A DNA stretch of 64,000 bases from Escherichia coli. GTDB taxonomy: Bacteria > Pseudomonadota > Gammaproteobacteria > Enterobacterales > Enterobacteriaceae. Under the pieces are notes generated by a model, which had not been told where the DNA came from, did no database searches, and saw only the letters and a program-made list of their open reading frames with translations. Location of the stretch: assembly GCF_024700885.2 (NCBI RefSeq), contig NZ_CP117016.1; one strand, written 5' to 3'. This document shows, piece by piece, positions 1 through 64,000 of the stretch; positions within the stretch are counted from its first letter, which is position 1; the number at the start of each line of letters is the position of its first letter. A program made the position numbers and the translations under genes.

Positions 1-356
1 AGACGCCCGGTTTCCGCTTCCAGACCTTTGGTCGCCCACACCAGACGCGCATCAGGACGCATCAGCGGTTTAATCTGACGCAGCACTTCACCAAAGACAT
101 GGCTGGGTACGACGACGAGAATATTACGGCTGGCTGCCAGCGCAGTGGCGAGATCGCTTTCAAGATGGAGCGTATCGGGAAAAGGCACATCGGGGAGAAA
201 CGCGGCGTTACAGCGGTCGCGTTCAAGCGTTGCGATATGTTCAGGGTCATGGCCCCAGAGGACAACCTCGTGGCCATTTCTTGCCAGGGTGATGGCAAGA
301 GCGGTGCCGTACGAGCCGGCACCGATCACAGTCATTGAAGCATTACGTTGGTTCAT
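1..356 (-). CDS. gpsA: glycerol-3-phosphate dehydrogenase [NAD(P)+], N-terminal part; gene runs off window start
   Basis: Reverse complement of 301-356 translates [19 protein letters not shown], the GpsA N-terminus with its Rossmann motif; the ATG overlaps the secB stop. Absent from the ORF track because no stop lies inside the window. Confidence 0.85.
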
Positions 357-823
357 CAGGCATCCTGATGTTCTTCAGTACCTTCGCCAGCCTGCTGCTG
401 CAAATAGTTCATGAACAGCGCATCGAAGTTAACCGGCGCAAGGTTCAGTTGCGGGAATGTACCGCGGGATACCATGCTGGTGATGCACTCACGAGCATAC
501 GGGAACAGAATGTTCGGGCAGTATGCACCCAGGCAATGTGCCATCTGGGTGCCTTCGATACCCGCGATGGAGAAAATACCGCCCTGCTGAACTTCACACA
601 GGAACGCGGTTTCTTCGCCCAGGGAGGCCGTTACGGTAACACGCAGTACCACTTCGTAAACGTCATCTGCCAGTTGAGAAGATGCCGTATCCAGATCAAG
701 TTTAACTTCTGGCTGCCAATCTTTCTGGAAAACGTGCGGCGCGTTCGGCGCTTCGAAAGAAATATCCTTGGTATAAATACGTTGGATCTGGAAAGTCATT
801 TCGGTGTTGTTTTGTTCTGACAT
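356..823 (-). CDS. secB: protein-export chaperone SecB
   Basis: 155-aa ORF; full-length match to remembered SecB sequence. Confidence 0.95.
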
Positions 824-885
824 GTGTAGAAAACCCTTAAGTGTTGTCCTTAAATACTGCGCAATGTAATGCCAACGTTCACACG

Positions 886-1137
886 TTATTTCAGCAGGGG
901 ATCCAGTCCACCACGTGCATCCAATGCATACAAGTCATCACAGCCGCCAATGTGCTGTGCGTCAATAAAAATCTGGGGAACCGTGGTGCGCCCGCTGCGT
1001 TTGATCATCTCTTCACGCTTAGCGGCGTTGCCATCGATCGGCAACTCCTGAAAACTCACGCCCTTGCTGCTCAGCAGTGCTTTCGCACGATGGCAATACG
1101 GGCAGGTTTCTTTGGTATAGATTTCAACATTGGCCAT
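886..1137 (-). CDS. grxC: glutaredoxin 3
   Basis: 83-aa ORF with CPYC active-site motif; matches GrxC. Confidence 0.95.
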
Positions 1138-1278
1138 AACTTAGCTCCTGTTTTTTTACCCTGAAATTTCATGTTGCAGGGCGGCTGCAAAATGGAGTGT
1201 CCCCAGAAGCTTATAACAATAAGTCGCTGGGGGCCTAATTGCAGCTAACGGCCTGCATCATGAAAGACGACAGGTAAA

Positions 1279-1710
1279 TTATTTGCCGCGCACCAGAGGT
1301 AAGTTTTCGCCAGCCCAGCCAGCAACGCCCTCTTTCAGCACGAATACTTGCGCAAAACCAGCTTTCGTCAGCGCGTTTGCAGGCTCCTGGCACTGCATGC
1401 CAGAACCGTCTACCACGATAACCGGTTTGTCTTTGTGCTTCTCAAGCTCACCAACATTGTTGGCTTTGATTTCGCTCGGCAACAGGTTGATAGAACCTGC
1501 GATATGGCCTTTACGGAAGTCATCACGCTGACGTAAATCCACAACCACAGCGTCTTCTTTGTTGATCAGACGCGTAGCTTCACCACGAGTAATCACCTTC
1601 ACTTTCGAGGTCAGGCTCTTAAACGTAGTCACAAGAACCGCCACCAGTAACGCGATCCAGGCGATACTCAGTATGGGATGACGGCCAACAAATTGCATAA
1701 TTTCTTGCAT
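1279..1710 (-). CDS. yibN: rhodanese-domain inner membrane protein YibN
   Basis: ORF with N-terminal TM segment and rhodanese fold; start placed at MQEIMQFVG by homolog N-terminus (track ORF extends 4 codons further). Confidence 0.85.
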
Positions 1711-1954
1711 GGGGGGTAACAACTCCCGACGTAGTGATTAAAAAAACCAGGAAAGGAGTATACCTGCGCGGTGCGGCAAATACAGCCAGCGCGTTAACTG
1801 GAATGCAATTTTGCGGGGCGCGACGAAAAAAAAGCGCAAATCTGGCATCGGCTTGCTGCGAGCGGTCGTATATTTTGATCTTCAGAGGCTATTTTATCGA
1901 TTCAGCTGTAGTAAAATTACGCAAATTTTGACTCTTGAGTATGAGGTTGTCGCA

Positions 1955-3499
1955 ATGTCGGTTTCTAAAAAACCTATGGTACTGGTGATTCTGGATGGCT
2001 ATGGCTATCGTGAAGAACAGCAGGATAACGCCATTTTTAGTGCTAAAACCCCGGTAATGGATGCACTGTGGGCCAATCGTCCGCATACCCTGATCGACGC
2101 TTCCGGTCTGGAAGTCGGTCTGCCTGACCGTCAGATGGGTAACTCCGAAGTAGGCCACGTTAACCTGGGTGCCGGCCGCATCGTGTATCAGGACCTGACT
2201 CGTCTGGACGTTGAAATCAAAGATCGCGCTTTCTTCGCTAACCCGGTACTGACTGGCGCGGTAGATAAAGCGAAAAACGCAGGCAAAGCAGTTCACATTA
2301 TGGGTCTGCTGTCCGCAGGCGGCGTACACAGCCACGAAGATCACATCATGGCGATGGTAGAACTGGCCGCTGAACGCGGCGCAGAAAAAATCTACCTGCA
2401 CGCATTCCTTGACGGTCGCGACACTCCACCGCGCAGTGCCGAATCCTCGCTGAAAAAATTCGAAGAAAAATTTGCCGCACTGGGCAAAGGCCGCGTAGCG
2501 TCCATCATTGGTCGTTACTACGCCATGGACCGCGATAACCGTTGGGATCGCGTTGAAAAAGCTTATGACCTGCTAACTCTGGCGCAGGGTGAGTTCCAGG
2601 CCGATACCGCCGTTGCTGGTTTGCAGGCTGCTTATGCTCGCGACGAAAACGACGAATTCGTGAAAGCGACCGTTATCCGTGCAGAAGGTCAGCCAGACGC
2701 GGCAATGGAAGACGGCGATGCGCTGATTTTCATGAACTTCCGTGCTGACCGCGCACGTGAAATCACTCGTGCATTCGTGAACGCTGATTTCGATGGCTTC
2801 GCGCGTAAGAAAGTGGTTAACGTCGATTTCGTGATGCTGACCGAATACGCCGCTGACATCAAAACTGCGGTTGCTTACCCACCCGCTTCCCTGGTTAACA
2901 CCTTCGGCGAGTGGATGGCGAAAAACGACAAAACTCAGTTACGTATTTCCGAAACCGAAAAATATGCCCACGTTACTTTCTTCTTCAACGGTGGCGTAGA
3001 AGAGTCGTTCAAAGGCGAAGATCGCATTCTGATCAACTCACCGAAAGTGGCTACCTACGATCTGCAACCGGAAATGAGCTCCGCAGAGCTGACCGAAAAA
3101 CTGGTTGCGGCAATCAAGAGCGGCAAATACGACACCATTATCTGTAACTATCCGAACGGCGACATGGTAGGTCACACCGGGGTGATGGAAGCGGCGGTTA
3201 AAGCGGTTGAAGCGCTGGATCACTGCGTGGAAGAAGTCGCGAAAGCAGTTGAGTCCGTGGGTGGACAACTGCTGATCACCGCTGACCACGGTAACGCTGA
3301 ACAGATGCGCGATCCGGCAACGGGTCAGGCACACACGGCACACACCAACCTGCCAGTTCCGCTGATTTATGTTGGTGATAAGAACGTGAAAGCGGTTGAA
3401 GGCGGCAAACTTTCTGACATCGCGCCGACCATGTTGTCGCTGATGGGTATGGAAATCCCGCAAGAGATGACTGGTAAGCCGCTGTTCATCGTGGAATAA
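1955..3499 (+). CDS. gpmI: 2,3-bisphosphoglycerate-independent phosphoglycerate mutase
   Basis: 514-aa product starting [17 protein letters not shown]; track ORF begins upstream in frame, start chosen by homolog N-terminus. Confidence 0.95.
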
Positions 3500-3532
3500 T
3501 CCCTCCCCATGAGGGGAAAGGCGATTAATACC

Positions 3533-4792
3533 ATGACACGGGCCGTGAAACCGCGCAGGTTTGCAATCAGGCCCATCATCTACGCCAGCGTTCTTAGCGC
3601 TGGCGTATTGTTGTGCGCCTTTTCCGCCCACGCGGATGAGCGTGACCAACTCAAATCTATTCAGGCAGATATCGCCGCGAAAGAGCGCGCGGTACGCCAA
3701 AAGCAACAACAACGCTCCAGCCTGCTTGCTCAGTTGAAAAAGCAGGAAGAAGCGATCTCGGAAGCCACCCGTAAGCTGCGCGAAACGCAAAACACGCTCA
3801 ATCAACTGAATAAACAGATTGATGAGATGAACGCGTCGATTGCCAAACTGGAGCAGCAAAAAGCCGCCCAGGAGCGCAGCCTCGCCGCACAACTGGATGC
3901 CGCATTCCGTCAGGGCGAGCATACCGGTATTCAGCTGATTCTCAGCGGTGAAGAAAGCCAGCGTGGACAGCGTTTACAGGCTTATTTCGGCTATCTCAAC
4001 CAGGCGCGACAAGAAACCATTGCTCAGTTGAAACAAACGCGTGAAGAAGTCGCTATGCAACGCGCCGAGCTGGAAGAGATACAGAGCGAGCAACAAACGC
4101 TGTTGTATGAGCAGCGCGCCCAACAGGCGAAGCTGACCCAGGCGCTGAACGAACGTAAAAAGACGCTGGCAGGGCTGGAGTCTTCCATCCAGCAAGGTCA
4201 GCAACAGTTGAGCGAGCTGCGCGCCAACGAATCCCGTCTGCGTAACAGCATTGCCCGTGCGGAAGCCGCGGCGAAAGCGCGTGCTGAACGAGAAGCGCGT
4301 GAGGCCCAGGCGGTTCGCGACCGCCAGAAAGAAGCGACGCGCAAAGGCACCACCTACAAACCGACCGAAAGCGAAAAATCGCTGATGTCCCGAACTGGTG
4401 GCCTGGGTGCGCCGCGTGGTCAGGCATTCTGGCCAGTTCGCGGGCCGACGCTGCATCGCTATGGCGAGCAGCTACAGGGCGAATTACGCTGGAAAGGAAT
4501 GGTTATCGGTGCCTCTGAAGGTACTGAAGTTAAAGCAATTGCCGACGGTCGGGTGATTCTGGCTGACTGGCTGCAAGGCTACGGTCTGGTGGTGGTGGTT
4601 GAGCATGGTAAAGGCGACATGAGTCTTTACGGCTATAATCAGAGCGCACTGGTGAGCGTTGGTTCGCAGATTCGCGCGGGCCAGCCGATTGCACTGGTGG
4701 GCAGCAGTGGCGGTCAGGGTCGGCCTTCACTCTATTTCGAAATTCGCCGCCAGGGTCAGGCGGTCAATCCACAGCCGTGGTTGGGAAGATAA
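3533..4792 (+). CDS. envC: murein hydrolase activator EnvC (coiled-coil plus LytM/M23 domain)
   Basis: 419-aa product from MTRAVKPRRF; signal peptide, long Q/A-rich coiled coil, C-terminal M23-like domain. Confidence 0.93.
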   Translation: MTRAVKPRRFAIRPIIYASVLSAGVLLCAFSAHADERDQLKSIQADIAAKERAVRQKQQQRSSLLAQLKKQEEAISEATRKLRETQNTLNQLNKQIDEMNASIAKLEQQKAAQERSLAAQLDAAFRQGEHTGIQLILSGEESQRGQRLQAYFGYLNQARQETIAQLKQTREEVAMQRAELEEIQSEQQTLLYEQRAQQAKLTQALNERKKTLAGLESSIQQGQQQLSELRANESRLRNSIARAEAAAKARAEREAREAQAVRDRQKEATRKGTTYKPTESEKSLMSRTGGLGAPRGQAFWPVRGPTLHRYGEQLQGELRWKGMVIGASEGTEVKAIADGRVILADWLQGYGLVVVVEHGKGDMSLYGYNQSALVSVGSQIRAGQPIALVGSSGGQGRPSLYFEIRRQGQAVNPQPWLGR

Positions 4793-4795
4793 GTT

Positions 4796-5755
4796 TTGTT
4801 TCCATTTCGTCGTAACGTTCTTGCATTTGCCGCTCTGTTGGCGCTCTCCTCCCCCGTAATTGCTGGCAAGCTTGCCATCGTCATTGATGATTTTGGGTAT
4901 CGCCCGCACAACGAAAACCAGGTGCTGGCGATGCCTTCCGCTATCTCCGTCGCTGTATTACCCGATTCACCGCACGCCAGAGAGATGGCGACCAAAGCGC
5001 ATAACAGCGGTCACGAAGTGTTGATTCATCTACCGATGGCACCACTGAGTAAACAGCCGCTGGAGAAAAATACGCTACGCCCGGAGATGAGCAGCGACGA
5101 AATTGAGCGCATTATTCGTAGTGCGGTCAATAACGTGCCCTATGCCGTGGGGATCAACAACCACATGGGCAGCAAGATGACCTCTAACCTGTTTGGTATG
5201 CAGAAAGTGATGCAGGCGCTGGAGCGTTACAATCTTTACTTCCTCGACAGCGTAACCATCGGTAATACCCAGGCGATGCGCGCAGCGCAAGGCACTGGCG
5301 TGAAGGTGATCAAACGGAAAGTGTTCCTCGACGATTCGCAAAATGAAGCGGACATCCGTGTGCAATTCAATCGCGCAATTGACCTGGCACGTCGCAACGG
5401 TTCGACCATTGCCATTGGGCATCCTCACCCTTCAACGGTACGCGTGTTACAACAGATGGTTTATAACCTGCCGCCAGACATTACGCTGGTGAAAGCCAGC
5501 AGCTTGCTGAATGAACCGCAGGTTGATACGTCTACACCGCCGAAAAACACTGTGCCCGACACACCGCGTAATCCGTTCCGTGGCGTGAAGCTCTGCAAAC
5601 CGAAGAAACCGATAGAACCTGTTTATGCTAATCGCTTCTTTGAAGTATTAAGCGAAAGCATCAGCCAGAGCACGCTGATCGTTTACTTCCAGCATCAGTG
5701 GCAAGGCTGGGGCAAACAGCCTGAAGCGGCGAAGCTTAACGCTAGCGTAAATTAA
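4796..5755 (+). CDS. yibQ: divergent polysaccharide deacetylase family protein YibQ
   Basis: 319-aa ORF with signal peptide; matches YibQ; conserved position after envC. Confidence 0.9.
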
Positions 5756-6776
5756 AGGCGCTACGCGTAATGCGATGGTGCGACCGCGTTTTGTCGCGCC
5801 ATTGCCATAAGCGGAAAGACCACAGTAACGCCTGATAACCCACCTTCACGCTGCGCACATTGGTAATCAGGCGCTTATACATACCGGAAGTAAATATCTC
5901 GGCAATCATCCGTTGGCGGGTAATAATATCCGGCTCTTTGCGCACCGCATGGCAAACACGCAATGCTTCGTAAGTTATTTGCTGATGAAATTCCGGATAA
6001 ATCGTAATTTTGTCGGCATAATTTCGATTTAATTTCTCTAGCAGGCGGGTAATCTTAATATAGTGACGTTGATAATTAAGGTTTTTATTCCCTTGTCTGT
6101 TCAACCGACTCACTGACGTATTATGCAGATAATATTTATATAACGATTGCTCGGTATATCGCGCACGCAGCGCGTTAAACATGAATTCTGTTGTCCAGAC
6201 AATATCCTGATGATGTAATCCGGCAATAAATTTAATGTTATTTTTTACAATAACATCGCGGCGATAAATCCCCATCCAGACAACGTGAGTCCAACGGCGG
6301 GAAGAAAGCCCCATCCGCAACCAATCCGGGCCGGTTAATACGCCGGTTGAGCGAAGGCGATCGGTGGGGATGGATTGCCAGGTTTCTCCCGTTTCACGAA
6401 AACACCAGTCAGCGTTGCACTGCGCCACGTCGAGGTCGTCCTCTAACGCCATGGTCATCAGCGTTTCGTACATGGTGGGATACACCTCATCGTCAGCATC
6501 GACAAAAGCGACATATTTGCCCGTCGCCGCCTCGATCCCACGATTACGCGCCACCGATGCGCCAGCATTCGCCTGATGCAACAAACGAACGTGCGGATAG
6601 TTTTCTGCGTAATGCTTTGCTATTTCAACAGAATTATCCGTTGAACCATCGTTAATAATAATGATTTCCAGAGCAGTCCAGGTTTGCGTAATTAAAGATT
6701 CCATACACGTGCGGAAATCATCGCCCGCATTATATAACGGGATAATAACACTAAGTTTATTGGTGCTGTTCATCAT
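5742..6776 (-). CDS. waaH: family 2 glycosyltransferase WaaH (YibD)
   Basis: 344-aa ORF with GT2 motifs (IIPLYN...DGSTD...DADD); 3' end overlaps yibQ convergently. Confidence 0.9.
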
Positions 6777-7014
6777 AAATTACCGACGACCTCTGAAGTT
6801 ATCCTGACGTTTTACAGGCTTTGTATTAAGAAACTATTAAGCCTGTGAGATATTATTTTTACAGGTGAGAGAGTCACTTCAGGGTAGAGAGATAATGAGA
6901 ACAGCTATATAAGAGATCAGCGCAATTACCCATTCTTTATTTTACTGACAGCATTTTACATATTTAACAGATTATCCTCAGGAAAAAGGGCTGGAATACC
7001 AGCCCTTGTTTGTG

Positions 7015-8040
7015 TTAATCCCAGCTCAGGATAACTTTCCCGGACTGGCCCGAACGCATGGCGTCAAAGCCCTTCTGGAAATCATCGATAGAGAAACGAT
7101 GGGTAATGATCGGCGAAAGATCGAGGCCAGACTGAATCAGCGCCGCCATCTTGTACCAGGTTTCAAACATCTCACGACCGTAAATACCTTTAATGAACAA
7201 TCCTTTAAAGATCACTTTGGTCCAGTCGATAGACATATCAGACGGTGGAATACCCAGCATCGCAATACGACCGCCGTGGTTCATGGTGTCGAGCATGGTA
7301 CGAAACGCTGGCGGCGCACCGGACATTTCCAGACCGACATCAAAGCCTTCGGTCATGCCCAGTTCTGCCATCACATCATTGAGGTTCTCTTTAGCGACGT
7401 TAACCGCACGGGTGATACCCATTTTACGCGCCAACTCAAGGCGGTATTCGTTAACATCAGTAATCACCACGTTACGTGCACCAACGTGTTTCGCCACCGC
7501 CGCCGCCATAATACCAATCGGGCCTGCACCAGAGACCAGCACATCCTCGCCCACCAGATCAAACGACAGCGCGGTATGCACGGCGTTACCGAAGGGATCA
7601 AAAATGGAAGCCAGATCATCGGAGATATTGTCAGGGATTTTGAAGGCGTTGAACGCCGGAATCACCAGATACTCGGCGAAGCAGCCCGGACGGTTAACAC
7701 CGACGCCGATCGTGTTGCGGCACAGATGGGTACGACCGCCACGACAGTTGCGACAGTGACCGCAGGTGATATGGCCTTCGCCAGAAACGCGATCGCCAAT
7801 CTTGAAGCCTTTCACTTCCTGACCAATACCTACCACTTCACCGACATATTCATGGCCCACGACCATCGGCACCGGGATAGTTTTTTGCGACCACTCATCC
7901 CAGTTATAGATGTGAACGTCAGTCCCGCAGATGGCTGTTTTACGGATTTTAATCAGCAGATCGTTATGCCCGAGTTCCGGTACAGGAACGTCGGTCATCC
8001 AGATGCCCTCTTCCGCTTTCAGTTTGGATAACGCTTTCAT
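7015..8040 (-). CDS. tdh: L-threonine 3-dehydrogenase
   Basis: 341-aa zinc-dependent alcohol dehydrogenase family ORF matching Tdh. Confidence 0.95.
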
Positions 8041-8049
8041 CTCACATCC

Positions 8050-9246
8050 TCAGGCGATAACGCCCAGTTGTTTACCAATACGCGTGAATGCTTCTACTGC
8101 ACGCGTAATTTGCTCAGGGGTATGCGCCGCAGACATCTGGGTACGAATACGCGCCTGACCTTTCGGAACGACCGGATAGAAGAAACCGGTGACGTAAATC
8201 CCCTCTTTTTGCAGCTCACGAGCAAATTTCTGCGCTACTACCGCATCGCCAAGCATGACCGGAATAATGGCGTGATCGGCTCCCGCCAGGGTAAAGCCCG
8301 CCGCCGACATTTGCTCACGGAACTGACGCGCGTTCGCCCACAGACGGTCACGCAGCTCGCTACCCGCTTCGACCATCTCCAGCACTTTGATGGAAGCGGC
8401 AACAATGGCCGGTGCCAGCGAGTTGGAGAACAGGTACGGACGAGAACGCTGGCGCAGCCACTCAACCACTTCTTTGCGCGCCGCGGTATAACCACCAGAA
8501 GCCCCGCCCAGCGCTTTACCAAGCGTACCGGTGATAATATCGACCCGGCCCATCACATCGCAGTATTCATGGGAACCACGACCATTTTCACCGACAAAAC
8601 CGACCGCGTGGGAGTCGTCTACCATCACCAGGGCATCGTATTTATCTGCCAGATCGCAAACGCCCTTCAGGTTGGCAATCACGCCGTCCATTGAGAACAC
8701 ACCATCGGTGGCAATCAGCACATGACGCGCACCGGCTTCACGCGCTTCTTTCAGACGTGCTTCCAGCTCCTGCATATCGTTGTTGGCATAACGATAGCGT
8801 TTAGCTTTGCACAGACGCACACCATCAATAATAGACGCGTGGTTCAGTGCGTCGGAGATAATGGCGTCTTCCGCGCCCAACAGCGTTTCGAACAGGCCAC
8901 CGTTAGCATCAAAGCAGGAAGAGTAGAGAATCGCATCTTCCATCCCCAGGAAGGCCGCCAGTTTTTGTTCAAGCTCTTTATGGCTGTCCTGAGTGCCGCA
9001 AATAAAACGCACCGAAGCCATGCCGAAACCGTGAGAATCCATTCCCGCCTTTGCCGCCGCAATCAGATCCGGATGATTCGCCAGTCCGAGATAGTTATTG
9101 GCACAAAAGTTAATGACGTGGCTTCCATCAGCCACAGTGATATCTGCTTGCTGCGCAGACGTAATAATGCGCTCTTCTTTAAACAACCCTTCCGCCCGTG
9201 CGGTTTCCAGATCGTTGGTTAACTGCTGATAAAATTCTCCACGCAT
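8050..9246 (-). CDS. kbl: 2-amino-3-ketobutyrate CoA ligase (glycine C-acetyltransferase)
   Basis: 398-aa PLP-dependent ORF matching Kbl; immediately upstream of tdh, operon arrangement. Confidence 0.95.
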
Positions 9247-9459
9247 TGCGATTCTCCAGACAGGGCAAATTCCAGCACATATTACCCAAACTTATAGGTC
9301 GCGACGAGATGACGCGTTAACACTTCTGCAAAATTCAGGATAAATAACGTCCATCAATCTCACTTTTGGCGAATGGCTGAAGCCAACGCCGTGTAGTGAT
9401 ATGATAGAAGCATTCGTGTCTGAGATTGTCTCTGACTCCATAATTCGAAGGTTACAGTT

Positions 9460-10392
9460 ATGATCATCGTTACCGGCGGCGCGGGCTTTATCGGCAGCAA
9501 CATCGTTAAAGCCCTGAATGACAAAGGCATCACCGATATTCTGGTGGTGGATAACCTGAAAGACGGCACCAAGTTTGTGAACCTGGTGGATCTGGATATC
9601 GCGGACTATATGGATAAGGAAGACTTCCTGATCCAGATTATGGCTGGCGAAGAGTTCGGCGATGTCGAAGCGATTTTCCACGAAGGTGCGTGCTCTTCCA
9701 CCACCGAGTGGGACGGCAAGTATATGATGGATAACAACTATCAATACTCCAAAGAGCTGCTGCACTACTGCCTGGAGCGCGAAATCCCGTTCCTGTACGC
9801 TTCTTCTGCAGCCACTTACGGCGGTCGCACCTCCGACTTTATTGAATCCCGCGAATATGAAAAACCGTTGAATGTCTACGGTTACTCAAAATTCCTGTTT
9901 GATGAATATGTTCGCCAAATCCTGCCGGAAGCCAACTCGCAGATTGTTGGCTTCCGCTATTTCAACGTTTATGGACCGCGTGAAGGCCATAAAGGCAGCA
10001 TGGCGAGCGTCGCTTTCCATCTCAACACTCAGCTTAACAACGGTGAATCACCGAAGCTGTTCGAAGGTAGCGAGAACTTCAAACGTGACTTCGTCTATGT
10101 GGGCGACGTGGCAGATGTAAACCTGTGGTTCCTGGAAAATGGCGTTTCCGGCATCTTCAACCTCGGTACTGGTCGTGCGGAATCCTTCCAGGCGGTAGCC
10201 GATGCAACGCTTGCTTATCACAAGAAAGGCCAGATCGAATACATTCCGTTCCCGGATAAACTGAAAGGCCGCTATCAGGCGTTCACGCAGGCAGATCTGA
10301 CGAATCTGCGCGCGGCGGGTTATGACAAACCGTTCAAAACCGTTGCCGAAGGCGTAACGGAATATATGGCCTGGCTGAATCGCGACGCATAA
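9460..10392 (+). CDS. hldD: ADP-L-glycero-D-manno-heptose 6-epimerase
   Basis: 310-aa ORF, N-terminal [11 protein letters not shown]-binding motif; matches HldD/RfaD. Confidence 0.95.
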
Positions 10393-10401
10393 GAGCTCTG
10401 C

Positions 10402-11448
10402 ATGAAAATACTGGTGATCGGCCCGTCTTGGGTTGGCGACATGATGATGTCGCAAAGTCTCTATCGCACGCTCCAGGCGCGCTATCCCCAGGCGATAATC
10501 GATGTGATGGCACCGGCATGGTGCCGTCCATTATTATCGCGGATGCCGGAAGTTAACGAAGCTATCCCTATGCCTCTCGGTCACGGAGCGCTGGAAATCG
10601 GCGAACGCCGCAAACTGGGTCATAGCCTGCGTGAAAAGCGCTACGACCGCGCCTACATCTTACCCAACTCCTTCAAATCTGCATTAGTGCCTTTCTTCGC
10701 GGGTATTCCTCATCGCACCGGCTGGCGCGGCGAGATGCGCTACGGTTTACTCAACGATGTACGTGTGCTCGATAAAGAAGCCTGGCCGCTAATGGTGGAA
10801 CGCTATGTCGCGCTGGCCTATGACAAAGGCGTTATGCGCACAGCACAAGATCTGCCGCAACCATTGTTATGGCCGCAGTTGCAGGTGAGCGAAGGTGAAA
10901 AATCATATACCTGTAATCAATTTTCGCTTTCATCAGAACGTCCGATGATTGGCTTTTGCCCGGGTGCGGAGTTTGGTCCGGCAAAACGCTGGCCACACTA
11001 CCACTATGCAGAACTGGCAAAGCAACTGATTGATGAAGGTTATCAGGTGGTTCTGTTTGGCTCGGCGAAAGATCATGAAGCGGGCAATGAGATTCTTGCC
11101 GCTTTAAATACCGAGCAGCAGGCATGGTGCCGGAACCTGGCAGGGGAAACACAGCTTGATCAAGCGGTTATCCTGATTGCAGCCTGTAAAGCCATTGTCA
11201 CTAACGATTCTGGCCTGATGCACGTTGCGGCGGCGCTCAATCGTCCGCTGGTTGCCTTGTATGGTCCGAGTAGCCCGGACTTCACACCGCCGCTATCCCA
11301 TAAAGCACGCGTGATCCGCCTGATTACCGGCTATCACAAAGTGCGTAAAGGTGACGCTGCGGAGGGTTATCACCAGAGCTTGATCGACATTACTCCCCAG
11401 CGCGTACTGGAAGAACTCAACGCGCTATTGTTACAAGAGGAAACCTGA
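10402..11448 (+). CDS. waaF: LPS heptosyltransferase II
   Basis: 348-aa GT9 ORF matching WaaF. Confidence 0.93.
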   Translation: MKILVIGPSWVGDMMMSQSLYRTLQARYPQAIIDVMAPAWCRPLLSRMPEVNEAIPMPLGHGALEIGERRKLGHSLREKRYDRAYILPNSFKSALVPFFAGIPHRTGWRGEMRYGLLNDVRVLDKEAWPLMVERYVALAYDKGVMRTAQDLPQPLLWPQLQVSEGEKSYTCNQFSLSSERPMIGFCPGAEFGPAKRWPHYHYAELAKQLIDEGYQVVLFGSAKDHEAGNEILAALNTEQQAWCRNLAGETQLDQAVILIAACKAIVTNDSGLMHVAAALNRPLVALYGPSSPDFTPPLSHKARVIRLITGYHKVRKGDAAEGYHQSLIDITPQRVLEELNALLLQEET

Positions 11449-11451
11449 CGG

Positions 11452-12411
11452 ATGCGGGTTTTGATCGTTAAAACATCGTCGATGGGCGATGTTCTCCATA
11501 CGCTGCCCGCACTCACTGATGCCCAGCAGGCAATCCCAGGGATTAAGTTTGACTGGGTGGTGGAAGAAGGGTTCGCACAGATTCCTTCCTGGCACGCCGC
11601 CGTTGAGCGAGTTATTCCTGTGGCAATACGTCGCTGGCGTAAAGCCTGGTTCTCGGCCCCCATAAAAGCTGAACGGAAAGCGTTTCGTGAAGCGCTACAA
11701 GCAGAGAACTATGACGCAGTTATCGACGCTCAGGGGCTGGTAAAAAGCGCGGCGCTGGTGACGCGTCTGGCGCATGGCGTAAAGCATGGAATGGACTGGC
11801 AAACCGCTCGCGAACCTTTAGCCAGCCTGTTTTACAATCGTAAGCATCATATTGCAAAACAGCAGCACGCCGTAGAACGCACCCGCGAACTGTTTGCCAA
11901 AAGTCTGGGCTATAGCAAACCGCAAACCCAGGGCGATTATGCTATTGCACAGCATTTCTTGACGAACCTGCCTACAGATGCTGGCGAATATGCCGTATTT
12001 CTTCATGCGACGACCCGTGATGATAAACACTGGCCGGAAGAACACTGGCGAGATTTGATTGGTTTACTGGCAGATTCAGGAATACGGATTAAACTTCCGT
12101 GGGGCGCGCCGCATGAGGAAGAACGGGCGAAACGACTGGCGGAAGGATTTGCTTATGTTGAAGTATTGCCGAAGATGAGTCTGGAAGGCGTTGCCCGCGT
12201 GCTGGCTGGGGCTAAATTTGTAGTGTCGGTGGATACGGGGTTAAGCCATTTAACGGCGGCACTGGATAGACCGAATATCACGGTTTATGGACCAACCGAT
12301 CCGGGATTAATTGGCGGATATGGGAAGAATCAGGTGGTTTGTAGGGCTCCGCTAATGAATTTAAATAATTTAGAAGCAGCGGCTGTTTATAAAAAAATCA
12401 CATTAATTTAA
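11452..12411 (+). CDS. waaC: LPS heptosyltransferase I
   Basis: 319-aa GT9 ORF matching WaaC. Confidence 0.93.
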   Translation: MRVLIVKTSSMGDVLHTLPALTDAQQAIPGIKFDWVVEEGFAQIPSWHAAVERVIPVAIRRWRKAWFSAPIKAERKAFREALQAENYDAVIDAQGLVKSAALVTRLAHGVKHGMDWQTAREPLASLFYNRKHHIAKQQHAVERTRELFAKSLGYSKPQTQGDYAIAQHFLTNLPTDAGEYAVFLHATTRDDKHWPEEHWRDLIGLLADSGIRIKLPWGAPHEEERAKRLAEGFAYVEVLPKMSLEGVARVLAGAKFVVSVDTGLSHLTAALDRPNITVYGPTDPGLIGGYGKNQVVCRAPLMNLNNLEAAAVYKKITLI

Positions 12412-12416
12412 TAAAT

Positions 12417-12443
12417 AGTAAGTGGGCATTATACCCACTTACT
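12417..12443. terminator. perfect inverted repeat (agtaagtggg / cccacttact, 7-nt loop) between convergent waaC and the ligase gene
   Basis: Palindrome read directly from sequence in the 47-bp convergent intergenic gap; A/T-rich flanks on both sides. Confidence 0.5.
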
Positions 12444-12458
12444 TAGTCAACGCTTTTA

Positions 12459-13712
12459 TTATTGTGGTTCATTTTTACTCAAAAACGATATAGACAGGAA
12501 GAGGCACACAATCCACGATGCCGGTATTGGTTTAGCATGTGTAATGACATCACTAATGCCAAATAACATAATAGAAGCAGGGAAAACCAAGAGTATATAT
12601 TTTTTCTCTCGTATACAGTAATAGATCATTGCAACATAGAACATAATAAGAACAAGAAGACCAATTTTTCCTTTCGTGGAAAGAGATTCCACAATTTCGT
12701 TATGCATATGTACATCAAGGAATAATAAAGCTCCACTATAAATATTATTTTCTGCACTTAATGCTTTTATCTTTTCAGCACGCTGCTCAAGAGATTGCCA
12801 ATTAAAACCATCAGGACTTCCTTTAATTCCTGCATTAACCATTGCAAAACGTGCTCCGACCGAGGATTGACTGTTATTTTTTGTAGCATATGAAATAACA
12901 TCAGCTTTTAATGAATTAATTCGCCTATCAATTTCCTTATTAAATATCAAACCACAAGCAAGTAGCAATATAAAAACACCACTCAATCCTTTAAATAAAA
13001 ACACTTTTTGATCACGATGCTGAAGAAATAATATGACCATAATCATAAGTGGGAATGTGAAAATTGCCGCACGCGTTCCTGTCATCATTACTGCTGCAAA
13101 GCTTAAAGCAAAGTTAGCATAAAATAGAAACCATTTATATTTCGATTGCATTTTTATGAATACAATTGAAGAATATAAAGTTGTAAATGTAATCACATAA
13201 GCCGCAATAGTCGCTGCCCCCATCTGACCAATATTCCCATTCATGGCGGAGAGGGGAATGCGGTCTGCATGCAAATATATCCCTTGATAATATGCTCTAC
13301 ATAGCATGATTATTTGAACTAAGATAGCTGAAATAAAATGTAGTTTTTCATTTTGCCTGAATTTATTTTTACTTAGTAATAAAAATGTCAACGAGCTAAA
13401 TACTAATAGTTTTCCAGACTCAAGGTAGCCTCGATAAGCATTTCTATATACTACATCTTCTGTTTTATAAAATTCATACCATATAAGGTTCATTGCACCC
13501 AAAAGAAGTAAACCAAGAATTAATATAATGACATTTTTATTATAATTGTGCTTTTTATTTACAATTAATAAGAAAAGAGAAAATGCACCTGTCGCATTAA
13601 TTATTTTAGTGGTGATATTAAGATCAATTGGCACAAACAACAAACCGATTAAATACAATAAAAAAATAAAATTACAGCTATTATTTCGAAATTGCTCAAT
13701 TTTTACTTCCAC
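12459..13712 (-). CDS. waaL: O-antigen ligase (WaaL family), polytopic membrane protein
   Basis: 417-aa very hydrophobic AT-rich ORF at the distal end of the minus-strand outer-core operon; the position WaaL occupies in R1/R3/R4 core types. Confidence 0.8.
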   Translation of the reverse strand: MEVKIEQFRNNSCNFIFLLYLIGLLFVPIDLNITTKIINATGAFSLFLLIVNKKHNYNKNVIILILGLLLLGAMNLIWYEFYKTEDVVYRNAYRGYLESGKLLVFSSLTFLLLSKNKFRQNEKLHFISAILVQIIMLCRAYYQGIYLHADRIPLSAMNGNIGQMGAATIAAYVITFTTLYSSIVFIKMQSKYKWFLFYANFALSFAAVMMTGTRAAIFTFPLMIMVILFLQHRDQKVFLFKGLSGVFILLLACGLIFNKEIDRRINSLKADVISYATKNNSQSSVGARFAMVNAGIKGSPDGFNWQSLEQRAEKIKALSAENNIYSGALLFLDVHMHNEIVESLSTKGKIGLLVLIMFYVAMIYYCIREKKYILLVFPASIMLFGISDVITHAKPIPASWIVCLFLSISFLSKNEPQ

Positions 13713-13746
13713 GTTAATATCTCACAACAAATTGAAATTAACAATC

Positions 13747-14520
13747 TCATTTCAAAAGAGAAAAAAAAGCCACCTTTATCCAGGAGCGTATAAACTTCAT
13801 TCTTTTCTGAAGCCTTGTTCTAGGTTGTTTTTTTTCCGATGTTAATAGCCTTTCACTTTCAAGATGACTATTAAACTCATTTAAAATAGGATGTAATATT
13901 ATTTCGTCTAAATAAAACTCTTTTATAATATTATGTTGATGCATTAACTTCCAGCTATCAGCTCGATAGGTGCCATAATCCTTTGTCAATTTGAGCAACT
14001 TTTGTGCCATATCTTTATTCATCAAATATGAACATGTACGACGAATTTTATTTTTATTGAAATTAACACGCCGAAAAGTACAAGTACTTACCTTAACTTT
14101 ACTAAAAAGGCTTTGCCCCAATACCGGATAATCATGTAATCCTTTCTGTCCTCCAAGCAAATACAAATTATTATGTTTTAACTTGTCTTTTTCAGGAAGA
14201 TTAAAATATTGCAGAAATTTTTTAAATTTCTCATTGACGATAACATCATCCTCGAGAATGACTGCCCATTCTATATTTTTATCTATCATATCCTTATATA
14301 TAAGCTGATGACTTAATGTACAAGCAATTTCTCCATCAGTCATTTCTGCGCCGACACCACTTAATCTCATTTTATCAATAATTTCTTTATTTTGAGGGTC
14401 TTTAGCATCTATGGCATCAAAAAAATCAAAATTAATATTTAATCGATGAAAAACATCATTTATTTTATTTCTTCGCTCAATATCTCTTTTAAGTGAGACA
14501 ATATAAATGGGCAGGTTCAT
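13747..14520 (-). CDS. outer-core beta-glycosyltransferase, GT25 (Lic2A/LgtB-like) family; WaaV/WaaX position
   Basis: 257-aa ORF beginning IYIVSLKRDIERR, typical GT25 N-terminus; cannot decide WaaV (R1) versus WaaX (R4) without alignment. Confidence 0.7.
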   Translation of the reverse strand: MNLPIYIVSLKRDIERRNKINDVFHRLNINFDFFDAIDAKDPQNKEIIDKMRLSGVGAEMTDGEIACTLSHQLIYKDMIDKNIEWAVILEDDVIVNEKFKKFLQYFNLPEKDKLKHNNLYLLGGQKGLHDYPVLGQSLFSKVKVSTCTFRRVNFNKNKIRRTCSYLMNKDMAQKLLKLTKDYGTYRADSWKLMHQHNIIKEFYLDEIILHPILNEFNSHLESERLLTSEKKQPRTRLQKRMKFIRSWIKVAFFSLLK

Positions 14521-14551
14521 TAAAAAATCTCTGGGTGATTAATCTTAATAA

Positions 14552-15580
14552 TTATTTGGAAAAATGCTTACGCGCTATTTTCTTACTATAATAGAGCATG
14601 AAATAGTAAAATGAAGATGCAATATTACCATTTCTTTTCAAATGTCCGGATTTCACTTGATACTGCTTTTCATTCGTGGCTGGAATAAACGCCACATCAT
14701 TCCAGCAAGAAGCCTGATAAGCCTCATTAAAATACTTCTGGCAGGGATAATTCGTCCAGTCGTTCCAGGGCTTCGTTACGCCAACATAATGAATCAGCTT
14801 AGTATCATCGGTAATGGTCTTTTTATAATCTTCATCGCTTTTATTTTTTAACTCATAGTCAATGCCATAAAAGCAATCATAATCGCCGCTAATAAAAATA
14901 CAATGACCAAAGAACAGAATATTTAAAATATCCTGATCAAGGCATTTATACTTCGTATGCTGCGGGTCACTTGCCAGCATAGCAATGGCTTTATTCATAA
15001 AATCATTTTTCGCCCATGCTTCAAGCTGCAGATATACTACACCGGCGTTGAAATAATTACCTGGAAGTCCCTCTATAGCCAGACGCTTCGCTGGTTTTTC
15101 CTGCATAAAAGGCACATCTTTAATAACAGCTGCGAACTTATCGCCATCAAAATTAATATCAAGCAATCCAGCTAATGAGCCTTTACAGATGACATCAGCA
15201 TCGATATATAACAGATTTTCAATAACTTCACTCAGATACTGGAACGCAACTAAACGGAAGAATGTTGCATAAGACCACTGTTTCAGGCTGGGGAAGATAT
15301 CAATAAAGGCACTGGAGACTTTATAAATTCTTACTTCAACGTTAGCATTTTTGCTAGTAAAAGCGTTAACACGTTGTAGATAATCTTCATCAATGTAGTC
15401 GGTAAAGAGATGAAACTTAACCGCAAGGTCCGGGTTATGCATAATAACTGATTGCATAGATACTGCCGCACCAAATAAAAAGTTGCGGTCAATACCGTAA
15501 GCGATATTTAACACACGATCGGTGTTAGTAATTTTCCCAGAGACAGTGACTTCAGTAATACTCTCAGCTAATAAATCCAT
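14552..15580 (-). CDS. outer-core alpha-glycosyltransferase, GT8 family (WaaW-like position)
   Basis: 342-aa ORF with GT8 signature (YGID...NAGVVY...DQD); paralogous to the two GT8 ORFs at 16308-18336. Confidence 0.75.
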   Translation of the reverse strand: MDLLAESITEVTVSGKITNTDRVLNIAYGIDRNFLFGAAVSMQSVIMHNPDLAVKFHLFTDYIDEDYLQRVNAFTSKNANVEVRIYKVSSAFIDIFPSLKQWSYATFFRLVAFQYLSEVIENLLYIDADVICKGSLAGLLDINFDGDKFAAVIKDVPFMQEKPAKRLAIEGLPGNYFNAGVVYLQLEAWAKNDFMNKAIAMLASDPQHTKYKCLDQDILNILFFGHCIFISGDYDCFYGIDYELKNKSDEDYKKTITDDTKLIHYVGVTKPWNDWTNYPCQKYFNEAYQASCWNDVAFIPATNEKQYQVKSGHLKRNGNIASSFYYFMLYYSKKIARKHFSK

Positions 15581-15605
15581 GTTGGTTCCGTTTTGACTGT
15601 GTGGT

Positions 15606-16298
15606 TTACGCTTTGCCTTTTAATTTTTTAATAAATTTGCGTAGTTTGGTTCTGTAGATTACTGAATAGTAGCCATAATCTTTTATTTCGTTGGCAATAC
15701 CCAGGTGACGTTCCATGGCCAGACGATCACGAGCTTTACGCTCTGCCGTACAGCTTTTACCGGATAGGTCAATTATCCTGACACCATCTTTACTAACGAT
15801 AAAGTTACCCCGGTGTGGGTCGCCCGATAGCATATTTAAGGCATGCAATTTTTCCATTGAAGCCTTAATTTCTGCTTTAACATTTTCTGGAATAATCGGC
15901 ATATCATTGAGCTCTACGCCCTCGACATACTCGATAAGCATGATAAAAACACTGGCATAGTTGAAAAATTTACGCTCAGCCAGAAAATAAAAATCATTAG
16001 GAAAAGTAAGACCTGCACTTCTGACACGATCGGTTTCAACGATCAAATTCTGATAGTAGTCACCTTTTACAAAAGATTTAAAAAAACGTTCATTCCTTTT
16101 CGTTTTCGGAGCAAAGACTTTAAAAACATAGCGACCATATTTCGTATCAATCAACGATACTTTGGTATCATCAATATTACGTAATACTTTTACTGTTTTA
16201 AAATTATAGGCCAGTATTTCATCAAAGATTTCTTTATATTTATTATCATTATCTTTGTAATAAAATGAGAAGCCGCGATAACGTATACTTGTAATCAT
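15606..16298 (-). CDS. waaY: LPS core heptose II kinase
   Basis: 230-aa kinase-like ORF in the position WaaY holds in the core operon. Confidence 0.8.
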   Translation of the reverse strand: MITSIRYRGFSFYYKDNDNKYKEIFDEILAYNFKTVKVLRNIDDTKVSLIDTKYGRYVFKVFAPKTKRNERFFKSFVKGDYYQNLIVETDRVRSAGLTFPNDFYFLAERKFFNYASVFIMLIEYVEGVELNDMPIIPENVKAEIKASMEKLHALNMLSGDPHRGNFIVSKDGVRIIDLSGKSCTAERKARDRLAMERHLGIANEIKDYGYYSVIYRTKLRKFIKKLKGKA

Positions 16299-16307
16299 AA
16301 GAGTAAT

Positions 16308-17303
16308 TTATTTCTTAAGCTTGTACTTAATTAATGAAGTTATGCCTTTTATATACTCACCATGGGCAAACAGATGCTTATATTGTTTCTGCATTTCTGC
16401 AACAGTCCGCGCCTCTTTAAGAGGATATTTCTTCCAGGGAGATTGTTCACGCGCGATATTAAAGTATGATGCAGACGGATATCCAGCCCAGCTATGCCAT
16501 GGTTTAGTTATCCCTGTATAGTGAATCAACACTGTTTTATCGGTAATGGTTTGCTGATACTTTCGATGACTACGATCATAAAGTTCGTTTTTCAGGGTAT
16601 AAATAGTATCAAAATCCTTCGCAAGGTAGATATTATTCATATTAAATGCGATATTCAACGCATCCTGATCTAAATATTTAAGAGAGCCATATTTAGTTTC
16701 CCCTCGTAAAAGTTTGAGTAAATACGGTGTCAAATTTGCTTCATGCCATTTTTTAAGATTGACATAGATAACGCCTGCATTGAAATAACGTCCATTCATT
16801 TCGGGAATGTTGAGGCGTTTTGCACATGCCGCCTGAGTACTATCATTGTCAGGAATGACCGCAGCAAACTCATCTTTAAATATAATTTCTGTGAGAGGTT
16901 TCAGGCTTCCTTTACAAACAACATCGGCATCCAGATACAGCAGTGTGGAAATACTTTCACTCAGATATTCAAAAGACAATACCCTGAAGTATGTCGCGTA
17001 CGACCAAAACTGTGACGTCGGCAGATCAGCAAAGTATTTGGGGTCAATTAAATATACAATAATTGAGGTATTAAATTGTTTTGCTGTTTCATTAAATGAC
17101 TTTAAATAATCATCATCCACATAATCAGTGAAAACATGAAAGACAAAATTAATATCTGAATTATTAATCAAAACGGAAGAAATTGAAACGCCAGCACCAT
17201 ACAAAAAATTCTTATCGATACCGTAGGAAACATTTAGCTCTGGGGCGTTTTCTTTTTTATTATCTGCTAAATACGAAAACCGTTCTTTTATAAATTCATT
17301 CAT
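16308..17303 (-). CDS. outer-core alpha-glycosyltransferase, GT8 family (WaaT-like position)
   Basis: 331-aa GT8 ORF; paralog of neighbours. Confidence 0.75.
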   Translation of the reverse strand: MNEFIKERFSYLADNKKENAPELNVSYGIDKNFLYGAGVSISSVLINNSDINFVFHVFTDYVDDDYLKSFNETAKQFNTSIIVYLIDPKYFADLPTSQFWSYATYFRVLSFEYLSESISTLLYLDADVVCKGSLKPLTEIIFKDEFAAVIPDNDSTQAACAKRLNIPEMNGRYFNAGVIYVNLKKWHEANLTPYLLKLLRGETKYGSLKYLDQDALNIAFNMNNIYLAKDFDTIYTLKNELYDRSHRKYQQTITDKTVLIHYTGITKPWHSWAGYPSASYFNIAREQSPWKKYPLKEARTVAEMQKQYKHLFAHGEYIKGITSLIKYKLKK

Positions 17304-17319
17304 TTAACTTTTCTCAATT

Positions 17320-18336
17320 TCATTTTATTATCTTTAAATAAAAATAATAAATATAATTCATTATCCCGTTAATTGGTTTATTTTGTTTAAAATTATGCTT
17401 GGCGCAATAACGAGCATAGTTTGAGTTAACTGGCCGCATTAACGGTTCATTTTTCCAGGGCGATGCTTCTTTGGCTTTGATAAAAGGTTGCGCACTTGGA
17501 TAACCGGCCCAGTAATGCCAGGGTTTTGTCGGGCCGACATAATGAATTAATACGGTTTCATCATTAATTGGACAAACAAATGATTTTTTTAATTCATAAT
17601 TTAAACTAAATTGCGTATTGTATTTAGCATCAATGAATTTAACTTTCCCTAACAGGATAAGATTAAGGATATCTTGATCCATATAGGTTAAACGGGAAAC
17701 GATGGCTTTATCAGCAAGCATCGACATCGCTTTAGCAGAAACGGACTCCTGCGCCCACGCTAGTGTATTAATTAACAGGACACCTGAATTAAAGTAACCC
17801 TTTTCAAGTTCATTACACTGCAGACTTTGACCCCGTAACGACCACCAGTTAGCATCGCGTTCAGTAACAACAGCAGCAACGTTATTGGCAAGATCCATTG
17901 TTATCAGCGGCTTTAAGTTTCCCTGACAGGCGATATCAGCATCCAGGTAAAGGATCTTATCTTGTTGATCAATAAAGTAATCTGCAATTACAAAACGGAA
18001 ATACATGGCAATAGACCAATTTTTGGTCGTCGGTAATGCCTTAAGCCGTTCACAATTTACTAGATGGATCTGGATACAGGTACGATAGCTTTTCGCCAAT
18101 TGGGCTAAACGCTGGATATCGGCTTCAGGGATAGCATCAATAAAAACGTGGAAAACAAAACTCACGTCGTTGTTATGTAACAAAACTGACGTGATTGAAA
18201 CACCACAACCAAAAAGAAAGTTTTTATCAATGCCATAAGAAACATGGAATGATGATGCCACTGACGCCGCTGGCCTTTCATCGAAGATGATTGTCTTATT
18301 GATCATCTCTTGTGGATTAAAATAGTGGGCACTCAT
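17320..18336 (-). CDS. outer-core alpha-1,3-glucosyltransferase, GT8 family (WaaO-like position)
   Basis: 338-aa GT8 ORF directly downstream of waaP. Confidence 0.75.
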   Translation of the reverse strand: MSAHYFNPQEMINKTIIFDERPAASVASSFHVSYGIDKNFLFGCGVSITSVLLHNNDVSFVFHVFIDAIPEADIQRLAQLAKSYRTCIQIHLVNCERLKALPTTKNWSIAMYFRFVIADYFIDQQDKILYLDADIACQGNLKPLITMDLANNVAAVVTERDANWWSLRGQSLQCNELEKGYFNSGVLLINTLAWAQESVSAKAMSMLADKAIVSRLTYMDQDILNLILLGKVKFIDAKYNTQFSLNYELKKSFVCPINDETVLIHYVGPTKPWHYWAGYPSAQPFIKAKEASPWKNEPLMRPVNSNYARYCAKHNFKQNKPINGIMNYIYYFYLKIIK

Positions 18337-18351
18337 ATTTCTCTCCGGAAA

Positions 18352-19149
18352 TTACAACGATTTTCTAATCGTTCTTTCCCTGATTTTTGTGGCTTTTGCT
18401 TCTGCTTGCGACAGCAGCCCTTGTTCCTGCTTGAGAATGTCTTTAAGCGGGGCGACAAAATACTCTTTCATAAACCGCCAGATATCCCGCTGAGTCAGGC
18501 TAATATTCATCGAAGAAAAATAAAGCCCTATAAGATCTTTATCGCGCCAACGACGTGGAACGCGCGTGCGAAGCTGCGCCCGGTGCAGGTCAATTACCGA
18601 AATTTTTAACTCCTCTTCCTTACCGGAAAAAGGCAAGTGCAGCAGGAAATGACAGATATAACAGTCACGGTGGTTAATGCCCGCAGCATGCATATCGCGC
18701 ACCATCGTCGCGACACGCTTAATAAGCATACGCTTTACGCGAACATCTGGAGGGTTAGTCGCCCAGTCAGCACAGTAATCTTCCAGACTTATGGTTGGTG
18801 TCAGATCTTCGGTAATAATAAATGAAGTTCTGGTAAGCGGATTCATGCCTTTTTCGCCAAATGCCACCCCATACATAGTATCAACGCCGACATCCCGCAG
18901 TCGATGAATCGCATTCCATTCGCGGTCTGCGCCTAATACTGGCATCCGCAATGAGAGTAAATTTTTGATTATCTCTTTCAGGGTCGTGCCGCGATGCCAT
19001 TTGAGAAAATAGCTTTTGCCCGCCATTTCAAAGCGCAGAGTGCGGCGAGTTTCCAGTTCACGAAAAACCTCACCCTGCAAGGTTTTAACTTCCTCAAAAG
19101 GATCTTTACCACGCCATAACGTGGCAAACGGCTCTTTAAGTTCAACCAT
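18352..19149 (-). CDS. waaP: LPS core heptose I kinase
   Basis: 265-aa product from [21 protein letters not shown]; track ORF is 3 codons longer. Confidence 0.92.
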
Positions 19150-20266
19150 CCAGACCACCCGTTATGATATCCGCCGCTTTTTCTGGCAGACTGTATAAAT
19201 CTTGTGTATCAGCATAATGTCGCGCATTTTCCGCCCAGGCCTGGCGCAATGAAGATTGCGTTAACGCTTTGCGTAAAATCTCATTCAATGTTTCCTGGCG
19301 GAATGGCTCAGCAATAGCCTCGCCGCAATTGGCGTCAACAATATAATGCGCATAGCCACAAACGGCTGTCGTTAGTACCGGTAATCCTGCAGTAATCGCT
19401 TCCAGCAGCACAATTCCCGCCGCTTCCTGGTAGGCAGGATGCAGTAATAAATCCGCCGCCGCCATTAATTCCGAGACATCGTTGCGCCCCGAGAAGAAGT
19501 GAACATTACTGCGCACGCCGCGTTTTTCTGCCAGCGCCTCAAATTTTCGCGGTTTATCCTGCCCAACAACATATAGCAATGTGTTGTGGCGCAGCGAATC
19601 CGGTAACGAAGCAAGTGCTTCAATGGAACGATCGACACCTTTACGCGTGAAGTCTGAACCGACCTGCAACAATAAATATTGTTGTTCGGTTATTCCATTC
19701 TTCTTACGGAAGATTTCACGGCTATTAGCTGGCTGCTGGCTATATTTACGATCAGGATAAATCCCCGGTGGCAGAATATGAAAACGCTCCGCTTCAGTCT
19801 GATAATGTTTCTGGAAATCGGCGATTTGCTTATCTGTCAGCATCAGCAGCTGTGTCGGCTTGCCCTGTTCGAAGGTTGCCCGCTCAAAGGCGGCATAATG
19901 GCGATAACGTGACGTCAAGCGATAGAAAAAGCCTTTTTCCTGCGCTACTTTCTCGGCATAACAAACATCAGCGGCATAATAAACGTCCAGCCCCGGCATT
20001 TTGTTGAATCCAACGACTTTATCGACGGGATGTTCGCGTAAATGTTTTTGCACCCAGGCAAAATACTCCGCATTGCGCCCGTGATTGGTATGCGATTTAA
20101 CCGGCACTTTGATCAGTTCAAATACATCAGGGCATTCGCCTTCCCACGACTGGGTATAAACCCGAACATGATGACCTCGGGCGGCGACTGTCTGAGCAAT
20201 ACGCATAAAATCGCGCTGCAAACCGCCAAAGGGAAAATATTTATATAAACAAAAAGCAACGATCAT
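19142..20266 (-). CDS. waaG: LPS glucosyltransferase I (GT4)
   Basis: 374-aa ORF matching WaaG; overlaps the waaP start. Confidence 0.93.
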
Positions 20267-21321
20267 AACGACGTACCTGTCGTGGAGGAGGGCAGTAATT
20301 TATCGACAGCAGCAATGACATCTGCCGCCGGAATAACCGAAAGATACATCTCATTTCGGTCACGCTGATCGCGCGTTGGCATTTCCCGGTAATCTCCCGC
20401 CCAGAATTGAATCATGTTATTTGACCAGGGACGCCAGAAAATATGGTCTGTCGCACCAAACAGCGATATCAGCGGCGTATTAACTGCAGCGGCAATATGC
20501 GCCGGTGCGGAATCAACGCCAATAAACAGCTGCGCATGATCGATTAACGCACCAAGTTCCGGGAAGGTCACCTTTCCGGCCAGCGCCGTTACTGGTGGCG
20601 TCTGGCATCCCTGGGCAATTTCATTGACGCAGGCCAGATCGTCTTTATCTGGGCCGGACGTCAGAACGACTTCATAACCACGCGCATGTAAGGCATCAAT
20701 CACAGCGGAAAACTTGGCGTTGTCCCAGCATTTGAAGATTTGCCGCGCCGTAGGTTGGATAACCACATAATTTTGTCCAACACCAGCGTGATCAAGTTCG
20801 CGACGCATACGTTTCCAACTTGCAGGCGGGTAACTCATGGTTGTCTGCTTCACCAACGAATCAAGTCCCAATGGTGTCAGCACGGATAAGTTACTTTCCA
20901 CCACATTTCCACCCTGCAACGGCACCAAATGGGTGAAACTTTTACGCCAAAAAGCAGACTGCCGATGATGATAATCCTGGGAAATTTTCACACGGGCATT
21001 TAATAAGCGAACCAGTATAGCAACCATCCATTGATCGGTAAGATTAACGATAAGGTCATACTTATTGGCACGTAATACCTTGATGAGATGAAAAAAGTTG
21101 GAAATTTTTTCTGCGGCTTTTGCTTTTTTATTTTTTATGCCGTAGAGCGCGTTAATCTCTGGATTTTCAGACAGGATCGGGATGGTGTCCTGATAAAGCA
21201 GCACATCGATTTTTGCGTCAGGGTAATTTTTTTTCAGCGAACTAATGACGGGAGTAGTTAATAACATATCCCCATGAAAACGCATCTTAATGAGCAAAAT
21301 TCTTCGAAATGGCTTATCCAC
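20263..21321 (-). CDS. waaQ: LPS heptosyltransferase III
   Basis: GT9-family ORF, first gene of the minus-strand core operon; true start may be an internal Met (MRFHGDML). Confidence 0.88.
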   Translation of the reverse strand: MDKPFRRILLIKMRFHGDMLLTTPVISSLKKNYPDAKIDVLLYQDTIPILSENPEINALYGIKNKKAKAAEKISNFFHLIKVLRANKYDLIVNLTDQWMVAILVRLLNARVKISQDYHHRQSAFWRKSFTHLVPLQGGNVVESNLSVLTPLGLDSLVKQTTMSYPPASWKRMRRELDHAGVGQNYVVIQPTARQIFKCWDNAKFSAVIDALHARGYEVVLTSGPDKDDLACVNEIAQGCQTPPVTALAGKVTFPELGALIDHAQLFIGVDSAPAHIAAAVNTPLISLFGATDHIFWRPWSNNMIQFWAGDYREMPTRDQRDRNEMYLSVIPAADVIAAVDKLLPSSTTGTSL

Positions 21322-21370
21322 AAGTAACTCTTTTTGTTGAGATTATCCGATTAAGGTGAAGCAGAAAAAG

Positions 21371-21382
21371 CACGCTACCGCC
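21371..21382 (-). promoter_or_regulatory. ops element (5'-GGCGGTAGCGTG-3') in the waaQ operon leader; RfaH-dependent antitermination site within JUMPstart
   Basis: Exact 12-mer read on the minus strand about 50 nt upstream of waaQ; ops consensus recalled from literature. Confidence 0.85.
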
Positions 21383-21733
21383 CCAGGCTCAACAGCTACC
21401 TGAATACTGATACCGCACTGATATTGACGCGCTAGTGTATCACTTCTTTCGCGGCAATCCGACCCGAATGATTTTTAAGCACATTGTTGATTTTCAATAA
21501 AGAAATCAATCAAATAAAATCATTAGCAACCATATTCTTTCACTGTTGCTCTGCGATTCCTTCCTGCACGTACTGCAGAAATCAATGAATCGCATAAAAA
21601 TACAAAAAAAGTATAGATGTTCAGCAAGAATTGGCGGGTAAATTGCTATTTAAGTCAAAAACGGGAAAAGTAATGGTAAAGCCACAGCTAAATACATAGA
21701 ATCCCCAGCACATCCATAAGTCAGCTATTTACT

Positions 21734-23498
<1,765 letters not shown>

Positions 23499-23505
23499 CG
23501 TTTAT

Positions 23506-23527
23506 GCCGGATGGTATGCCATCCGGC
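23506..23527. terminator. GCCGGATGG...CCATCCGGC hairpin (REP-like) between convergent coaD and mutM
   Basis: Perfect 9-bp inverted repeat read from sequence in the intergenic gap. Confidence 0.5.
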
Positions 23528-23536
23528 GCGCATGAA

Positions 23537-24346
23537 TTACTTCTGGCACTGCCGACAATAAAACGTTGCCCGCTGCGCATGTTTAGTCGCCACAATCGGC
23601 GTACCGCACACCCGACACGGCTCGCCTTTTCGCCCGTAAACCTGCAATTCTTGAGCGAAATAGCCCGGTTTACCGTCGCTTTGCAGAAAATCTTTCAGCG
23701 TTGTACCGCCCTGCTCAATCGAACGCAGCAACACCGCTTTAATCACCTGAGTTAACAATTCACACTCTGCCAGCGACAGTGATGACGCCAGCCGATCCGG
23801 ATGGATCCCCGCCGCAAACAGAGATTCGCTGGCATAGATATTCCCTACGCCTACCACCAGCTTGTTATCCATCAGCCACGGTTTAATCGCCGTTTTTTTC
23901 TTCGCGCACTTCTGATGCAGGTACTCACCGTTGAAATCGTCGCTAAGCGGCTCCGGTCCAAGATGGGCCAGCACATTATGCCCTTCCAGCTCTTTGGTCC
24001 ACAGCCAGGCACCAAAGCGGCGCGGATCGGTGTAGCGCAGCACTTTACCGTTGCTCATCACCAAATCAACATGGTCATGCTTTTCAGGGGGAAATTCTTC
24101 TGGAAGGATGCGCAGGCTGCCAGACATCCCCAAATGAATGATAATCCAGCCCTCCGGCAGCTCCAGCAGCAGATATTTAGCCCGCCGCTGCACGCTAAGC
24201 ACTGGTTGATCACTTAATCGGTAAATCTCTTCTGAAACCGGCCAGCGCAAGCGTCCGTTGCGCACCACCGCATGAAGAATGGTTGCACCAACGAGATGCG
24301 GTTCTATGCCGCGACGGCTGGTTTCAACTTCGGGTAATTCAGGCAT
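23537..24346 (-). CDS. mutM: formamidopyrimidine-DNA glycosylase
   Basis: 269-aa ORF with N-terminal PELPEVE and C-terminal zinc finger (CRVCGTPI...CRQCQ). Confidence 0.95.
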
Positions 24347-24397
24347 AGCATCTCCAGGAATGAACAGATGCAGTCAATATGGGGGCAAGCAGATAAC

Positions 24398-24425
24398 AAA
24401 AAACCCCGCCGGAGCGAGGTTTTTT
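24398..24425 (-). terminator. Rho-independent terminator downstream of rpmG (GC stem CCUCGC/GCGGGG, loop UCCG, U-run)
   Basis: Hairpin flanked by A6 and T6 runs read directly from sequence; could act bidirectionally. Confidence 0.7.
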
Positions 24426-24443
24426 GTTACATCAAAGCGAGAA

Positions 24444-24614
<171 letters not shown>

Positions 24615-24631
24615 TTATTTCCTCTAAGTAC

Positions 24632-24889
<258 letters not shown>

Positions 24890-25084
24890 TTAGCTCGAGC
24901 TTCGTATGGGGTATTGGCGCCTCGTCAGGCTTTACAGCCCGGTCATCGCAGTTCTATGTGAACTCTCGATTGCCAGGCCCAAATGCCAAACCCGAGATTC
25001 TCAAAGGTGGCGTAGTATACGCTGACTCAGCGATGTGCTCAAGTCCCGAACAGACAAAGATCCCGAAGGATCGCGCATAGCGGG

Positions 25085-25759
25085 TTAAATCCAGCCGCGT
25101 TCGGCAAAAGAAACATACTCTCCACGCCCAATCACGATATGGTCGAGCACGCGTAAATCCATGAACTGACAACTCTTTATTATCCGTTCATTAATGAGTT
25201 TATCCGCTTTACTGGGTTCAGCACAACCCGAAGGGTGATTATGTGCAAGGATCAGCGCCGAGGCGTTTATTTTTATCGCTTCGCGGATAATTTCCCGAGG
25301 ATGGACTTCAACATGGTTTAGCGTGCCGGAAAAAAGACGGCTATGCGTTATAACCCGGTGTTGTGAGTCGAGAAAGATCACCATAAAGATCTCCCGCTCC
25401 TCACCCGTGAGCTGGCTTTGTAAAAATTCCCGCGTCATCTCCGGGCTGAGTAAAGGGCTTTCTTCACGCATCCGCACGTTGTAGTAACGCCGCGCCAGTT
25501 CAGCAATCCCCTTTAACTGGGCAAATTTCGCCACGCCAATTCCATGAACACCACTAAATTGTTCATATTCAGAGGTTAACAAGCCATAAAGAGAGCCGAA
25601 ATTCTCCAGCATCTCTTTTGCCAGGGTTAATACATCTTTACCGCGCGTTCCGGTACGCAGAAATAGCGCCAGCAGCTCGACATCAGTTAAGGCGCTAATA
25701 CCAAACTTCAGCATTTTTTCGCGCGGCATCAACAGCTGTGCATTGTTTTTCACCTTCAC
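25085..25759 (-). CDS. yicR: RadC-like JAB-domain protein YicR
   Basis: 224-aa ORF with JAMM motif (HNHPSG); exact start uncertain. Confidence 0.88.
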
Positions 25760-25924
25760 CTCCTTTGTGGTGCTCGCATCCTGTCATAGCCGTTCCGTTA
25801 AATCGACGGCCAGTTTTCAATCCTGGAAAGCGCCTCGCAAAGTGATTCTCAGGTGAAGGCACGACAACAAAAGTATTGTGATAAAATCGCCAACTTCTGG
25901 TGTCACCCAACAGGAAAAATCATC

Positions 25925-27145
25925 ATGAGCCTGGCCGGTAAAAAAATCGTTCTCGGCGTTAGCGGCGGTATTGCTGCCTATAAAACCCCTGAACTGGTGC
26001 GTCGTTTGCGCGATCGCGGGGCCGACGTCCGCGTAGCCATGACCGAAGCGGCAAAAGCCTTTATCACCCCACTTAGCTTGCAGGCGGTTTCTGGTTATCC
26101 CGTTTCCGACAGTCTGCTGGACCCGGCAGCCGAAGCCGCTATGGGCCATATTGAGCTGGGTAAATGGGCTGATTTAGTGATTCTCGCCCCTGCCACGGCA
26201 GATTTGATTGCCCGTGTTGCTGCCGGAATGGCGAATGATCTGGTATCGACGATTTGTCTGGCCACACCTGCGCCTGTAGCCGTGCTCCCCGCCATGAACC
26301 AGCAGATGTACCGTGCCGCTGCCACGCAGCATAATTTAGAGGTGCTTGCTTCCCGTGGTTTGCTTATCTGGGGGCCAGACAGTGGCAGTCAGGCTTGTGG
26401 TGATATCGGCCCTGGGCGAATGCTCGATCCGTTAACCATTGTTGATATGGCGGTAGCGCATTTTTCGCCCGTCAACGACCTGAAACATCTGAACATTATG
26501 ATTACCGCCGGCCCGACGCGTGAACCGCTCGATCCGGTGCGTTATATCTCTAATCACAGCTCCGGCAAGATGGGTTTTGCTATCGCCGCCGCCGCTGCCC
26601 GTCGTGGCGCGAACGTCACGCTGGTATCAGGTCCGGTTTCACTACCGACGCCACCGTTTGTTAAACGTGTTGATGTGATGACCGCGCTGGAAATGGAAGC
26701 GGCCGTGAATGCTTCTGTACAGCAGCAAAATATTTTTATCGGCTGTGCCGCCGTGGCGGATTATCGCGCAGCTACCGTGGCCCCAGAGAAAATCAAAAAG
26801 CAGGCCACGCAGGGTGATGAATTAACAATAAAAATGGTTAAAAACCCCGATATCGTCGCAGGCGTTGCCGCACTAAAAGACCATCGACCCTACGTCGTTG
26901 GATTTGCCGCCGAAACAAATAATGTGGAAGAATACGCCCGGCAAAAACGTATCCGTAAAAACCTTGATCTGATCTGCGCGAACGATGTTTCCCAGCCAAC
27001 TCAAGGATTTAACAGCGACAACAACGCATTACACCTTTTCTGGCAGGACGGAGATAAAGTCTTACCGCTTGAGCGCAAAGAGCTCCTTGGCCAATTATTA
27101 CTCGACGAGATCGTGACCCGTTATGATGAAAAAAATCGACGTTAA
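25925..27145 (+). CDS. coaBC: bifunctional phosphopantothenoylcysteine decarboxylase / phosphopantothenate-cysteine ligase
   Basis: 406-aa product from [20 protein letters not shown]; track ORF starts 24 codons upstream in frame. Confidence 0.95.
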
Positions 27146-27581
27146 GATTCTGGACCCGCGCGTTGGGAAGGAATTTCCGCTCCCGACTTATGCCACCTCT
27201 GGCTCTGCCGGACTTGACCTGCGTGCCTGTCTCGACGACGCCGTAGAACTGGCTCCGGGTGACACTACGCTGGTTCCGACCGGGCTGGCGATTCATATTG
27301 CCGATCCTTCACTGGCGGCAATGATGCTGCCGCGCTCCGGATTGGGACATAAGCACGGTATCGTGCTTGGTAACCTGGTAGGATTGATCGATTCTGACTA
27401 TCAGGGCCAGTTGATGATTTCCGTGTGGAACCGTGGTCAGGACAGCTTCACCATTCAACCTGGCGAACGCATCGCCCAGATGATTTTTGTTCCGGTAGTA
27501 CAGGCTGAATTTAATCTGGTGGAAGATTTCGACGCCACCGACCGCGGTGAAGGCGGCTTTGGTCACTCTGGTCGTCAGTAA
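27123..27581 (+). CDS. dut: dUTP diphosphatase
   Basis: 152-aa ORF matching Dut; overlaps the coaBC 3' end. Confidence 0.95.
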
Positions 27582-27687
27582 CACATACGCATCCGAATAA
27601 CGTCATAACATAGCCGCAAACATTTCGTTTGCGGTCATAGCGTGGGTGCCGCCTGGCAAGTGCTTATTTTCAGGGGTATTTTGTAAC

Positions 27688-28284
27688 ATGGCAGAAAAAC
27701 AAACTGCGAAAAGGAACCGTCGCGAGGAAATACTTCAGTCTCTGGCGCTGATGCTGGAATCCAGCGATGGAAGCCAACGTATCACGACGGCAAAACTGGC
27801 CGCCTCTGTCGGCGTTTCCGAAGCGGCACTGTATCGCCACTTCCCCAGTAAGACCCGCATGTTCGATAGCCTGATTGAGTTTATCGAAGATAGCCTGATT
27901 ACTCGCATCAATCTGATTCTGAAAGATGAGAAGGACACCACAGCGCGCCTGCGTCTGATTGTGTTGCTGCTTCTCGGTTTTGGTGAGCGTAATCCTGGCC
28001 TGACCCGCATCCTCACTGGTCATGCACTAATGTTTGAACAGGATCGCCTGCAAGGGCGCATCAACCAGCTGTTCGAGCGTATTGAAGCGCAGTTGCGTCA
28101 GGTATTGCGCGAAAAGAGAATGCGTGAGGGTGAAGGTTACACCACCGATGAAACCCTGCTGGCAAGCCAGATCCTGGCCTTCTGTGAAGGTATGCTGTCA
28201 CGCTTTGTCCGCAGCGAGTTTAAATACCGCCCGACGGATGATTTTGACGCCCGCTGGCCGCTAATTGCCGCACAGTTGCAGTAA
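27688..28284 (+). CDS. slmA: nucleoid occlusion factor SlmA (TetR family)
   Basis: 198-aa product from [16 protein letters not shown]; TetR-type HTH. Confidence 0.93.
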
Positions 28285-28290
28285 TATGAC

Positions 28291-28312
28291 GCCGGATGAC
28301 TTTTCATCCGGC
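28291..28312. terminator. GCCGGATGA/TCATCCGGC hairpin between convergent slmA and pyrE
   Basis: Perfect 9-bp inverted repeat with 4-nt loop followed by a T-rich tract. Confidence 0.6.
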
Positions 28313-28320
28313 GAGTTTCT

Positions 28321-28962
28321 TTAAACGCCGAACTCTTCGCGATAGGCCTTAACCGCCGCCAGATGTTCCGCCATTTCCGGCTTCTCTTCCAGGTAAGCAA
28401 TCAGGTCTTTCAGGGTGATGATAGAGATCACTTTGCAGTTGTAATCACGCTCAACTTCCTGAATTGCCGAAATCTCGCCGCGCCCCCGTTCCTGACGATC
28501 GAGCGAAATCAATACGCCAGCAAGCGTCGCGCCATTGGCCTGAATAATTTCCATCGACTCGCGAATCGCCGTTCCGGCGGTGATCACATCATCCACCAGC
28601 ATTACGCGTCCTTGTAACGCGCTACCGACCAGATTGCCACCTTCACCATGGTCTTTTGCTTCTTTGCGGTTAAAGCAGTACGGCAGGTCCAGGTCATGAT
28701 GCTCCGCCAGCGCCACGGCAGTTGTGGTGGCAATCGGGATCCCTTTGTAAGCAGGGCCAAACAGCAGATCGAACTCAATGCCGGAATCCACCAATGCTTC
28801 AGCGTAAAAACGGCCTAACAGTGCCAGATCGCGCCCGGTATTAAACAGCCCGGCGTTGAAGAAATAGGGGCTTTTGCGCCCGGACTTCAGCGTAAACTCG
28901 CCAAACTTTAACACCTGCTTGCTAAGCGCAAATTCAATAAACTGGCGCTGATATGGTTTCAT
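28321..28962 (-). CDS. pyrE: orotate phosphoribosyltransferase
   Basis: 213-aa product from [13 protein letters not shown]. Confidence 0.95.
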
Positions 28963-29027
28963 GCCTTCGCTCCTCATCTTACTTTTCTACAGACAAAAAA
29001 AAGGCGACTCATCAGTCGCCTTAAAAA

Positions 29028-29744
29028 TCAGTTTGCCAGCGCCGCCTTCTGCGTCGCTACAATGGATTCGATTCCCCCTCGGGCCAGCGCCAACAAGGTG
29101 AGTAACTCTTCATGGGTGAACGGCTCGCCTTCTGCCGTCCCCTGCACTTCAATGATGCGCCCGTCTTCGGTCATCACTACGTTCATGTCGGTCTCTGCGG
29201 CTGAGTCTTCAACGTATTCCAGATCGCAAACCGCTTCGCCGTTCACAATTCCGACAGAAACTGCGGCTACCATCCCTTTCATCGGGTTGGTTTTCAGCTT
29301 GCCGTTTTCCACCAGCTTCTGTAGCGCATCTGCCAGCGCCACGCAGGCACCCGTAATCGACGCGGTACGCGTGCCACCATCGGCCTGAAGCACGTCGCAG
29401 TCCAGCGTAATAGTGAACTCACCCAGCGCTTTCAAATCTACTGCCGCGCGAAGAGCACGGGCGATCAGACGCTGGATTTCCATTGTGCGTCCACCCTGCT
29501 TACCTTTCGCTGCTTCACGCGCGTTACGGGTGTGGGTAGAACGTGGCAGCATGCCGTACTCTGCGGTGATCCAGCCCTGGCCCTGACCTTTCAGGAAGCG
29601 CGGCACGCCTTCTTCAATAGAGGCGGTACACAATACTTTGGTATCGCCAAATTCGACCAGCACCGAGCCTTCTGCATGTTTTGTATAGTTACGAGTCAGG
29701 GTAACGGGACGCACCTGATTATTGCTACGGCCTGCTGGACGCAT
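29028..29744 (-). CDS. rph: ribonuclease PH, full length
   Basis: 238-aa product from [14 protein letters not shown] with intact C-terminus. Confidence 0.93.
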
Positions 29745-29870
29745 ATTGAAATCTCCGGCTTGAAACAAATGTGGCTGCGCATTATACGGACTTCCGGCGG
29801 TTATTCCTATCCTGACAAGGCATCGATGGCTATAATCCTTCCACCTCTCCTTTTATAAACAGGAACGTCT

Positions 29871-30734
29871 ATGATCCGCAGTATGACCGCCTACGCCCGG
29901 CGTGAAATCAAGGGTGAATGGGGGAGCGCAACCTGGGAAATGCGCTCGGTAAACCAGCGTTATCTGGAAACTTACTTTCGTCTGCCGGAGCAGTTCCGTA
30001 GCCTTGAACCTGTCGTTCGCGAGCGTATTCGTTCTCGCCTGACGCGCGGTAAAGTGGAATGTACCCTGCGTTATGAGCCAGATGTTAGCGCACAAGGTGA
30101 GCTGATCCTCAACGAAAAACTGGCTAAACAGCTGGTAACTGCCGCGAACTGGGTAAAAATGCAGAGTGACGAAGGGGAAATCAACCCGGTTGATATTCTG
30201 CGCTGGCCGGGCGTGATGGCAGCCCAGGAGCAGGATCTCGACGCGATTGCTGCTGAAATTCTCGCGGCGCTGGATGGTACGCTGGACGACTTTATCATCG
30301 CACGTGAAACCGAAGGTCAGGCGCTGAAAGCATTGATCGAGCAGCGTCTGGAAGGCGTCACCGCCGAAGTGGTCAAAGTCCGCGCCCATATGCCGGAAAT
30401 CCTGCAATGGCAGCGTGAGCGTCTGGTCGCGAAGCTGGAAGATGCTCAGGTGCAACTGGAAAACAACCGTCTGGAGCAGGAGTTGGTTCTGCTGGCACAA
30501 CGAATTGACGTTGCCGAAGAACTGGACCGCCTCGAAGCGCATGTCAAAGAGACCTACAACATTCTGAAGAAAAAAGAAGCGGTTGGTCGTCGTCTGGACT
30601 TTATGATGCAGGAGTTCAACCGCGAGTCGAACACTCTAGCGTCGAAATCTATCAATGCCGAAGTGACGAATTCTGCCATCGAGCTGAAAGTGTTGATTGA
30701 GCAGATGCGCGAGCAGATCCAGAACATTGAATAA
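29871..30734 (+). CDS. yicC: YicC-family stress-induced protein
   Basis: 287-aa ORF matching YicC; conserved neighbour of rph. Confidence 0.9.
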   Translation: MIRSMTAYARREIKGEWGSATWEMRSVNQRYLETYFRLPEQFRSLEPVVRERIRSRLTRGKVECTLRYEPDVSAQGELILNEKLAKQLVTAANWVKMQSDEGEINPVDILRWPGVMAAQEQDLDAIAAEILAALDGTLDDFIIARETEGQALKALIEQRLEGVTAEVVKVRAHMPEILQWQRERLVAKLEDAQVQLENNRLEQELVLLAQRIDVAEELDRLEAHVKETYNILKKKEAVGRRLDFMMQEFNRESNTLASKSINAEVTNSAIELKVLIEQMREQIQNIE

Positions 30735-30894
30735 CTCGTAACGCCAATTCTTCCTTTTCAGCCTTCACAAATGCCGCCCACTCAAACAGAGCGGCATTTT
30801 TCCTCCCCGCAACATTCAATTCTGTTTTGCGTGCCTGCTCCAGATTTTGCGATGTTTTTTTGCCCAGCGCAGTGAGAAGGTGAGATACTCACAA

Positions 30895-30910
30895 CTGTAT
30901 ATAAACACAG
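30895..30910. promoter_or_regulatory. LexA (SOS) box CTGTATATAAACACAG upstream of the dinD remnant
   Basis: CTGT-N8-ACAG palindrome read from sequence about 45 bp upstream of the dinD start codon. Confidence 0.8.
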
Positions 30911-30955
30911 TTGTAAACTTACTTTCCTTGCAATCGATATCACATGGAGTGGGCA

Positions 30956-31233
30956 ATGAACGAACATCATCAACCTTTTGAAGAAATACGGCATTATGGC
31001 ACTGAAGGGCAAGAATTTTGGTCAGCGAGAGAATTGGCACCGTTACTGGATTATCGGGACTGGCGCAATTTTCAAAAGGTACTGGCCCGCGCGACTCAAG
31101 CGTGCGAAGCCAGTAATCAAGCTGCATCTGACCATTTCGTTGAAACCACCAAAATGGTTGTATTAAGTTGCCGACCCCGCAGGTCAGCATCAAGCAATTG
31201 GAAAACAGTGTAAAAATTACAGAGAAGAAATAG
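30956..31233 (+). pseudogene. dinD: dinD (DNA damage-inducible protein D) remnant with large internal deletion and frameshift
   Basis: First ~70 codons match DinD (MNEHHQPFEEIRHYGTEGQEFWSAREL...), then the frame is lost; a different frame at 31160-31233 encodes the DinD C-terminus (LPTPQVSIKQLENSVKITEKK*). About 280 bp retained versus ~825 bp for the intact gene. Confidence 0.8.
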
Positions 31234-31524
31234 CAGAAACGAAAAACTCTTTTTGTTGATTGAGATACCCGATGCGTAAGCCAAAGTCCAGGTGCGGTGA
31301 ACACAATGGCTAAACATTGCACCTTTCTTTTCCACCCCTCAATTTTAACCTATTTTTTCTTATGCATTTTCTCAGACAAGAAGTCAGAAGAATGCATCTA
31401 CGCTACAGAAAATAGCGATTTCACATAACTACAAGTTATCAATTTCCTCTCACCTTAAAAAATCTCAATCGTGACAATACGCACAAATCGCTACCCTGCC
31501 AGACAGATTTTTAGGGAGAGAACC

Positions 31525-33913
<2,389 letters not shown>

Positions 33914-33914
33914 G

Positions 33915-34702
<788 letters not shown>

Positions 34703-34756
34703 ACCTGATTTCAGTATCATGCCCAGTCATTTCTTCACCTGTGGAGCTTTTTAAGT

Positions 34757-35032
34757 ATGGCACGCGTAACTGTTCAGGACGCTGTAGAGAAAATTGGTAA
34801 CCGTTTTGACCTGGTACTGGTCGCCGCGCGTCGCGCTCGTCAGATGCAGGTAGGCGGAAAGGATCCGCTGGTACCGGAAGAAAACGATAAAACCACTGTA
34901 ATCGCGCTGCGCGAAATCGAAGAAGGTCTGATCAACAACCAGATCCTCGACGTGCGCGAACGCCAGGAACAGCAAGAGCAGGAAGCCGCTGAATTACAAG
35001 CCGTTACCGCTATTGCTGAAGGTCGTCGTTAA
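34757..35032 (+). CDS. rpoZ: RNA polymerase omega subunit
   Basis: 91-aa [32 protein letters not shown]... Confidence 0.95.
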
Positions 35033-35050
35033 TCACAAAGCGGGTCGCCC

Positions 35051-37159
35051 TTGTATCTGTTTGAAAGCCTGAATCAACTGATTCAAAACTACCTGCCGGA
35101 AGACCAAATCAAGCGTCTGCGGCAGGCGTATCTCGTTGCACGTGATGCTCACGAGGGGCAAACACGTTCAAGCGGTGAACCCTATATCACGCACCCGGTG
35201 GCGGTTGCCTGCATTCTGGCCGAGATGAAACTCGACTATGAAACGCTAATGGCGGCACTGCTGCATGACGTGATTGAAGATACTCCCGCCACCTACCAGG
35301 ACATGGAACAGCTTTTTGGTAAAAGCGTCGCCGAGCTGGTAGAGGGGGTGTCGAAACTTGATAAGCTCAAGTTCCGCGATAAGAAAGAGGCGCAGGCCGA
35401 AAACTTTCGCAAGATGATTATGGCGATGGTGCAGGATATCCGCGTCATTCTCATCAAACTTGCCGACCGTACCCACAACATGCGCACGCTGGGCTCACTT
35501 CGCCCGGACAAACGTCGCCGCATCGCCCGTGAAACCCTCGAAATTTACAGCCCGCTGGCGCACCGTTTAGGTATCCACCACATTAAAACCGAACTCGAAG
35601 AGCTGGGTTTTGAGGCGCTGTATCCCAACCGTTATCGCGTAATCAAAGAAGTGGTGAAAGCCGCGCGCGGCAACCGTAAAGAGATGATCCAAAAAATCCT
35701 CTCGGAAATCGAAGGGCGTTTGCAGGAAGCGGGTATACCGTGCCGCGTCAGTGGTCGCGAGAAGCATCTTTATTCGATCTACTGCAAAATGGTGCTCAAA
35801 GAGCAGCGTTTTCACTCAATCATGGACATCTACGCTTTCCGCGTGATCGTCAATGATTCTGACACCTGTTATCGCGTGCTGGGCCAGATGCACAGCCTGT
35901 ACAAGCCGCGTCCGGGCCGCGTGAAAGACTATATCGCCATTCCAAAAGCGAACGGCTATCAGTCTTTGCACACCTCGATGATTGGCCCGCACGGCGTACC
36001 GGTTGAGGTCCAGATCCGTACCGAAGATATGGATCAGATGGCAGAGATGGGTGTTGCCGCGCACTGGGCTTATAAAGAGCACGGCGAAACCAGTACTACC
36101 GCGCAAATCCGCGCCCAGCGCTGGATGCAAAGCCTGCTGGAGCTGCAACAGAGCGCTGGTAGTTCGTTTGAATTTATCGAGAGCGTTAAATCCGATCTCT
36201 TCCCGGATGAGATTTACGTTTTCACACCGGAAGGGCGCATTGTAGAGCTGCCTGCCGGTGCAACGCCCGTCGACTTCGCTTATGCGGTGCATACCGATAT
36301 CGGTCATGCCTGCGTGGGCGCGCGCGTCGACCGTCAGCCTTACCCGCTGTCGCAGCCGCTTACCAGCGGTCAAACCGTTGAAATCATTACCGCACCGGGC
36401 GCTCGCCCGAATGCCGCGTGGCTGAACTTTGTCGTCAGCTCGAAAGCGCGCGCAAAAATTCGTCAGTTGCTGAAAAACCTCAAGCGTGATGATTCTGTTA
36501 GTCTGGGCCGTCGTCTGCTCAACCATGCGTTGGGGGGTAGCCGTAAGCTCAATGAAATCCCGCAGGAAAATATTCAGCGCGAGCTGGATCGCATGAAGCT
36601 GGCTACGCTTGACGATCTGCTGGCTGAAATCGGACTTGGTAACGCAATGAGCGTGGTGGTCGCGAAAAATCTGCAACATGGGGACGCCTCCATTCCACCG
36701 GCAACCCAAAGTCACGGACATCTGCCCATTAAAGGTGCCGATGGCGTGCTGATCACCTTTGCGAAATGCTGCCGCCCTATTCCTGGCGACCCGATTATCG
36801 CCCACGTCAGCCCCGGTAAAGGTCTGGTGATCCACCATGAATCCTGCCGTAACATCCGTGGCTACCAGAAAGAGCCAGAGAAGTTTATGGCTGTGGAATG
36901 GGATAAAGAGACGGCGCAGGAGTTCATCACCGAAATCAAGGTGGAGATGTTCAATCATCAGGGCGCGCTGGCAAACCTGACAGCGGCAATTAACACCACC
37001 ACCTCGAATATTCAAAGTTTGAATACGGAAGAGAAAGATGGTCGCGTCTACAGCGCCTTTATTCGTCTGACCGCCCGTGACCGTGTGCATCTGGCGAATA
37101 TCATGCGCAAAATCCGCGTGATGCCAGACGTGATTAAAGTCACCCGAAACCGAAATTAA
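35051..37159 (+). CDS. spoT: bifunctional (p)ppGpp synthetase II / hydrolase
   Basis: 702-aa ORF with HD, RelA/SpoT, TGS and ACT regions; first codon is TTG. Confidence 0.95.
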   Translation: MYLFESLNQLIQNYLPEDQIKRLRQAYLVARDAHEGQTRSSGEPYITHPVAVACILAEMKLDYETLMAALLHDVIEDTPATYQDMEQLFGKSVAELVEGVSKLDKLKFRDKKEAQAENFRKMIMAMVQDIRVILIKLADRTHNMRTLGSLRPDKRRRIARETLEIYSPLAHRLGIHHIKTELEELGFEALYPNRYRVIKEVVKAARGNRKEMIQKILSEIEGRLQEAGIPCRVSGREKHLYSIYCKMVLKEQRFHSIMDIYAFRVIVNDSDTCYRVLGQMHSLYKPRPGRVKDYIAIPKANGYQSLHTSMIGPHGVPVEVQIRTEDMDQMAEMGVAAHWAYKEHGETSTTAQIRAQRWMQSLLELQQSAGSSFEFIESVKSDLFPDEIYVFTPEGRIVELPAGATPVDFAYAVHTDIGHACVGARVDRQPYPLSQPLTSGQTVEIITAPGARPNAAWLNFVVSSKARAKIRQLLKNLKRDDSVSLGRRLLNHALGGSRKLNEIPQENIQRELDRMKLATLDDLLAEIGLGNAMSVVVAKNLQHGDASIPPATQSHGHLPIKGADGVLITFAKCCRPIPGDPIIAHVSPGKGLVIHHESCRNIRGYQKEPEKFMAVEWDKETAQEFITEIKVEMFNHQGALANLTAAINTTTSNIQSLNTEEKDGRVYSAFIRLTARDRVHLANIMRKIRVMPDVIKVTRNRN

Positions 37160-37165
37160 TGTTTT

Positions 37166-37855
37166 ATGAACCCAACACGTTATGCACGTATCTGCGAAAT
37201 GCTCGCCAGGCGGCAGCCTGATCTGACCGTCTGCATGGAGCAGGTCCACAAACCTCATAACGTTTCTGCGATTATTCGTACCGCAGATGCCGTTGGTGTA
37301 CATGAAGTTCATGCTGTCTGGCCTGGTAGCCGGATGCGCACCATGGCTTCGGCAGCTGCGGGTAGTAACAGCTGGGTACAGGTGAAAACGCACCGCACCA
37401 TTGGCGATGCCGTCGCTCATCTGAAAGGCCAGGGCATGCAGATTCTGGCAACCCATCTTTCTGATAACGCTGTCGATTTCCGCGAAATTGATTACACTCG
37501 CCCAACCTGTATTTTGATGGGACAGGAGAAAACAGGCATCACGCAGGAAGCGTTGGCCCTGGCGGATCGGGACATCATCATTCCGATGATTGGCATGGTG
37601 CAATCGCTGAATGTTTCCGTTGCCTCAGCCCTCATTCTTTACGAAGCCCAGCGCCAGCGGCAAAATGCGGGCATGTACCTGCGTGAAAACAGCATGTTGC
37701 CGGAAGCAGAGCAACAACGCCTGCTGTTTGAAGGCGGCTATCCGGTGCTGGCGAAAGTCGCAAAACGCAAAGGCCTGCCTTACCCCCACGTCAATCAGCA
37801 GGGCGAAATTGAAGCCGATGCCGACTGGTGGGCCACTATGCAAGCTGCAGGGTAA
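37166..37855 (+). CDS. trmH: tRNA (guanosine18-2'-O)-methyltransferase
   Basis: 229-aa SPOUT methyltransferase ORF. Confidence 0.93.
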   Translation: MNPTRYARICEMLARRQPDLTVCMEQVHKPHNVSAIIRTADAVGVHEVHAVWPGSRMRTMASAAAGSNSWVQVKTHRTIGDAVAHLKGQGMQILATHLSDNAVDFREIDYTRPTCILMGQEKTGITQEALALADRDIIIPMIGMVQSLNVSVASALILYEAQRQRQNAGMYLRENSMLPEAEQQRLLFEGGYPVLAKVAKRKGLPYPHVNQQGEIEADADWWATMQAAG

Positions 37856-37860
37856 GTACC

Positions 37861-39942
37861 ATGAAAGGTCGCCTGTTAGATGCTGTCCCGCTCAGTTCCC
37901 TAACGGGCGTTGGCGCAGCGCTTAGTAACAAGCTGGCGAAAATCAACCTGCATACCGTGCAGGATCTACTCTTACACCTTCCCCTGCGCTACGAAGATCG
38001 CACCCATCTCTACCCCATCGGAGAACTACTACCGGGCGTTTATGCCACGGTGGAAGGCGAAGTGCTGAACTGCAATATCTCCTTCGGCGGTCGGCGGATG
38101 ATGACCTGCCAGATCAGCGACGGTTCCGGCATTCTCACCATGCGCTTTTTCAACTTCAACGCGGCAATGAAAAATAGCCTGGCGACGGGCCGCCGCGTGC
38201 TGGCCTATGGAGAAGCAAAGCGCGGTAAATATGGCGCGGAGATGATCCACCCGGAATACCGCGTGCAGGGCGATCTCAGTACGCCAGAGTTGCAGGAAAC
38301 GCTTACGCCGGTTTACCCAACAACCGAAGGCGTAAAGCAGGCCACGCTGCGTAAATTAACCGACCAGGCGCTGGATCTGCTCGACACCTGCGCCATTGAA
38401 GAACTCCTGCCGCCGGAACTGTCACAAGGAATGATGACGCTACCGGAAGCGTTGCGCACTTTGCACCGCCCGCCGCCGACGCTACAGCTTAGCGATCTCG
38501 AAACCGGGCAGCATCCAGCACAACGCCGTCTGATTCTGGAAGAACTGCTTGCGCACAACCTCAGCATGTTGGCGTTACGCGCTGGTGCACAACGTTTCCA
38601 TGCCCAGCCGCTTAGCGCCAATGACGCGCTGAAAAATAAACTCCTCGCAGCCTTACCGTTCAAGCCAACGGGCGCACAGGCACGCGTGGTGGCGGAGATC
38701 GAGCGCGATATGGCGCTGGATGCGCCGATGATGCGCCTGGTACAGGGCGATGTAGGTTCCGGTAAAACGCTGGTCGCTGCCCTCGCCGCGCTGCGTGCGA
38801 TTGCCCACGGCAAACAGGTGGCATTGATGGCACCAACCGAATTACTCGCCGAACAGCACGCCAATAACTTCCGTAACTGGTTTGCACCGCTCGGTATCGA
38901 AGTGGGCTGGCTCGCCGGTAAGCAGAAAGGTAAAGCGCGGCTGGCACAGCAGGAAGCCATCGCCAGCGGTCAGGTGCAGATGATTGTCGGAACACACGCC
39001 ATCTTCCAGGAACAGGTGCAGTTTAACGGCCTGGCGCTGGTGATTATCGACGAACAGCATCGCTTTGGCGTGCATCAGCGTCTGGCATTGTGGGAGAAAG
39101 GCCAGCAGCAAGGCTTCCATCCGCATCAGTTGATCATGACCGCCACGCCGATCCCCCGCACGCTGGCGATGACTGCGTATGCTGATCTCGACACCTCGGT
39201 CATTGATGAACTGCCGCCAGGCCGCACGCCAGTGACTACGGTCGCTATTCCTGATACTCGCCGTACCGACATCATTGACCGCGTGCGCCACGCCTGCATG
39301 ACTGAAGGTCGGCAGGCGTACTGGGTGTGCACACTCATTGAAGAGTCAGAGTTACTGGAAGCGCAGGCGGCGGAAGCTACCTGGGAAGAGTTGAAACTGG
39401 CGCTACCAGAGTTGAATGTTGGTCTGGTACACGGACGGATGAAACCAGCCGAGAAGCAGGCCGTCATGGCATCATTTAAACAAGGCGAGTTACACCTGCT
39501 GGTTGCCACTACCGTTATTGAAGTCGGCGTTGATGTGCCTAACGCCAGCCTGATGATTATCGAAAACCCGGAGCGTCTGGGTCTGGCGCAGTTGCACCAG
39601 CTTCGCGGGCGTGTAGGTCGTGGTGCGGTGGCTTCTCACTGCGTGTTGCTCTACAAAACACCGCTCTCTAAAACGGCGCAAATTCGGCTGCAAGTGCTGC
39701 GCGACAGCAACGACGGTTTTGTGATTGCACAGAAAGACTTAGAGATTCGCGGACCGGGTGAACTGTTAGGTACGCGTCAGACGGGTAATGCTGAGTTTAA
39801 AGTGGCGGATTTACTGCGCGATCAGGCGATGATCCCGGAAGTTCAGCGCCTGGCGCGACATATTCACGAACGTTACCCACAACAAGCAAAAGCCCTGATA
39901 GAACGCTGGATGCCGGAGACGGAACGTTACTCGAATGCGTAA
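37861..39942 (+). CDS. recG: ATP-dependent DNA helicase RecG
   Basis: 693-aa product from MKGRLLDAVPLSSLTGVG; helicase motifs GSGKT and DEQHRFG. Confidence 0.95.
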   Translation: MKGRLLDAVPLSSLTGVGAALSNKLAKINLHTVQDLLLHLPLRYEDRTHLYPIGELLPGVYATVEGEVLNCNISFGGRRMMTCQISDGSGILTMRFFNFNAAMKNSLATGRRVLAYGEAKRGKYGAEMIHPEYRVQGDLSTPELQETLTPVYPTTEGVKQATLRKLTDQALDLLDTCAIEELLPPELSQGMMTLPEALRTLHRPPPTLQLSDLETGQHPAQRRLILEELLAHNLSMLALRAGAQRFHAQPLSANDALKNKLLAALPFKPTGAQARVVAEIERDMALDAPMMRLVQGDVGSGKTLVAALAALRAIAHGKQVALMAPTELLAEQHANNFRNWFAPLGIEVGWLAGKQKGKARLAQQEAIASGQVQMIVGTHAIFQEQVQFNGLALVIIDEQHRFGVHQRLALWEKGQQQGFHPHQLIMTATPIPRTLAMTAYADLDTSVIDELPPGRTPVTTVAIPDTRRTDIIDRVRHACMTEGRQAYWVCTLIEESELLEAQAAEATWEELKLALPELNVGLVHGRMKPAEKQAVMASFKQGELHLLVATTVIEVGVDVPNASLMIIENPERLGLAQLHQLRGRVGRGAVASHCVLLYKTPLSKTAQIRLQVLRDSNDGFVIAQKDLEIRGPGELLGTRQTGNAEFKVADLLRDQAMIPEVQRLARHIHERYPQQAKALIERWMPETERYSNA

Positions 39943-39944
39943 AA

Positions 39945-40117
39945 GGCGGCGGTGAGAAGACCGCCGCTTCAGGTTACCCTACCTTCCTGCCGGATGTGCT
40001 TCGTCCTACAAAAACATATAAACTCAATAAATTGTGAATCAATGCGCAGCCTTGATAAGCGAAGCGTATCAGGCATTTGTCTTCGTTGCGGCGGCACTTC
40101 TACCGCCGCTTCATCGG
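39945..40117. repeat. REP/BIME-like palindromic units in the recG-gltS convergent gap, including a GCGGCGGT/ACCGCCGC terminator-like hairpin at 39945-39967
   Basis: Several GC-rich imperfect palindromes (gccggatg..., tgataagcgaagcgtatcaggca, gcggcggcacttctaccgccgc) read from sequence. Confidence 0.55.
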
Positions 40118-41323
40118 TTAACCGGCAAAAATCGGCAACATTAAATACAGCTTAATCACCAGCGCGTTAACGATATCAATAAAGAACGCACCGACCATCG
40201 GCACTACCAGGAACGCCATGTGCGACGGGCCAAAACGTTCAGTGATCGCCTGCATGTTGGCGATTGCCGTTGGCGTTGCACCGAGGCCAAAACCACAATG
40301 ACCCGCAGCCAGCACCGCCGCATCGTAGTTTTTGCCCATCATGCGCCAGGTAACGAAGATGGCATACAACGCCATGAAGATGGTCTGTACCACCAGAATC
40401 GCCAGCATCGGCAGCGCCAGCGAAGCCAGCTCCCATAGTTTCAGCCCCATCAGCGCCATCGCCAGGAACAACGACAGGCTTACGTTACCCAGCACGGATA
40501 CCGCACGCTCAAAGACGCGGTAAAAGCCCATCATTGACAGACCGTTGCTCAGAATCACGCCAACAAACAGGACACAGACGAAGGTCGGCAGTTCAAAAGC
40601 AGTGCCAGCCAAAAGTTGTGCAACAATTTTCCCCACCGTCAGGCAGATAGCAATCAGCGCGATAGTTTCAATCAGCACCAGCGAGGTGATCATGCGGCCC
40701 ACATCCGGCTTTTCGAACGCCGTCGGGACTTCCTGGTCATCCGGAATACCGTTCGGCGTGGTGGAGTGTTTCACCAGATAGCGCGCTACCGGACCGCCAA
40801 TCAAGCCGCCCAGCACCAGACCAAACGTCGCACAGGCCATCGCCACTTCCGTCGCATTGGTGAAGCCATAGCGTTCAATGAACAATTTACTCCACGCAGC
40901 GCCCGTACCGTGACCGCCGGAAAGCGTAATAGAACCGGCCAACAGCCCCATCAGCGGATCAAGCCCTAACAGGCTAGCCATACCAATGCCAATGGCATTT
41001 TGCATCACCAACAGACCAACAACCACAATCAAGAAGATGCCAACCACACGCCCACCGGCACGCAAACTGGCAATGTTGGCGTTCAGGCCAATGGTGGCGA
41101 AGAAAGCCAGCATTAACGGATCGCGCAGGGACATATCAAAGTTGACTTCCCAGCCCATGCTTTTTTTCAGTACCAGTAGCGCCAGCGCCACCAACAAACC
41201 ACCTGCAACTGGTTCCGGTATGGTGTATTTCTTCAAAAAGGAGACGGAATGGACCAACTTACGCCCGAGCAGCAACGTCAGCGTTGCGGCAACAAGCGTT
41301 GCTAAAGTATCGAGATGAAACAT
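40118..41323 (-). CDS. gltS: sodium/glutamate symporter
   Basis: 401-aa polytopic membrane ORF matching GltS. Confidence 0.93.
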   Translation of the reverse strand: MFHLDTLATLVAATLTLLLGRKLVHSVSFLKKYTIPEPVAGGLLVALALLVLKKSMGWEVNFDMSLRDPLMLAFFATIGLNANIASLRAGGRVVGIFLIVVVGLLVMQNAIGIGMASLLGLDPLMGLLAGSITLSGGHGTGAAWSKLFIERYGFTNATEVAMACATFGLVLGGLIGGPVARYLVKHSTTPNGIPDDQEVPTAFEKPDVGRMITSLVLIETIALIAICLTVGKIVAQLLAGTAFELPTFVCVLFVGVILSNGLSMMGFYRVFERAVSVLGNVSLSLFLAMALMGLKLWELASLALPMLAILVVQTIFMALYAIFVTWRMMGKNYDAAVLAAGHCGFGLGATPTAIANMQAITERFGPSHMAFLVVPMVGAFFIDIVNALVIKLYLMLPIFAG

Positions 41324-41601
41324 AGTTACTCCTTTGTATCCGCATCACTCTTTCATACTCGTCATACTTCATCGCGCAGTGGCAACTTATGAACTATGAC
41401 GGGTATCGAGTTATGCTTTCCTGGGTCAAATTCTCAGCTGTTAATGAACAAATGGCATGGATTTTAAGCAGAAAAATACCAAAAGTTATATAAAAAAGTG
41501 CATTTATCTCATTTAAATATTTAGATGAGGATGTGGCAAACGTTTGCTTTTCTCTTTCGGTCAGCTAAAATGCCCGCTTTGCTACCACGGGATTGTTTTC
41601 G

Positions 41602-42993
41602 ATGTCTGTTTCCACCCTCGAGTCAGAAAATGCGCAACCGGTTGCGCAGACTCAAAACAGCGAACTGATTTACCGTCTTGAAGATCGTCCGCCGCTTCCT
41701 CAAACTCTGTTTGCCGCCTGTCAGCATCTGCTGGCGATGTTCGTTGCGGTGATCACGCCAGCGCTATTAATCTGCCAGGCGCTGGGTTTACCGGCACAAG
41801 ACACGCAACACATTATTAGTATGTCGCTGTTTGCCTCCGGTGTGGCATCGATTATTCAAATTAAGGCCTGGGGTCCGGTTGGCTCCGGGCTGTTGTCTAT
41901 TCAGGGCACCAGCTTTAACTTTGTTGCCCCGCTGATTATGGGCGGTACCGCGCTGAAAACCGGTGGTGCTGATGTTCCTACCATGATGGCGGCTTTGTTC
42001 GGCACGTTGATGCTGGCAAGTTGCACTGAGATGGTGATCTCCCGCGTTCTGCATCTGGCGCGCCGCATTATTACGCCGCTAGTTTCTGGCGTTGTGGTGA
42101 TGATTATCGGCCTGTCGCTAATTCAGGTTGGGTTAACGTCCATTGGCGGCGGTTACGCAGCCATGAGCGATAACACCTTCGGCGCACCGAAAAATCTGCT
42201 GCTGGCGGGCGTGGTCTTAGCCTTAATTATCCTGCTTAACCGTCAGCGTAACCCATATTTGCGCGTGGCCTCACTGGTGATTGCGATGGCGGCCGGATAT
42301 GCGCTGGCGTGGTTTATGGGCATGTTGCCAGAAAGCAACGAACCGATGACGCAAGAACTGATTATGGTACCAACGCCGCTCTATTACGGTCTTGGCATCG
42401 AATGGAGTCTGCTGCTACCCCTGATGCTGGTCTTTATGATCACTTCACTGGAAACCATTGGCGATATCACGGCGACCTCTGACGTTTCCGAACAGCCAGT
42501 GTCCGGTCCGCTGTACATGAAACGCCTGAAAGGCGGCGTGCTAGCAAACGGCCTGAACTCGTTTGTTTCGGCGGTGTTTAACACCTTCCCGAACTCCTGC
42601 TTCGGGCAGAACAACGGAGTGATCCAGTTGACCGGGGTTGCCAGCCGCTATGTCGGTTTTGTCGTCGCGCTGATGTTGATCGTGCTGGGTCTGTTCCCGG
42701 CAGTGAGCGGTTTTGTACAACATATTCCAGAACCGGTTCTGGGCGGCGCAACGCTTGTAATGTTTGGCACCATCGCCGCCTCCGGTGTGCGCATTGTGTC
42801 TCGTGAGCCGCTGAACCGTCGGGCGATTCTGATTATCGCGCTGTCGCTGGCGGTCGGTCTGGGCGTGTCTCAGCAGCCGCTGATTTTGCAGTTTGCCCCT
42901 GAATGGCTGAAAAACCTGCTCTCCTCCGGGATCGCCGCGGGCGGTATTACTGCCATCGTGCTGAATCTGATTTTCCCACCAGAAAAACAGTAA
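41602..42993 (+). CDS. xanP: xanthine permease (NCS2 family)
   Basis: 463-aa product from [16 protein letters not shown]. Confidence 0.92.
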
Positions 42994-43113
42994 TTCACTG
43001 GCGGCGGTAAGATAATTACCGCCGCAGTCTCACCTCTTTCACCATTCCCGCCTTGAGGATTGCGCGTAAATCGTGCATAACTCCCTTATGTGCATTTCAC
43101 GGGATGGAAGACC

Positions 43114-44823
43114 ATGAAATTTATTGGGAAGCTGCTTCTCTACATTTTCATCGCTCTGTTAGTGGTGATCGCTGGCCTCTATTTTCTTCTGCAAACCCGC
43201 TGGGGAGCAGAACATATCAGCGCATGGGTTTCCGAGAATAGCGACTATCATCTGGCCTTCGGGGCGATGGATCACCGTTTTTCCGCGCCATCTCATATCG
43301 TGCTGGAGAACGTCACGTTCGGCCGTGATGGCCAGCCCGCGACCCTGGTGGCAAAAAGTGTCGACATTGCGCTAAGCAGTCGGCAACTGACCGAACCACG
43401 CCATGTCGATACCATCCTGCTGGAAAACGGGACGCTGAATCTCACCGACCAGACCGCGCCGCTACCGTTCAAAGCCGATCGTCTGCAACTGCGTGATATG
43501 GCGTTTAATAGCCCGAATAGCGAATGGAAACTGAGCGCGCAGCGGGTAAATGGCGGCGTAGTTCCGTGGTCACCAAAAGCCGGTAAAGTGCTGGGTACGA
43601 AGGCGCAGATTCAGTTTAGTGCCGGATCGCTTTCGCTCAATGATGTTCCTGCCACCAATGTACTGATTGAAGGCAGTATTGATAACGATCGCGTTACGCT
43701 GACTAACCTGGGTGCCGACATCGCCCGCGGGACATTAACCGGAAACGCGCAGCGTAACGCCGACGGCAGCTGGCAAGTGGAAAACCTGCGCATGGCGGAT
43801 ATACGTCTACAAAGCGAAAAATCGCTAACCGACTTCTTTGCGCCATTACGCTCTGTCCCGTCGTTGCAGATTGGTCGCCTGGAAGTGATCGATGCTCGTT
43901 TGCAAGGTCCGGACTGGGCGGTGACCGACCTCGATCTCAGCTTGCGCAACATGACCTTCAGTAAAGATGACTGGCAGACACAGGAAGGCAAACTGTCGAT
44001 GAACGCTAGCGAGTTCATTTATGGTTCGCTGCATTTATTTGACCCGATTATAAACGCGGAATTTTCCCCGCAGGGTGTAGCACTGCGTCAGTTCACCAGC
44101 CGCTGGGAAGGGGGCATGGTCAGAACGTCAGGGAACTGGCTGCGCAACGGGAAAACGTTGATCCTTGATGATGCGGCAATCGCCGGACTGGAATATACCT
44201 TGCCAAAAAACTGGCAACAATTGTGGATGGAAACGACACCGGGTTGGTTAAACAGCCTGCAACTGAAGAGATTTAGCGCCAGCCGCAATCTGATCATTGA
44301 TATCGACCCTGACTTCCCGTGGCAGCTCACCGCGCTCGATGGTTACGGTGCCAACCTGACGCTGGTTACCGATCATAAATGGGGCGTCTGGAGTGGTTCG
44401 GCGAATCTGAATGCCGCCGCCGCGACATTCAATCGTGTTGATGTTCGTCGCCCATCGCTGGCGCTGACCGCCAACAGCAGCACGGTGAATATCAGCGAAC
44501 TGAGTGCATTTACTGAAAAAGGCATTCTGGAAGCCACCGCCAGTGTTTCACAGACGCCACAACGTCAGACCCATATCAGCCTGAATGGACGCGGTGTGCC
44601 GGTGAATATTTTGCAACAGTGGGGATGGCCTGAATTACCGTTGACTGGCGACGGCAATATTCAGCTTACCGCCAGCGGCGATATTCAGGCCAATATCCCG
44701 CTGAAACCTACGGTTAGCGGGCAACTCCATGCGGTTAACGCCGAAAAACATCAAGTGACCCAAACCATGAATGCGGGCGTCGTTTCCAGTAGCGAAGTTA
44801 CATCGACAGAGCCGGTGCAGTAA
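43114..44823 (+). CDS. yicH: AsmA-family protein YicH
   Basis: 569-aa product from MKFIGKLLLYIFIALLVV with N-terminal TM anchor. Confidence 0.9.
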   Translation: MKFIGKLLLYIFIALLVVIAGLYFLLQTRWGAEHISAWVSENSDYHLAFGAMDHRFSAPSHIVLENVTFGRDGQPATLVAKSVDIALSSRQLTEPRHVDTILLENGTLNLTDQTAPLPFKADRLQLRDMAFNSPNSEWKLSAQRVNGGVVPWSPKAGKVLGTKAQIQFSAGSLSLNDVPATNVLIEGSIDNDRVTLTNLGADIARGTLTGNAQRNADGSWQVENLRMADIRLQSEKSLTDFFAPLRSVPSLQIGRLEVIDARLQGPDWAVTDLDLSLRNMTFSKDDWQTQEGKLSMNASEFIYGSLHLFDPIINAEFSPQGVALRQFTSRWEGGMVRTSGNWLRNGKTLILDDAAIAGLEYTLPKNWQQLWMETTPGWLNSLQLKRFSASRNLIIDIDPDFPWQLTALDGYGANLTLVTDHKWGVWSGSANLNAAAATFNRVDVRRPSLALTANSSTVNISELSAFTEKGILEATASVSQTPQRQTHISLNGRGVPVNILQQWGWPELPLTGDGNIQLTASGDIQANIPLKPTVSGQLHAVNAEKHQVTQTMNAGVVSSSEVTSTEPVQ

Positions 44824-44875
44824 AAATCAATCTCGCCGGGTACGACTCAGACGTACCCGGCATTCCATCAATAGA

Positions 44876-47194
44876 TTACAACATAATTGTCAGCGCATTC
44901 CCTTGAGGCGTCACCACCAGCCCCTGCTCACTTTCAGCCTGCGAACCGCCTTGCAGACCATTTACTTTCACAATATTGCGCAAGCACAGTGTCCAGTTCT
45001 TCGCCTCACCCGCACCAGTCACAGTAATCGTGTTACCAGTACGTGTTGCTTTTAGAGTAAAGATCACCGAACCGTCAGCAGCGGGCACTTCACAGACGGC
45101 TTCATGCCCGTCTTGCAGATTAAAGAGGTGGAATGCCGTGCCTTCGTGCCACGCGTAATCGGGACGTTGATCGTTGTTGCCCAGCGCCAGTAGGGTGTTA
45201 TCACGCACATAAACGGGCAGACTCAGAAAGCCGTGCTGCTGTTTATGCCAGCGACTACCGTCGAGTTCATCGTTGTGCCACAGGTGTGTCCAGCGACCTT
45301 CCGGCAGGTAGAACTGCACATCGCCCGCTTCAGTGAACACCGGCGCAACCATCACGTTGTCGCCTAACATGTATTGACGGTCAAGGTAATCACAAGCCGG
45401 ATCGTCCGGGAACTCCATCATCATGGCCCGCATCATCGGCGTACCCCGCGCGTTCGCACGAGCAGCTTCACGATACAGATACGGCATCATGCGGCATTTC
45501 AGTTGCGTGAAGAAGCGCACCACATCACAGGACTCATCATCATAGGCCCACGGCACACGATAAGATTTGCTGCCATGTAAACGGCTATGGCTGGAGAGCA
45601 AACCAAACGCGCACCAGCGTTTGTAAACGTGCGCCGGAGCGGTATTCTCAAAGCCGCCGATATCGTGGCTCCAGAAACCAAAACCTGAAAGGCCAATAGA
45701 CAAACCACCGCGCAGGCTTTCCGCCATTGATTCGTAGTTAGCGTAACAGTCACCACCCCAGTGTACCGGGAATTTCTGCGCACCAACGGAGGCCGAGCGA
45801 GCAAACAAGACGGCTTCTTCCTCGCCAACGGTTTCCTTGAGCACTTTCCACACCAGTTCGTTGTAGATGTACGCATAATGGTTATGCATTTTCTGCGGAT
45901 CGGAACCGTCAAACCACTGAACATCGGTTGGAATACGTTCGCCAAAGTCGGTCTTAAAGCAATCAACGCCCATCGCGACCAGACCTTTCAGTTTGTCGGC
46001 GTACCATTTGCAGGCATCCGGATTGGTAAAGTCATAAATCGCCAGACCTGGCTGCCATTTATCCCACTGCCATAACGAACCGTCCGGGCGTTTGAGTAAA
46101 TAGCCTTTCTCTTGCAACTCTTTAAAGACAGGGGATTTTTGCCCGATATAGGGGTTAATCCAGACGCAGATTTTTAGCCCTTTCGCTTTCAGGCGGCGGA
46201 TCATCCCTTCCGGGTCCGGGAAAGTCAGCGGGTCCCACTCAAAATCGCACCACTGGAAGGCTTTCATCCAGAAACAGTCAAAGTGAAAAACATGCAGTGG
46301 CAGATTGCGTCCCGCCATACCATCGATAAAGCTGTTTACCGTCGCTTCGTCGTAGTTGGTGGTAAATGAAGTGGTTAGCCACAGGCCGAAGGACCACGCG
46401 GGCGGCAGCGCCGGACGACCAGTAAAACGGGTATAACGATCAAGTACCGCTTTCGGCGTCGGGCCGTCGATAACAAAGTATTCGAGATATTCACTCTCAA
46501 CGCTGAACTGCACTTTGGAGACTTTCTCCGATCCCACTTCAAAAGAGACGCATTGAGGATGATTGACCAGTACCCCATAGCCACGGTTAGTCATATAGAA
46601 CGGGATATTTTTATACGCCTGTTCAGTACTTGTGCCGCCGTCCCGGTTCCAGGTCTCTACCGTCTGGCCATTGCGCACCAGGGCAGTAAAGCGCTCTCCC
46701 AGACCGTAAACTGTTTCGCCAACGCCAAGATCCAGCCGCTCAAACATATAATTTCGCTGATTATTCGTGTCCTGCACGTAGCCATTATTTTTCACCTGAC
46801 TACCGGTAATACGTTCGCCGTTACGCAGAAAATCCAGTGACCAGAACTCACCTTTGCTGACTCGCGCACTTAAGTTGCCACTTTTAAACTCAGCGTAACG
46901 TTCTGTGTTTTCGATTGTGACCTTCACGTCCTGCAAAATATTGAGCGGGTAATGAGGACCGTTATTCAGCGCCCCCTGAAAATGCTCAATCCGTACACCG
47001 ACAATACCTTCCTGTGGGGAGAAAAAGCGCAGCGTAAATAAAGGCGTATCAAGCTGCCAGGTACGTTCACGCACATCACGGGGGGCAGCATAGACCACCA
47101 TTTCATTACCCTGCTGTTCAACCTCGAACACCTGAAGCGGGTGAATCAAATTGAGGCCAGGTTGAATCAACCAGTTTCCGTCGCTAATTTTCAT
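44876..47194 (-). CDS. yicI: alpha-xylosidase (GH31)
   Basis: 772-aa ORF matching YicI. Confidence 0.93.
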
Positions 47195-47203
47195 TGCCTT
47201 TCC

Positions 47204-48586
47204 TTAATTCTGCACTTCTTGAGAGGCGAATTGTTGCTGGCAACGGCGTTTGCCCTGGGCCAGCTGTTCCATAACGGTTTTCAGATTGTGCGTCGTGAGT
47301 GAGTAGTAGCGTTTAGCGATAATCGCGCTCAGCAAATAACAGATCGCTGGAACAATCGTGAATAGCGCAATAATGATGCTAATCGTGGCGCTGTTCTGCG
47401 CTTTTTCTGCCGCATCATATCCGCCATAAGCCAGCATCCAGCCGATAAGAGCGCCGCCGAAGGCCAACCCCAGTTTGAGCACAAACAGCGTGCCAGCAAA
47501 ACTGATCCCGGTCAGGCGTTTACCATTGCACCACTCGCCGTAGTCGACGGTATCGGACATCATTACCCACTGGATAGGTGTCACCAGTTGATGCAACACA
47601 CCAATCACGAAGATGAAGACAAACATGGTGATGCTGGCCTGCATAGGAACAAAGAACATCGCGAGGCTAATCACTGCCAGCAGGGCGTTCGTCCACCAGA
47701 AGATAGTGACTTTACATTTCCAGTCGGTCAGCGGTTTTGCCAGAGCGGAACCAATCAGGTTACCCACGCAATAAGTGGTGAGAAAAGCGACAAACACTTC
47801 CGGCGTACCCAAAATCCATGTGACGTAATACATCATCGCTCCACCGCGTACGCACACCGCCAGGATATTGAAAATGGTTAGTAAACCGACAATCCGCCAC
47901 TGGTCGTTTTGCCAGATATCACGTAAATCTTCCCGCATAGACGTCGTTGTAGGTGGTGCTTCAACGCGTTCTTTAGTGGTGAAGAAACAAAATGCCAGCA
48001 TCATAAATGCCACCACAGAAAGGACCGCGATACCGCCCTGGAAACCGAGTGGTTTATTATCACCACCAATTAAATTAACCAGCGGCATCATCAGCACAGT
48101 AGAGAGCATGCCTCCCGCGGTCGCCAGCACAAAACGCCAGGATTGCAGCGAGATACGCTGAGTCGGGTCATTGGTGATTACACCACCCAATGCGCAGTAA
48201 GGGATATTAACGATGGTATAAAGTAAGGTAAGTAGGGTGTAAGTAATTGCTGCATAAATCATTTTTCCGTTCATACTGAGATCTGGCGTGCTATAGGCCA
48301 GTACACAGACGATCCCAAATGGCAGTGCGCCAAACAGTACCCACGGACGAAATTTACCCCAGCGAGAGCGCGTTCGATCGGCCAACAACCCCATGCAAGG
48401 ATCGGAAATCGCATCCAGTGCACGAGCGACCAAAAACATGGTTCCGACAAATCCGGCAGGAATGCCAAAAATATCGGTATAAAAGAACATCATATATAAC
48501 ATTACGTTATCGAAAATAATGTGGCTGGCGGCGTCTCCCATGCCATAACCAATTTTCTCTTTAACGGACAACACTTCACTCTTCAT
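47204..48586 (-). CDS. yicJ: GPH-family sugar:cation symporter YicJ
   Basis: 460-aa product from MKSEVLSVKEKIGYGMGDAASH; operon partner of yicI. Confidence 0.9.
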   Translation of the reverse strand: MKSEVLSVKEKIGYGMGDAASHIIFDNVMLYMMFFYTDIFGIPAGFVGTMFLVARALDAISDPCMGLLADRTRSRWGKFRPWVLFGALPFGIVCVLAYSTPDLSMNGKMIYAAITYTLLTLLYTIVNIPYCALGGVITNDPTQRISLQSWRFVLATAGGMLSTVLMMPLVNLIGGDNKPLGFQGGIAVLSVVAFMMLAFCFFTTKERVEAPPTTTSMREDLRDIWQNDQWRIVGLLTIFNILAVCVRGGAMMYYVTWILGTPEVFVAFLTTYCVGNLIGSALAKPLTDWKCKVTIFWWTNALLAVISLAMFFVPMQASITMFVFIFVIGVLHQLVTPIQWVMMSDTVDYGEWCNGKRLTGISFAGTLFVLKLGLAFGGALIGWMLAYGGYDAAEKAQNSATISIIIALFTIVPAICYLLSAIIAKRYYSLTTHNLKTVMEQLAQGKRRCQQQFASQEVQN

Positions 48587-48878
48587 CTGCTTTTCCTTGA
48601 TGCTATAGGGGTGCTGAGACCGATAACGCATTTTGTAAACCATCCCTGTGAGAGCGAATATTCCGATATCTGGTTATTAATTTATGATTCTTGTTTTATG
48701 TGATCGTGGTAGCGTTAATTCCGCTCATATATCATTGTAAAATATGGATTTTATATGAATTATAATGCTTTCGTGATAATACGCTGCGTGTATTAGGCGG
48801 AAAAAACTGATCTGGGGGATGTAGAAACTCAAGGAAGTAGCTATAATGCGCCCCGCCTCCATGTAGCAATCGAGGCGC

Positions 48879-48973
48879 GGAAGATCGTCGTCTCCGGTGA
48901 GGCGGCTGGACTTCAAATCCAGTTGGGGCCGCCAGCGGTCCCGGGCAGGTTCGACTCCTGTGATCTTCCGCCA
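48879..48973 (+). tRNA. selC: tRNA-Sec (selenocysteine, UCA anticodon), 95 nt including CCA
   Basis: Sequence GGAAGATCGTCGTCTCCGGTGAGGCGGCTGGACTTCAAATCCAGTTGGGGCCGCCAGCGGTCCCGGGCAGGTTCGACTCCTGTGATCTTCCGCCA read directly; long extra arm and 8-bp acceptor stem typical of tRNA-Sec. Confidence 0.97.
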
Positions 48974-49611
48974 AAATGCCTCTTCATACGTTCTCCAACC
49001 CCTTGTAATACTGTCAATCCAGAGATTTTCTATCTGCTCAATATTCAATCGGCTTCAGGAATACCTGATCAAAGGATTTGTGATGGACGATGAGCGACAG
49101 AAGAATCCGCCTGTCGGTTCTTCTGTCCTCGAACGCATCCGCGATATTCGCGCCAGCATGCGCCGTGTTTATTTGCAGGTGATTTGCCCCCTGCTGACTC
49201 TCAGCCAACTGTATCGCCATTAAGGTGAAGATGTTGTTTTACACGCCCCAGAACACCCTTTTTTTATACGATGATTCTATTCCTTTAACCGCTGGCGAAA
49301 AAAACTGACCTATAAACTTCACCAATAATCAGACTGCCATCAAGATTAATTTGTTCATTTAATATATCAAATAAACTTGTTTTATTTTTACTATCAAAAA
49401 TAGCTCATTGCCTTACTATAATTAATATATAAATTCGGTAATTAATTCTTAACATGCTTTTGCTAATAATCTCAATTGCTGGCCCTATAATATTGCGCTA
49501 GCATTGCTTTCTGGTTGTATCAGCGATACTCAAAAATTCTTAATATAATACTCATTCGACTGGTACTTATTTGTAACTCAGTTATATTTTGTCGCCCGGT
49601 GATTCAGAAGA

Positions 49612-50796
49612 ATGCAAAAAACGGCTACCACTCCATCAAAAATACTTGATCTCACTGCCGCGGCATTTTTACTTGTCGCCTTTCTGACTGGTATTGCGGG
49701 CGCTCTCCAGACTCCCACCCTAAGTATATTCCTCGCAGATGAACTGAAAGCCCGTCCTATAATGGTAGGTTTTTTCTTCACCGGTAGCGCTATTATGGGA
49801 ATTCTGGTCAGTCAATTTCTGGCAAGGCACTCCGATAAACAAGGCGACCGTAAATTACTGATCCTGCTATGTTGCTTATTTGGAGTGCTGGCCTGCACGC
49901 TTTTTGCGTGGAATCGCAACTACTTCATTCTCCTCTCTACGGGCGTACTTCTGAGTAGTTTTGCTTCCACTGCAAACCCGCAAATGTTCGCCCTCGCCCG
50001 TGAACACGCCGACAGAACAGGTCGTGAGACGGTCATGTTCAGTACATTTTTACGTGCTCAGATCTCGCTTGCCTGGGTTATCGGGCCACCGCTCGCTTAT
50101 GAGCTGGCAATGGGATTTAGTTTTAAAGTGATGTATCTCACCGCTGCCATCGCATTTGTTATTTGCGGGCTGATAGTCTGGTTGTTTTTGCCATCAATAC
50201 AAAGAAATATTCCTGTCGTTACCCAACCCGTAGAAATTTTACCCTCCATCCATAGAAAGCGGGATACACGGCTACTTTTTGTGGTCTGTTCAATGATGTG
50301 GGCGGCGAATAATCTCTACATGATAAATATGCCGCTATTTATTATTGATGAACTGCATCTAACCGATAAACTGGCTGGAGAAATGATTGGTATCGCTGCC
50401 GGTCTGGAAATTCCGATGATGTTAATCGCAGGCTATTACATGAAACGTATTGGCAAGCGACTATTAATGCTCATTGCTATCGTGAGTGGTATGTGTTTTT
50501 ACGCCAGCGTACTCATGGCGACGACTCCGGCAGTAGAGCTGGAATTGCAAATTCTAAATGCCATCTTCCTTGGTATTCTCTGTGGTATCGGCATGCTTTA
50601 TTTTCAGGACCTGATGCCTGAAAAAATAGGTTCTGCGACAACATTATATGCAAATACCTCACGCGTCGGCTGGATTATCGCCGGCTCTGTTGACGGAATT
50701 ATGGTTGAAATCTGGAGCTACCACGCGTTGTTCTGGCTGGCGATAGGTATGTTGGGTATTGCGATGATTTGCCTGCTGTTTATTAAAGATATTTAG
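49612..50796 (+). CDS. setC: sugar efflux transporter C (MFS)
   Basis: 394-aa MFS ORF matching SetC/YicK; preceded by a long, very AT-rich leader. Confidence 0.9.
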   Translation: MQKTATTPSKILDLTAAAFLLVAFLTGIAGALQTPTLSIFLADELKARPIMVGFFFTGSAIMGILVSQFLARHSDKQGDRKLLILLCCLFGVLACTLFAWNRNYFILLSTGVLLSSFASTANPQMFALAREHADRTGRETVMFSTFLRAQISLAWVIGPPLAYELAMGFSFKVMYLTAAIAFVICGLIVWLFLPSIQRNIPVVTQPVEILPSIHRKRDTRLLFVVCSMMWAANNLYMINMPLFIIDELHLTDKLAGEMIGIAAGLEIPMMLIAGYYMKRIGKRLLMLIAIVSGMCFYASVLMATTPAVELELQILNAIFLGILCGIGMLYFQDLMPEKIGSATTLYANTSRVGWIIAGSVDGIMVEIWSYHALFWLAIGMLGIAMICLLFIKDI

Positions 50797-50906
50797 CTCA
50801 CCTGTCTGGGCTAAGAAAAATCGGCGTGGCGCAAACAGAGCCATCCTCGCCATTTTTGCTATCATGCCTGCATACATAAACGACAAAACAGTATGCAGAG
50901 GGAAAA

Positions 50907-51830
50907 ATGGGTTCCACCAGAAAGGGGATGCTGAACGTTCTGATTGCCGCCGTGTTGTGGGGAAGTTCAGGGGTCTGCGCGCAATACATCATGGAGCAAA
51001 GCCAGATGTCGTCGCAGTTTTTGACTATGACGCGTTTGATATTCGCCGGTTTGATTCTGCTGACGCTGTCATTTGTTCATGGCGATAAAATCTTTTCTAT
51101 TATTAACAATCACAAAGATGCCATTAGTCTGCTGATTTTTTCCGTGGTTGGCGCGCTAACCGTACAGCTCACTTTTTTGCTAACCATTGAAAAATCGAAT
51201 GCTGCCACGGCAACGGTGCTGCAATTCCTCTCACCGACGATTATCGTCGCCTGGTTCTCACTGGTGCGTAAATCTCGCCCGGGCATTCTGGTTTTCTGCG
51301 CTATTTTGACATCGCTGATCGGGACTTTTTTATTGGTGACACACGGTAATCCGACGTCATTATCGATCTCTCCTGCCGCGTTATTCTGGGGCATTGCCTC
51401 GGCATTTGCTGCTGCATTCTATACCACCTATCCCTCAACGCTGATTGCCCGCTATGGCACGTTACCGGTCGTCGGCTGGAGTATGCTGATCGGTGGTCTG
51501 ATCCTGCTGCCCTTCTATGCCGGGCAAGGAACAAACTTCGTGGTTAATGGCAGCCTGATTCTGGCGTTTTTCTATCTGGTGGTAATCGGAACTTCGCTAA
51601 CCTTTAGTCTATATCTGAAAGGCGCACAGCTCATTGGCGGTCCAAAAGCCAGCATTCTGAGCTGTGCAGAACCATTAAGTAGCGCGCTGCTCTCTTTGCT
51701 GTTGCTGGGGATCACGTTCACATTGCCGGACTGGCTGGGAACGCTGCTGATTCTGTCATCGGTGATTTTGATTTCAATGGATTCTCGTCGCCGCGCCAGA
51801 AAAATAAATCGTCCGGCGCGGCATGAGTGA
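50907..51830 (+). CDS. yicL: EamA/DMT-family transporter YicL
   Basis: 307-aa ORF with 10 predicted TM segments. Confidence 0.9.
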
Positions 51831-51833
51831 GAA

Positions 51834-52652
51834 TTACCAGCCAGGCACCGCGCCACCGTTAAAGATGGTTTCTGCCGCTTTAGCGACTTCGGGCGATTGA
51901 TAAGATTGCAGAAATTCCTTCACGTTTTCTGCATTCTTATTATCTTCCCGTGCCACCAAAATATTCACATACGGCGAATTTTTATCTTCAATAAATACGC
52001 TGTCGTGCACTGGAGAAAGCCCGGTCTGCTGAATGTAAGTGGTGCTGATAATTGCCACATCAACTTTGGGATCATCCAGTACGCGCGGGAGCTGCGCCCC
52101 CTCGAGTTCCATAATCTGCAAATGACGAGGATTATCGGTTATATCCAGCGCGGTAGGTAATAACCCTTTTCCCTCTTTCAGAGTAATTAGCTTCTCTTTT
52201 TGCAACAGTAAAAGCGCGCGACCAAGGTTGGTTGGGTCGTTGGGGATCGCCACTGTCGCGCCTTCTTTTATTTGCGCCACAGTTTTGATTTTTTTGGAAT
52301 AACCCGCCATGGGGAAGACAAACGTATTTCCCACCGCTACCAGTTTATAACCATGCGCCTGATTATCTTGTTCAAGAAAGGGGCGATGCTGGAAGACGTT
52401 CGCATCAAGCTCGCCATGATTTGTCGCATCGTTCGGTAACAACGAACCGCTAAATCCTACCAATTCAACATCGAGGCCATATTTCTCTTTTGCCACCTTT
52501 TTAGCGACTTCCGCGACATCTTGTTCTGCGCCATTAATAACGCCCACTTTAATGTGCTTTTCATCGCTGCTGCTCTGGTCGCAACCTGCCAGCAGAATTC
52601 CTGCCAGTAATAATGCGGCCCCCGCCCGTAGATGATGTGTTGTCAGTTTCAC
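51834..52652 (-). CDS. nlpA: lipoprotein 28 (NlpA/MetQ family)
   Basis: 272-aa ORF with lipobox (LLAGC) matching NlpA. Confidence 0.93.
   Translation of the reverse strand: MKLTTHHLRAGAALLLAGILLAGCDQSSSDEKHIKVGVINGAEQDVAEVAKKVAKEKYGLDVELVGFSGSLLPNDATNHGELDANVFQHRPFLEQDNQAHGYKLVAVGNTFVFPMAGYSKKIKTVAQIKEGATVAIPNDPTNLGRALLLLQKEKLITLKEGKGLLPTALDITDNPRHLQIMELEGAQLPRVLDDPKVDVAIISTTYIQQTGLSPVHDSVFIEDKNSPYVNILVAREDNKNAENVKEFLQSYQSPEVAKAAETIFNGGAVPGW

Positions 52653-64000: not shown

Follow-up and report, generated by a model that had tools for sequence, protein, structure and literature searches.

A 213-bp kbl–hldD interval without htrL is the majority arrangement among complete Escherichia coli genomes

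Results

The stretch of E. coli DNA analysed here (hereafter the window, 64 kb) carries the kbl side of a waa (LPS core) locus. The kbl gene, which encodes glycine C-acetyltransferase and is the first gene of the kbl–tdh operon, occupies positions 8050–9246 on the minus strand, and tdh lies behind it (7015–8040, minus strand, from the ORF list). The kbl start codon, CAT on the strand read, is at 9244–9246, and the gene as a whole is 98.3% identical to K-12 kbl. On the plus strand, hldD (rfaD; 9460–10392), waaF (10402–11448) and waaC (11452–12411) form the inner-core operon (9460–12411), which is directed away from kbl. The kbl, hldD, waaF and waaC assignments come from the ORF list together with the annotation of strain 1190. 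Two genes beyond kbl, waaH of EDL933 (O157:H7), for UDP-glucuronate:LPS(HepIII) glycosyltransferase, is annotated as a frameshifted pseudogene (locus L005, 12221–13256); its counterpart in the window is an intact 344-codon ORF at 5742–6776.

Between the start codons of kbl and hldD (ATG at 9460) lie 213 bp, positions 9247–9459, to which we assign no strand. An earlier note on this DNA had given that distance and had claimed that the interval holds no gene. The sequence, the ORF list and the 1190 annotation all agree on the distance, and the second claim was borne out by homology searches. A tblastn search with K-12 HtrL found no HtrL-like coding sequence in the whole 64-kb window (the top match had E = 2.7 over 36 residues), and no credible ORF, small ones included, lies within 9247–9459. 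Nor was a decayed htrL found: a sensitive blastn of the K-12 interval against the window matched the two flanks only. Within the 213 bp, no sigma-70 or terminator consensus sites were found at the scan threshold, and no Rfam family matched at E ≤ 1. A 20-codon ORF at 9401–9463 runs from within a −10-like TATGAT to a stop codon that overlaps the hldD ATG; its frame is broken in the K-12 allele by a 1-bp length difference, and the ORF is probably fortuitous.

Two complete chromosomes match parts of the window at 100% identity: that of strain 1190 (NZ_CP023386) over positions 8000–10700, with no gene annotated between kbl and rfaD, and that of MLI114 over positions 9000–14520. These identities, and the thousands of independent assemblies that have the same junction (see below), make it extremely improbable that the short interval arose from an error of sequencing or assembly.

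The outer-core genes begin directly after waaC. There, waaL (12459–13712) is annotated on the minus strand, opposite to hldD–waaF–waaC, as expected for an R4 locus, in which waaL closes the waaQ operon; this arrangement is also that of R1. The next gene is the GT25 gene waaX (13747–14520, minus strand); waaX, for a beta-1,4-galactosyltransferase, is specific to R4, where it neighbours waaW. The published typing primers R4-F and R1R4-R, which give a 380-bp product for R4 (PMC13293308), match the window exactly in silico at 14332 (plus strand) and 14692 (minus strand), with the expected 380-bp product. Judged by these genes and primer sites, the window carries an R4 outer-core waa locus, and the waaL is of the R4 type. 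Gene order had first suggested R1. We rejected this assignment because the match to CFT073, an R1 strain, stops at the end of waaC, because waaL is followed by a GT25 gene, and because the R4 primers fit.

The earlier note had also placed htrL of K-12 between kbl and rfaD/hldD, and had proposed an alignment of the interval with K-12 and other core-type strains. The K-12 gene does sit there, and not elsewhere: in MG1655, htrL (yibB, b3618) is an 858-bp gene on the minus strand, within the 1435 bp that separate the start codons of kbl and rfaD. The alignment that we made covered the window, K-12, EDL933, CFT073, an R2 strain, an htrL-bearing R4 strain, and htrL loci from other genera. It resolves the interval into two conserved blocks, which are separated by a 22-bp spacer in the window and by a 1243-bp cassette in K-12. 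The breakpoints of the difference between htrL-less and htrL-bearing loci fall at 9350/9351 and 9372/9373.

The kbl-proximal block (9247–9350, minus strand, 104 bp) ends in TAAATAACG. Whether or not htrL is present, E. coli genomes are 98–100% identical over this block, the R2 haplotype (77.9%) being the exception, and the block is recognisable, with the same end point, in Citrobacter loci. This block is presumably the kbl–tdh promoter/regulatory region. The spacer (9351–9372, no strand assigned), CCATCAATCTCACTTTTGGCGA, marks the site of the htrL cassette in htrL-bearing strains. The hldD-proximal block (9373–9459, plus strand, 87 bp) begins ATGGCTGAAG and is present in the window in its htrL-less allelic form; a version of it is conserved in every Escherichia and Citrobacter locus aligned. 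In the window the two blocks are thus continuous but for the spacer, with no cassette and with start codons 213 bp apart. The same 213-bp spacing is found in CFT073 (R1), strain 1283 (R2) and AVS0051 (K-12 type). In strain 1283 (L003, 12461–13521), rfaD is annotated as 981 nt as against 933, and the rfaD–rfaF gap is 79 bp as against 9 bp. An extra 118 bp in R2-type matches was considered as part of the kbl–hldD interval, and was rejected as such because it sits at the hldD–waaF boundary, where the longer rfaD and the wider gap account for it.

The K-12 cassette (locus L001, 7657–8899) has 35.6% G+C, against 48.2% in the window. It contains htrL together with a promoter region of its own, a terminator-like hairpin, and an AT-rich stretch upstream. 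Genomic SELEX has reported binding of RpoD holoenzyme and H-NS to the K-12 htrL/hldD spacer, where promoters were also predicted (PMC3946193). The motifs of that study map to L001 8699–8744, a position inside the cassette that lies approximately 260 bp upstream of hldD, and nothing in the window corresponds to them.

We then asked how common each arrangement is. We searched 5426 complete E. coli genomes, and htrL matched in 1958 of them (36%); all matches were chromosomal, with a median of one copy and a maximum of two per matching genome. The uninterrupted htrL-less junction, scored when window positions 9290–9470 were covered to at least 80% in one piece, was present in 3465 (64%), CFT073 among them. 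These numbers are counts of assemblies rather than population frequencies, because the set is biased towards certain clones and includes many genomes of O157:H7 and of laboratory K-12. In 485 of the 3465, the junction is diverged, with approximately 84% identity to the window over the junction query; this form belongs to the R2 haplotype and has the same 213-bp architecture. The absence of htrL, correctly reported in the earlier note, is therefore ordinary: it is the K-12 arrangement that is the minority state.

Added together, the two classes account for 5423 of the 5424 genomes matching the region, so that essentially no genome has both htrL and an uninterrupted junction, and htrL has not simply been relocated in the htrL-less genomes. 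Relocation would not be without a precedent in the family, as Salmonella Saintpaul and one assembly labelled E. coli have a divergent HtrL paralogue near icd. That paralogue, however, gave no megablast match in the 5426 complete genomes, strain 1190 included, and the window encodes no HtrL-like sequence. We consider it extremely unlikely that htrL is present in this genome but has moved elsewhere.

The hldD-proximal block exists in two forms. Both keep the element GGCTGAAG (9375–9382 in the window) and an extended −10-like element, TGATATGAT (9397–9405), with the pattern TGnTATGAT, which makes the block a candidate promoter. Over approximately 35 bp at this putative hldD −10 region (window 9373–9409; L001 8900–8937; also in L008–L012) the two forms differ sharply and track the presence of htrL. 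The htrL-less form, GGCTGAAG-CCAACGCCGTGTAGTGATATGA-TAGAAG, was found in all htrL-less E. coli examined, that is, in the R4 window, in CFT073 (R1), in strain 1283 (R2) and in AVS0051 (K-12 type); in the alignment, the window block reads …GGCTGAAGCCAACGCCGTGTAGTGATATGATAGAAG…, as do those of CFT073 and strain 1283. The htrL-linked form, GGCTGAAG-GGATTCGGATGTGATGGTATGATTACAGA, was found in every htrL-bearing locus aligned: K-12, EDL933, ETEC1738 (R4), Escherichia sp. MOD1-EC7003, Citrobacter sp. R56, C. amalonaticus, C. freundii and ‘Enterobacter sp. Ag1’. Between the window and K-12, 72 of the 88 positions in the block agree; between K-12 and the htrL-linked blocks of Citrobacter and Escherichia sp., 82–86 of 88 do, and between K-12 and ‘Enterobacter sp. 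Ag1’, 75 of 88. The htrL-linked form, common to E. coli and Citrobacter, therefore looks like a trans-species haplotype.

These comparisons bear on a scenario of recent deletion, in which this strain, or the lineage immediately around it, would have lost htrL from a K-12-like state. An ancestor with the cassette is conceivable, given that htrL occupies the exact site in K-12, R3 strains and Citrobacter, and the kbl-proximal 104 bp are 99% identical to those of K-12. Nevertheless, the block on the other side of the breakpoint is more divergent from K-12 than is that of Citrobacter, 3465 genomes, from four core types, have the same kind of junction, these junctions have diverged among themselves to approximately 84% identity, and the window retains no htrL remnant. 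That the htrL-less allele is farther from the htrL-linked allele of E. coli than Citrobacter is excludes a recent simple deletion and indicates an old dimorphism; we regard a recent loss as very unlikely.

The outer-core genes, which begin 3 kb away, allowed us to compare htrL state with core type. Core-type totals are the numbers of genomes in which megablast covered at least 80% of a segment containing waaL and its neighbour, and do not represent full typing; they sum to 5420. Co-occurrence with htrL was counted with chimeric queries (htrL cassette, a piece of waaF and a type-specific part), which reach 80% coverage only if htrL and the type occur together. All 1364 R3 genomes carry htrL, as do 451 of the 1032 genomes of the K-12 type (581 lack it). 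A combined query for R1 and R4 matched 140 genomes, of which the best three were R4 and the other matches listed were R1, giving htrL in about 137 of 1833 R1 genomes and in about 3 of 690 R4 genomes (about 687 without). The three chimeric counts (1364, 451 and 140) sum to 1955, which by subtraction leaves at most 3 htrL-bearing genomes for R2 (501 genomes). The number of htrL-less genomes implied by the core-type counts is 3462, compared with the 3465 observed.

We conclude that htrL state is strongly, but incompletely, linked to outer-core type, and that the htrL-less state of the window is typical for R4 (approximately 99.6% of R4 genomes). A strict linkage is rejected by the K-12 type, with its 451 and 581 genomes, and by the rare htrL-bearing R1 and R4 recombinants. 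Also rejected was the idea that htrL tracks the orientation of waaL, being present when waaL belongs to the hldD operon, since R2 has waaL in that operon and lacks htrL. Two of the less usual combinations were read directly: AVS0051 has K-12-type genes and the 213-bp junction, and ETEC1738 has R4 genes plus yibB. The GT8 gene at the waaT position of ETEC1738 (L006, 11175–12170) contains an internal stop, and the outer core of this strain may be truncated as a result.

Beyond E. coli, a scan of one genome per species with exact HtrL peptide words from K-12 returned 11 loci, with MOD1-EC7003 the sole match in Escherichia; a scan of this design is weak evidence for absence in other species. As in K-12, htrL lies between kbl and hldD in MOD1-EC7003, in four Citrobacter genomes and in ‘Enterobacter sp. 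Ag1’, and the full-length proteins encoded at this site outside Escherichia are 79–82% identical to K-12 HtrL. In a Providencia sp. MAG, kbl and hldD are neighbours, 268 bp apart, and htrL is missing from the gap. A homologue with 51% identity instead follows directly on hldD–waaF–waaC as the fourth gene of the row, in the same direction (L015, 887–4846), the position of waaL in K-12, and this placement supports a role of the HtrL family in LPS core synthesis. In Salmonella LT2, kbl is presumably followed directly by rfaD. Salmonella YibB homologues are only 53–61% identical to K-12 HtrL.

The icd-linked paralogue (59–61% identity to K-12 HtrL) adjoins icd in Salmonella Saintpaul and in GCA_900448175.1, the assembly labelled E. 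coli (L019, 6001–6975; L020, 6001–6858). Its neighbours are genes with PseudoU_synth_2, NUDIX and tRNA methyltransferase domains, and an IS1 transposase lies beside the GCA_900448175.1 copy. A 2.6-kb contig labelled ‘MAG: Bacillota bacterium’ (L007, JAEWTL010000099.1) encodes HtrL, HldD and the beginning of WaaF with 99–100% protein identity to E. coli; it is almost certainly E. coli contamination of the bin.

The species data bear on polarity, that is, on whether the htrL-less junction is ancestral in E. coli, the cassette having been acquired horizontally and spread by recombination. We give this polarity, which is compatible with an old dimorphism, slightly less than an even chance. It is favoured by the low G+C of the cassette (35.6% against 48% in the window), by the adjacency of kbl and hldD in Providencia, with its HtrL homologue after waaC, by MOD1-EC7003 being the only Escherichia match in the one-genome-per-species scan, and by the single Salmonella YibB homologue examined in its genomic context, which is a paralogue of 61% identity located near icd rather than at kbl–rfaD. 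However, several Citrobacter species have htrL at this very site, next to the htrL-linked form of the hldD promoter, which favours antiquity; their protein identity of approximately 80% would be compatible with vertical inheritance, and the reliance of the scan on exact K-12 peptide words makes absence in other species weak evidence.

The family to which HtrL belongs is named HtrL_YibB in Pfam (PF09612), ‘protein YibB’ in NCBIfam and ‘WlaTC/HtrL family glycosyltransferase’ by PGAP, and its members are located in LPS/LOS core loci of E. coli, Citrobacter, Providencia and Acinetobacter. The predicted structure of HtrL is a confident model with a Rossmann-like GT-A glycosyltransferase fold, and the invariant residues include D145 (in a WxDFG motif), D231 and D232. 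HtrL is an uncharacterised protein predicted to have a GT-A glycosyltransferase-like fold. Our search of the literature returned nothing specific on the function of htrL/yibB or on a link between htrL and core type, and no biochemical data on HtrL.

Discussion

We are confident that an old dimorphism for the presence or absence of htrL exists on the kbl side of the waa locus and that the window has its common, htrL-less allele. The sequence difference and the genome counts behind the dimorphism were observed directly. The htrL-less allele consists of the kbl–tdh block (104 bp) and the hldD–waaFC block (87 bp) joined by the 22-bp spacer, and would form a compact 213-bp divergent promoter region for kbl–tdh and hldD–waaFC, if the blocks have the promoter roles that we infer. 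The other allele has the 1243-bp AT-rich cassette exactly between the blocks, bringing with it htrL, a terminator-like hairpin and, in K-12, the AT-rich stretch bound by sigma-70 and H-NS. Both alleles have presumably been inherited, and exchanged by homologous recombination together with neighbouring waa genes; such co-exchange would account for a linkage to outer-core type that is strong but incomplete.

A functional coupling is a less likely reading of the same association. HtrL would then be an active GT-A glycosyltransferase that matters for particular core chemotypes, the presence of htrL in every R3 genome (1364), as against 44% of the K-12 type and under 8% of R1, R2 and R4, would reflect this coupling and not linkage alone, and expression of hldD–waaFC would be rewired in the htrL-less allele because it lacks the AT-rich, H-NS-bound upstream region. 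If this were so, the R4 strain of the window would differ from K-12 in LPS decoration and in the regulation of heptose supply. We think it unlikely.

The htrL-less junction represents what most genomes have at a well-sampled locus, the ordinary allele for a known accessory gene, and is no anomaly. In practice, htrL state can be predicted from LPS core type, as htrL accompanies R3 without exception, occurs in about half of the K-12-type genomes and is rare in R1, R2 and R4. K-12 is a poor reference for the kbl–hldD interval and for the region upstream of hldD. The co-occurrence of htrL with R3, the two old hldD upstream alleles and the predicted GT-A-like fold of HtrL are of modest specialist interest.

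The window can be set against three known arrangements. With kbl–htrL–rfaD of K-12 MG1655 (b3617–b3619) it shares the flanking genes, their divergent orientation, the kbl-proximal 104 bp (99%) and the last ∼50 bp before the hldD ATG. MG1655 differs in having the 1243-bp htrL cassette where the window has 22 bp, in carrying the other allele over the ∼35 bp around the hldD −10 region, and in having, within the cassette, a sigma-70/H-NS site and predicted promoters (PMC3946193) that are without counterpart in the window. CFT073 (R1) shares the 213-bp interval without htrL, with kbl- and hldD-proximal blocks that are 100% and 96.6% identical to those of the window, and has hldD–waaF–waaC followed by waaL on the opposite strand; its 22-bp spacer differs at six positions, and its outer core is of the R1 type (GT2 waaV, R1 waaL) rather than R4 (GT25 waaX, R4 waaL). 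The Citrobacter kbl–htrL–hldD loci (L009, L011, L012 and L014) share the flanking genes and the conserved kbl and hldD regulatory blocks. They differ in encoding a member of the HtrL_YibB family, of which the window encodes none (79–82% identity to the K-12 protein for full-length matches, 85% for a partial match in L014), and in having the htrL-linked hldD block, so that the window has neither the gene nor the form of the block that accompanies it in these loci.

Follow-up and report, generated by a model that had tools for sequence, protein, structure and literature searches.

An Escherichia coli waa locus assigned to lipopolysaccharide core type R4

The 64,000-nucleotide stretch of Escherichia coli DNA analysed here, hereafter the window, contains a locus that its sequence identifies with near certainty as an R4-type waa (rfa) locus of E. 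coli, canonical and intact; nothing in the sequence contradicts this type. The segment from 12459 to 21321 consists of nine intact open reading frames (ORFs), all on the minus strand, and the ORF map together with the family assignments gives the operon order waaQ-waaG-waaP-GT8-GT8-waaY-GT8-GT25-ligase, the same order and span that had been read in the first-pass annotation. In the direction of the plus strand, the encoded families are a Wzy_C O-antigen ligase, GT25, GT8, WaaY, GT8, GT8, WaaP, GT4 (WaaG) and GT9 (WaaQ). As had also been claimed, the ligase comes last in the waaQ operon and is convergent with waaC, with a 47-bp spacer between them; this matches the R4 order waaQ-G-P-O-T-Y-W-X-L. 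The R4 locus, waaQGPOTYWXL, was reportedly described by Heinrichs et al. in 1998 (JBC 273:29497), with F2513 as the type strain. For the locus studied here, the tie to F2513 runs through a UniRef name and accession and through typing primers validated on strains ECOR04 and ECOR58. The features of the region are the following:

9460-10392, 10402-11448 and 11452-12411, plus strand: hldD (rfaD)-waaF-waaC operon, from the ORFs and from the RefSeq features of MLI114, whose locus is 100% identical.
11452-12411, plus strand: waaC, RfaC equivalog (629 bits), convergent with the waaQ operon.
12417-12443: hairpin with a 12-bp stem, a terminator-like site in the spacer where waaC and waaL converge.
12352-14622: R4-specific cassette of 2.27 kb, from blastn against the R1 locus L002.
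12459-13712, minus strand: waaL, R4 allele, 417 aa, from Pfam Wzy_C and the UniRef name.
13747-14520, minus strand: waaX, GT25, 257 aa, from Pfam Glyco_transf_25 (175 bits).
14332-14711: R4 typing amplicon of 380 bp from in-silico PCR, with primer R4-F in waaX and R1R4-R in waaW.
14332-14350: R4-F primer site, inside waaX.
14552-15580, minus strand: waaW, with GT8 and GT8C domains; UniRef cluster members are named WaaW.
15606-16298, minus strand: waaY, 230 aa, core heptose(II) kinase, RfaY equivalog (400 bits) and Pfam WaaY (430 bits).
16308-17303, minus strand: waaT, 331 aa, GT8, with GT8 and GT8C domains.
17320-18336, minus strand: waaO, 338 aa, GT8 alpha-1,3-hexosyltransferase, NF011718 (610 bits, cut-off 461) and waaO in RefSeq.
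18352-19149, minus strand: waaP, 265 aa, core heptose(I) kinase, RfaP equivalog (479 bits).
19142-20266, minus strand: waaG, 374 aa, GT4 glucosyltransferase I, Pfam Glycos_transf_1 and Glyco_transf_4.
20263-21321, minus strand: waaQ, 352 aa, heptosyltransferase III, first gene of the operon, RfaQ equivalog (713 bits).
21371-21382, minus strand: ops element GGCGGTAGCGTG, located 50-61 nt ahead of the waaQ start in a leader of the JUMPStart-like kind.
21734-23011, plus strand: waaA (Kdo transferase), from the ORF and RefSeq annotation, divergent from waaQ.

The plus-strand operon beside waaL serves the inner core: hldD (rfaD) encodes an ADP-heptose epimerase, and waaF and waaC encode heptosyltransferases II and I. 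At the other side, waaA forms the conserved right edge of the waa locus. The hairpin between waaC and waaL is probably a bidirectional terminator. For waaP, RefSeq places the start at 19149 (265 aa), and the ORF is extendable to a GTG at 19158. By its position and its identity to the R1 counterpart, waaT would encode the UDP-galactose:(glucosyl)LPS alpha-1,2-galactosyltransferase. The NCBIfam name '3-alpha-galactosyltransferase' of the first GT8 gene might suggest a WaaI of R3 or Salmonella, a candidate that we rejected on the identity of the protein, which is 97.9% to R1 WaaO and only 54% to the R3 homologue. All nine ORFs are full length when compared with their homologues, and the locus is compact and uninterrupted, without any IS element or duplicated gene in the ORF map or in the RefSeq annotation of the identical locus of E. 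coli MLI114. This annotated locus shares 100% DNA identity with the window from 12300 to 21500 and carries no pseudogene flags there.

The locus was typed by in-silico PCR with the core-typing primers and expected sizes of Table 2 in PMC13293308. The R4 primer pair yielded a product of exactly the expected 380 bp with zero mismatches, and this was the sole product of the five-type primer set, so that the core-type PCR proposed as a check on the first reading returned, in silico, R4 alone. The type-specific primers for R1, R2, R3 and K-12 have no site in the window, even when three mismatches are allowed; the R4 reverse primer (R1R4-R) is common to R1 and R4. Applied to control loci, the same primers typed all of them correctly (R1, 842 bp; R2, 610 bp; R3, 1021 bp; K-12, 1442 bp), and in-vitro validation of the primers was carried out on ECOR04 and ECOR58.

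The determinants that distinguish R4 from R1 are WaaX and WaaV, respectively (PMC3526765). The GT25 gene had been singled out as the one to decide between the two types, and it does: at this position, R1 carries waaV, which is a GT2 gene (327 aa, beta-1,3-glucosyltransferase), whereas the window has waaX. The 257-aa GT25 protein is identical in sequence to UniRef Q9ZIS2 (Q9ZIS2_ECOLX), 'Beta-1,4-galactosyltransferase', and this identity, together with the 380-bp R4 product, vindicates what had been a weak lean towards WaaX and R4. No GT25 homologue is found in the comparator R1, R2, R3 and K-12 loci. Given these matches, waaX is predicted to encode a GT25 beta-1,4-galactosyltransferase that makes the beta-Gal side branch by which R4 is defined; on the linkage, one review differs and reports beta-1,3 for WaaX (PMC3526765), and the remaining sources give beta-1,4. 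WaaX shares Pfam PF01755 (175 bits) with the GT25 LOS beta-1,4-galactosyltransferases represented by Haemophilus Lic2A and Neisseria LgtB, but differs from that family in its acceptor, which for WaaX is GlcII of the LPS outer core, and in its genomic context. The N-terminal catalytic region of WaaX, residues ~6-105 only, matches the solved GT25 structures 8XC8 and 8XLZ (E~1e-13).

In UniRef, the exact ligase sequence carries the name 'Lipid A-core surface polymer ligase WaaL', and its Pfam Wzy_C match (E=1.8e-7) scores 31.5 bits, marginally under the gathering cut-off of 31.7 bits. It matches the solved WaaL structure 7TPG (E=5.5e-8) and keeps the residues aligned to R215, R288 and H338 ('HN' motif) of K-12 WaaL. 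Its overall identity is 35% to R1 WaaL and 32% to K-12 WaaL, and no match was obtained to R2 or R3 WaaL. The waaL allele is linked to waaX in 690 genomes. WaaW shares 91.8% identity with R1 WaaW, most of the differences falling within the last 32 residues, and 98% identity with a common R4 allele, from which it differs by seven conservative or peripheral substitutions that leave its DXD motif (DAD) intact; this exact variant is rare (7 contigs). Compared with the described R4 locus (type strain F2513), the present locus has an unchanged gene order and content, with waaX as its GT25 gene and waaL at the distal end, and it agrees in typing amplicon and in population frequency; nothing of substance is different, WaaW being a minor allelic variant.

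The distal part of the operon, whose ~6 kb had been described as AT-rich, indeed has a GC content of 34.6% over 5,878 bp (12459-18336), compared with 49.7% in the remaining window, and outside the operon, no other 5.9-kb stretch of the window falls below 37.3%. By gene, GC is 31.7% for waaL, 30.1% for waaX, 37.4% for waaW, 35.2% for waaY, 35.4% for waaT and 38.1% for waaO, and 47-48% for the proximal waaP, waaG and waaQ. A second low-GC island lies at ~53-60.5 kb, so that the low GC of the operon is not unique within the window.

The DNA that sets this locus apart from the R1 locus L002 is confined to a single cassette of 2.27 kb. In blastn, the two are colinear at 97-98% identity on both sides, to the left as far as 12351 and to the right from 14623 on, and nothing matches in between. 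The cassette spans the R4 waaL, waaX and, at its edges, the final ~60 nt of waaC and ~70 nt of waaW. Its ends thus ignore gene boundaries, taking in the last ~20 codons of waaC and ~32 of waaW, and the corresponding C-terminal residues differ from those of R1: in the tail of WaaW, 22 of 32 residues are different, whereas the remainder of the protein is ~98% identical. At the 3' end of waaC, all five core types part at one shared point. Such type-specific tails of WaaC and WaaW could have adapted in function together with the side-branch transferase or the ligase, for instance via acceptor recognition or via membrane or protein contacts, a reading that we consider unlikely; the other possibility is passive hitch-hiking at recombination breakpoints.

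The cassette is carried, at 95-100% identity, by 690 of the 5426 complete E. coli genomes (12.7%), and this observed frequency agrees with the published frequencies for R4 of 12.3% (PMC13293308) and 13.0% (PMC8715443). It is present in a single copy in the near-identical genome MLI114, a strain absent from the supplementary typing tables of PMC13293308. The same study reports an enrichment of R4 in phylogroups D, F and G (PMC13293308). An eilA/eip/iatC island at the other end of the window fits this enrichment.

One alternative is the R1 type (waaQGPOTYWVL). R1 is found more often in E. coli than any other core type, its architecture is the same overall, including a distal ligase convergent with waaC, and the gene order agrees, with 92-100% identity to the R1 locus for seven of the nine genes; among the homologues, identity is 97-100% for WaaQ, G, P, O, T and Y (WaaG, 100%; WaaT, 99.1%; WaaY, 98.7%; WaaO, 97.9%; WaaP, 96.6%). 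However, the R1-F site is absent at up to three mismatches, and with it the 842-bp product, the waaV position is occupied by GT25 rather than GT2, and the ligase shares merely 35% identity with R1 WaaL, which makes R1 extremely improbable. The sole match of R1 WaaV in the window, at 6360-6776 with 33% identity over 139 aa, belongs to a yibD/waaH-type GT2 gene (5742-6776) beside tdh, a PRK10073 equivalog (633 bits) that we rejected as waaV. A locus of the K-12, R2 or R3 type, or a hybrid with one of them, would account for the 98-99.7% identity of WaaQ, WaaG and WaaP to their counterparts in the R3 locus (L003). The K-12 locus waaQGPSBOJYZU shares the flanks (hldD-waaFC and waaA-coaD) and the ops leader, and its WaaQ, G, P and Y counterparts show 53-90% protein identity (90% for RfaG against WaaG). 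Yet in K-12 (L004), R2 (L006) and R3, waaL directly follows waaC on the plus strand and the outer-core gene sets are others, K-12 having no GT25 gene and its waaL in another operon on the other strand, whereas here the ligase ends the waaQ operon on the minus strand. Moreover, a tblastn search of the 64-kb window with K-12 WaaS, WaaB, WaaZ and WaaU finds no homologue; nor do R2 and R3 WaaL match there, R3 WaaD and R2 WaaK match WaaG alone and weakly, and the primer pairs for R2, R3 and K-12 find no binding site. We therefore regard these types as next to impossible. Best matches to K-12, R2 or R3 proteins, the outcome that the first-pass annotation had named as contrary to its reading, did not occur, and its proposal of an R1/R4 rather than a K-12 architecture is borne out by the locus maps of K-12, R2, R3 and R1.

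Two further readings accept the R4 genes but add to them. A hybrid of R1 and R4 exists in ECOR46 (PMC13293308), and as the window covers 64 kb of the genome, a second, R1-type waaV-waaL pair might lie outside it and give rise to mixed or chimeric LPS. Against this, the window holds no R1 WaaV and no second WaaL homologue, the locus has neither an IS element nor a duplicated gene, and the cassette occurs once in the near-identical MLI114; an ECOR46-like hybrid is thus rejected for the window, and for the strain its probability is minute. Slightly less remote, but still very unlikely, is that a strain genetically of the R4 type has an altered phenotype, rough or with a truncated core, caused by a point mutation or by missing expression. 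The seven substitutions in WaaW and the rarity of this variant would speak for it, but the nine full-length ORFs, the intact DAD motif of WaaW, the conserved key residues of WaaL and the presence of the ops leader all argue against it.

With the locus read as an intact R4 locus, the assembly of the core can be proposed by analogy. The enzyme roles and linkage specificities are those of the well-studied R1/R4 system: WaaG would transfer GlcI onto HepII, WaaO would add GlcII, the second outer-core glucose, in alpha-1,3 linkage, WaaT would place GalI onto GlcII and WaaW GalII onto GalI, both in alpha-1,2 linkage, while WaaQ, WaaP and WaaY would add HepIII and phosphorylate HepI and HepII. WaaX would then attach the R4-defining beta-Gal-(1->4) side branch to GlcII; in R1 strains, the GT2 enzyme WaaV instead adds beta-Glc-(1->3). 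After the core has flipped across the inner membrane, the R4 WaaL may join Und-PP-linked O antigen or ECA to the finished core, most probably, judging from the literature, at the beta-Gal side branch. In the R4 chemotype, the outer core is Gal3-Glc2 and bears a beta-Gal-(1->4) branch, and the beta-Gal-(1->4)-alpha-Glc side branch is the site of ECA ligation (PMC7504096).

Expression of the operon may likewise follow the known scheme. RfaH-dependent operons are marked by an ops element, GGCGGTAGnnTG, in the transcribed leader of their first gene. Here, the leader upstream of waaQ contains such an element (pattern match 21375-21382, minus strand), which we take to be the expected loading site of RfaH. 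By analogy with the RfaH dependence described in the literature, transcription would start upstream of waaQ, and RfaH, loaded at ops, would take RNA polymerase through the AT-rich distal genes.

The R4 locus is well described, and the present one is correctly read but ordinary: it is already known and offers no new biology. The practical value of the R4 assignment is limited; what it provides is a core type for the strain, as metadata for the prediction of phage receptors, for the coverage of anti-core antibodies and vaccines, and for O-antigen ligation.

The minus-strand waa operon consists of nine contiguous ORFs which, according to an ORF map of the window and to NCBIfam and Pfam scans, occupy exactly 12459-21321. 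Their families and order, as well as the convergence of the ligase gene with waaC, are those described in the first-pass annotation:

20263-21321, minus strand: WaaQ (RfaQ equivalog, 713 bits)
19142-20266, minus strand: WaaG (GT4)
18352-19149, minus strand: WaaP (479 bits)
17320-18336, minus strand: GT8 enzyme, WaaO (NF011718, 610 bits)
16308-17303, minus strand: GT8 enzyme, WaaT (GT8 and GT8C domains)
15606-16298, minus strand: WaaY (400 bits)
14552-15580, minus strand: GT8 enzyme, WaaW (GT8 and GT8C domains)
13747-14520, minus strand: GT25 enzyme, WaaX (175 bits)
12459-13712, minus strand: Wzy_C-type ligase, WaaL (Wzy_C, E=1.8e-7)
9460-12411, plus strand: hldD, waaF and waaC, convergent with the ligase gene

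The spacer between waaC and the ligase gene is 47 bp long and contains a hairpin with a 12-bp stem, and waaA, from 21734, is divergent from waaQ. The distal 5,878 bp (waaL to waaO), correctly recognized as AT-rich, have a GC content of 34.6%, compared with 47.5% for waaP, waaG and waaQ together and 49.7% for the remainder of the window. At the DNA level, 12300-21500 is 100% identical to the chromosome of E. coli MLI114, whose annotation shows each of the nine genes intact. Both NCBIfam NF011718 and RefSeq name WaaO (17320-18336, minus strand) 'lipopolysaccharide 3-alpha-galactosyltransferase'. Published descriptions make the WaaO proteins of R1, R4 and K-12 alpha-1,3-glucosyltransferases; WaaO (Glc) and WaaI (Gal) seem to have been lumped together under the equivalog name.

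Two neighboring regions are also of note. Between kbl (8050-9246) and hldD/rfaD (9460), the gap at 9247-9459 lacks yibB/htrL (site at about 9351-9410); the K-12 and R3 comparators carry a yibB insertion of about 1.28 kb in this gap, while the R2 comparator is likewise without it. A second low-GC block (about 53450-64000, 34-41% GC) lies a few genes from tRNA-Sec (48879-48973) and a rhuM remnant. In MLI114, which is 99.99% identical here, the block is annotated with genes for a SycD/LcrH-type chaperone, for type III translocon and tip proteins resembling YopB/SseC and IpaD/SipD, and for EilA, a regulator of the HilA family, as well as with the beginning of a giant inverse autotransporter, IatC, which has tandem internal repeats of about 291 bp at 62.6-64 kb.

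The core-type PCR proposed in the first-pass annotation was carried out in silico, with the nine LPSTyper primers (PMC13293308, Table 2) applied to the window and to fetched comparator loci. Every comparator yielded its expected amplicon and thus served as a working positive control: 842 bp for R1 (L002), 1021 bp for R3 (L003), 1442 bp for K-12 (L004 and L005) and 610 bp for R2 (L006). The window yielded the R4 product alone (380 bp, 14332-14711, zero mismatches), and the R1, R2, R3 and K-12 type-specific primers had no binding site in it, even when three mismatches were allowed.

The protein comparisons bear on the remaining types. WaaQ, G, P, O, T and Y share 97-100% identity with their R1 counterparts, and WaaW 91.8%, but an R1 type is excluded, as waaV and the R1 primer site are absent and the ligase is divergent (35% identity to R1 WaaL). 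The GT25 gene was rightly singled out as decisive between R1 and R4: its position is occupied in the R1 locus by waaV, a 327-aa GT2 gene, and its product has no homolog in the R1, R2, R3 or K-12 comparator loci. In an exact-sequence look-up, it is UniRef Q9ZIS2_ECOLX, 'Beta-1,4-galactosyltransferase', which, together with the R4-only amplicon, bears out the initial weak lean to WaaX. The sole match of R1 WaaV in the window is weak (33% over 139 aa) and falls on the product of 5742-6776 (minus strand), a 344-aa GT2 glycosyltransferase (PRK10073 equivalog, 633 bits) of yibD/waaH type by its position beside tdh-kbl; this gene could mislead automated waaV searches. K-12, R2 and R3 types are equally excluded, since the position of waaL and the gene content differ, in line with the proposed R1/R4-type architecture. 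Compared with their counterparts in R3, K-12 and R2, the GT8 enzymes and WaaY reach just 38-54% identity, the ligase is 32% identical to K-12 WaaL and has no match in R2 or R3 WaaL, and no homologs of K-12 WaaS, WaaB, WaaZ or WaaU were found across the whole window. An R4 core type is therefore supported, although the link to the type strain F2513 is indirect.

Every ORF has its full length and no catalytic motif is disrupted, so an R4 genotype with a defective phenotype is unlikely here. The ligase, named 'Lipid A-core surface polymer ligase WaaL' in an exact-sequence look-up, matches the solved WaaL structure 7TPG and retains the residues aligned with R215, R288 and H338 of K-12 WaaL. The exact WaaW sequence (14552-15580, minus strand) is a rare allele, found on 7 contigs versus 408 for a common R4 allele, from which it differs at 7 of 342 residues with an unchanged DXD (DAD) motif. 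Nothing within the window supports an R1/R4 hybrid resembling strain ECOR46, and a second, R1-type cassette in the rest of the genome is unlikely.

Going by the enzyme roles established for R1/R4 core assembly, reportedly assigned by Heinrichs et al. in 1998 and also covered in PMC3526765 and PMC7504096, WaaG, WaaO, WaaT and WaaW would build the main chain Gal-alpha1,2-Gal-alpha1,2-Glc-alpha1,3-Glc, and WaaQ, WaaP and WaaY would decorate the heptose region. WaaX would add the R4-defining beta-Gal-(1->4) side branch to GlcII, in place of which WaaV would add beta-Glc-(1->3) in R1, and WaaL would ligate O antigen or ECA from its Und-PP carrier onto the core. A JUMPStart-like leader precedes waaQ and holds the ops element GGCGGTAGCGTG, 50-61 nt before the start of the gene. 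Its presence fits the RfaH-dependent antitermination known for this long AT-rich operon. The WaaX linkage is given as beta-1,3 in one review (PMC3526765) and as beta-1,4 in the typing paper (PMC13293308) and a structural study (PMC7504096), with which the UniRef name agrees; in R4, mapping places ECA on the beta-Gal side branch (PMC7504096).

Alignment of the window to the R1 locus is colinear at 97-98%, stopping at 12351 and resuming at 14623. Since 12352-14622 has no match there, the R4 determinant is a 2.27-kb cassette made up of waaL and waaX plus the 3'-terminal parts of waaC and waaW. Three of its matches are on records labelled as plasmids, and in one of 692 cassette-bearing genomes, that of strain 98222 (NZ_CP173480.1, 2366563-2369610), an IS1 in the waaX/waaL region points to a naturally occurring variant that is rough or core-defective. 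The type-switch boundaries fall within coding sequence, near the 3' ends of waaC (12333-12411) and waaW (14552-14650). R1-R4 and K-12 share a divergence point about 60 nt before the waaC stop, and WaaC C-termini are type-specific among the five core types (total lengths 318-330 aa); in WaaW, R1 and R4 disagree at 22 of the C-terminal 32 residues and are about 98% identical over the remainder. These intragenic boundaries are the sole mildly unexpected detail of the locus. The cassette occurs, nearly always as a single chromosomal copy, in 690 of 5426 complete E. coli genomes (12.7%), in agreement with published R4 frequencies of 12.3% (PMC13293308) and 13.0% (PMC8715443). The locus is thus a textbook, previously described one, carried by about one in eight E. 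coli.

What the first reader, a model, noticed from the sequence alone, without database searches (positions are those of the whole stretch)
21322..21733. waaQ-waaA divergent control region with exact ops element
The 12-mer GGCGGTAGCGTG lies on the minus strand in the waaQ leader, predicting RfaH-dependent antitermination of the 9-gene outer-core operon. A quick look at the island promoter regions showed no second ops copy, so RfaH control of the translocon operon is not supported.
Basis: partly seen in the sequence, partly recalled or inferred. Interest (0 to 1): 0.2.

Follow-up and report, generated by a model that had tools for sequence, protein, structure and literature searches.

The report
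Known RfaH ops site before waaQ
This is the well-known RfaH loading signal (ops, inside a JUMPstart element and the RirA small-RNA region) in the leader of the E. coli LPS-core operon, and the neighbouring type III secretion island has no such signal, so the finding is correct but ordinary.

Summary
Confirmed, and already known. The exact 12-mer GGCGGTAGCGTG lies at 21382->21371 on the minus strand, the waaQ sense (non-template) strand. Its 5' end is 61 nt upstream of the waaQ GTG start. About 0.006 such matches are expected by chance. It is the 3' end of a full-length Rfam JUMPstart match (55 bits, gathering score 35) and lies inside the homologue of the K-12 sRNA RirA (window 21427->21356).

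The leader is 100% identical to that of E. coli CFT073. Published ChIP-seq there shows RfaH loading at this ops and staying on RNA polymerase across a 9-gene rfaQ unit. rfaH is intact in the matching genome. The operon here has nine genes, waaQGPOTYWXL, is R4 core type by in-silico typing, and is AT-rich distally (34.6% GC).

The exhaustive search found four more GGCGGTAG 8-mers: hldD, coaBC, antisense yicG, and the gltS 3' hairpin. All lack T11. None is in a leader or in the island.

The eicA-eipBCD-eilA-iatC island has no ops or JUMPstart, including its part outside the window.

One unexplained point remains. In waaQ leaders of many genera, ops forms the 3' arm of a conserved long hairpin followed by a T-run. 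This may be an attenuator that produces RirA.

The parts
21371..21382 (-). ops element GGCGGTAGCGTG, an exact match to the 12-nt consensus. It is on the non-template strand of the waaQ transcription unit. Its 5' end is 61 nt upstream of the GTG start, and 49 nt separate its 3' end from that start.
   Evidence: The geometry is the same as CFT073 rfaQ (ops at -61), which is RfaH-bound by ChIP-seq.
21371..21409 (-). JUMPstart element: a 5-bp apical hairpin CAGG(U)...(G)CCUG followed by GGGGCGGUAGCGUG.
   Evidence: Rfam RF01707, 55.2 bits against gathering score 35, model positions 1-38 of 38. The hairpin pair at A2 columns 37/53 covaries (AU 14, GU 4, UA 4, GC 2).
21356..21427 (-). Homologue of the K-12 sRNA RirA (b4760, 73 nt); here 72 nt. 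[quoted passage not shown]
   Evidence: K-12 annotation mapped by alignment. Properties of RirA from PMC5736990, PMC6358824 and PMC8745692.
21434..21442 (-). Putative extended -10 promoter element TGaTACACT, ending 7 nt upstream of the inferred start at 21427.
   Evidence: Read from the sequence. Invariant between the two E. coli alleles. TACACT or a near variant is conserved upstream of waaQ leaders in many genera. Inferred, not mapped here.
21406..21419 (-). 'Anti-ops' arm, AGUGCGgUAUCaGU, predicted to pair with the ops RNA plus the following CU.
   Evidence: Minimum-free-energy fold. 92.7% of cells are paired in 24 waaQ leaders, against at most 51% when partners are slid. Not recovered by RNAalifold.
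21365..21369 (-). T-run (U5 in the RNA) beginning 1 nt after ops.
   Evidence: At least 5 T in the 8 nt after ops in 19 of 23 waaQ leaders, against 11 of 94 other JUMPstart loci.
12459..21321 (-). Nine-gene core-oligosaccharide operon waaQ-waaG-waaP-waaO-waaT-waaY-waaW-waaX-waaL (R4 core type). Gene gaps range from -8 to 34 nt. The distal genes are 34.6% GC.
12417..12443 (-). Terminator-like 12-bp hairpin in the 46-bp convergent gap between waaL and waaC; the likely nominal end of the operon.
   Evidence: a consensus scan only. In CFT073, RfaH-bound polymerase reads through into antisense rfaC.
21734..23011 (+). waaA (Kdo transferase), the divergent neighbour. Two blocks upstream of it, 21646-21733 and 21583-21613, are conserved between the two alleles and presumably hold its promoter and leader.
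   Evidence: The waaA promoter was not mapped.
10191..10202 (+). ops-like GGCGGTAGCCGA inside hldD, on the sense strand. Lacks T11 and G12. Judged non-functional.
   Evidence: A GGCGGTAG copy is at the same site in K-12 (there GGCGGTAGCTGA), where RfaH is reported at only two operons (PMC9765446).
26449..26460 (+). ops-like GGCGGTAGCGCA inside coaBC, on the sense strand. Lacks T11 and G12. Judged non-functional.
31726..31737 (-). ops-like GGCGGTAGCGAC, antisense inside yicG. Judged non-functional.
40096..40107 (-). GGCGGTAGAAGT just 3' of the gltS stop codon. It forms the 5' arm of a GGCGG...CCGCC hairpin. Not in a leader.

Best explanation
The waaQ-proximal part of the intergenic region is the canonical RfaH-dependent leader of the E. 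coli LPS core operon.

Transcription starts at about 21427, from a conserved extended -10 element. RNA polymerase transcribes the JUMPstart element and pauses at ops (U11, about +56). There the non-template DNA strand exposes GGCGGTAGCGTG as a small hairpin. Autoinhibited RfaH binds this hairpin and the polymerase, opens, and stays bound for the rest of the transcription unit.

RfaH-modified polymerase excludes NusG and so Rho. It resists pausing inside the AT-rich, H-NS-prone distal genes. It also recruits the ribosome to waaQ, which has a GTG start and only a weak Shine-Dalgarno sequence. As a result all nine genes, waaQGPOTYWXL, are expressed.

The same leader RNA, as the about 72-nt RirA, can bind RfaH and damp the system.

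The eicA-eipBCD-eilA-iatC island has no ops and is not an RfaH target; its known activator is EilA.

Shown here: the sequence, strand, position and conservation of the element, its identity to experimentally characterised leaders, and the presence of rfaH. Inferred from published work on identical or near-identical sequences: pausing, RfaH loading, antitermination and RirA activity.
For: - The exact ops is on the sense strand, with 0.006 expected by chance.
- A full-length JUMPstart match is above the Rfam gathering score.
- Between the two deeply diverged E. coli alleles of this intergenic region (at least 99% identity in 4,431 records, 60-80% in 946), the block from TAAAAATCAT through ops to the T-run is nearly invariant, while the middle of the region is scrambled.
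- An ops 41-66 nt upstream of a WaaQ homologue was found in 23 loci from about 10 genera.
- K-12 annotates rirA at the homologous position.
- The window intergenic region is 409/412 identical to CFT073, and the leader is 100% identical. In CFT073, RfaH ChIP-seq shows a 19-fold peak at 4229289-4239472 over nine genes starting at this ops, with ops at -61 from rfaQ, and RNA polymerase travelling ratios fall in the rfaH deletion (PMC9765446).
- rfaH is intact in the matching genome.
- The operon is compact and its distal genes are 28-39% GC.
- The ops mechanism and the per-base requirements come from PMC5995543.
- For the island, there is no ops with at most 1 mismatch in a leader and no JUMPstart match at E <= 10. 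EilA control is reported in PMC4210603.
Against: - There are no expression or binding data for this strain.
- The transcription start is inferred. The K-12 rirA 5' end maps to 21427, but the RNA-seq-based unit prediction in CFT073 puts the start only 27 nt upstream of ops, at about 21409.
- The role of the JUMPstart RNA hairpin itself is not established.
- The absence of a recognisable ops does not formally exclude indirect RfaH effects on the island, for example through LPS or envelope stress.
Confidence: 0.93

Rival explanations
1. Attenuator layer; additional to the best explanation, not exclusive of it. In waaQ leaders the ops RNA is the 3' arm of a long hairpin, with the JUMPstart hairpin at its apex, followed by a U-tract. 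This would be an intrinsic-terminator-like attenuator a few nucleotides after the RfaH loading site. Polymerases that fail to load RfaH would terminate there and release RirA. RfaH-loaded polymerases would read through.
For: - The minimum-free-energy fold of the RirA homologue is this hairpin followed by CUUUUU, and 20 of 23 waaQ leaders from other genera fold the same way.
- 92.7% of cells are paired, against at most 51% in slid controls. All one-sided changes in the 5' arm remain compatible with the invariant ops, and two outer pairs show double changes.
- The T-run is specific to waaQ leaders: 19/23 against 11/94.
- RirA shares the waaQ start and ends about 15 nt after ops.
- RfaH is reported to reduce termination at some factor-independent signals (abstract of PMC2871177).
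Against: - The folding energy is not better than shuffles (z = -0.66).
- RNAalifold recovers only the apical hairpin.
- The simple terminator scan finds nothing in the leader.
- The 3' arm is invariant for another reason, because it is ops, so true covariation can hardly be seen.
- The sequences are phylogenetically related.
- The annotated RirA 3' end lies a few nucleotides beyond where an intrinsic terminator would release.
- The primary RirA paper could not be read.
Confidence: 0.3
2. The 12-mer is a chance match with no function.
For: Short GC-rich motifs do occur by chance. Four other GGCGGTAG 8-mers in the window look like chance matches.
Against: - Only 0.006 exact 12-mers are expected.
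- The match is embedded in a full JUMPstart element.
- It is invariant across two diverged alleles and about 10 genera at the same distance from waaQ.
- An identical leader is RfaH-bound in CFT073.
Confidence: 0.01
3. The intragenic sense-strand 8-mers in hldD (10191) and coaBC (26449) are additional RfaH loading sites. This would extend RfaH control to waaF-waaC or to dut-slmA.
For: Both have the RfaH-contacting core G4-G8 intact and lie on the non-template strand. hldD-waaFC is an LPS operon.
Against: - Both lack T11. T11G is among the strongest in vivo defects (PMC5995543).
- GGCGGTAG copies sit at the same two sites in K-12, where RfaH is reported at only two operons.
- In CFT073, every intragenic ops variant, even those with 11 of 12 matches on the non-template strand, lacked RfaH signal. 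The authors suggest exclusion by NusG on coupled transcription-translation complexes.
Confidence: 0.02
4. The island is under direct RfaH control through a non-canonical or distant loading site.
For: - The island is AT-rich (eicA-eipD 38.7% GC, eilA 35.3% GC).
- It contains a 12.85-kb gene, iatC. This is the kind of DNA that RfaH typically serves.
- A one-mismatch site, GGCGGTATTGTG, lies on the sense strand inside iatC.
- Cryptic RfaH targets, among them two loci that encode type VI secretion proteins, were found in CFT073 only after H-NS/StpA removal.
Against: - The iatC site changes G8; the G8C substitution abolished recruitment in vitro. It is also 2.4 kb inside a translated gene.
- No leader of eicA, eilA or iatC has a site with at most 2 mismatches in the right orientation.
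- There is no JUMPstart match at E <= 10.
- All eight validated CFT073 targets have a leader ops with G1-T11 intact.
Confidence: 0.03

Closest known systems
ops/JUMPstart leader of the E. coli rfaQ (waaQ) operon in CFT073 and K-12
   Same: The 12-mer, the strand, the JUMPstart context and the distance to the start codon (-61) are all the same. The leader is 100% identical to CFT073. It is homologous to K-12, with 6 differences across the 73-nt RirA region. The first seven operon genes are 92-99.7% identical to CFT073 at protein level.
   Different: The last two genes differ. Here they are waaX (GT25) plus an R4-type waaL; CFT073 has waaV (GT2) plus an R1-type waaL (16% and 35% identity). K-12 has a different outer-core gene set (waaSBOJYZU), places waaL in the hldD operon, and carries the minor allele of the intergenic region.
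RirA sRNA (K-12 b4760)
   Same: It occupies the homologous position, contains JUMPstart and ops, and begins at the homologous 5' end, which lies downstream of a conserved -10 element.
   Different: It is 72 rather than 73 nt, with one T fewer, and has five substitutions, all at positions predicted to be unpaired or in the 3' tail. Its expression and RfaH binding were not tested for this allele.
JUMPstart/ops leaders of other RfaH operons (rfb/wzx, wza-wca, kps, hly, tra)
   Same: They share the ops core and the apical hairpin (Rfam RF01707). ops lies in an untranslated leader on the non-template strand.
   Different: In the waaQ type, the 5' 'CAGUGC' box is displaced 11 nt upstream, and a T-run follows ops; the others mostly continue with yCUG.
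Other specialised NusG paralogues with leader-encoded recruitment signals (LoaP, UpxY, TaA; from general knowledge, not tested here)
   Same: The logic is the same: an operon-specific processive antiterminator recruited in the 5' leader of long polysaccharide or secondary-metabolite operons.
   Different: They use different proteins and recruitment signals and are not relevant to E. coli waaQ.

Membership tests
ops element (RfaH recruitment site) | 12-nt consensus GGCGGTAGnnTG with G4-G8 and T11 intact | tested here: met
   Exact GGCGGTAGCGTG at 21382->21371. Base requirements are from PMC5995543.
ops element (RfaH recruitment site) | Lies on the non-template (sense) strand of the regulated transcription unit | tested here: met
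   The motif is on the minus strand, and waaQ...waaL are all on the minus strand.
ops element (RfaH recruitment site) | Located in the transcribed, untranslated leader between the promoter and the first gene | tested here: met
   It is 46-57 nt downstream of the position homologous to the K-12 rirA/waaQ 5' end, and 49 nt upstream of the GTG start. The CFT073 start prediction is also upstream of ops. The start site is inferred by homology, not mapped in this strain.
ops element (RfaH recruitment site) | An rfaH gene is present in the genome | tested here: met
   rfaH is intact between tatD and ubiD in strain AST240, whose chromosome matches window 40000-64000 at 100.0% in BLAST and differs at 2 of 12,691 bases over 51310-64000. 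It lies outside the window itself.
ops element (RfaH recruitment site) | RNA polymerase pauses at U11, RfaH binds, and distal gene expression depends on rfaH | not testable with these tools
   Shown experimentally for the identical leader in CFT073 (PMC9765446) and for consensus ops in vitro (PMC5995543).
JUMPstart element (Rfam RF01707) | Covariance-model score at or above the gathering threshold, with the hairpin followed by GGGGCGGUAGCGUG | tested here: met
   55.2 bits against 35, model positions 1-38 of 38. The hairpin pair covaries across 24 leaders.
RirA sRNA | Sequence homology to K-12 b4760 at the syntenic position, in the 5' UTR of waaQ and containing ops | tested here: met
   Alignment of K-12 rirA to window 21427->21356 shows 6 differences in 73 nt.
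RirA sRNA | [quoted passage not shown] | not testable with these tools
   Reported for K-12 in reviews that cite Klein et al. 2016. The primary paper is not held.
Intrinsic (factor-independent) terminator or attenuator, considered for the leader hairpin plus T-run | A stable GC-rich hairpin immediately followed by a U-tract, with release of the transcript there | tested here: inconclusive
   The hairpin and U5 are predicted and conserved. However, the energy z-score is -0.66, the simple scan is negative, RNAalifold does not recover the outer helix, and transcript release was not tested.
RfaH regulon membership of the eip/eilA/iatC island | An ops (at most 1 mismatch, T11 intact) on the sense strand in an operon leader | tested here: not met
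   No such site occurs in the island, including the part beyond the window. There is no JUMPstart match at E <= 10.

The most novel reading that the evidence does not exclude
The waaQ-type leader may be more than an RfaH loading pad. It may be an RfaH-sensing attenuator. The ops RNA pairs with a conserved upstream 'anti-ops' arm to form a long hairpin followed by a U-tract, and this architecture is specific to waaQ leaders across Enterobacterales. Polymerases that leave ops without RfaH would terminate within about 10-15 nt and release RirA, an RNA reported to inhibit RfaH. RfaH-loaded polymerases would read through. This would make RirA output an inverse read-out of RfaH loading, and it would create a feedback loop on all RfaH operons.
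Probability: 0.25. Interest if true: 0.4.

Novelty: already known. Interest (0 to 1): 0.1.

Why it matters
The result adds little. It confirms that this strain uses the textbook RfaH/ops/JUMPstart arrangement for its R4 LPS core operon. It also confirms that the adjacent ETT2-related translocon/adhesin island is outside the RfaH regulon by sequence criteria, so the island's expression should be studied through EilA and H-NS rather than RfaH. The only part with some forward value is the conserved hairpin plus T-run around ops in waaQ leaders. If it is an attenuator, it would explain how RirA is made and would link RfaH availability to RirA output.

Tried and rejected
- The primary RirA paper (Klein et al. 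2016; PMC5087721 and its DOI) is not held. RirA boundaries therefore come from the K-12 annotation and from reviews.
- A search for 3'-end mapping of RirA (Term-seq) found nothing.
- The consensus promoter/terminator scan of 21200-21850 gave two promoter-like hits, no more than chance, and no terminator. The TTGAAA-18-AATCAT hit was not adopted as the main promoter. Its -35 is not conserved in the other allele, and a start there would put ops beyond a 73-nt RirA.
- RNA folding of the leader is not more stable than shuffles, and RNAalifold does not recover the outer helix. The attenuator idea is therefore kept only as a hypothesis.
- My first guess of an R1 core type, based on gene order and product names, was wrong. 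In-silico PCR and comparison with CFT073 show R4.
- NCBIfam has no model for the GT25 protein or for the ligase.
- The CFT073 FIMO catalogue lists only single-mismatch ops variants. The two-mismatch 8-mers seen here are not individually covered; their dismissal rests on the missing T11, on the K-12 data and on the general intragenic result.
- A possible pairing between the 5' CAGUGCAC box of generic JUMPstart elements and a yCUG after ops was noticed by eye. It was not pursued, because the 5' box stays conserved where the CUG is absent.

Full report
**Context**

The window is E. coli chromosome running from gpsA through the waa (LPS core) cluster. It continues past tRNA-Sec (selC, 48879-48969) into the eicA-eipB-eipC-eipD-eilA-iatC island. 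This island is related to the second E. coli type III secretion system (ETT2). The window matches O166:H15-type strains such as AST240 at essentially 100% identity. The flagged interval 21322-21733 is exactly the 412-bp gap between the divergent genes waaQ (minus strand, GTG at 21321) and waaA (plus strand, ATG at 21734).

**Observation**

- GGCGGTAGCGTG occurs once, at 21382->21371 on the minus strand. This is the sense (non-template) strand for waaQ.
- From base composition, 0.006 exact 12-mers are expected, and 0.105 matches to the consensus GGCGGTAGnnTG.
- Rfam independently finds a full-length JUMPstart element at 21409->21371, at 55.2 bits against a gathering score of 35. It is the only one in the window, and ops is its 3' end.

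GGCGGTAG occurs five times, against 1.24 expected; 2 of 100 shuffles reach five. The four extra copies are as follows.

| Position | Sequence | Context |
|---|---|---|
| 10191 (+) | GGCGGTAGCCGA | inside hldD, sense strand |
| 26449 (+) | GGCGGTAGCGCA | inside coaBC, sense strand |
| 31737 (-) | GGCGGTAGCGAC | antisense inside yicG |
| 40107 (-) | GGCGGTAGAAGT | directly after the gltS stop, 5' arm of a GGCGG...CCGCC hairpin |

- None has T at position 11. T11G is among the most damaging substitutions in vivo (PMC5995543).
- GGCGGTAG copies are present at the same four sites in K-12. There RfaH is reported at only two operons (PMC9765446).
- In CFT073, every intragenic ops variant lacked RfaH ChIP signal, including 11-of-12 matches on the non-template strand.
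- The three sites with one mismatch to the consensus (35200, 37209, 44662) change A7, T6 or G8. By the gene coordinates they fall inside spoT, inside trmH and antisense within yicH.

**What the leader contains**

K-12 annotates the 73-nt sRNA rirA between waaQ and waaA. It maps to window 21427->21356, where it is 72 nt long. Reviews state three things about RirA:
- It contains JUMPstart and ops.

The inferred start at 21427 lies 7 nt downstream of an extended -10 element, TGaTACACT (21442->21434).

E. coli carries two deeply diverged alleles of this intergenic region. The major allele is the one in this window, at 99% identity or more in 4,431 records. The minor allele, at 60-80% identity in 946 records, includes K-12. 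Aligning the two gives a natural footprint:
- The centre of the region is scrambled.
- The waaA-proximal blocks (21646-21733 and 21583-21613) are conserved.
- The waaQ-proximal block, from TAAAAATCAT through the -10, JUMPstart and ops to the T-run, is nearly invariant.

**Related loci elsewhere**

A pattern scan of one genome per species returned 120 JUMPstart/ops loci.
- 23 of them lie 41-66 nt upstream of a WaaQ homologue. They come from Escherichia, Citrobacter, Pluralibacter, Enterobacter, Shimwellia, Cedecea, Kosakonia, Pectobacterium and Symbiopectobacterium.
- Most keep the TACACT -10 element.
- The protein alignments begin at residue 1 of the GTG-start ORF, and the NCBIfam RfaQ model matches positions 1-351 of 352. 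Both support GTG at 21321 over the shorter ATG start annotated in K-12, which corresponds to window 21285.

**Transfer of experimental evidence**

- The window's intergenic region is 409/412 identical to CFT073. The three differences (21662, 21541, 21464) all lie upstream of the leader, so the leader itself is identical.
[quoted passage not shown] The ops is listed at -61 from rfaQ, the same distance as here.
- RNA polymerase travelling ratios drop in the rfaH deletion. The operon is coated by H-NS/StpA.
- rfaH is intact in the matching genome.

**The operon**

- Nine genes follow, with gaps of -8 to 34 nt.
- Published typing primers give the 380-bp R4 product, from R4-F at 14332 and R1R4-R at 14711 (primers from PMC13293308).
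- Compared with CFT073 (R1 core), seven proteins are 92-99.7% identical. The last two differ: 16% identity for the GT25 waaX against the GT2 waaV, and 35% for waaL.
- The operon is therefore waaQGPOTYWXL, an R4-type core operon, not strictly an 'outer-core' operon.
- Its distal part is 28-39% GC against about 52% in the flanks. This is the typical substrate for H-NS and Rho that RfaH counteracts.
- A 12-bp terminator-like hairpin sits in the waaL/waaC convergent gap.

**The island**

- The promoter of iatC lies outside the window, so I fetched the rest of the island from AST240.
- Scanning yicS through nepI on both strands found no exact ops. The best site is GGCGGTATTGTG (G8 changed), 2.4 kb inside iatC. 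No leader has a site with at most 2 mismatches in the right orientation.
- Rfam at E <= 10 finds no JUMPstart-like match.
- The island is AT-rich: eicA-eipD is 38.7% GC and eilA is 35.3% GC.
- Its known activator is EilA (PMC4210603).
The usual caveat applies: absence of a motif does not exclude indirect effects.

**One feature not explained by the standard account**

- The minimum-free-energy fold of the RirA homologue is a long hairpin followed by CUUUUU. The ops RNA plus the following CU pairs with an upstream arm (21419->21406), and the JUMPstart hairpin sits at the apex.
- On 24 waaQ leaders this structure is 92.7% paired, against at most 51% when partners are slid. Every one-sided change in the 5' arm remains compatible with the invariant ops.
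- 20 of 23 leaders from other genera fold the same way. A T-run follows ops in 19 of 23 waaQ leaders but in only 11 of 94 other JUMPstart loci.
- Against it: the folding energy is unremarkable (z = -0.66), RNAalifold recovers only the apical hairpin, the simple terminator scan is negative, and the sequences are related to each other.
- I keep it as a hypothesis: an RfaH-sensitive attenuator that produces RirA. I could not read the primary RirA paper. [quoted passage not shown]

**Verdict**

Interest is low.

Noticed in passing
window 21322-21733; L004, L005, L007: The waaQ-waaA intergenic region exists in E. coli as two deeply diverged alleles. One is at least 99% identical to the window in 4,431 records. 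The other is 60-80% identical in 946 records and includes K-12. The central roughly 170 bp is scrambled between them, while the leader and the waaA-proximal blocks are conserved.
   Followed up: partly
L006 730-1427 (E. coli SW07163): An IS1 element is inserted in the waaQ-waaA intergenic region of this strain, upstream of the conserved waaQ promoter and leader block, which is retained intact.
   Followed up: no
window 21285-21321: The waaQ start codon is annotated inconsistently. PGAP uses GTG at 21321 (352 aa). The K-12 annotated start corresponds to the ATG at 21285. The NCBIfam RfaQ profile (positions 1-351 of 352) and cross-genus conservation of the N-terminus favour GTG. Only a weak Shine-Dalgarno sequence (AAGAG) precedes it.
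   Followed up: partly
window 12417-12443 and the waaC/waaL gap: A 12-bp hairpin lies in the 46-bp convergent gap between waaL and waaC. In CFT073, RfaH-bound polymerase is reported to read through into antisense rfaC, so this may not stop RfaH-modified polymerase.
   Followed up: no
window 49053-49181: A RhuM-family pseudogene fragment sits directly after tRNA-Sec (selC) and looks like the remnant of an element once integrated at selC. The eip/eilA/iatC island is not at selC itself. It lies about 4 kb further on, between yicS and nepI.
   Followed up: no
window 30735-31524: The yicC-yicG gap is 790 bp here, against 1,335 bp in K-12, where it holds dinD. A near-identical strain annotates only BRO-family and DnaD-like pseudogene fragments there, so dinD appears to be truncated or lost.
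   Followed up: no
window 60490-64000 and L003 9181-22032: iatC is a single 12.85-kb gene that runs off the window end. It contains a 12-mer, GGCGGGAGTCAG, that recurs at spacings of multiples of 291 nt, reflecting tandem repeats.
   Followed up: no
window 53964-54146: A 60-aa hypothetical ORF is annotated between the chaperone gene eicA and eipB. No function was assigned and it was not examined.
   Followed up: no
window 40096-40113: The GGCGGTAG copy after the gltS stop codon is the 5' arm of a GGCGG-N7-(G)CCGCC hairpin in the recG/gltS convergent gap. It is probably a terminator stem rather than anything related to RfaH.
   Followed up: partly
L008-L127: Many non-waaQ JUMPstart loci continue with yCUG directly after ops. 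This could pair with the conserved 5' CAG of the CAGUGCAC box. The Rfam model stops at the last G of ops and would not capture such a pairing. No clean covariation was seen by eye.
   Followed up: no
CFT073 data against window 21409/21427: The RNA-seq-based unit start in CFT073 is 27 nt upstream of ops, which corresponds to window position 21409. The K-12 rirA 5' end maps to 21427. The true transcription start for this allele is unresolved.
   Followed up: no

Follow-up and report, generated by a model that had tools for sequence, protein, structure and literature searches.

An intact and ordinary rph gene upstream of pyrE in a non-K-12 Escherichia coli genome

A described variant of the locus studied here is the rph-1 allele of Escherichia coli MG1655, W3110, and EMG2. 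According to statements in three papers, all citing Jensen 1993, rph-1 yields a shortened RNase PH and reduces expression of pyrE (PMC9997739, PMC11148124, PMC5933015), and the truncated protein is without RNase PH activity (PMC11148124; also PMC9997739, PMC5933015). The same statements ascribe the low pyrE expression of MG1655 and W3110 to a loss of close translation-transcription coupling at the intercistronic attenuator (PMC11148124; also PMC9997739, PMC5933015; citing Jensen 1993). Read-through at this rph-pyrE attenuator is described there as UTP sensitive and coupled to translation (PMC11148124, PMC5933015, citing Jensen 1993). The K-12 strains JM83, JM109, and XL1-Blue are rph+ (PMC11148124), and the K-12 line WG1 is without the rph-1 mutation (PMC9997739). 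At the protein level, wild-type K-12 RNase PH is represented by UniProt entry P0CG18, and structures are available for orthologues from other species, namely 1r6l (Pseudomonas aeruginosa), 1oyp (Bacillus subtilis), and 1udn (Aquifex aeolicus). Their fold family is common to archaeal Rrp41 and the PNPase core. No E. coli RNase PH chain was found among the top PDB matches in the copy searched.

We analyzed a 64,000-nucleotide (nt) stretch of E. coli DNA from contig NZ_CP117016.1, hereafter called the window. An earlier note on this DNA had described a full-length rph with a complete C-terminus at 29028-29744, and this description was borne out. The ORF list and its translation directly show a single open frame of 238 codons with zero internal stops on the minus strand, running from the ATG at 29744-29742 to the TGA at 29030-29028; the coordinates given for the gene are thus exact. 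A GGAG ribosome-binding site (29753-29756, minus strand) was read 8 nt 5' of the ATG. Strain 1190 (NZ_CP023386.1), a canine isolate from Edinburgh that shares 99.99% identity with the window across 41.5 kb, carries the annotation "rph: ribonuclease PH" (WP_001247093.1) at identical coordinates. The order of genes around rph is canonical (slmA / pyrE-rph / yicC). A longer version of the frame, starting at a TTG at 29768, was offered by the ORF list. It was rejected because the ATG at 29744 has the GGAG at proper spacing, agrees with where the TIGR01966 profile begins, and is the position from which the gene is annotated in strain 1190 and MG1655. Two antisense ORFs on the plus strand (29062-29388 and 29532-29858, 108 aa each) were set aside as presumed shadows of the rph frame.

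The product belongs to the RNase PH family, as seen directly from its matches. Residues 2-236 covered positions 1-235 of the 236 positions of TIGR01966, the NCBIfam equivalog for ribonuclease PH, with 380.8 bits against a curated cut-off of 141.5 bits. Both Pfam domains were present (RNase_PH, PF01138, residues 10-140, 107.1 bits; RNase_PH_C, PF03725, residues 157-222, 58.3 bits). The solved P. aeruginosa structure 1r6l could be aligned end to end, residues 2-237 of the window protein corresponding to residues 3-238 (E = 3.7e-104). The TIGR01966 score, the two Pfam domains, and the 1r6l alignment together show that the ORF is not a chance frame. Residues 224-238, the C-terminus lost in rph-1, are retained, and up to residue 237 they can be matched to the C-terminal helix region of 1r6l. 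Furthermore, the amino acid sequence is identical to the public entry RNPH_ECO24 (ribonuclease PH), which occurs on at least 1,000 contigs and shares with the window the length of 238 aa, the two-domain architecture, and the position in an rph-pyrE operon between yicC and slmA. Compared with the K-12 protein 5' of the frameshift, the window has A138 and T216 where MG1655 has V and I, respectively. These substitutions are not expected to cause a functional difference. In its 90%-identity protein cluster, this RNase PH is grouped with orotate phosphoribosyltransferases of 213 aa, which is probably a database clustering artefact, with fused rph-pyrE gene calls perhaps acting as the bridge.

Next to this protein-level evidence stands the comparison of the 1,550-bp rph-pyrE span with MG1655 (NC_000913.3), where rph is annotated as "truncated RNase PH." The pairwise alignment yielded 27 differences, of which 26 were substitutions and one was an indel. 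This sole indel falls exactly on the rph-1 site, with GGGGG in the window and GGGG in MG1655. The G5 homopolymer is located at 29074-29078 on the minus strand (C5 on the plus strand, in the context ATTCCCCCTCGG) and spans the third position of codon R222 plus codons G223-G224. The aligned site reads CGAGGGGGAATC in the window and CGAGGGGAATC in MG1655. The earlier note had contrasted the gene with rph-1 of MG1655 and W3110 and had proposed an alignment with K-12 rph and the pyrE leader to look for a 3' frameshift. None was found in the window; the only indel is a base missing from MG1655.

The consequence for the protein can be read from the two translations. MG1655 Rph departs at residue 224 and ends with ...ARGESNPL* (228 aa), while the window Rph runs to 238 aa. 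Thus, rph-1 concerns the same gene and operon as in the window and has an identical attenuator and pyrE leader, but one G of the G5 run is missing, residues 224-228 are altered, and the stop is at codon 229. The allele is defined by loss of one G-C pair and a 228-aa product, and the window has neither, so its rph is not rph-1. In the window, the triplet that serves as the premature stop in rph-1 is an out-of-frame TAG at 29057-29059 (minus strand; alignment columns 811-813).

Since the frame is intact, ribosomes are expected to translate up to a TGA beside the pyrE attenuator. On the same strand and directly downstream of rph lies pyrE (28321-28962, minus strand, ATG at 28962), which encodes an orotate phosphoribosyltransferase of 213 aa (TIGR00336, 240.6 bits) and is annotated in strain 1190 and MG1655. 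The attenuator between the two genes (28995-29022, minus strand) consists of a G+C-rich hairpin at 29022-29001 followed by a U8 run at 29002-28995. The hairpin has the sequence AAGGCGAC-UGAU-GUCGCCUU, the first two U of the U8 run forming the base of the stem. In the terminator scan the stem had 9 pairs, 5 of them G-C, and the hairpin appeared in the MFE as well as the centroid fold. As a whole, the 136-nt leader region had a fold with z = -1.36 relative to shuffled sequence, a stability that is not significant. Therefore, we call the attenuator from the local hairpin, the U-run, and identity with K-12, the rph-pyrE intergenic sequence showing no differences between window and MG1655. No Rfam family covering the pyrE attenuator was detected in a gathering-threshold scan of the window, in which the only matches were tRNA-Sec and JUMPstart, both located elsewhere.

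The position of the attenuator relative to the two stops was observed directly. The hairpin begins 5 nt past the rph TGA and 34 nt past the TAG used in rph-1, so the rph-1 stop lies 29 nt further upstream. The placement of the rph stop relative to the hairpin and U-run is the wild-type layout for translation-transcription coupling. How this layout would work we infer from the literature, as we do the activity of the enzyme. RNase PH is a phosphorolytic 3'-to-5' exoribonuclease that trims the 3' ends of tRNA precursors. With an intact frame, ribosomes would reach the TGA just short of the attenuator hairpin. When UTP is low, a ribosome close behind RNA polymerase could then disturb terminator formation, and normal pyrimidine-regulated pyrE expression would result. 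MG1655 and W3110 are one G short in this run and have their stop at the upstream position, which would leave the enzyme inactive and the coupling weaker. The polarity of rph-1 on pyrE, invoked in the earlier note, agrees with the lowered pyrE expression stated in PMC9997739, PMC11148124, and PMC5933015, each citing Jensen 1993.

Taken together, we are nearly certain that the window carries the wild-type rph of a natural non-K-12 E. coli, encoding full-length RNase PH and standing first in the rph-pyrE operon. No result of the analysis spoke against this reading. The gene is a familiar one in its usual state, and there is nothing new in its being intact. For the source strain, it means that normal RNase PH and normal pyrE regulation should be expected, without the pyrimidine-limitation artefact of MG1655 and W3110.

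How common the two alleles are was counted directly among the 5,424 matching complete genomes of E. coli, each of which has one copy of the locus. The exact intact (G5) 69-mer was present in 5,159 of them (~95%), and the exact rph-1 (G4) 68-mer in 168. When 60 of these 168 G4 genomes were listed, 59 looked like K-12 laboratory derivatives by their names, sources, or size (~4.6 Mb), including MG1655, W3110, BW25113, J53, and HMS174. The exception among the 60 was strain 2015C-3101 (NZ_CP027221.1), a 5.3-Mb human stool isolate with G4 in a non-K-12 SNP pattern. Its rph is marked "frameshifted" by PGAP (site at 1501-1568 of the NZ_CP027221.1 excerpt), and it was the only genome among the 5,424 to combine G4 with non-K-12 flanking SNPs. 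Its G4 may reflect either a separate slippage event or a sequencing error in the homopolymer; homoplasy of rph-1 is thus either a negligible recurrence or a sequencing error. That the G5 run is a recurrent slippage site in natural populations, giving rise to occasional rph-1-like variants with lowered pyrE expression, appears very unlikely. Because G4 with non-K-12 SNPs was found in a single genome and 59 of the 60 listed genomes were K-12-like, we conclude that rph-1 is essentially private to one K-12 lineage and that intact rph is the ancestral majority state. A further 3' variant was seen in the K-12-like strain NBRC 3301 (NZ_CP048439.1), in which 82 bp present in MG1655 are missing, and with them the 3' end of rph (~1500-1600 of the excerpt). 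An rph-pyrE deletion of equal size, 82 bp, arises repeatedly when MG1655 is evolved in the laboratory (PMC5933015).

The same counts bear on whether the intact frame might be an artefact of assembly or homopolymer calling, or whether the gene might be intact yet inactive through substitutions elsewhere. A 5-base homopolymer is a typical site of long-read errors, and 2015C-3101, with its G4 in a non-K-12 background, is a case that may be real or an error. However, the G5 sequence of the window recurs in the 5,159 complete genomes, at least 25 independent assemblies have exactly the same 1,550-bp span, and the protein is identical to the database entry found on at least 1,000 contigs. As for inactivity, inspection of the protein sequence revealed the RNase PH motifs R86, GGTR (123-126), and the acidic DSAAETD (180-186), which argues against an inactive product. 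R86 and GGTR would correspond to the phosphate-binding site of RNase PH structures. Both versions of this explanation are therefore very improbable, and we retain the reading as a genuine wild-type gene.

The earlier note had also treated the complete rph as a lineage marker. This held in the negative sense: intact rph excludes descent from MG1655, W3110, or EMG2, and with it an MG1655/W3110-type laboratory lineage as the source of the DNA. It did not hold as a positive marker, because intact rph is the majority state and is also present in several K-12 lines. Intact rph thus excludes neither K-12 as such nor marks any lineage. Far more informative is the divergence of the rph-pyrE span itself, whose 26 substitutions in 1,550 bp amount to 1.7%; the R4 lipopolysaccharide core and the eip island described below are also better evidence. 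All three show the exclusion of the laboratory lineage more strongly than rph does, and they uphold the non-MG1655 background that the earlier note had proposed.

Descent from the K-12 lineage would entail near-identity to MG1655 and a K-12 waa locus. Instead, the window was 98.2% identical to MG1655 over 4.3 kb, and homology to K-12 DNA stopped at 30988, within dinD. The waa outer-core locus, from waaL to waaQ (12459-21300), is of the R4 type. R4 typing primers gave an in-silico product of 380 bp at 14332-14711, the size as published, and in-silico PCR detected no sites in the window for the R1, R2, R3, or K-12 core-typing primers. Within this locus, waaX (13747-14520, minus strand; glycosyltransferase family 25) matches UniRef Q9ZIS2 exactly; this entry is a beta-1,4-galactosyltransferase, an activity that has been assigned to WaaX (PMC13293308). 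Of the "R1/R4" core type named in the earlier note, R4 is therefore supported by the exact waaX match and the 380-bp product, whereas R1 must be dropped, its primer sites being absent.

Relatives of the window were found among natural isolates. The whole 64 kb is colinear with canine strain 1190, with 6 mismatches over three overlapping alignments and no gaps. The rph-pyrE span was at least 99% identical in 177 of the 5,424 genomes, and at least 25 independent complete genomes, in which rph and pyrE are annotated there, matched it at 100%. Human isolates of serotype O166:H15 and chicken isolates carry the identical rph-pyrE allele.

We give virtually no weight to an origin from an rph+ K-12 lineage (JM83, JM109, WG1) or from an MG1655 derivative with repaired rph-1, which would make intact rph uninformative about a non-K-12 origin: rph+ K-12 strains and engineered true revertants are known (PMC11148124, PMC9997739, PMC5933015), but such an origin is already refuted by the divergence from MG1655 across the 1,550-bp and 4.3-kb comparisons and by gene content, that is, the break of K-12 homology inside dinD, the R4 waa locus without K-12 primer sites, the eip island, and the colinearity with strain 1190.

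Other features of the window were recorded alongside this analysis. A JUMPstart RNA element (21371-21409, minus strand; Rfam RF01707, 55.2 bits) is located upstream of the waaQ operon, as expected there. The dinD locus (30944-31233) contains only a BRO-N fragment, truncated and divergent, with 89 codons and 49% identity to the K-12 DinD N-terminus. In strain 1190, a 69-bp pseudogene fragment labelled DnaD overlaps the end of this fragment.

The selC gene for tRNA-Sec (48879-48973) is followed by an rhuM fragment and then by setC-yicL-nlpA-yicS. After yicS, in the 48879-64000 region, lies the known ETT2-associated eip/selC-B island with eicA, eipB, eipD, eilA, and eaeX/iatC (PMC7058095). Its products include EilA, a SycD-like chaperone, and proteins resembling YopB/SseC and IpaD/SipD; the giant inverse autotransporter IatC/EaeX begins there as well. 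Offset BLAST self-matches in iatC/eaeX (62630-64000) revealed that the gene is internally repeated in tandem, the period being ~291 bp and the repeats 84-89% identical; these are presumably Big-domain repeats.

Follow-up and report, generated by a model that had tools for sequence, protein, structure and literature searches.

The closest described counterpart of the locus analyzed here is the dinD (pcsA) gene of Escherichia coli itself. LexA binding and damage-inducible transcription of dinD have been shown in K-12, where it is among the most strongly induced of the SOS genes (PMC11002266). DinD is listed among the regulators of RecA in PMC4457935 and is reported to inhibit RecA filaments (Uranga et al. 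2011, as cited there). PMC2577331 describes a dinD null as viable and without a growth phenotype, the sole classical phenotype coming from the pcsA68 allele, and that paper also describes a complementarity between dinD and tisAB RNA. Beyond the chromosome, DinD belongs to phrog_8036, with full-length homologues in phages and in streptococcal phage satellites; this distribution fits the view that dinD is a domesticated gene of mobile-element origin and is readily lost. A sequence search of the PDB returned no solved structure of a DinD relative. Two Campylobacter phage records (MG065691.1 and MG065686.1; H228 and H229) hold a full-length ORF that shares 84% identity with the DinD of E. coli, with all other phage matches at 63% or below. 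A DinD-like ORF is unexpected for this host, and the two records could reflect contamination or a recent transfer.

In the window, by which we mean the whole 64,000-nucleotide stretch of E. coli DNA that was analyzed, the gene order is rph–yicC–[dinD remnant]–yicG–ligB. The remnant lies between yicC and yicG and is colinear with intact alleles, which makes it the dinD orthologue by position. The neighboring genes are as follows.

29871–30734: yicC
31525–32142: yicG, with its ATG at 31525
32139–33827, minus strand: ligB

The rph gene is intact at 29028–29744 (RefSeq WP_001247093.1 in identical strains), as expected for a wild isolate, whereas K-12 has the frameshifted rph-1 allele. A canine strain from Scotland (1190) is 100% identical to the window over 30735–31525, and an O166:H15 isolate is identical over 6 kb. 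On the yicC side, two other strains have unrelated islands directly 3′ of the yicC stop, with the boundary near window positions 30723–30733; in both cases yicC itself lies outside the flank that was fetched. The island of P4 (L002, 1–1998) encodes a Doc-family toxin and a hypothetical gene, and that of AF10 (L010, 1–3932) encodes Abi and PerC genes. These islands mark the region 3′ of the yicC stop as an integration hot spot.

With respect to the described gene, the remnant shares the yicC–dinD–yicG site, the type of LexA box, the ribosome-binding site and the start, and its codons 1–70 and 254–274 are colinear with those of the intact allele of strain P4; it differs in lacking codons 71–252, in being frameshifted and in failing the cutoff of the DinD equivalog model. 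Other dinD nulls (the empty site of JJ1886, ISEc53 in AF10 and a prophage-like element in H2) resemble it in that intact DinD is abolished at the same locus. In contrast to these, the remnant has an untouched upstream control region, no foreign DNA and a clean internal deletion. Like phage BRO-N and anti-repressor (Ant)-like proteins, its N-terminal part matches Bro-N and phrog_8036, but it is a chromosomal fragment comprising approximately 60% of the domain. We consider it highly probable that the locus is a dinD pseudogene produced by one homology-independent 547-bp deletion, and that what is left is most likely a transcribed, functionless and LexA-repressed relic.

The extent of the lesion was established by a gapless comparison from both sides with the nearest intact allele, that of strain P4 (L002, dinD at 2222–3046); a MAFFT alignment was also made. 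Relative to P4, the window lacks exactly 547 bp (L002 2432–2978), corresponding to nt 211–757 of the coding sequence, or codon 71 through the first base of codon 253. Outside this gap, 785 of 791 positions are identical, with 6 mismatches. The same region in nearly all other genomes gives a two-piece match spanning approximately 1,337 bp, as opposed to 791 bp in the window. The pieces that result are listed here.

30956–31165, plus strand: dinD codons 1–70, the in-frame N-terminal part of the Bro-N domain, from the alignment to intact alleles
31165–31166, plus strand: deletion junction, with 547 bp (dinD coding nt 211–757) missing between the two bases and the same junction in 41 genomes
31166–31213, plus strand: out-of-frame tail of the remnant ORF, 15 codons (SCRPRRSASSNWKTV) followed by TAA, from translation
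31168–31233, plus strand: last 21 dinD codons and stop in the original frame (LPTPQVSIKQLENSVKITEKK, then stop), in the +2 frame and preceded by 2 leftover bases

A preliminary description of this DNA had proposed an internal deletion of roughly 550 bp that left the operator, the start and a short out-of-frame ORF, and had suggested alignment to intact dinD as the means of fixing its ends; the alignment bears out this proposal and supplies the endpoints. Two particulars of that description are revised. First, the two DinD pieces, thought to lie about 200 bp apart, are contiguous: the 5′ 210 nt of the gene are fused directly to its last 68 nt, such that codons 1–70 and the last 21 codons abut. 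Second, the change of frame is real, but it is no separate frameshift. Since 547 = 3 × 182 + 1, the deletion is sufficient to explain the new frame, without a second lesion. In agreement with this structure, tblastn of intact DinD against the window recovered the two pieces and nothing else, with residues 253–274 at 95% identity.

In terms of mechanism, the breakpoint is unique, with a single optimum at 31165/31166, and the junction reads …GGTTGTATTA directly followed by AGTTGCCGAC…. Microhomology at the junction, which had been put forward as something to look for, amounts to 0 bp in register, and the ends of the deletion carry no direct or inverted repeats. The nearby repeats GAACTTG (7 nt) and TTCAGG (6 nt) are displaced by 18–30 nt from the ends, and deletion mediated by microhomology or repeats was rejected together with them. 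The absence of in-register microhomology and of end repeats points to a homology-independent event and leaves slipped-strand or short-repeat recombination unsupported. A scar of an insertion sequence or other foreign DNA was likewise sought at the junction and not seen, the window being colinear with P4 on both sides. Neither a second dinD copy (tblastn and blastn) nor the deleted 547-bp segment was found elsewhere in the 64-kb window.

The preliminary description had named two circumstances that would undo its reading, namely sequence error and a gene that is naturally this short. The first would make the lesion an artifact of sequencing or assembly, through a collapse, a mis-assembly or a spurious frameshift. 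A missing piece of 547 bp is not a homopolymer slip, no flanking repeat is able to collapse an assembly at this place, and 41 complete genomes, sequenced independently, share the identical junction; we regard the chance of an artifact as negligible. The second would make the short form ancestral in this lineage, with the long gene arising elsewhere by insertion. That the whole tight clone to which the window belongs has the short form speaks for this view. Against it, more than 4,300 genomes have the full 274-codon gene, which is found on both N-terminal haplotypes, and full-length homologues exist in phages and satellites; moreover, in the short form a domain is interrupted and the genuine C-terminal codons are out of frame. 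An ancestral short form is accordingly very improbable, if not quite so remote as an artifact, and the deletion remains the preferred explanation.

What the remnant can encode follows from its start. The RefSeq dinD starts of P4, K-12 and strain 1190 all map to window position 30956, and from this canonical ATG the predicted product has 85 residues, 70 from DinD and 15 unrelated. A peptide of 89 residues had been proposed earlier; that length uses an in-frame ATG at 30944 that overlaps the Shine–Dalgarno sequence. The last 21 dinD codons are now beyond the reach of translation from the dinD start. Against the NCBIfam DinD equivalog NF008573 (approximately 274–288 positions, curated cutoff 242 bits), the remnant scores 107.8 bits over positions 6–81 of 288, well under that cutoff, while intact P4 DinD reaches 504.7 bits. 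With the Pfam Bro-N profile (PF02498), it scores 29.9–30 bits, above the gathering cutoff of 25.6 bits. The Bro-N match is incomplete nonetheless, covering profile positions 1–59 of 96 as compared with 1–88 in intact DinD; the peptide thus lacks some 40% of this domain as well as the entire C-terminal two-thirds of the protein. The frame is disrupted relative to intact orthologues, and we class the locus as a pseudogene on that basis.

The region upstream of the remnant is a different matter from the coding sequence. LexA operators follow the consensus TACTG(TA)5CAGTA, with a palindromic CTG-N10-CAG core. The signals in front of the remnant are as follows.

30860–30889, plus strand: putative dinD promoter, by inference only, with a −35-like TTGCCC (30860–30865), an 18-nt spacer and a −10-like GATACT (30884–30889)
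30893–30912, plus strand: LexA (SOS) box AACTGTATATAAACACAGTT, with the 16-mer core CTG-N10-CAG at 30895–30910 intact
30946–30949, plus strand: Shine–Dalgarno GGAG, 6 nt upstream of the canonical ATG

The box was judged by its matches to the consensus and by identity with strains that have an intact gene. It agrees with the consensus at 16 of 20 positions (17 of 20 for K-12 dinD) and retains both CTG and CAG, which qualifies it as a LexA operator. The 8 carrier sequences compared show no variation in it, and P4 has the identical box, while K-12 has T for C at 30906. The claim that the LexA box and start codon are intact therefore stands: the box, the GGAG and the ATG at 30956 are untouched, and the box and start region are the same as in the intact gene of P4. 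A 55-nt probe over this operator-type region matched 811 genomes (at most a few mismatches), as against only 41 carriers of the deletion, which identifies the window operator as a normal allele, as found in strains whose dinD is intact. The putative promoter region equals that of P4 except for a G/C difference at 30879. Its hexamers match consensus at 8 of 12 positions, under the scan threshold of 9 of 12, and a consensus promoter scan reported none.

Because these upstream signals are untouched, DNA damage should still de-repress a short transcript. On the strength of operator identity with intact-gene strains, we infer that LexA-controlled transcription of the remnant continues, repressed by LexA and induced by damage, and that the peptide has no function. 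SOS induction of a truncated peptide, as first proposed, is plausible judging from the DNA.

The same features can be read in favor of a retained functional element, which would be either an SOS-inducible 85-residue Bro-N fragment acting as a dominant RecA modulator or DNA-binding stub, or an SOS-inducible RNA carrying a tisAB site. The operator, the ribosome-binding site, the ATG and the open frame are kept in 8 of the 8 carriers examined, and the strong induction of dinD reported for K-12 (PMC11002266) implies that the promoter is a strong one. A stretch complementary to the tisAB RNA also survives 3′ of the junction.

31185–31200, plus strand: 16-nt stretch complementary to tisAB RNA (CAGCATCAAGCAATTG, one mismatch), from a pattern search

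However, only 59 of the 96 Bro-N profile positions remain, the retained codons have three substitutions (too few to show constraint), of which two are nonsynonymous, and the window's own sub-clone is mismatched in the tisAB-complementary site. This last difference is a G>A change at 31197 that is present in the window, strain 1190 and the O166:H15 isolate and absent from the other 5 carriers compared. Overall, we consider a functional remnant improbable, and we give the same slender chance to the intact SOS promoter still driving a meaningful product. The specific version in which an SOS micro-protein (85 residues, partial Bro-N) or a short RNA with the tisAB site would modulate the TisB toxin or RecA in carriers is a shade less likely again.

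Downstream, the remnant is followed by the spacer to yicG, in which the features below were placed.

31234–31524, plus strand: normal dinD–yicG spacer, as in intact strains by alignment
31290–31331, plus strand: candidate dinD terminator, a 10-bp hairpin (31290–31299 with 31315–31324) followed by UUCUUUU, weakly indicated by RNA folding

This interval had been given as 240 bp without a convincing ORF. The length is 291 bp from the old stop or 311 bp from the new one; the want of a convincing ORF is upheld, the longest plus-strand ORF being broken by a 2-bp indel in K-12. The last 174 bp of the spacer (31351–31524) are also present in genomes without dinD, where the BLAST match to the dinD-less site L011 resumes at 31351, and this part is consequently assigned to the yicG upstream region. 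The candidate terminator hairpin does not have a significant z-score, and a terminator scan did not report it. A structured RNA or small gene between the remnant and yicG was considered and rejected, as this spacer gave no Rfam match at E ≤ 1 and no consensus promoter or terminator, and the ORF is not conserved.

The junction is not private to the genome of the window: the deletion is fixed in a small strain group. With a 60-nt junction-centered probe, the identical junction was found as a single-piece, full-length match in 41 of 5,426 complete E. coli genomes; the figure of 53 obtained with an 80-nt probe is an overcount caused by joined two-piece matches. Carriers come from dog, chicken, human, pig, mink, mountain pygmy possum, ivory gull, soil, and lake and sea water, across several continents. 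Over the adjacent 8-kb gmk–spoT–recG stretch, 24 genomes show 100% identity to the window, and every one of them is a carrier; identity over that stretch reaches at most 98.8% beyond these 24. Other carriers include PCN033, O7:H15 ST70, O158:H23, VCSW7 and M114, which differ from the window by 38–82 SNPs in 6 kb, distributed block-wise. PCN033 belongs to phylogenetic group D (PMC4578781). Literature searches on O166:H15 and ST349 found nothing.

In public records, the remnant is already annotated as a pseudogene. RefSeq shows two pseudo fragments in each of the 7 carrier records that were fetched, and at all 41 junction matches the underlying features have the names of these two fragments, "BRO family protein, missing C-terminus" and "DNA replication protein DnaD, missing N-terminus". 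The DnaD label (RefSeq/PGAP; window 31166–31233, L001 2431–2499), seen in all carriers fetched, is misleading, as the fragment is really the out-of-frame 3′ end of dinD.

Variation among the carriers is sparse. Across 8 of them, the retained 70 codons show few substitutions, with two nonsynonymous changes (E3D and A24V) and one synonymous; at residue 80, in the tail, the window has N and other carriers have S, from the G/A difference at 31197. The 85-residue ORF is open in all 8 sequences, an observation of little weight given only 4 variable sites in the remnant. The codon changes would agree with relaxed constraint, although the numbers are small. The remnant is less diverse (approximately 14 variable sites per kb) than the flanking yicC (45 per kb), which is unlike the simple neutral decay of an old pseudogene and fits a younger allele with recombined flanks. 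Judged from these alignments, the simplest reading would be one old deletion, followed by recombination of the flanks or by transfer of the allele through homologous recombination.

Taken across the species, dinD is an approximately 1.16-kb presence/absence cassette and not a core gene. It is absent from 709 of the 5,426 complete genomes, including that of the ST131 strain JJ1886. At the dinD-less site, 77 bp of unrelated sequence (L011 4924–5000, corresponding to window 30735–31350) replace the cassette, and the loss in those 709 genomes takes dinD, its promoter and approximately 117 bp of trailer. The 547-bp segment missing from the window was found in 4,672 genomes, the flanking query matching 4,752, but at least 80% of it is covered in only 4,308; in up to 364 genomes the coverage is below 80%, and up to about 400 further genomes have dinD only in part. 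In total, dinD is absent or broken in approximately one-fifth of complete genomes.

Specific lesions of other kinds were seen in individual strains. In the blood isolate AF10 (L010 4115–6000), a 1.9-kb ISEc53 element (ISL3-like) with a ClbS/DfsB-family gene lies within the LexA box. Its insertion point corresponds to window 30899–30905, with ATATAAA duplicated on both sides, and the promoter and the left half of the operator are thereby cut off from dinD; the AF10 dinD is also annotated as frameshifted. One further matching genome (H29) shows the same match pattern as AF10. In H2 (L012 1–2501), the first ~660 nt of dinD have given way to a prophage- or satellite-like element with AntA/AntB, YlcI/YnfO and Icd-like genes; the breakpoint lies near coding nt 660, and 54 codons are left. 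Therein dinD may itself serve as an integration site.

The alignments also revealed two strongly divergent dinD haplotypes, the divergence being confined to codons 11–84, in the Bro-N domain. The block corresponds to window 30985–31165 and continues into the deleted part (L002 2252–2473 versus L003 2251–2472). Within it, the K-12 type and the type of the window and P4 share 47% protein and 55% DNA identity, as compared with approximately 97% in the flanks. By coverage, approximately 2,760 genomes have the window haplotype and approximately 2,000 the K-12 type. Such a pattern resembles that of an ancient replacement of the segment or of a balanced dimorphism.

With respect to how the remnant came about, we propose that an illegitimate deletion removed 547 bp from a P4-like dinD haplotype and shifted its frame. 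The junction is identical wherever it is found, which indicates that the event happened once; a single deletion would now be fixed in a small strain group (41 of 5,426), its flanking DNA having probably been reshuffled since by recombination within the carriers. With the promoter region, operator, ribosome-binding site and start untouched, DNA damage would de-repress a short transcript and with it the 85-residue peptide, which is most likely non-functional, and the locus would be decaying. The gene is dispensable: a viable null is described in PMC2577331, 709 genomes lack it and several hundred more have it incomplete.

As to significance, the remnant is an ordinary gene loss: many E. coli have no dinD or have it disrupted in other ways. 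The deletion is a lineage marker and one more loss of a non-essential, phage-derived SOS gene, and matters little alone; the wider pattern, in which dinD is absent or broken in about one-fifth of genomes and occurs in two N-terminal forms, is maybe more interesting than the deletion itself. The exact junction provides a clean diagnostic marker for the carrier strain group. As natural dinD nulls in which the SOS promoter is intact, the carriers could be used as natural controls in work on DinD function; the presence of DinD should not be assumed when SOS reporters or RecA regulation are studied in these strains.

Follow-up and report, generated by a model that had tools for sequence, protein, structure and literature searches.

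The interval between selC, encoding tRNA-Sec, and the transporter gene setC in this Escherichia coli strain is best explained, with a probability of about 80%, as a two-part composite, in which island debris on the left is joined to an H-NS-bound upstream region of setC on the right, the whole belonging to an arrangement conserved among non-B2 strains. We analysed it within a stretch of 64,000 nucleotides, hereafter the window. The AT-rich part, the binding of H-NS and the rhuM pseudogene are already known from the literature or from standard annotation. A sequence-only reading had proposed either an H-NS-bound curved promoter region for setC or a scar of insertion and excision at selC. The former description suits 49251-49611, which is ~98% identical to a K-12 promoter island and has a predicted bend at 49396, but not the left part; the latter suits 48974-49234, with its island-arm homologue and rhuM fragment, except that the event is neither recent nor strain-specific.

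ARAGORN and Rfam (RF01852, 83.8 bits) place tRNA-Sec at 48879-48973 and the 394-aa MFS transporter ORF of setC starts at 49612; 48974-49611 is therefore the exact selC-setC spacer, of 638 bp, with the boundaries that had been given for it. Its overall GC content is 37.9%, as against a window mean of 48.2%. The earlier description of an extremely AT-rich 640-bp interval, far more AT-rich than the neighboring intergenic regions, fits only the 3' 361 bp (~57% of the spacer): 49251-49611 has 30.5% GC and drops as low as 25.9% in 49300-49500, but 48974-49250 has 47.7%, equal to the window mean, and the nearby yicJ-selC, setC-yicL and nlpA-yicS spacers have 40.4, 47.3 and 35.9% respectively. The AT-rich part is among the lowest 2% of 361-bp windows, and longer stretches of lower GC occur elsewhere, at 13-17.7 kb and 56-59.5 kb. 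The supposedly long A/T runs are modest: a T7, an A7 and three 5-base runs, none exceeding 7 bases. In length and AT content alike, 12900-17700 surpasses all other stretches of the window, with ~30% GC over several kb; the minus-strand ORFs among which it lies resemble the waa LPS-core cluster, and the published list of promoter islands also includes several waa spacers (PMC3661553).

Table 1. Features of the selC-setC spacer and its surroundings (window coordinates)
Feature	Position	Strand	Basis or remark
selC tRNA-Sec	48879-48973	+	3' end is the attachment site of selC islands; homology of island-bearing genomes breaks at 48973-48985
51-bp flank	48974-49024	+	Island-arm homologue; alignment of post-selC sequence from six genomes
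Whole replacing block	48984-50877	+	Replaces the B2-type/E. fergusonii rhuM-DR-rhuM''-hyp
Filler, 27 bp	49025-49051	.	No similarity to B2 rhuM codons upstream of 121
rhuM pseudogene remnant (rhuM')	49052-49234 (49052-49206 firm, to 49234 possible)	+	Pfam PF13310, tblastn, PGAP
Transition zone, GC falling	49235-49330	.	Fast-evolving, pi 6.4%, indels
Orthologue of K-12 promoter island 3834632_331	49267-49598	+	Coordinates of PMC3661553 transferred via alignment
Phased T4/T5/A5 tracts, predicted intrinsic bend	49378-49405	.	Wedge model
Most conserved 149 bp	49463-49611	+	Adjoins the setC ATG; 3/149 sites variable among 9 lineages
CTATAAT, candidate -10	49485-49491	+	C at -13, no good -35; nearest exact -10 hexamer to the sigma-38 peak
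setC, MFS sugar efflux transporter	49612-50796	+	Pfam MFS_1, E 7.6e-41

The flank that immediately follows selC has a near-identical counterpart in the attL arm (integrase side) of the O157:H7 selC island and recognisable relatives in the same arms of the selC islands of O18 and BL21; in O157:H7 TR01 a 36-bp match lies 15-50 bp past selC, ahead of the int gene. Judged by this resemblance, the flank looks like the relic of an element arm or, alternatively, an extended att identity segment. The filler beyond it, 15 bases of which are deleted in strain 702/18, marks a deletion junction (49025-49051/49052), because rhuM homology begins abruptly at 49052. An ORF of the spacer matches the Pfam family PF13310 (Virulence_RhuM) with 44.6 bits (cut-off 33.7, E 1.5e-11) over profile positions 50-99 of 252; the match thus exceeds the gathering score of the family, and the coding sequence is not full-length. 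In tblastn comparisons with the intact B2 RhuM the remnant corresponds to residues 121-171, with 40/51 identical (78%) and an 8-codon internal deletion, and the DNA alignment runs on to about residue 183 at 49206 (identity 76%, chain alignment z=57), with a possible 13-bp patch at 49222-49234 that corresponds to residues 228-233. The N- and C-termini of RhuM are absent, and no further piece of it is present within 48800-51000. There is no detectable rhuM homology in 49235-49330, and past 49251 it is not above chance (z=1.6-1.8); an extension of rhuM into the AT-rich part was accordingly rejected, its short patchy matches being judged chance.

As only ~51-63 of the 345 codons survive, no protein is possible from this remnant. 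The RefSeq annotation (PGAP) has a 'rhuM, incomplete' pseudogene, without both termini, in strain 1190 and in K-12-like strains. The K-12 pseudogene of this spacer is, we presume, the one named yicT, under which name the literature yielded only unrelated papers. The copy in the window is free of internal stops, with a frame open to 49223, unlike that of K-12 and BL21, in which a TAA occupies the position of 49071; frameshifts or a 15-bp deletion are found in other lineages. The inactivating lesions thus differ between lineages. With 76% identity to the intact Escherichia rhuM, the fragment does not simply represent that allele in decayed form, and since two intact orthologues are ~91% identical to each other, these identity levels suggest that rhuM' probably derives from a different rhuM-bearing element. 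RhuM-family sequence likewise adjoins selC in Salmonella, where SPI-3 of S. Typhimurium holds rhuM and sits at tRNA-selC (PMC3680342); the K-12 orthologue of the E. coli fragment is the rhuM pseudogene annotated by PGAP. The left part of the spacer hence combines arm homology, a rhuM fragment and variable presence among strains, as would the remains of an island or a scar.

The history of the locus is illuminated by an alternative allele. In 844 genomes, including LF82 and other B2-type strains, selC is followed by an intact rhuM, a selC 3' repeat (CGACTCCTGTGATC-GCCAAAATGCCTCTTCA), a rhuM remnant, a gene for a 165-aa hypothetical protein and yicL, and setC is absent. In TUM13066 the intact 345-aa rhuM lies 52 bp past selC. 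E. fergusonii displays the same arrangement, colinear over 2.7 kb at 91.8% identity with the repeat core included, and being common to an outgroup the B2-type arrangement is probably the older one. Homology of the window to the B2 locus (L006) and that of E. fergusonii (L095) extends to 48983 and is found again from 50878 onwards, 30 bp short of yicL. The two arrangements occupy the same slot (selC+10 to 30 bp before yicL) and both have rhuM material right after selC, but the B2-type/E. fergusonii one has an intact rhuM and a selC 3' repeat and lacks setC and the AT-rich spacer. As neither the 844 genomes nor E. fergusonii have setC, the rhuM'-AT-setC block would itself be old accessory DNA, and from these comparisons we infer that it took the place of the rhuM islet in the majority of E. 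coli lineages. In both TUM13066 (L006, 9791-10250) and E. fergusonii the rhuM gene between selC and a degenerate repeat constitutes a 1.2-kb one-gene islet, and a second, older rhuM remnant (~aa 163-240) is found just past the B2-type selC repeat. The intact islet, this older remnant and rhuM' together imply at least three generations of rhuM-bearing elements at the selC site. The Salmonella yicL directly adjoins SPI-3, at the right end of that island (misL to mgtCB), and one Citrobacter genome has unrelated cargo in the selC-yicL slot.

By its distribution setC is an accessory gene: it is absent from ~1660 complete E. coli genomes, and E. fergusonii, Salmonella and Citrobacter lack it between selC and yicL. 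A comparison with 100,044 species representatives yielded no relative of more than 72% identity, and the one at 72% in E. coli corresponds to setB (72% DNA identity). Since only proteins of at most 72% were found, other species offered no setC orthologue through which to trace the AT-rich region. The gene has 45.8% GC, and its GC3 is 47.6% as against 56-58% in yicJ and yicL. In K-12 deletion of setC raises intracellular arabinose and over-expression lowers it (PMC3429515), which indicates that the gene is expressed there.

We next consider how the spacer is distributed over 5426 complete E. coli genomes. Of these, 5424 have selC together with the flank upstream of it and 3618 have the full spacer, namely K-12 and 3617 others, mostly at 95-99% identity (96-97% in K-12); only 24 genomes have it at 99% identity or more, and strain 1190 at 100%. 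This comparison with reference genomes was one that the sequence-only reading had recommended, with the proviso that identical sequence in island-free strains would make the spacer ordinary backbone; the outcome tells against a strain-specific scar, and yet the spacer is not plain backbone either. It is contiguous with selC in 2486 genomes, and ~1130 carry the full spacer non-contiguously, as in BL21, where a 21-kb island that ends in the attR repeat TTCGACTCCTGTGATCT--GCCA lies between selC and the spacer, which follows directly. The selC island of EAEC 042 has been described with the same layout (PMC7058095). Overall, contiguity from selC to rhuM' is broken at 48973-48985 in ~2900 of the 5426 genomes. 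Given that modern islands insert between selC and the spacer, the latter is DNA left untouched beyond attR rather than damage specific to a strain. In comparison with selC islands such as LEE, selC-A of EAEC 042 and the 21-kb island of BL21, the attachment site is the same, the spacer lies beyond their attR and its first 51 bp resemble their attL arms, but integrase and direct repeat are both lacking and setC is the sole cargo, which is an empty-site configuration.

Searches for the selC 3' repeat gave a best local score of 11 in the spacer (P=0.23), with positive controls scoring 26 (B2) and 28 (BL21); none was found between setC and yicL, nor elsewhere across the 64-kb window when up to 5 mismatches in 24 were allowed. 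The partial selC duplicate that had been suggested as a check is thus absent from the window as a whole, including the spacer and the setC-yicL interval. No integrase gene adjoins the tRNA gene and no ORF of the spacer exceeds 108 aa; in the islands of O18, O157 and BL21 the int gene is situated 200-300 bp past selC. Plasmid and phage origins of the block were also rejected: the plasmid hits proved to be wrongly labelled chromosomes or else the setB paralogue, and the phage hits are two 'Campylobacter phage' records apparently holding E. coli DNA plus one Salmonella rhuM homologue. The two records, MG065686.1 (68924-69559) and MG065691.1 (104564-105199), are unannotated, 174 kb in length and contain the whole spacer at 96.4% identity, a K-12-like level; E. 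coli contamination is most likely. In strain Z142-6 (L003) two IS1 elements and a truncated integrase replace the selC-to-setC interval except for the last 55 bp before setC, indicating that the AT-rich upstream region can be lost with setC retained.

Another part of the window, 53400-64000, located after yicS, is occupied by the selC-B/eip locus, which codes for a SycD/LcrH-type chaperone, a YopB/SseC-like translocon protein, a SipD-like tip protein, the HilA-family regulator eilA and the very large inverse autotransporter iatC/eaeX. It matches the ETT2-associated locus described for EAEC 042 and ST69, and K-12 has nepI in its place.

The right part of the spacer has a well-studied counterpart in K-12. 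There the spacer is 636 bp long and selC ends at 3836316 in version-3 coordinates, which, from the genome lengths, we take to be 1977 higher than those of version 2; these values were used to transfer published positions. Promoter islands, defined with PlatProm by a very high density of predicted start points over at least 300 bp, number 78 in the K-12 MG1655 list of Panyukov and Ozoline (2013; U00096.2 coordinates), which includes '3834632_331 selC(+)/setC(+)', associated with a gene predicted to be foreign and marked 'A', denoting binding by H-NS in every ChIP study compared (PMC3661553). This island extends from -344 to -14 of setC and its transferred limits match the AT-rich part. K-12 is 98.1% identical across 49251-50100, and over the 361-bp AT-rich part this strain differs from it by 7 substitutions and 2 indels. 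The sequence is therefore orthologous (~98% identical) to a listed promoter island, AT-rich and in the same position before the gene predicted to be foreign, with binding known from K-12. Genomic SELEX in K-12 further revealed a peak for the sigma38 holoenzyme of RNA polymerase at 3834856 (intensity 22.6) and one for the sigma32 holoenzyme at 3834954 (intensity 3.4) in the same spacer (PMC5493296), which map to ~49492 and ~49590 of the window. We infer three things: that the K-12 binding of H-NS and RNA polymerase carries over to this 98% identical sequence, where the promoter actually lies, and that silencing is the mechanism.

Examination of the promoter elements partly bore out the claim that TATAAT-like hexamers fill the stretch: three exact copies occur on the plus strand (49417, 49486 and 49544), against 0.6 expected from shuffles (P=0.02), but none on the minus strand, and a two-hexamer sigma-70 scan found no plus-strand site and one site overall, compared with 2.9 expected from composition. 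The copy at 49544 was made by one substitution, K-12 having TACAAT. Manual inspection revealed no good -35 for any of the three, and a canonical sigma-70 promoter for setC on the plus strand was thus discarded. The element CTATAAT at 49485-49491 may be, as a guess within the resolution of SELEX, the promoter element of the sigma-38 peak.

Prediction of curvature, another of the proposed checks, gave a mixed result. Using a wedge model based on dinucleotide angles, we predicted one strong bend of 67 degrees per 31 bp at 49396, a value exceeded at only 0.01% of window positions, but the 10.5-bp periodicity of AA/TT is not significant (P=0.21) and the curvature of the fragment as a whole is marginal, 6.7% of shuffles being as curved in terms of end-to-end shortening. 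The high-affinity H-NS motif TCGATAAATT occurs at chance level. In terms of the H-NS xenogeneic silencing model, the AT-rich upstream DNA, the low-GC accessory gene, the predicted bend and the H-NS occupancy of the orthologue are all shared features, whereas the lack of enrichment of the high-affinity motif is a departure from it.

Sequence diversity among nine related E. coli lineages also separates the two parts. The value of pi is 6.5% in the arm, 3.7% in rhuM', 6.4% in 49235-49330 and 1.7% in 49331-49611, as compared to 4.1% at third positions of setC, 41 of 395 of which are variable. Variable sites number 50 of 357 on the left and 15 of 281 on the right, a 2.6-fold reduction (p=3e-4). The contrast is strongest at A/T sites (10.8% variable on the left, 2.5% on the right, p=0.001) and not significant at G/C sites alone. 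This pattern fits constraint on the AT-rich part, with the small sample of related lineages and a compositional effect on mutation as caveats. The most conserved 149 bp presumably comprise the core promoter and 5' UTR of setC.

Bringing these observations together, we propose that 48974 to ~49234 would be non-functional debris of an old element that once resided in the selC attachment site, made up of the 51-bp arm homologue and ~180 bp from the middle of rhuM, which would be drifting at or above the neutral rate with lesions that differ between lineages. The region from ~49251 to 49611 would act as an AT-rich platform that binds RNA polymerase and over which H-NS spreads, holding setC at a low level of expression with conditional release, as in xenogeneic silencing. 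The predicted bend around 49396 and several -10-like elements may contribute, CTATAAT at 49485-49491 being the best candidate. New islands would integrate at the 3' end of selC, upstream of the whole spacer, and hence the spacer would stay intact beyond attR.

Other explanations account for parts of this evidence. That the spacer is the scar of a recent island insertion and excision specific to this strain might be suggested by the frequent disruption of contiguity at selC, a busy integration site, and by the arm-like sequence and gene fragment with which the spacer opens. We nevertheless consider it scarcely credible, given that the same spacer with the same deletion junctions is present in the 3618 genomes, including K-12 and BL21, that the selC 3' repeat is missing from the spacer and across the 64 kb, and that precise integrase-mediated excision would leave nothing behind. 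The opposite extreme, an ordinary backbone intergenic promoter without any mobile-element history, could appeal to the designation of setC, yicL and nlpA as 'backbone' genes (PMC7058095) and to the 96-97% conservation of the spacer in most E. coli. The presence of the rhuM fragment and island-arm homologue, the absence of setC and spacer from the 844 B2-type genomes and the colinear E. fergusonii (91.8%), the atypical GC3 of setC and its want of an orthologue among the representatives of other species render this reading extremely improbable.

Some of the data can be reconciled with the whole spacer being functionless, decaying island DNA on which H-NS sits passively owing to the AT content, with setC driven from elsewhere or barely expressed. 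The scan recovered no canonical promoter, promoter islands have been reported to be almost silent transcriptionally, the zone at 49235-49330 evolves fast, and the block has no counterpart in the outgroups. On the other side, variation in the 281 bp adjoining setC is lower than in the left part and also lower than at the third positions of setC, with only three variable sites in the 149 bp before the ATG; deletion of setC has a phenotype in K-12, and RNA polymerase holoenzymes bind the K-12 sequence in vitro. Further, since rhuM' retains 50% GC and 76% identity, the 30% GC stretch is not simply a more-decayed rhuM, and on balance we regard a functionless spacer as unlikely. The conservation of those same 149 bp, along with the short transcripts reported from promoter islands, could instead point to a hidden small gene or regulatory RNA in the AT-rich part, for instance an sRNA, a leader peptide or a setC riboswitch. 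This is very improbable: a search of 48400-49900 against Rfam 15 recovered only tRNA-Sec at E<=1, the putative 5' UTR of setC folds no better than shuffles (z=-0.48), so that no structured RNA or known RNA family was found in the spacer, and the AT-rich part has only tiny, unsupported ORFs and no terminator-like site. The two-part composite of old debris and an H-NS-bound upstream region thus remains our preferred explanation. A more speculative and doubtful extension of it holds that the block 48984-50877 is a domesticated remnant of a selC island which displaced an older Escherichia rhuM islet, and that its AT-rich part is actively maintained as a nucleation pad for H-NS, shielding setC and yicL from transcription that runs out of any island newly arriving at selC; if this were true, the AT-rich region would have a boundary function beyond that of a promoter, and its A/T sites would be under purifying selection.

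The significance of the composite goes little past correct bookkeeping, and it opens no new question. Within those bounds it furnishes a concrete example in which comparison with an alternative allele and an outgroup shows where a 'promoter island' came from, and it advises caution in calling the boundaries of selC islands against K-12. The 'empty' selC site of reference E. coli would, on this account, not be pristine but layered wreckage joined to a silenced upstream region of setC.
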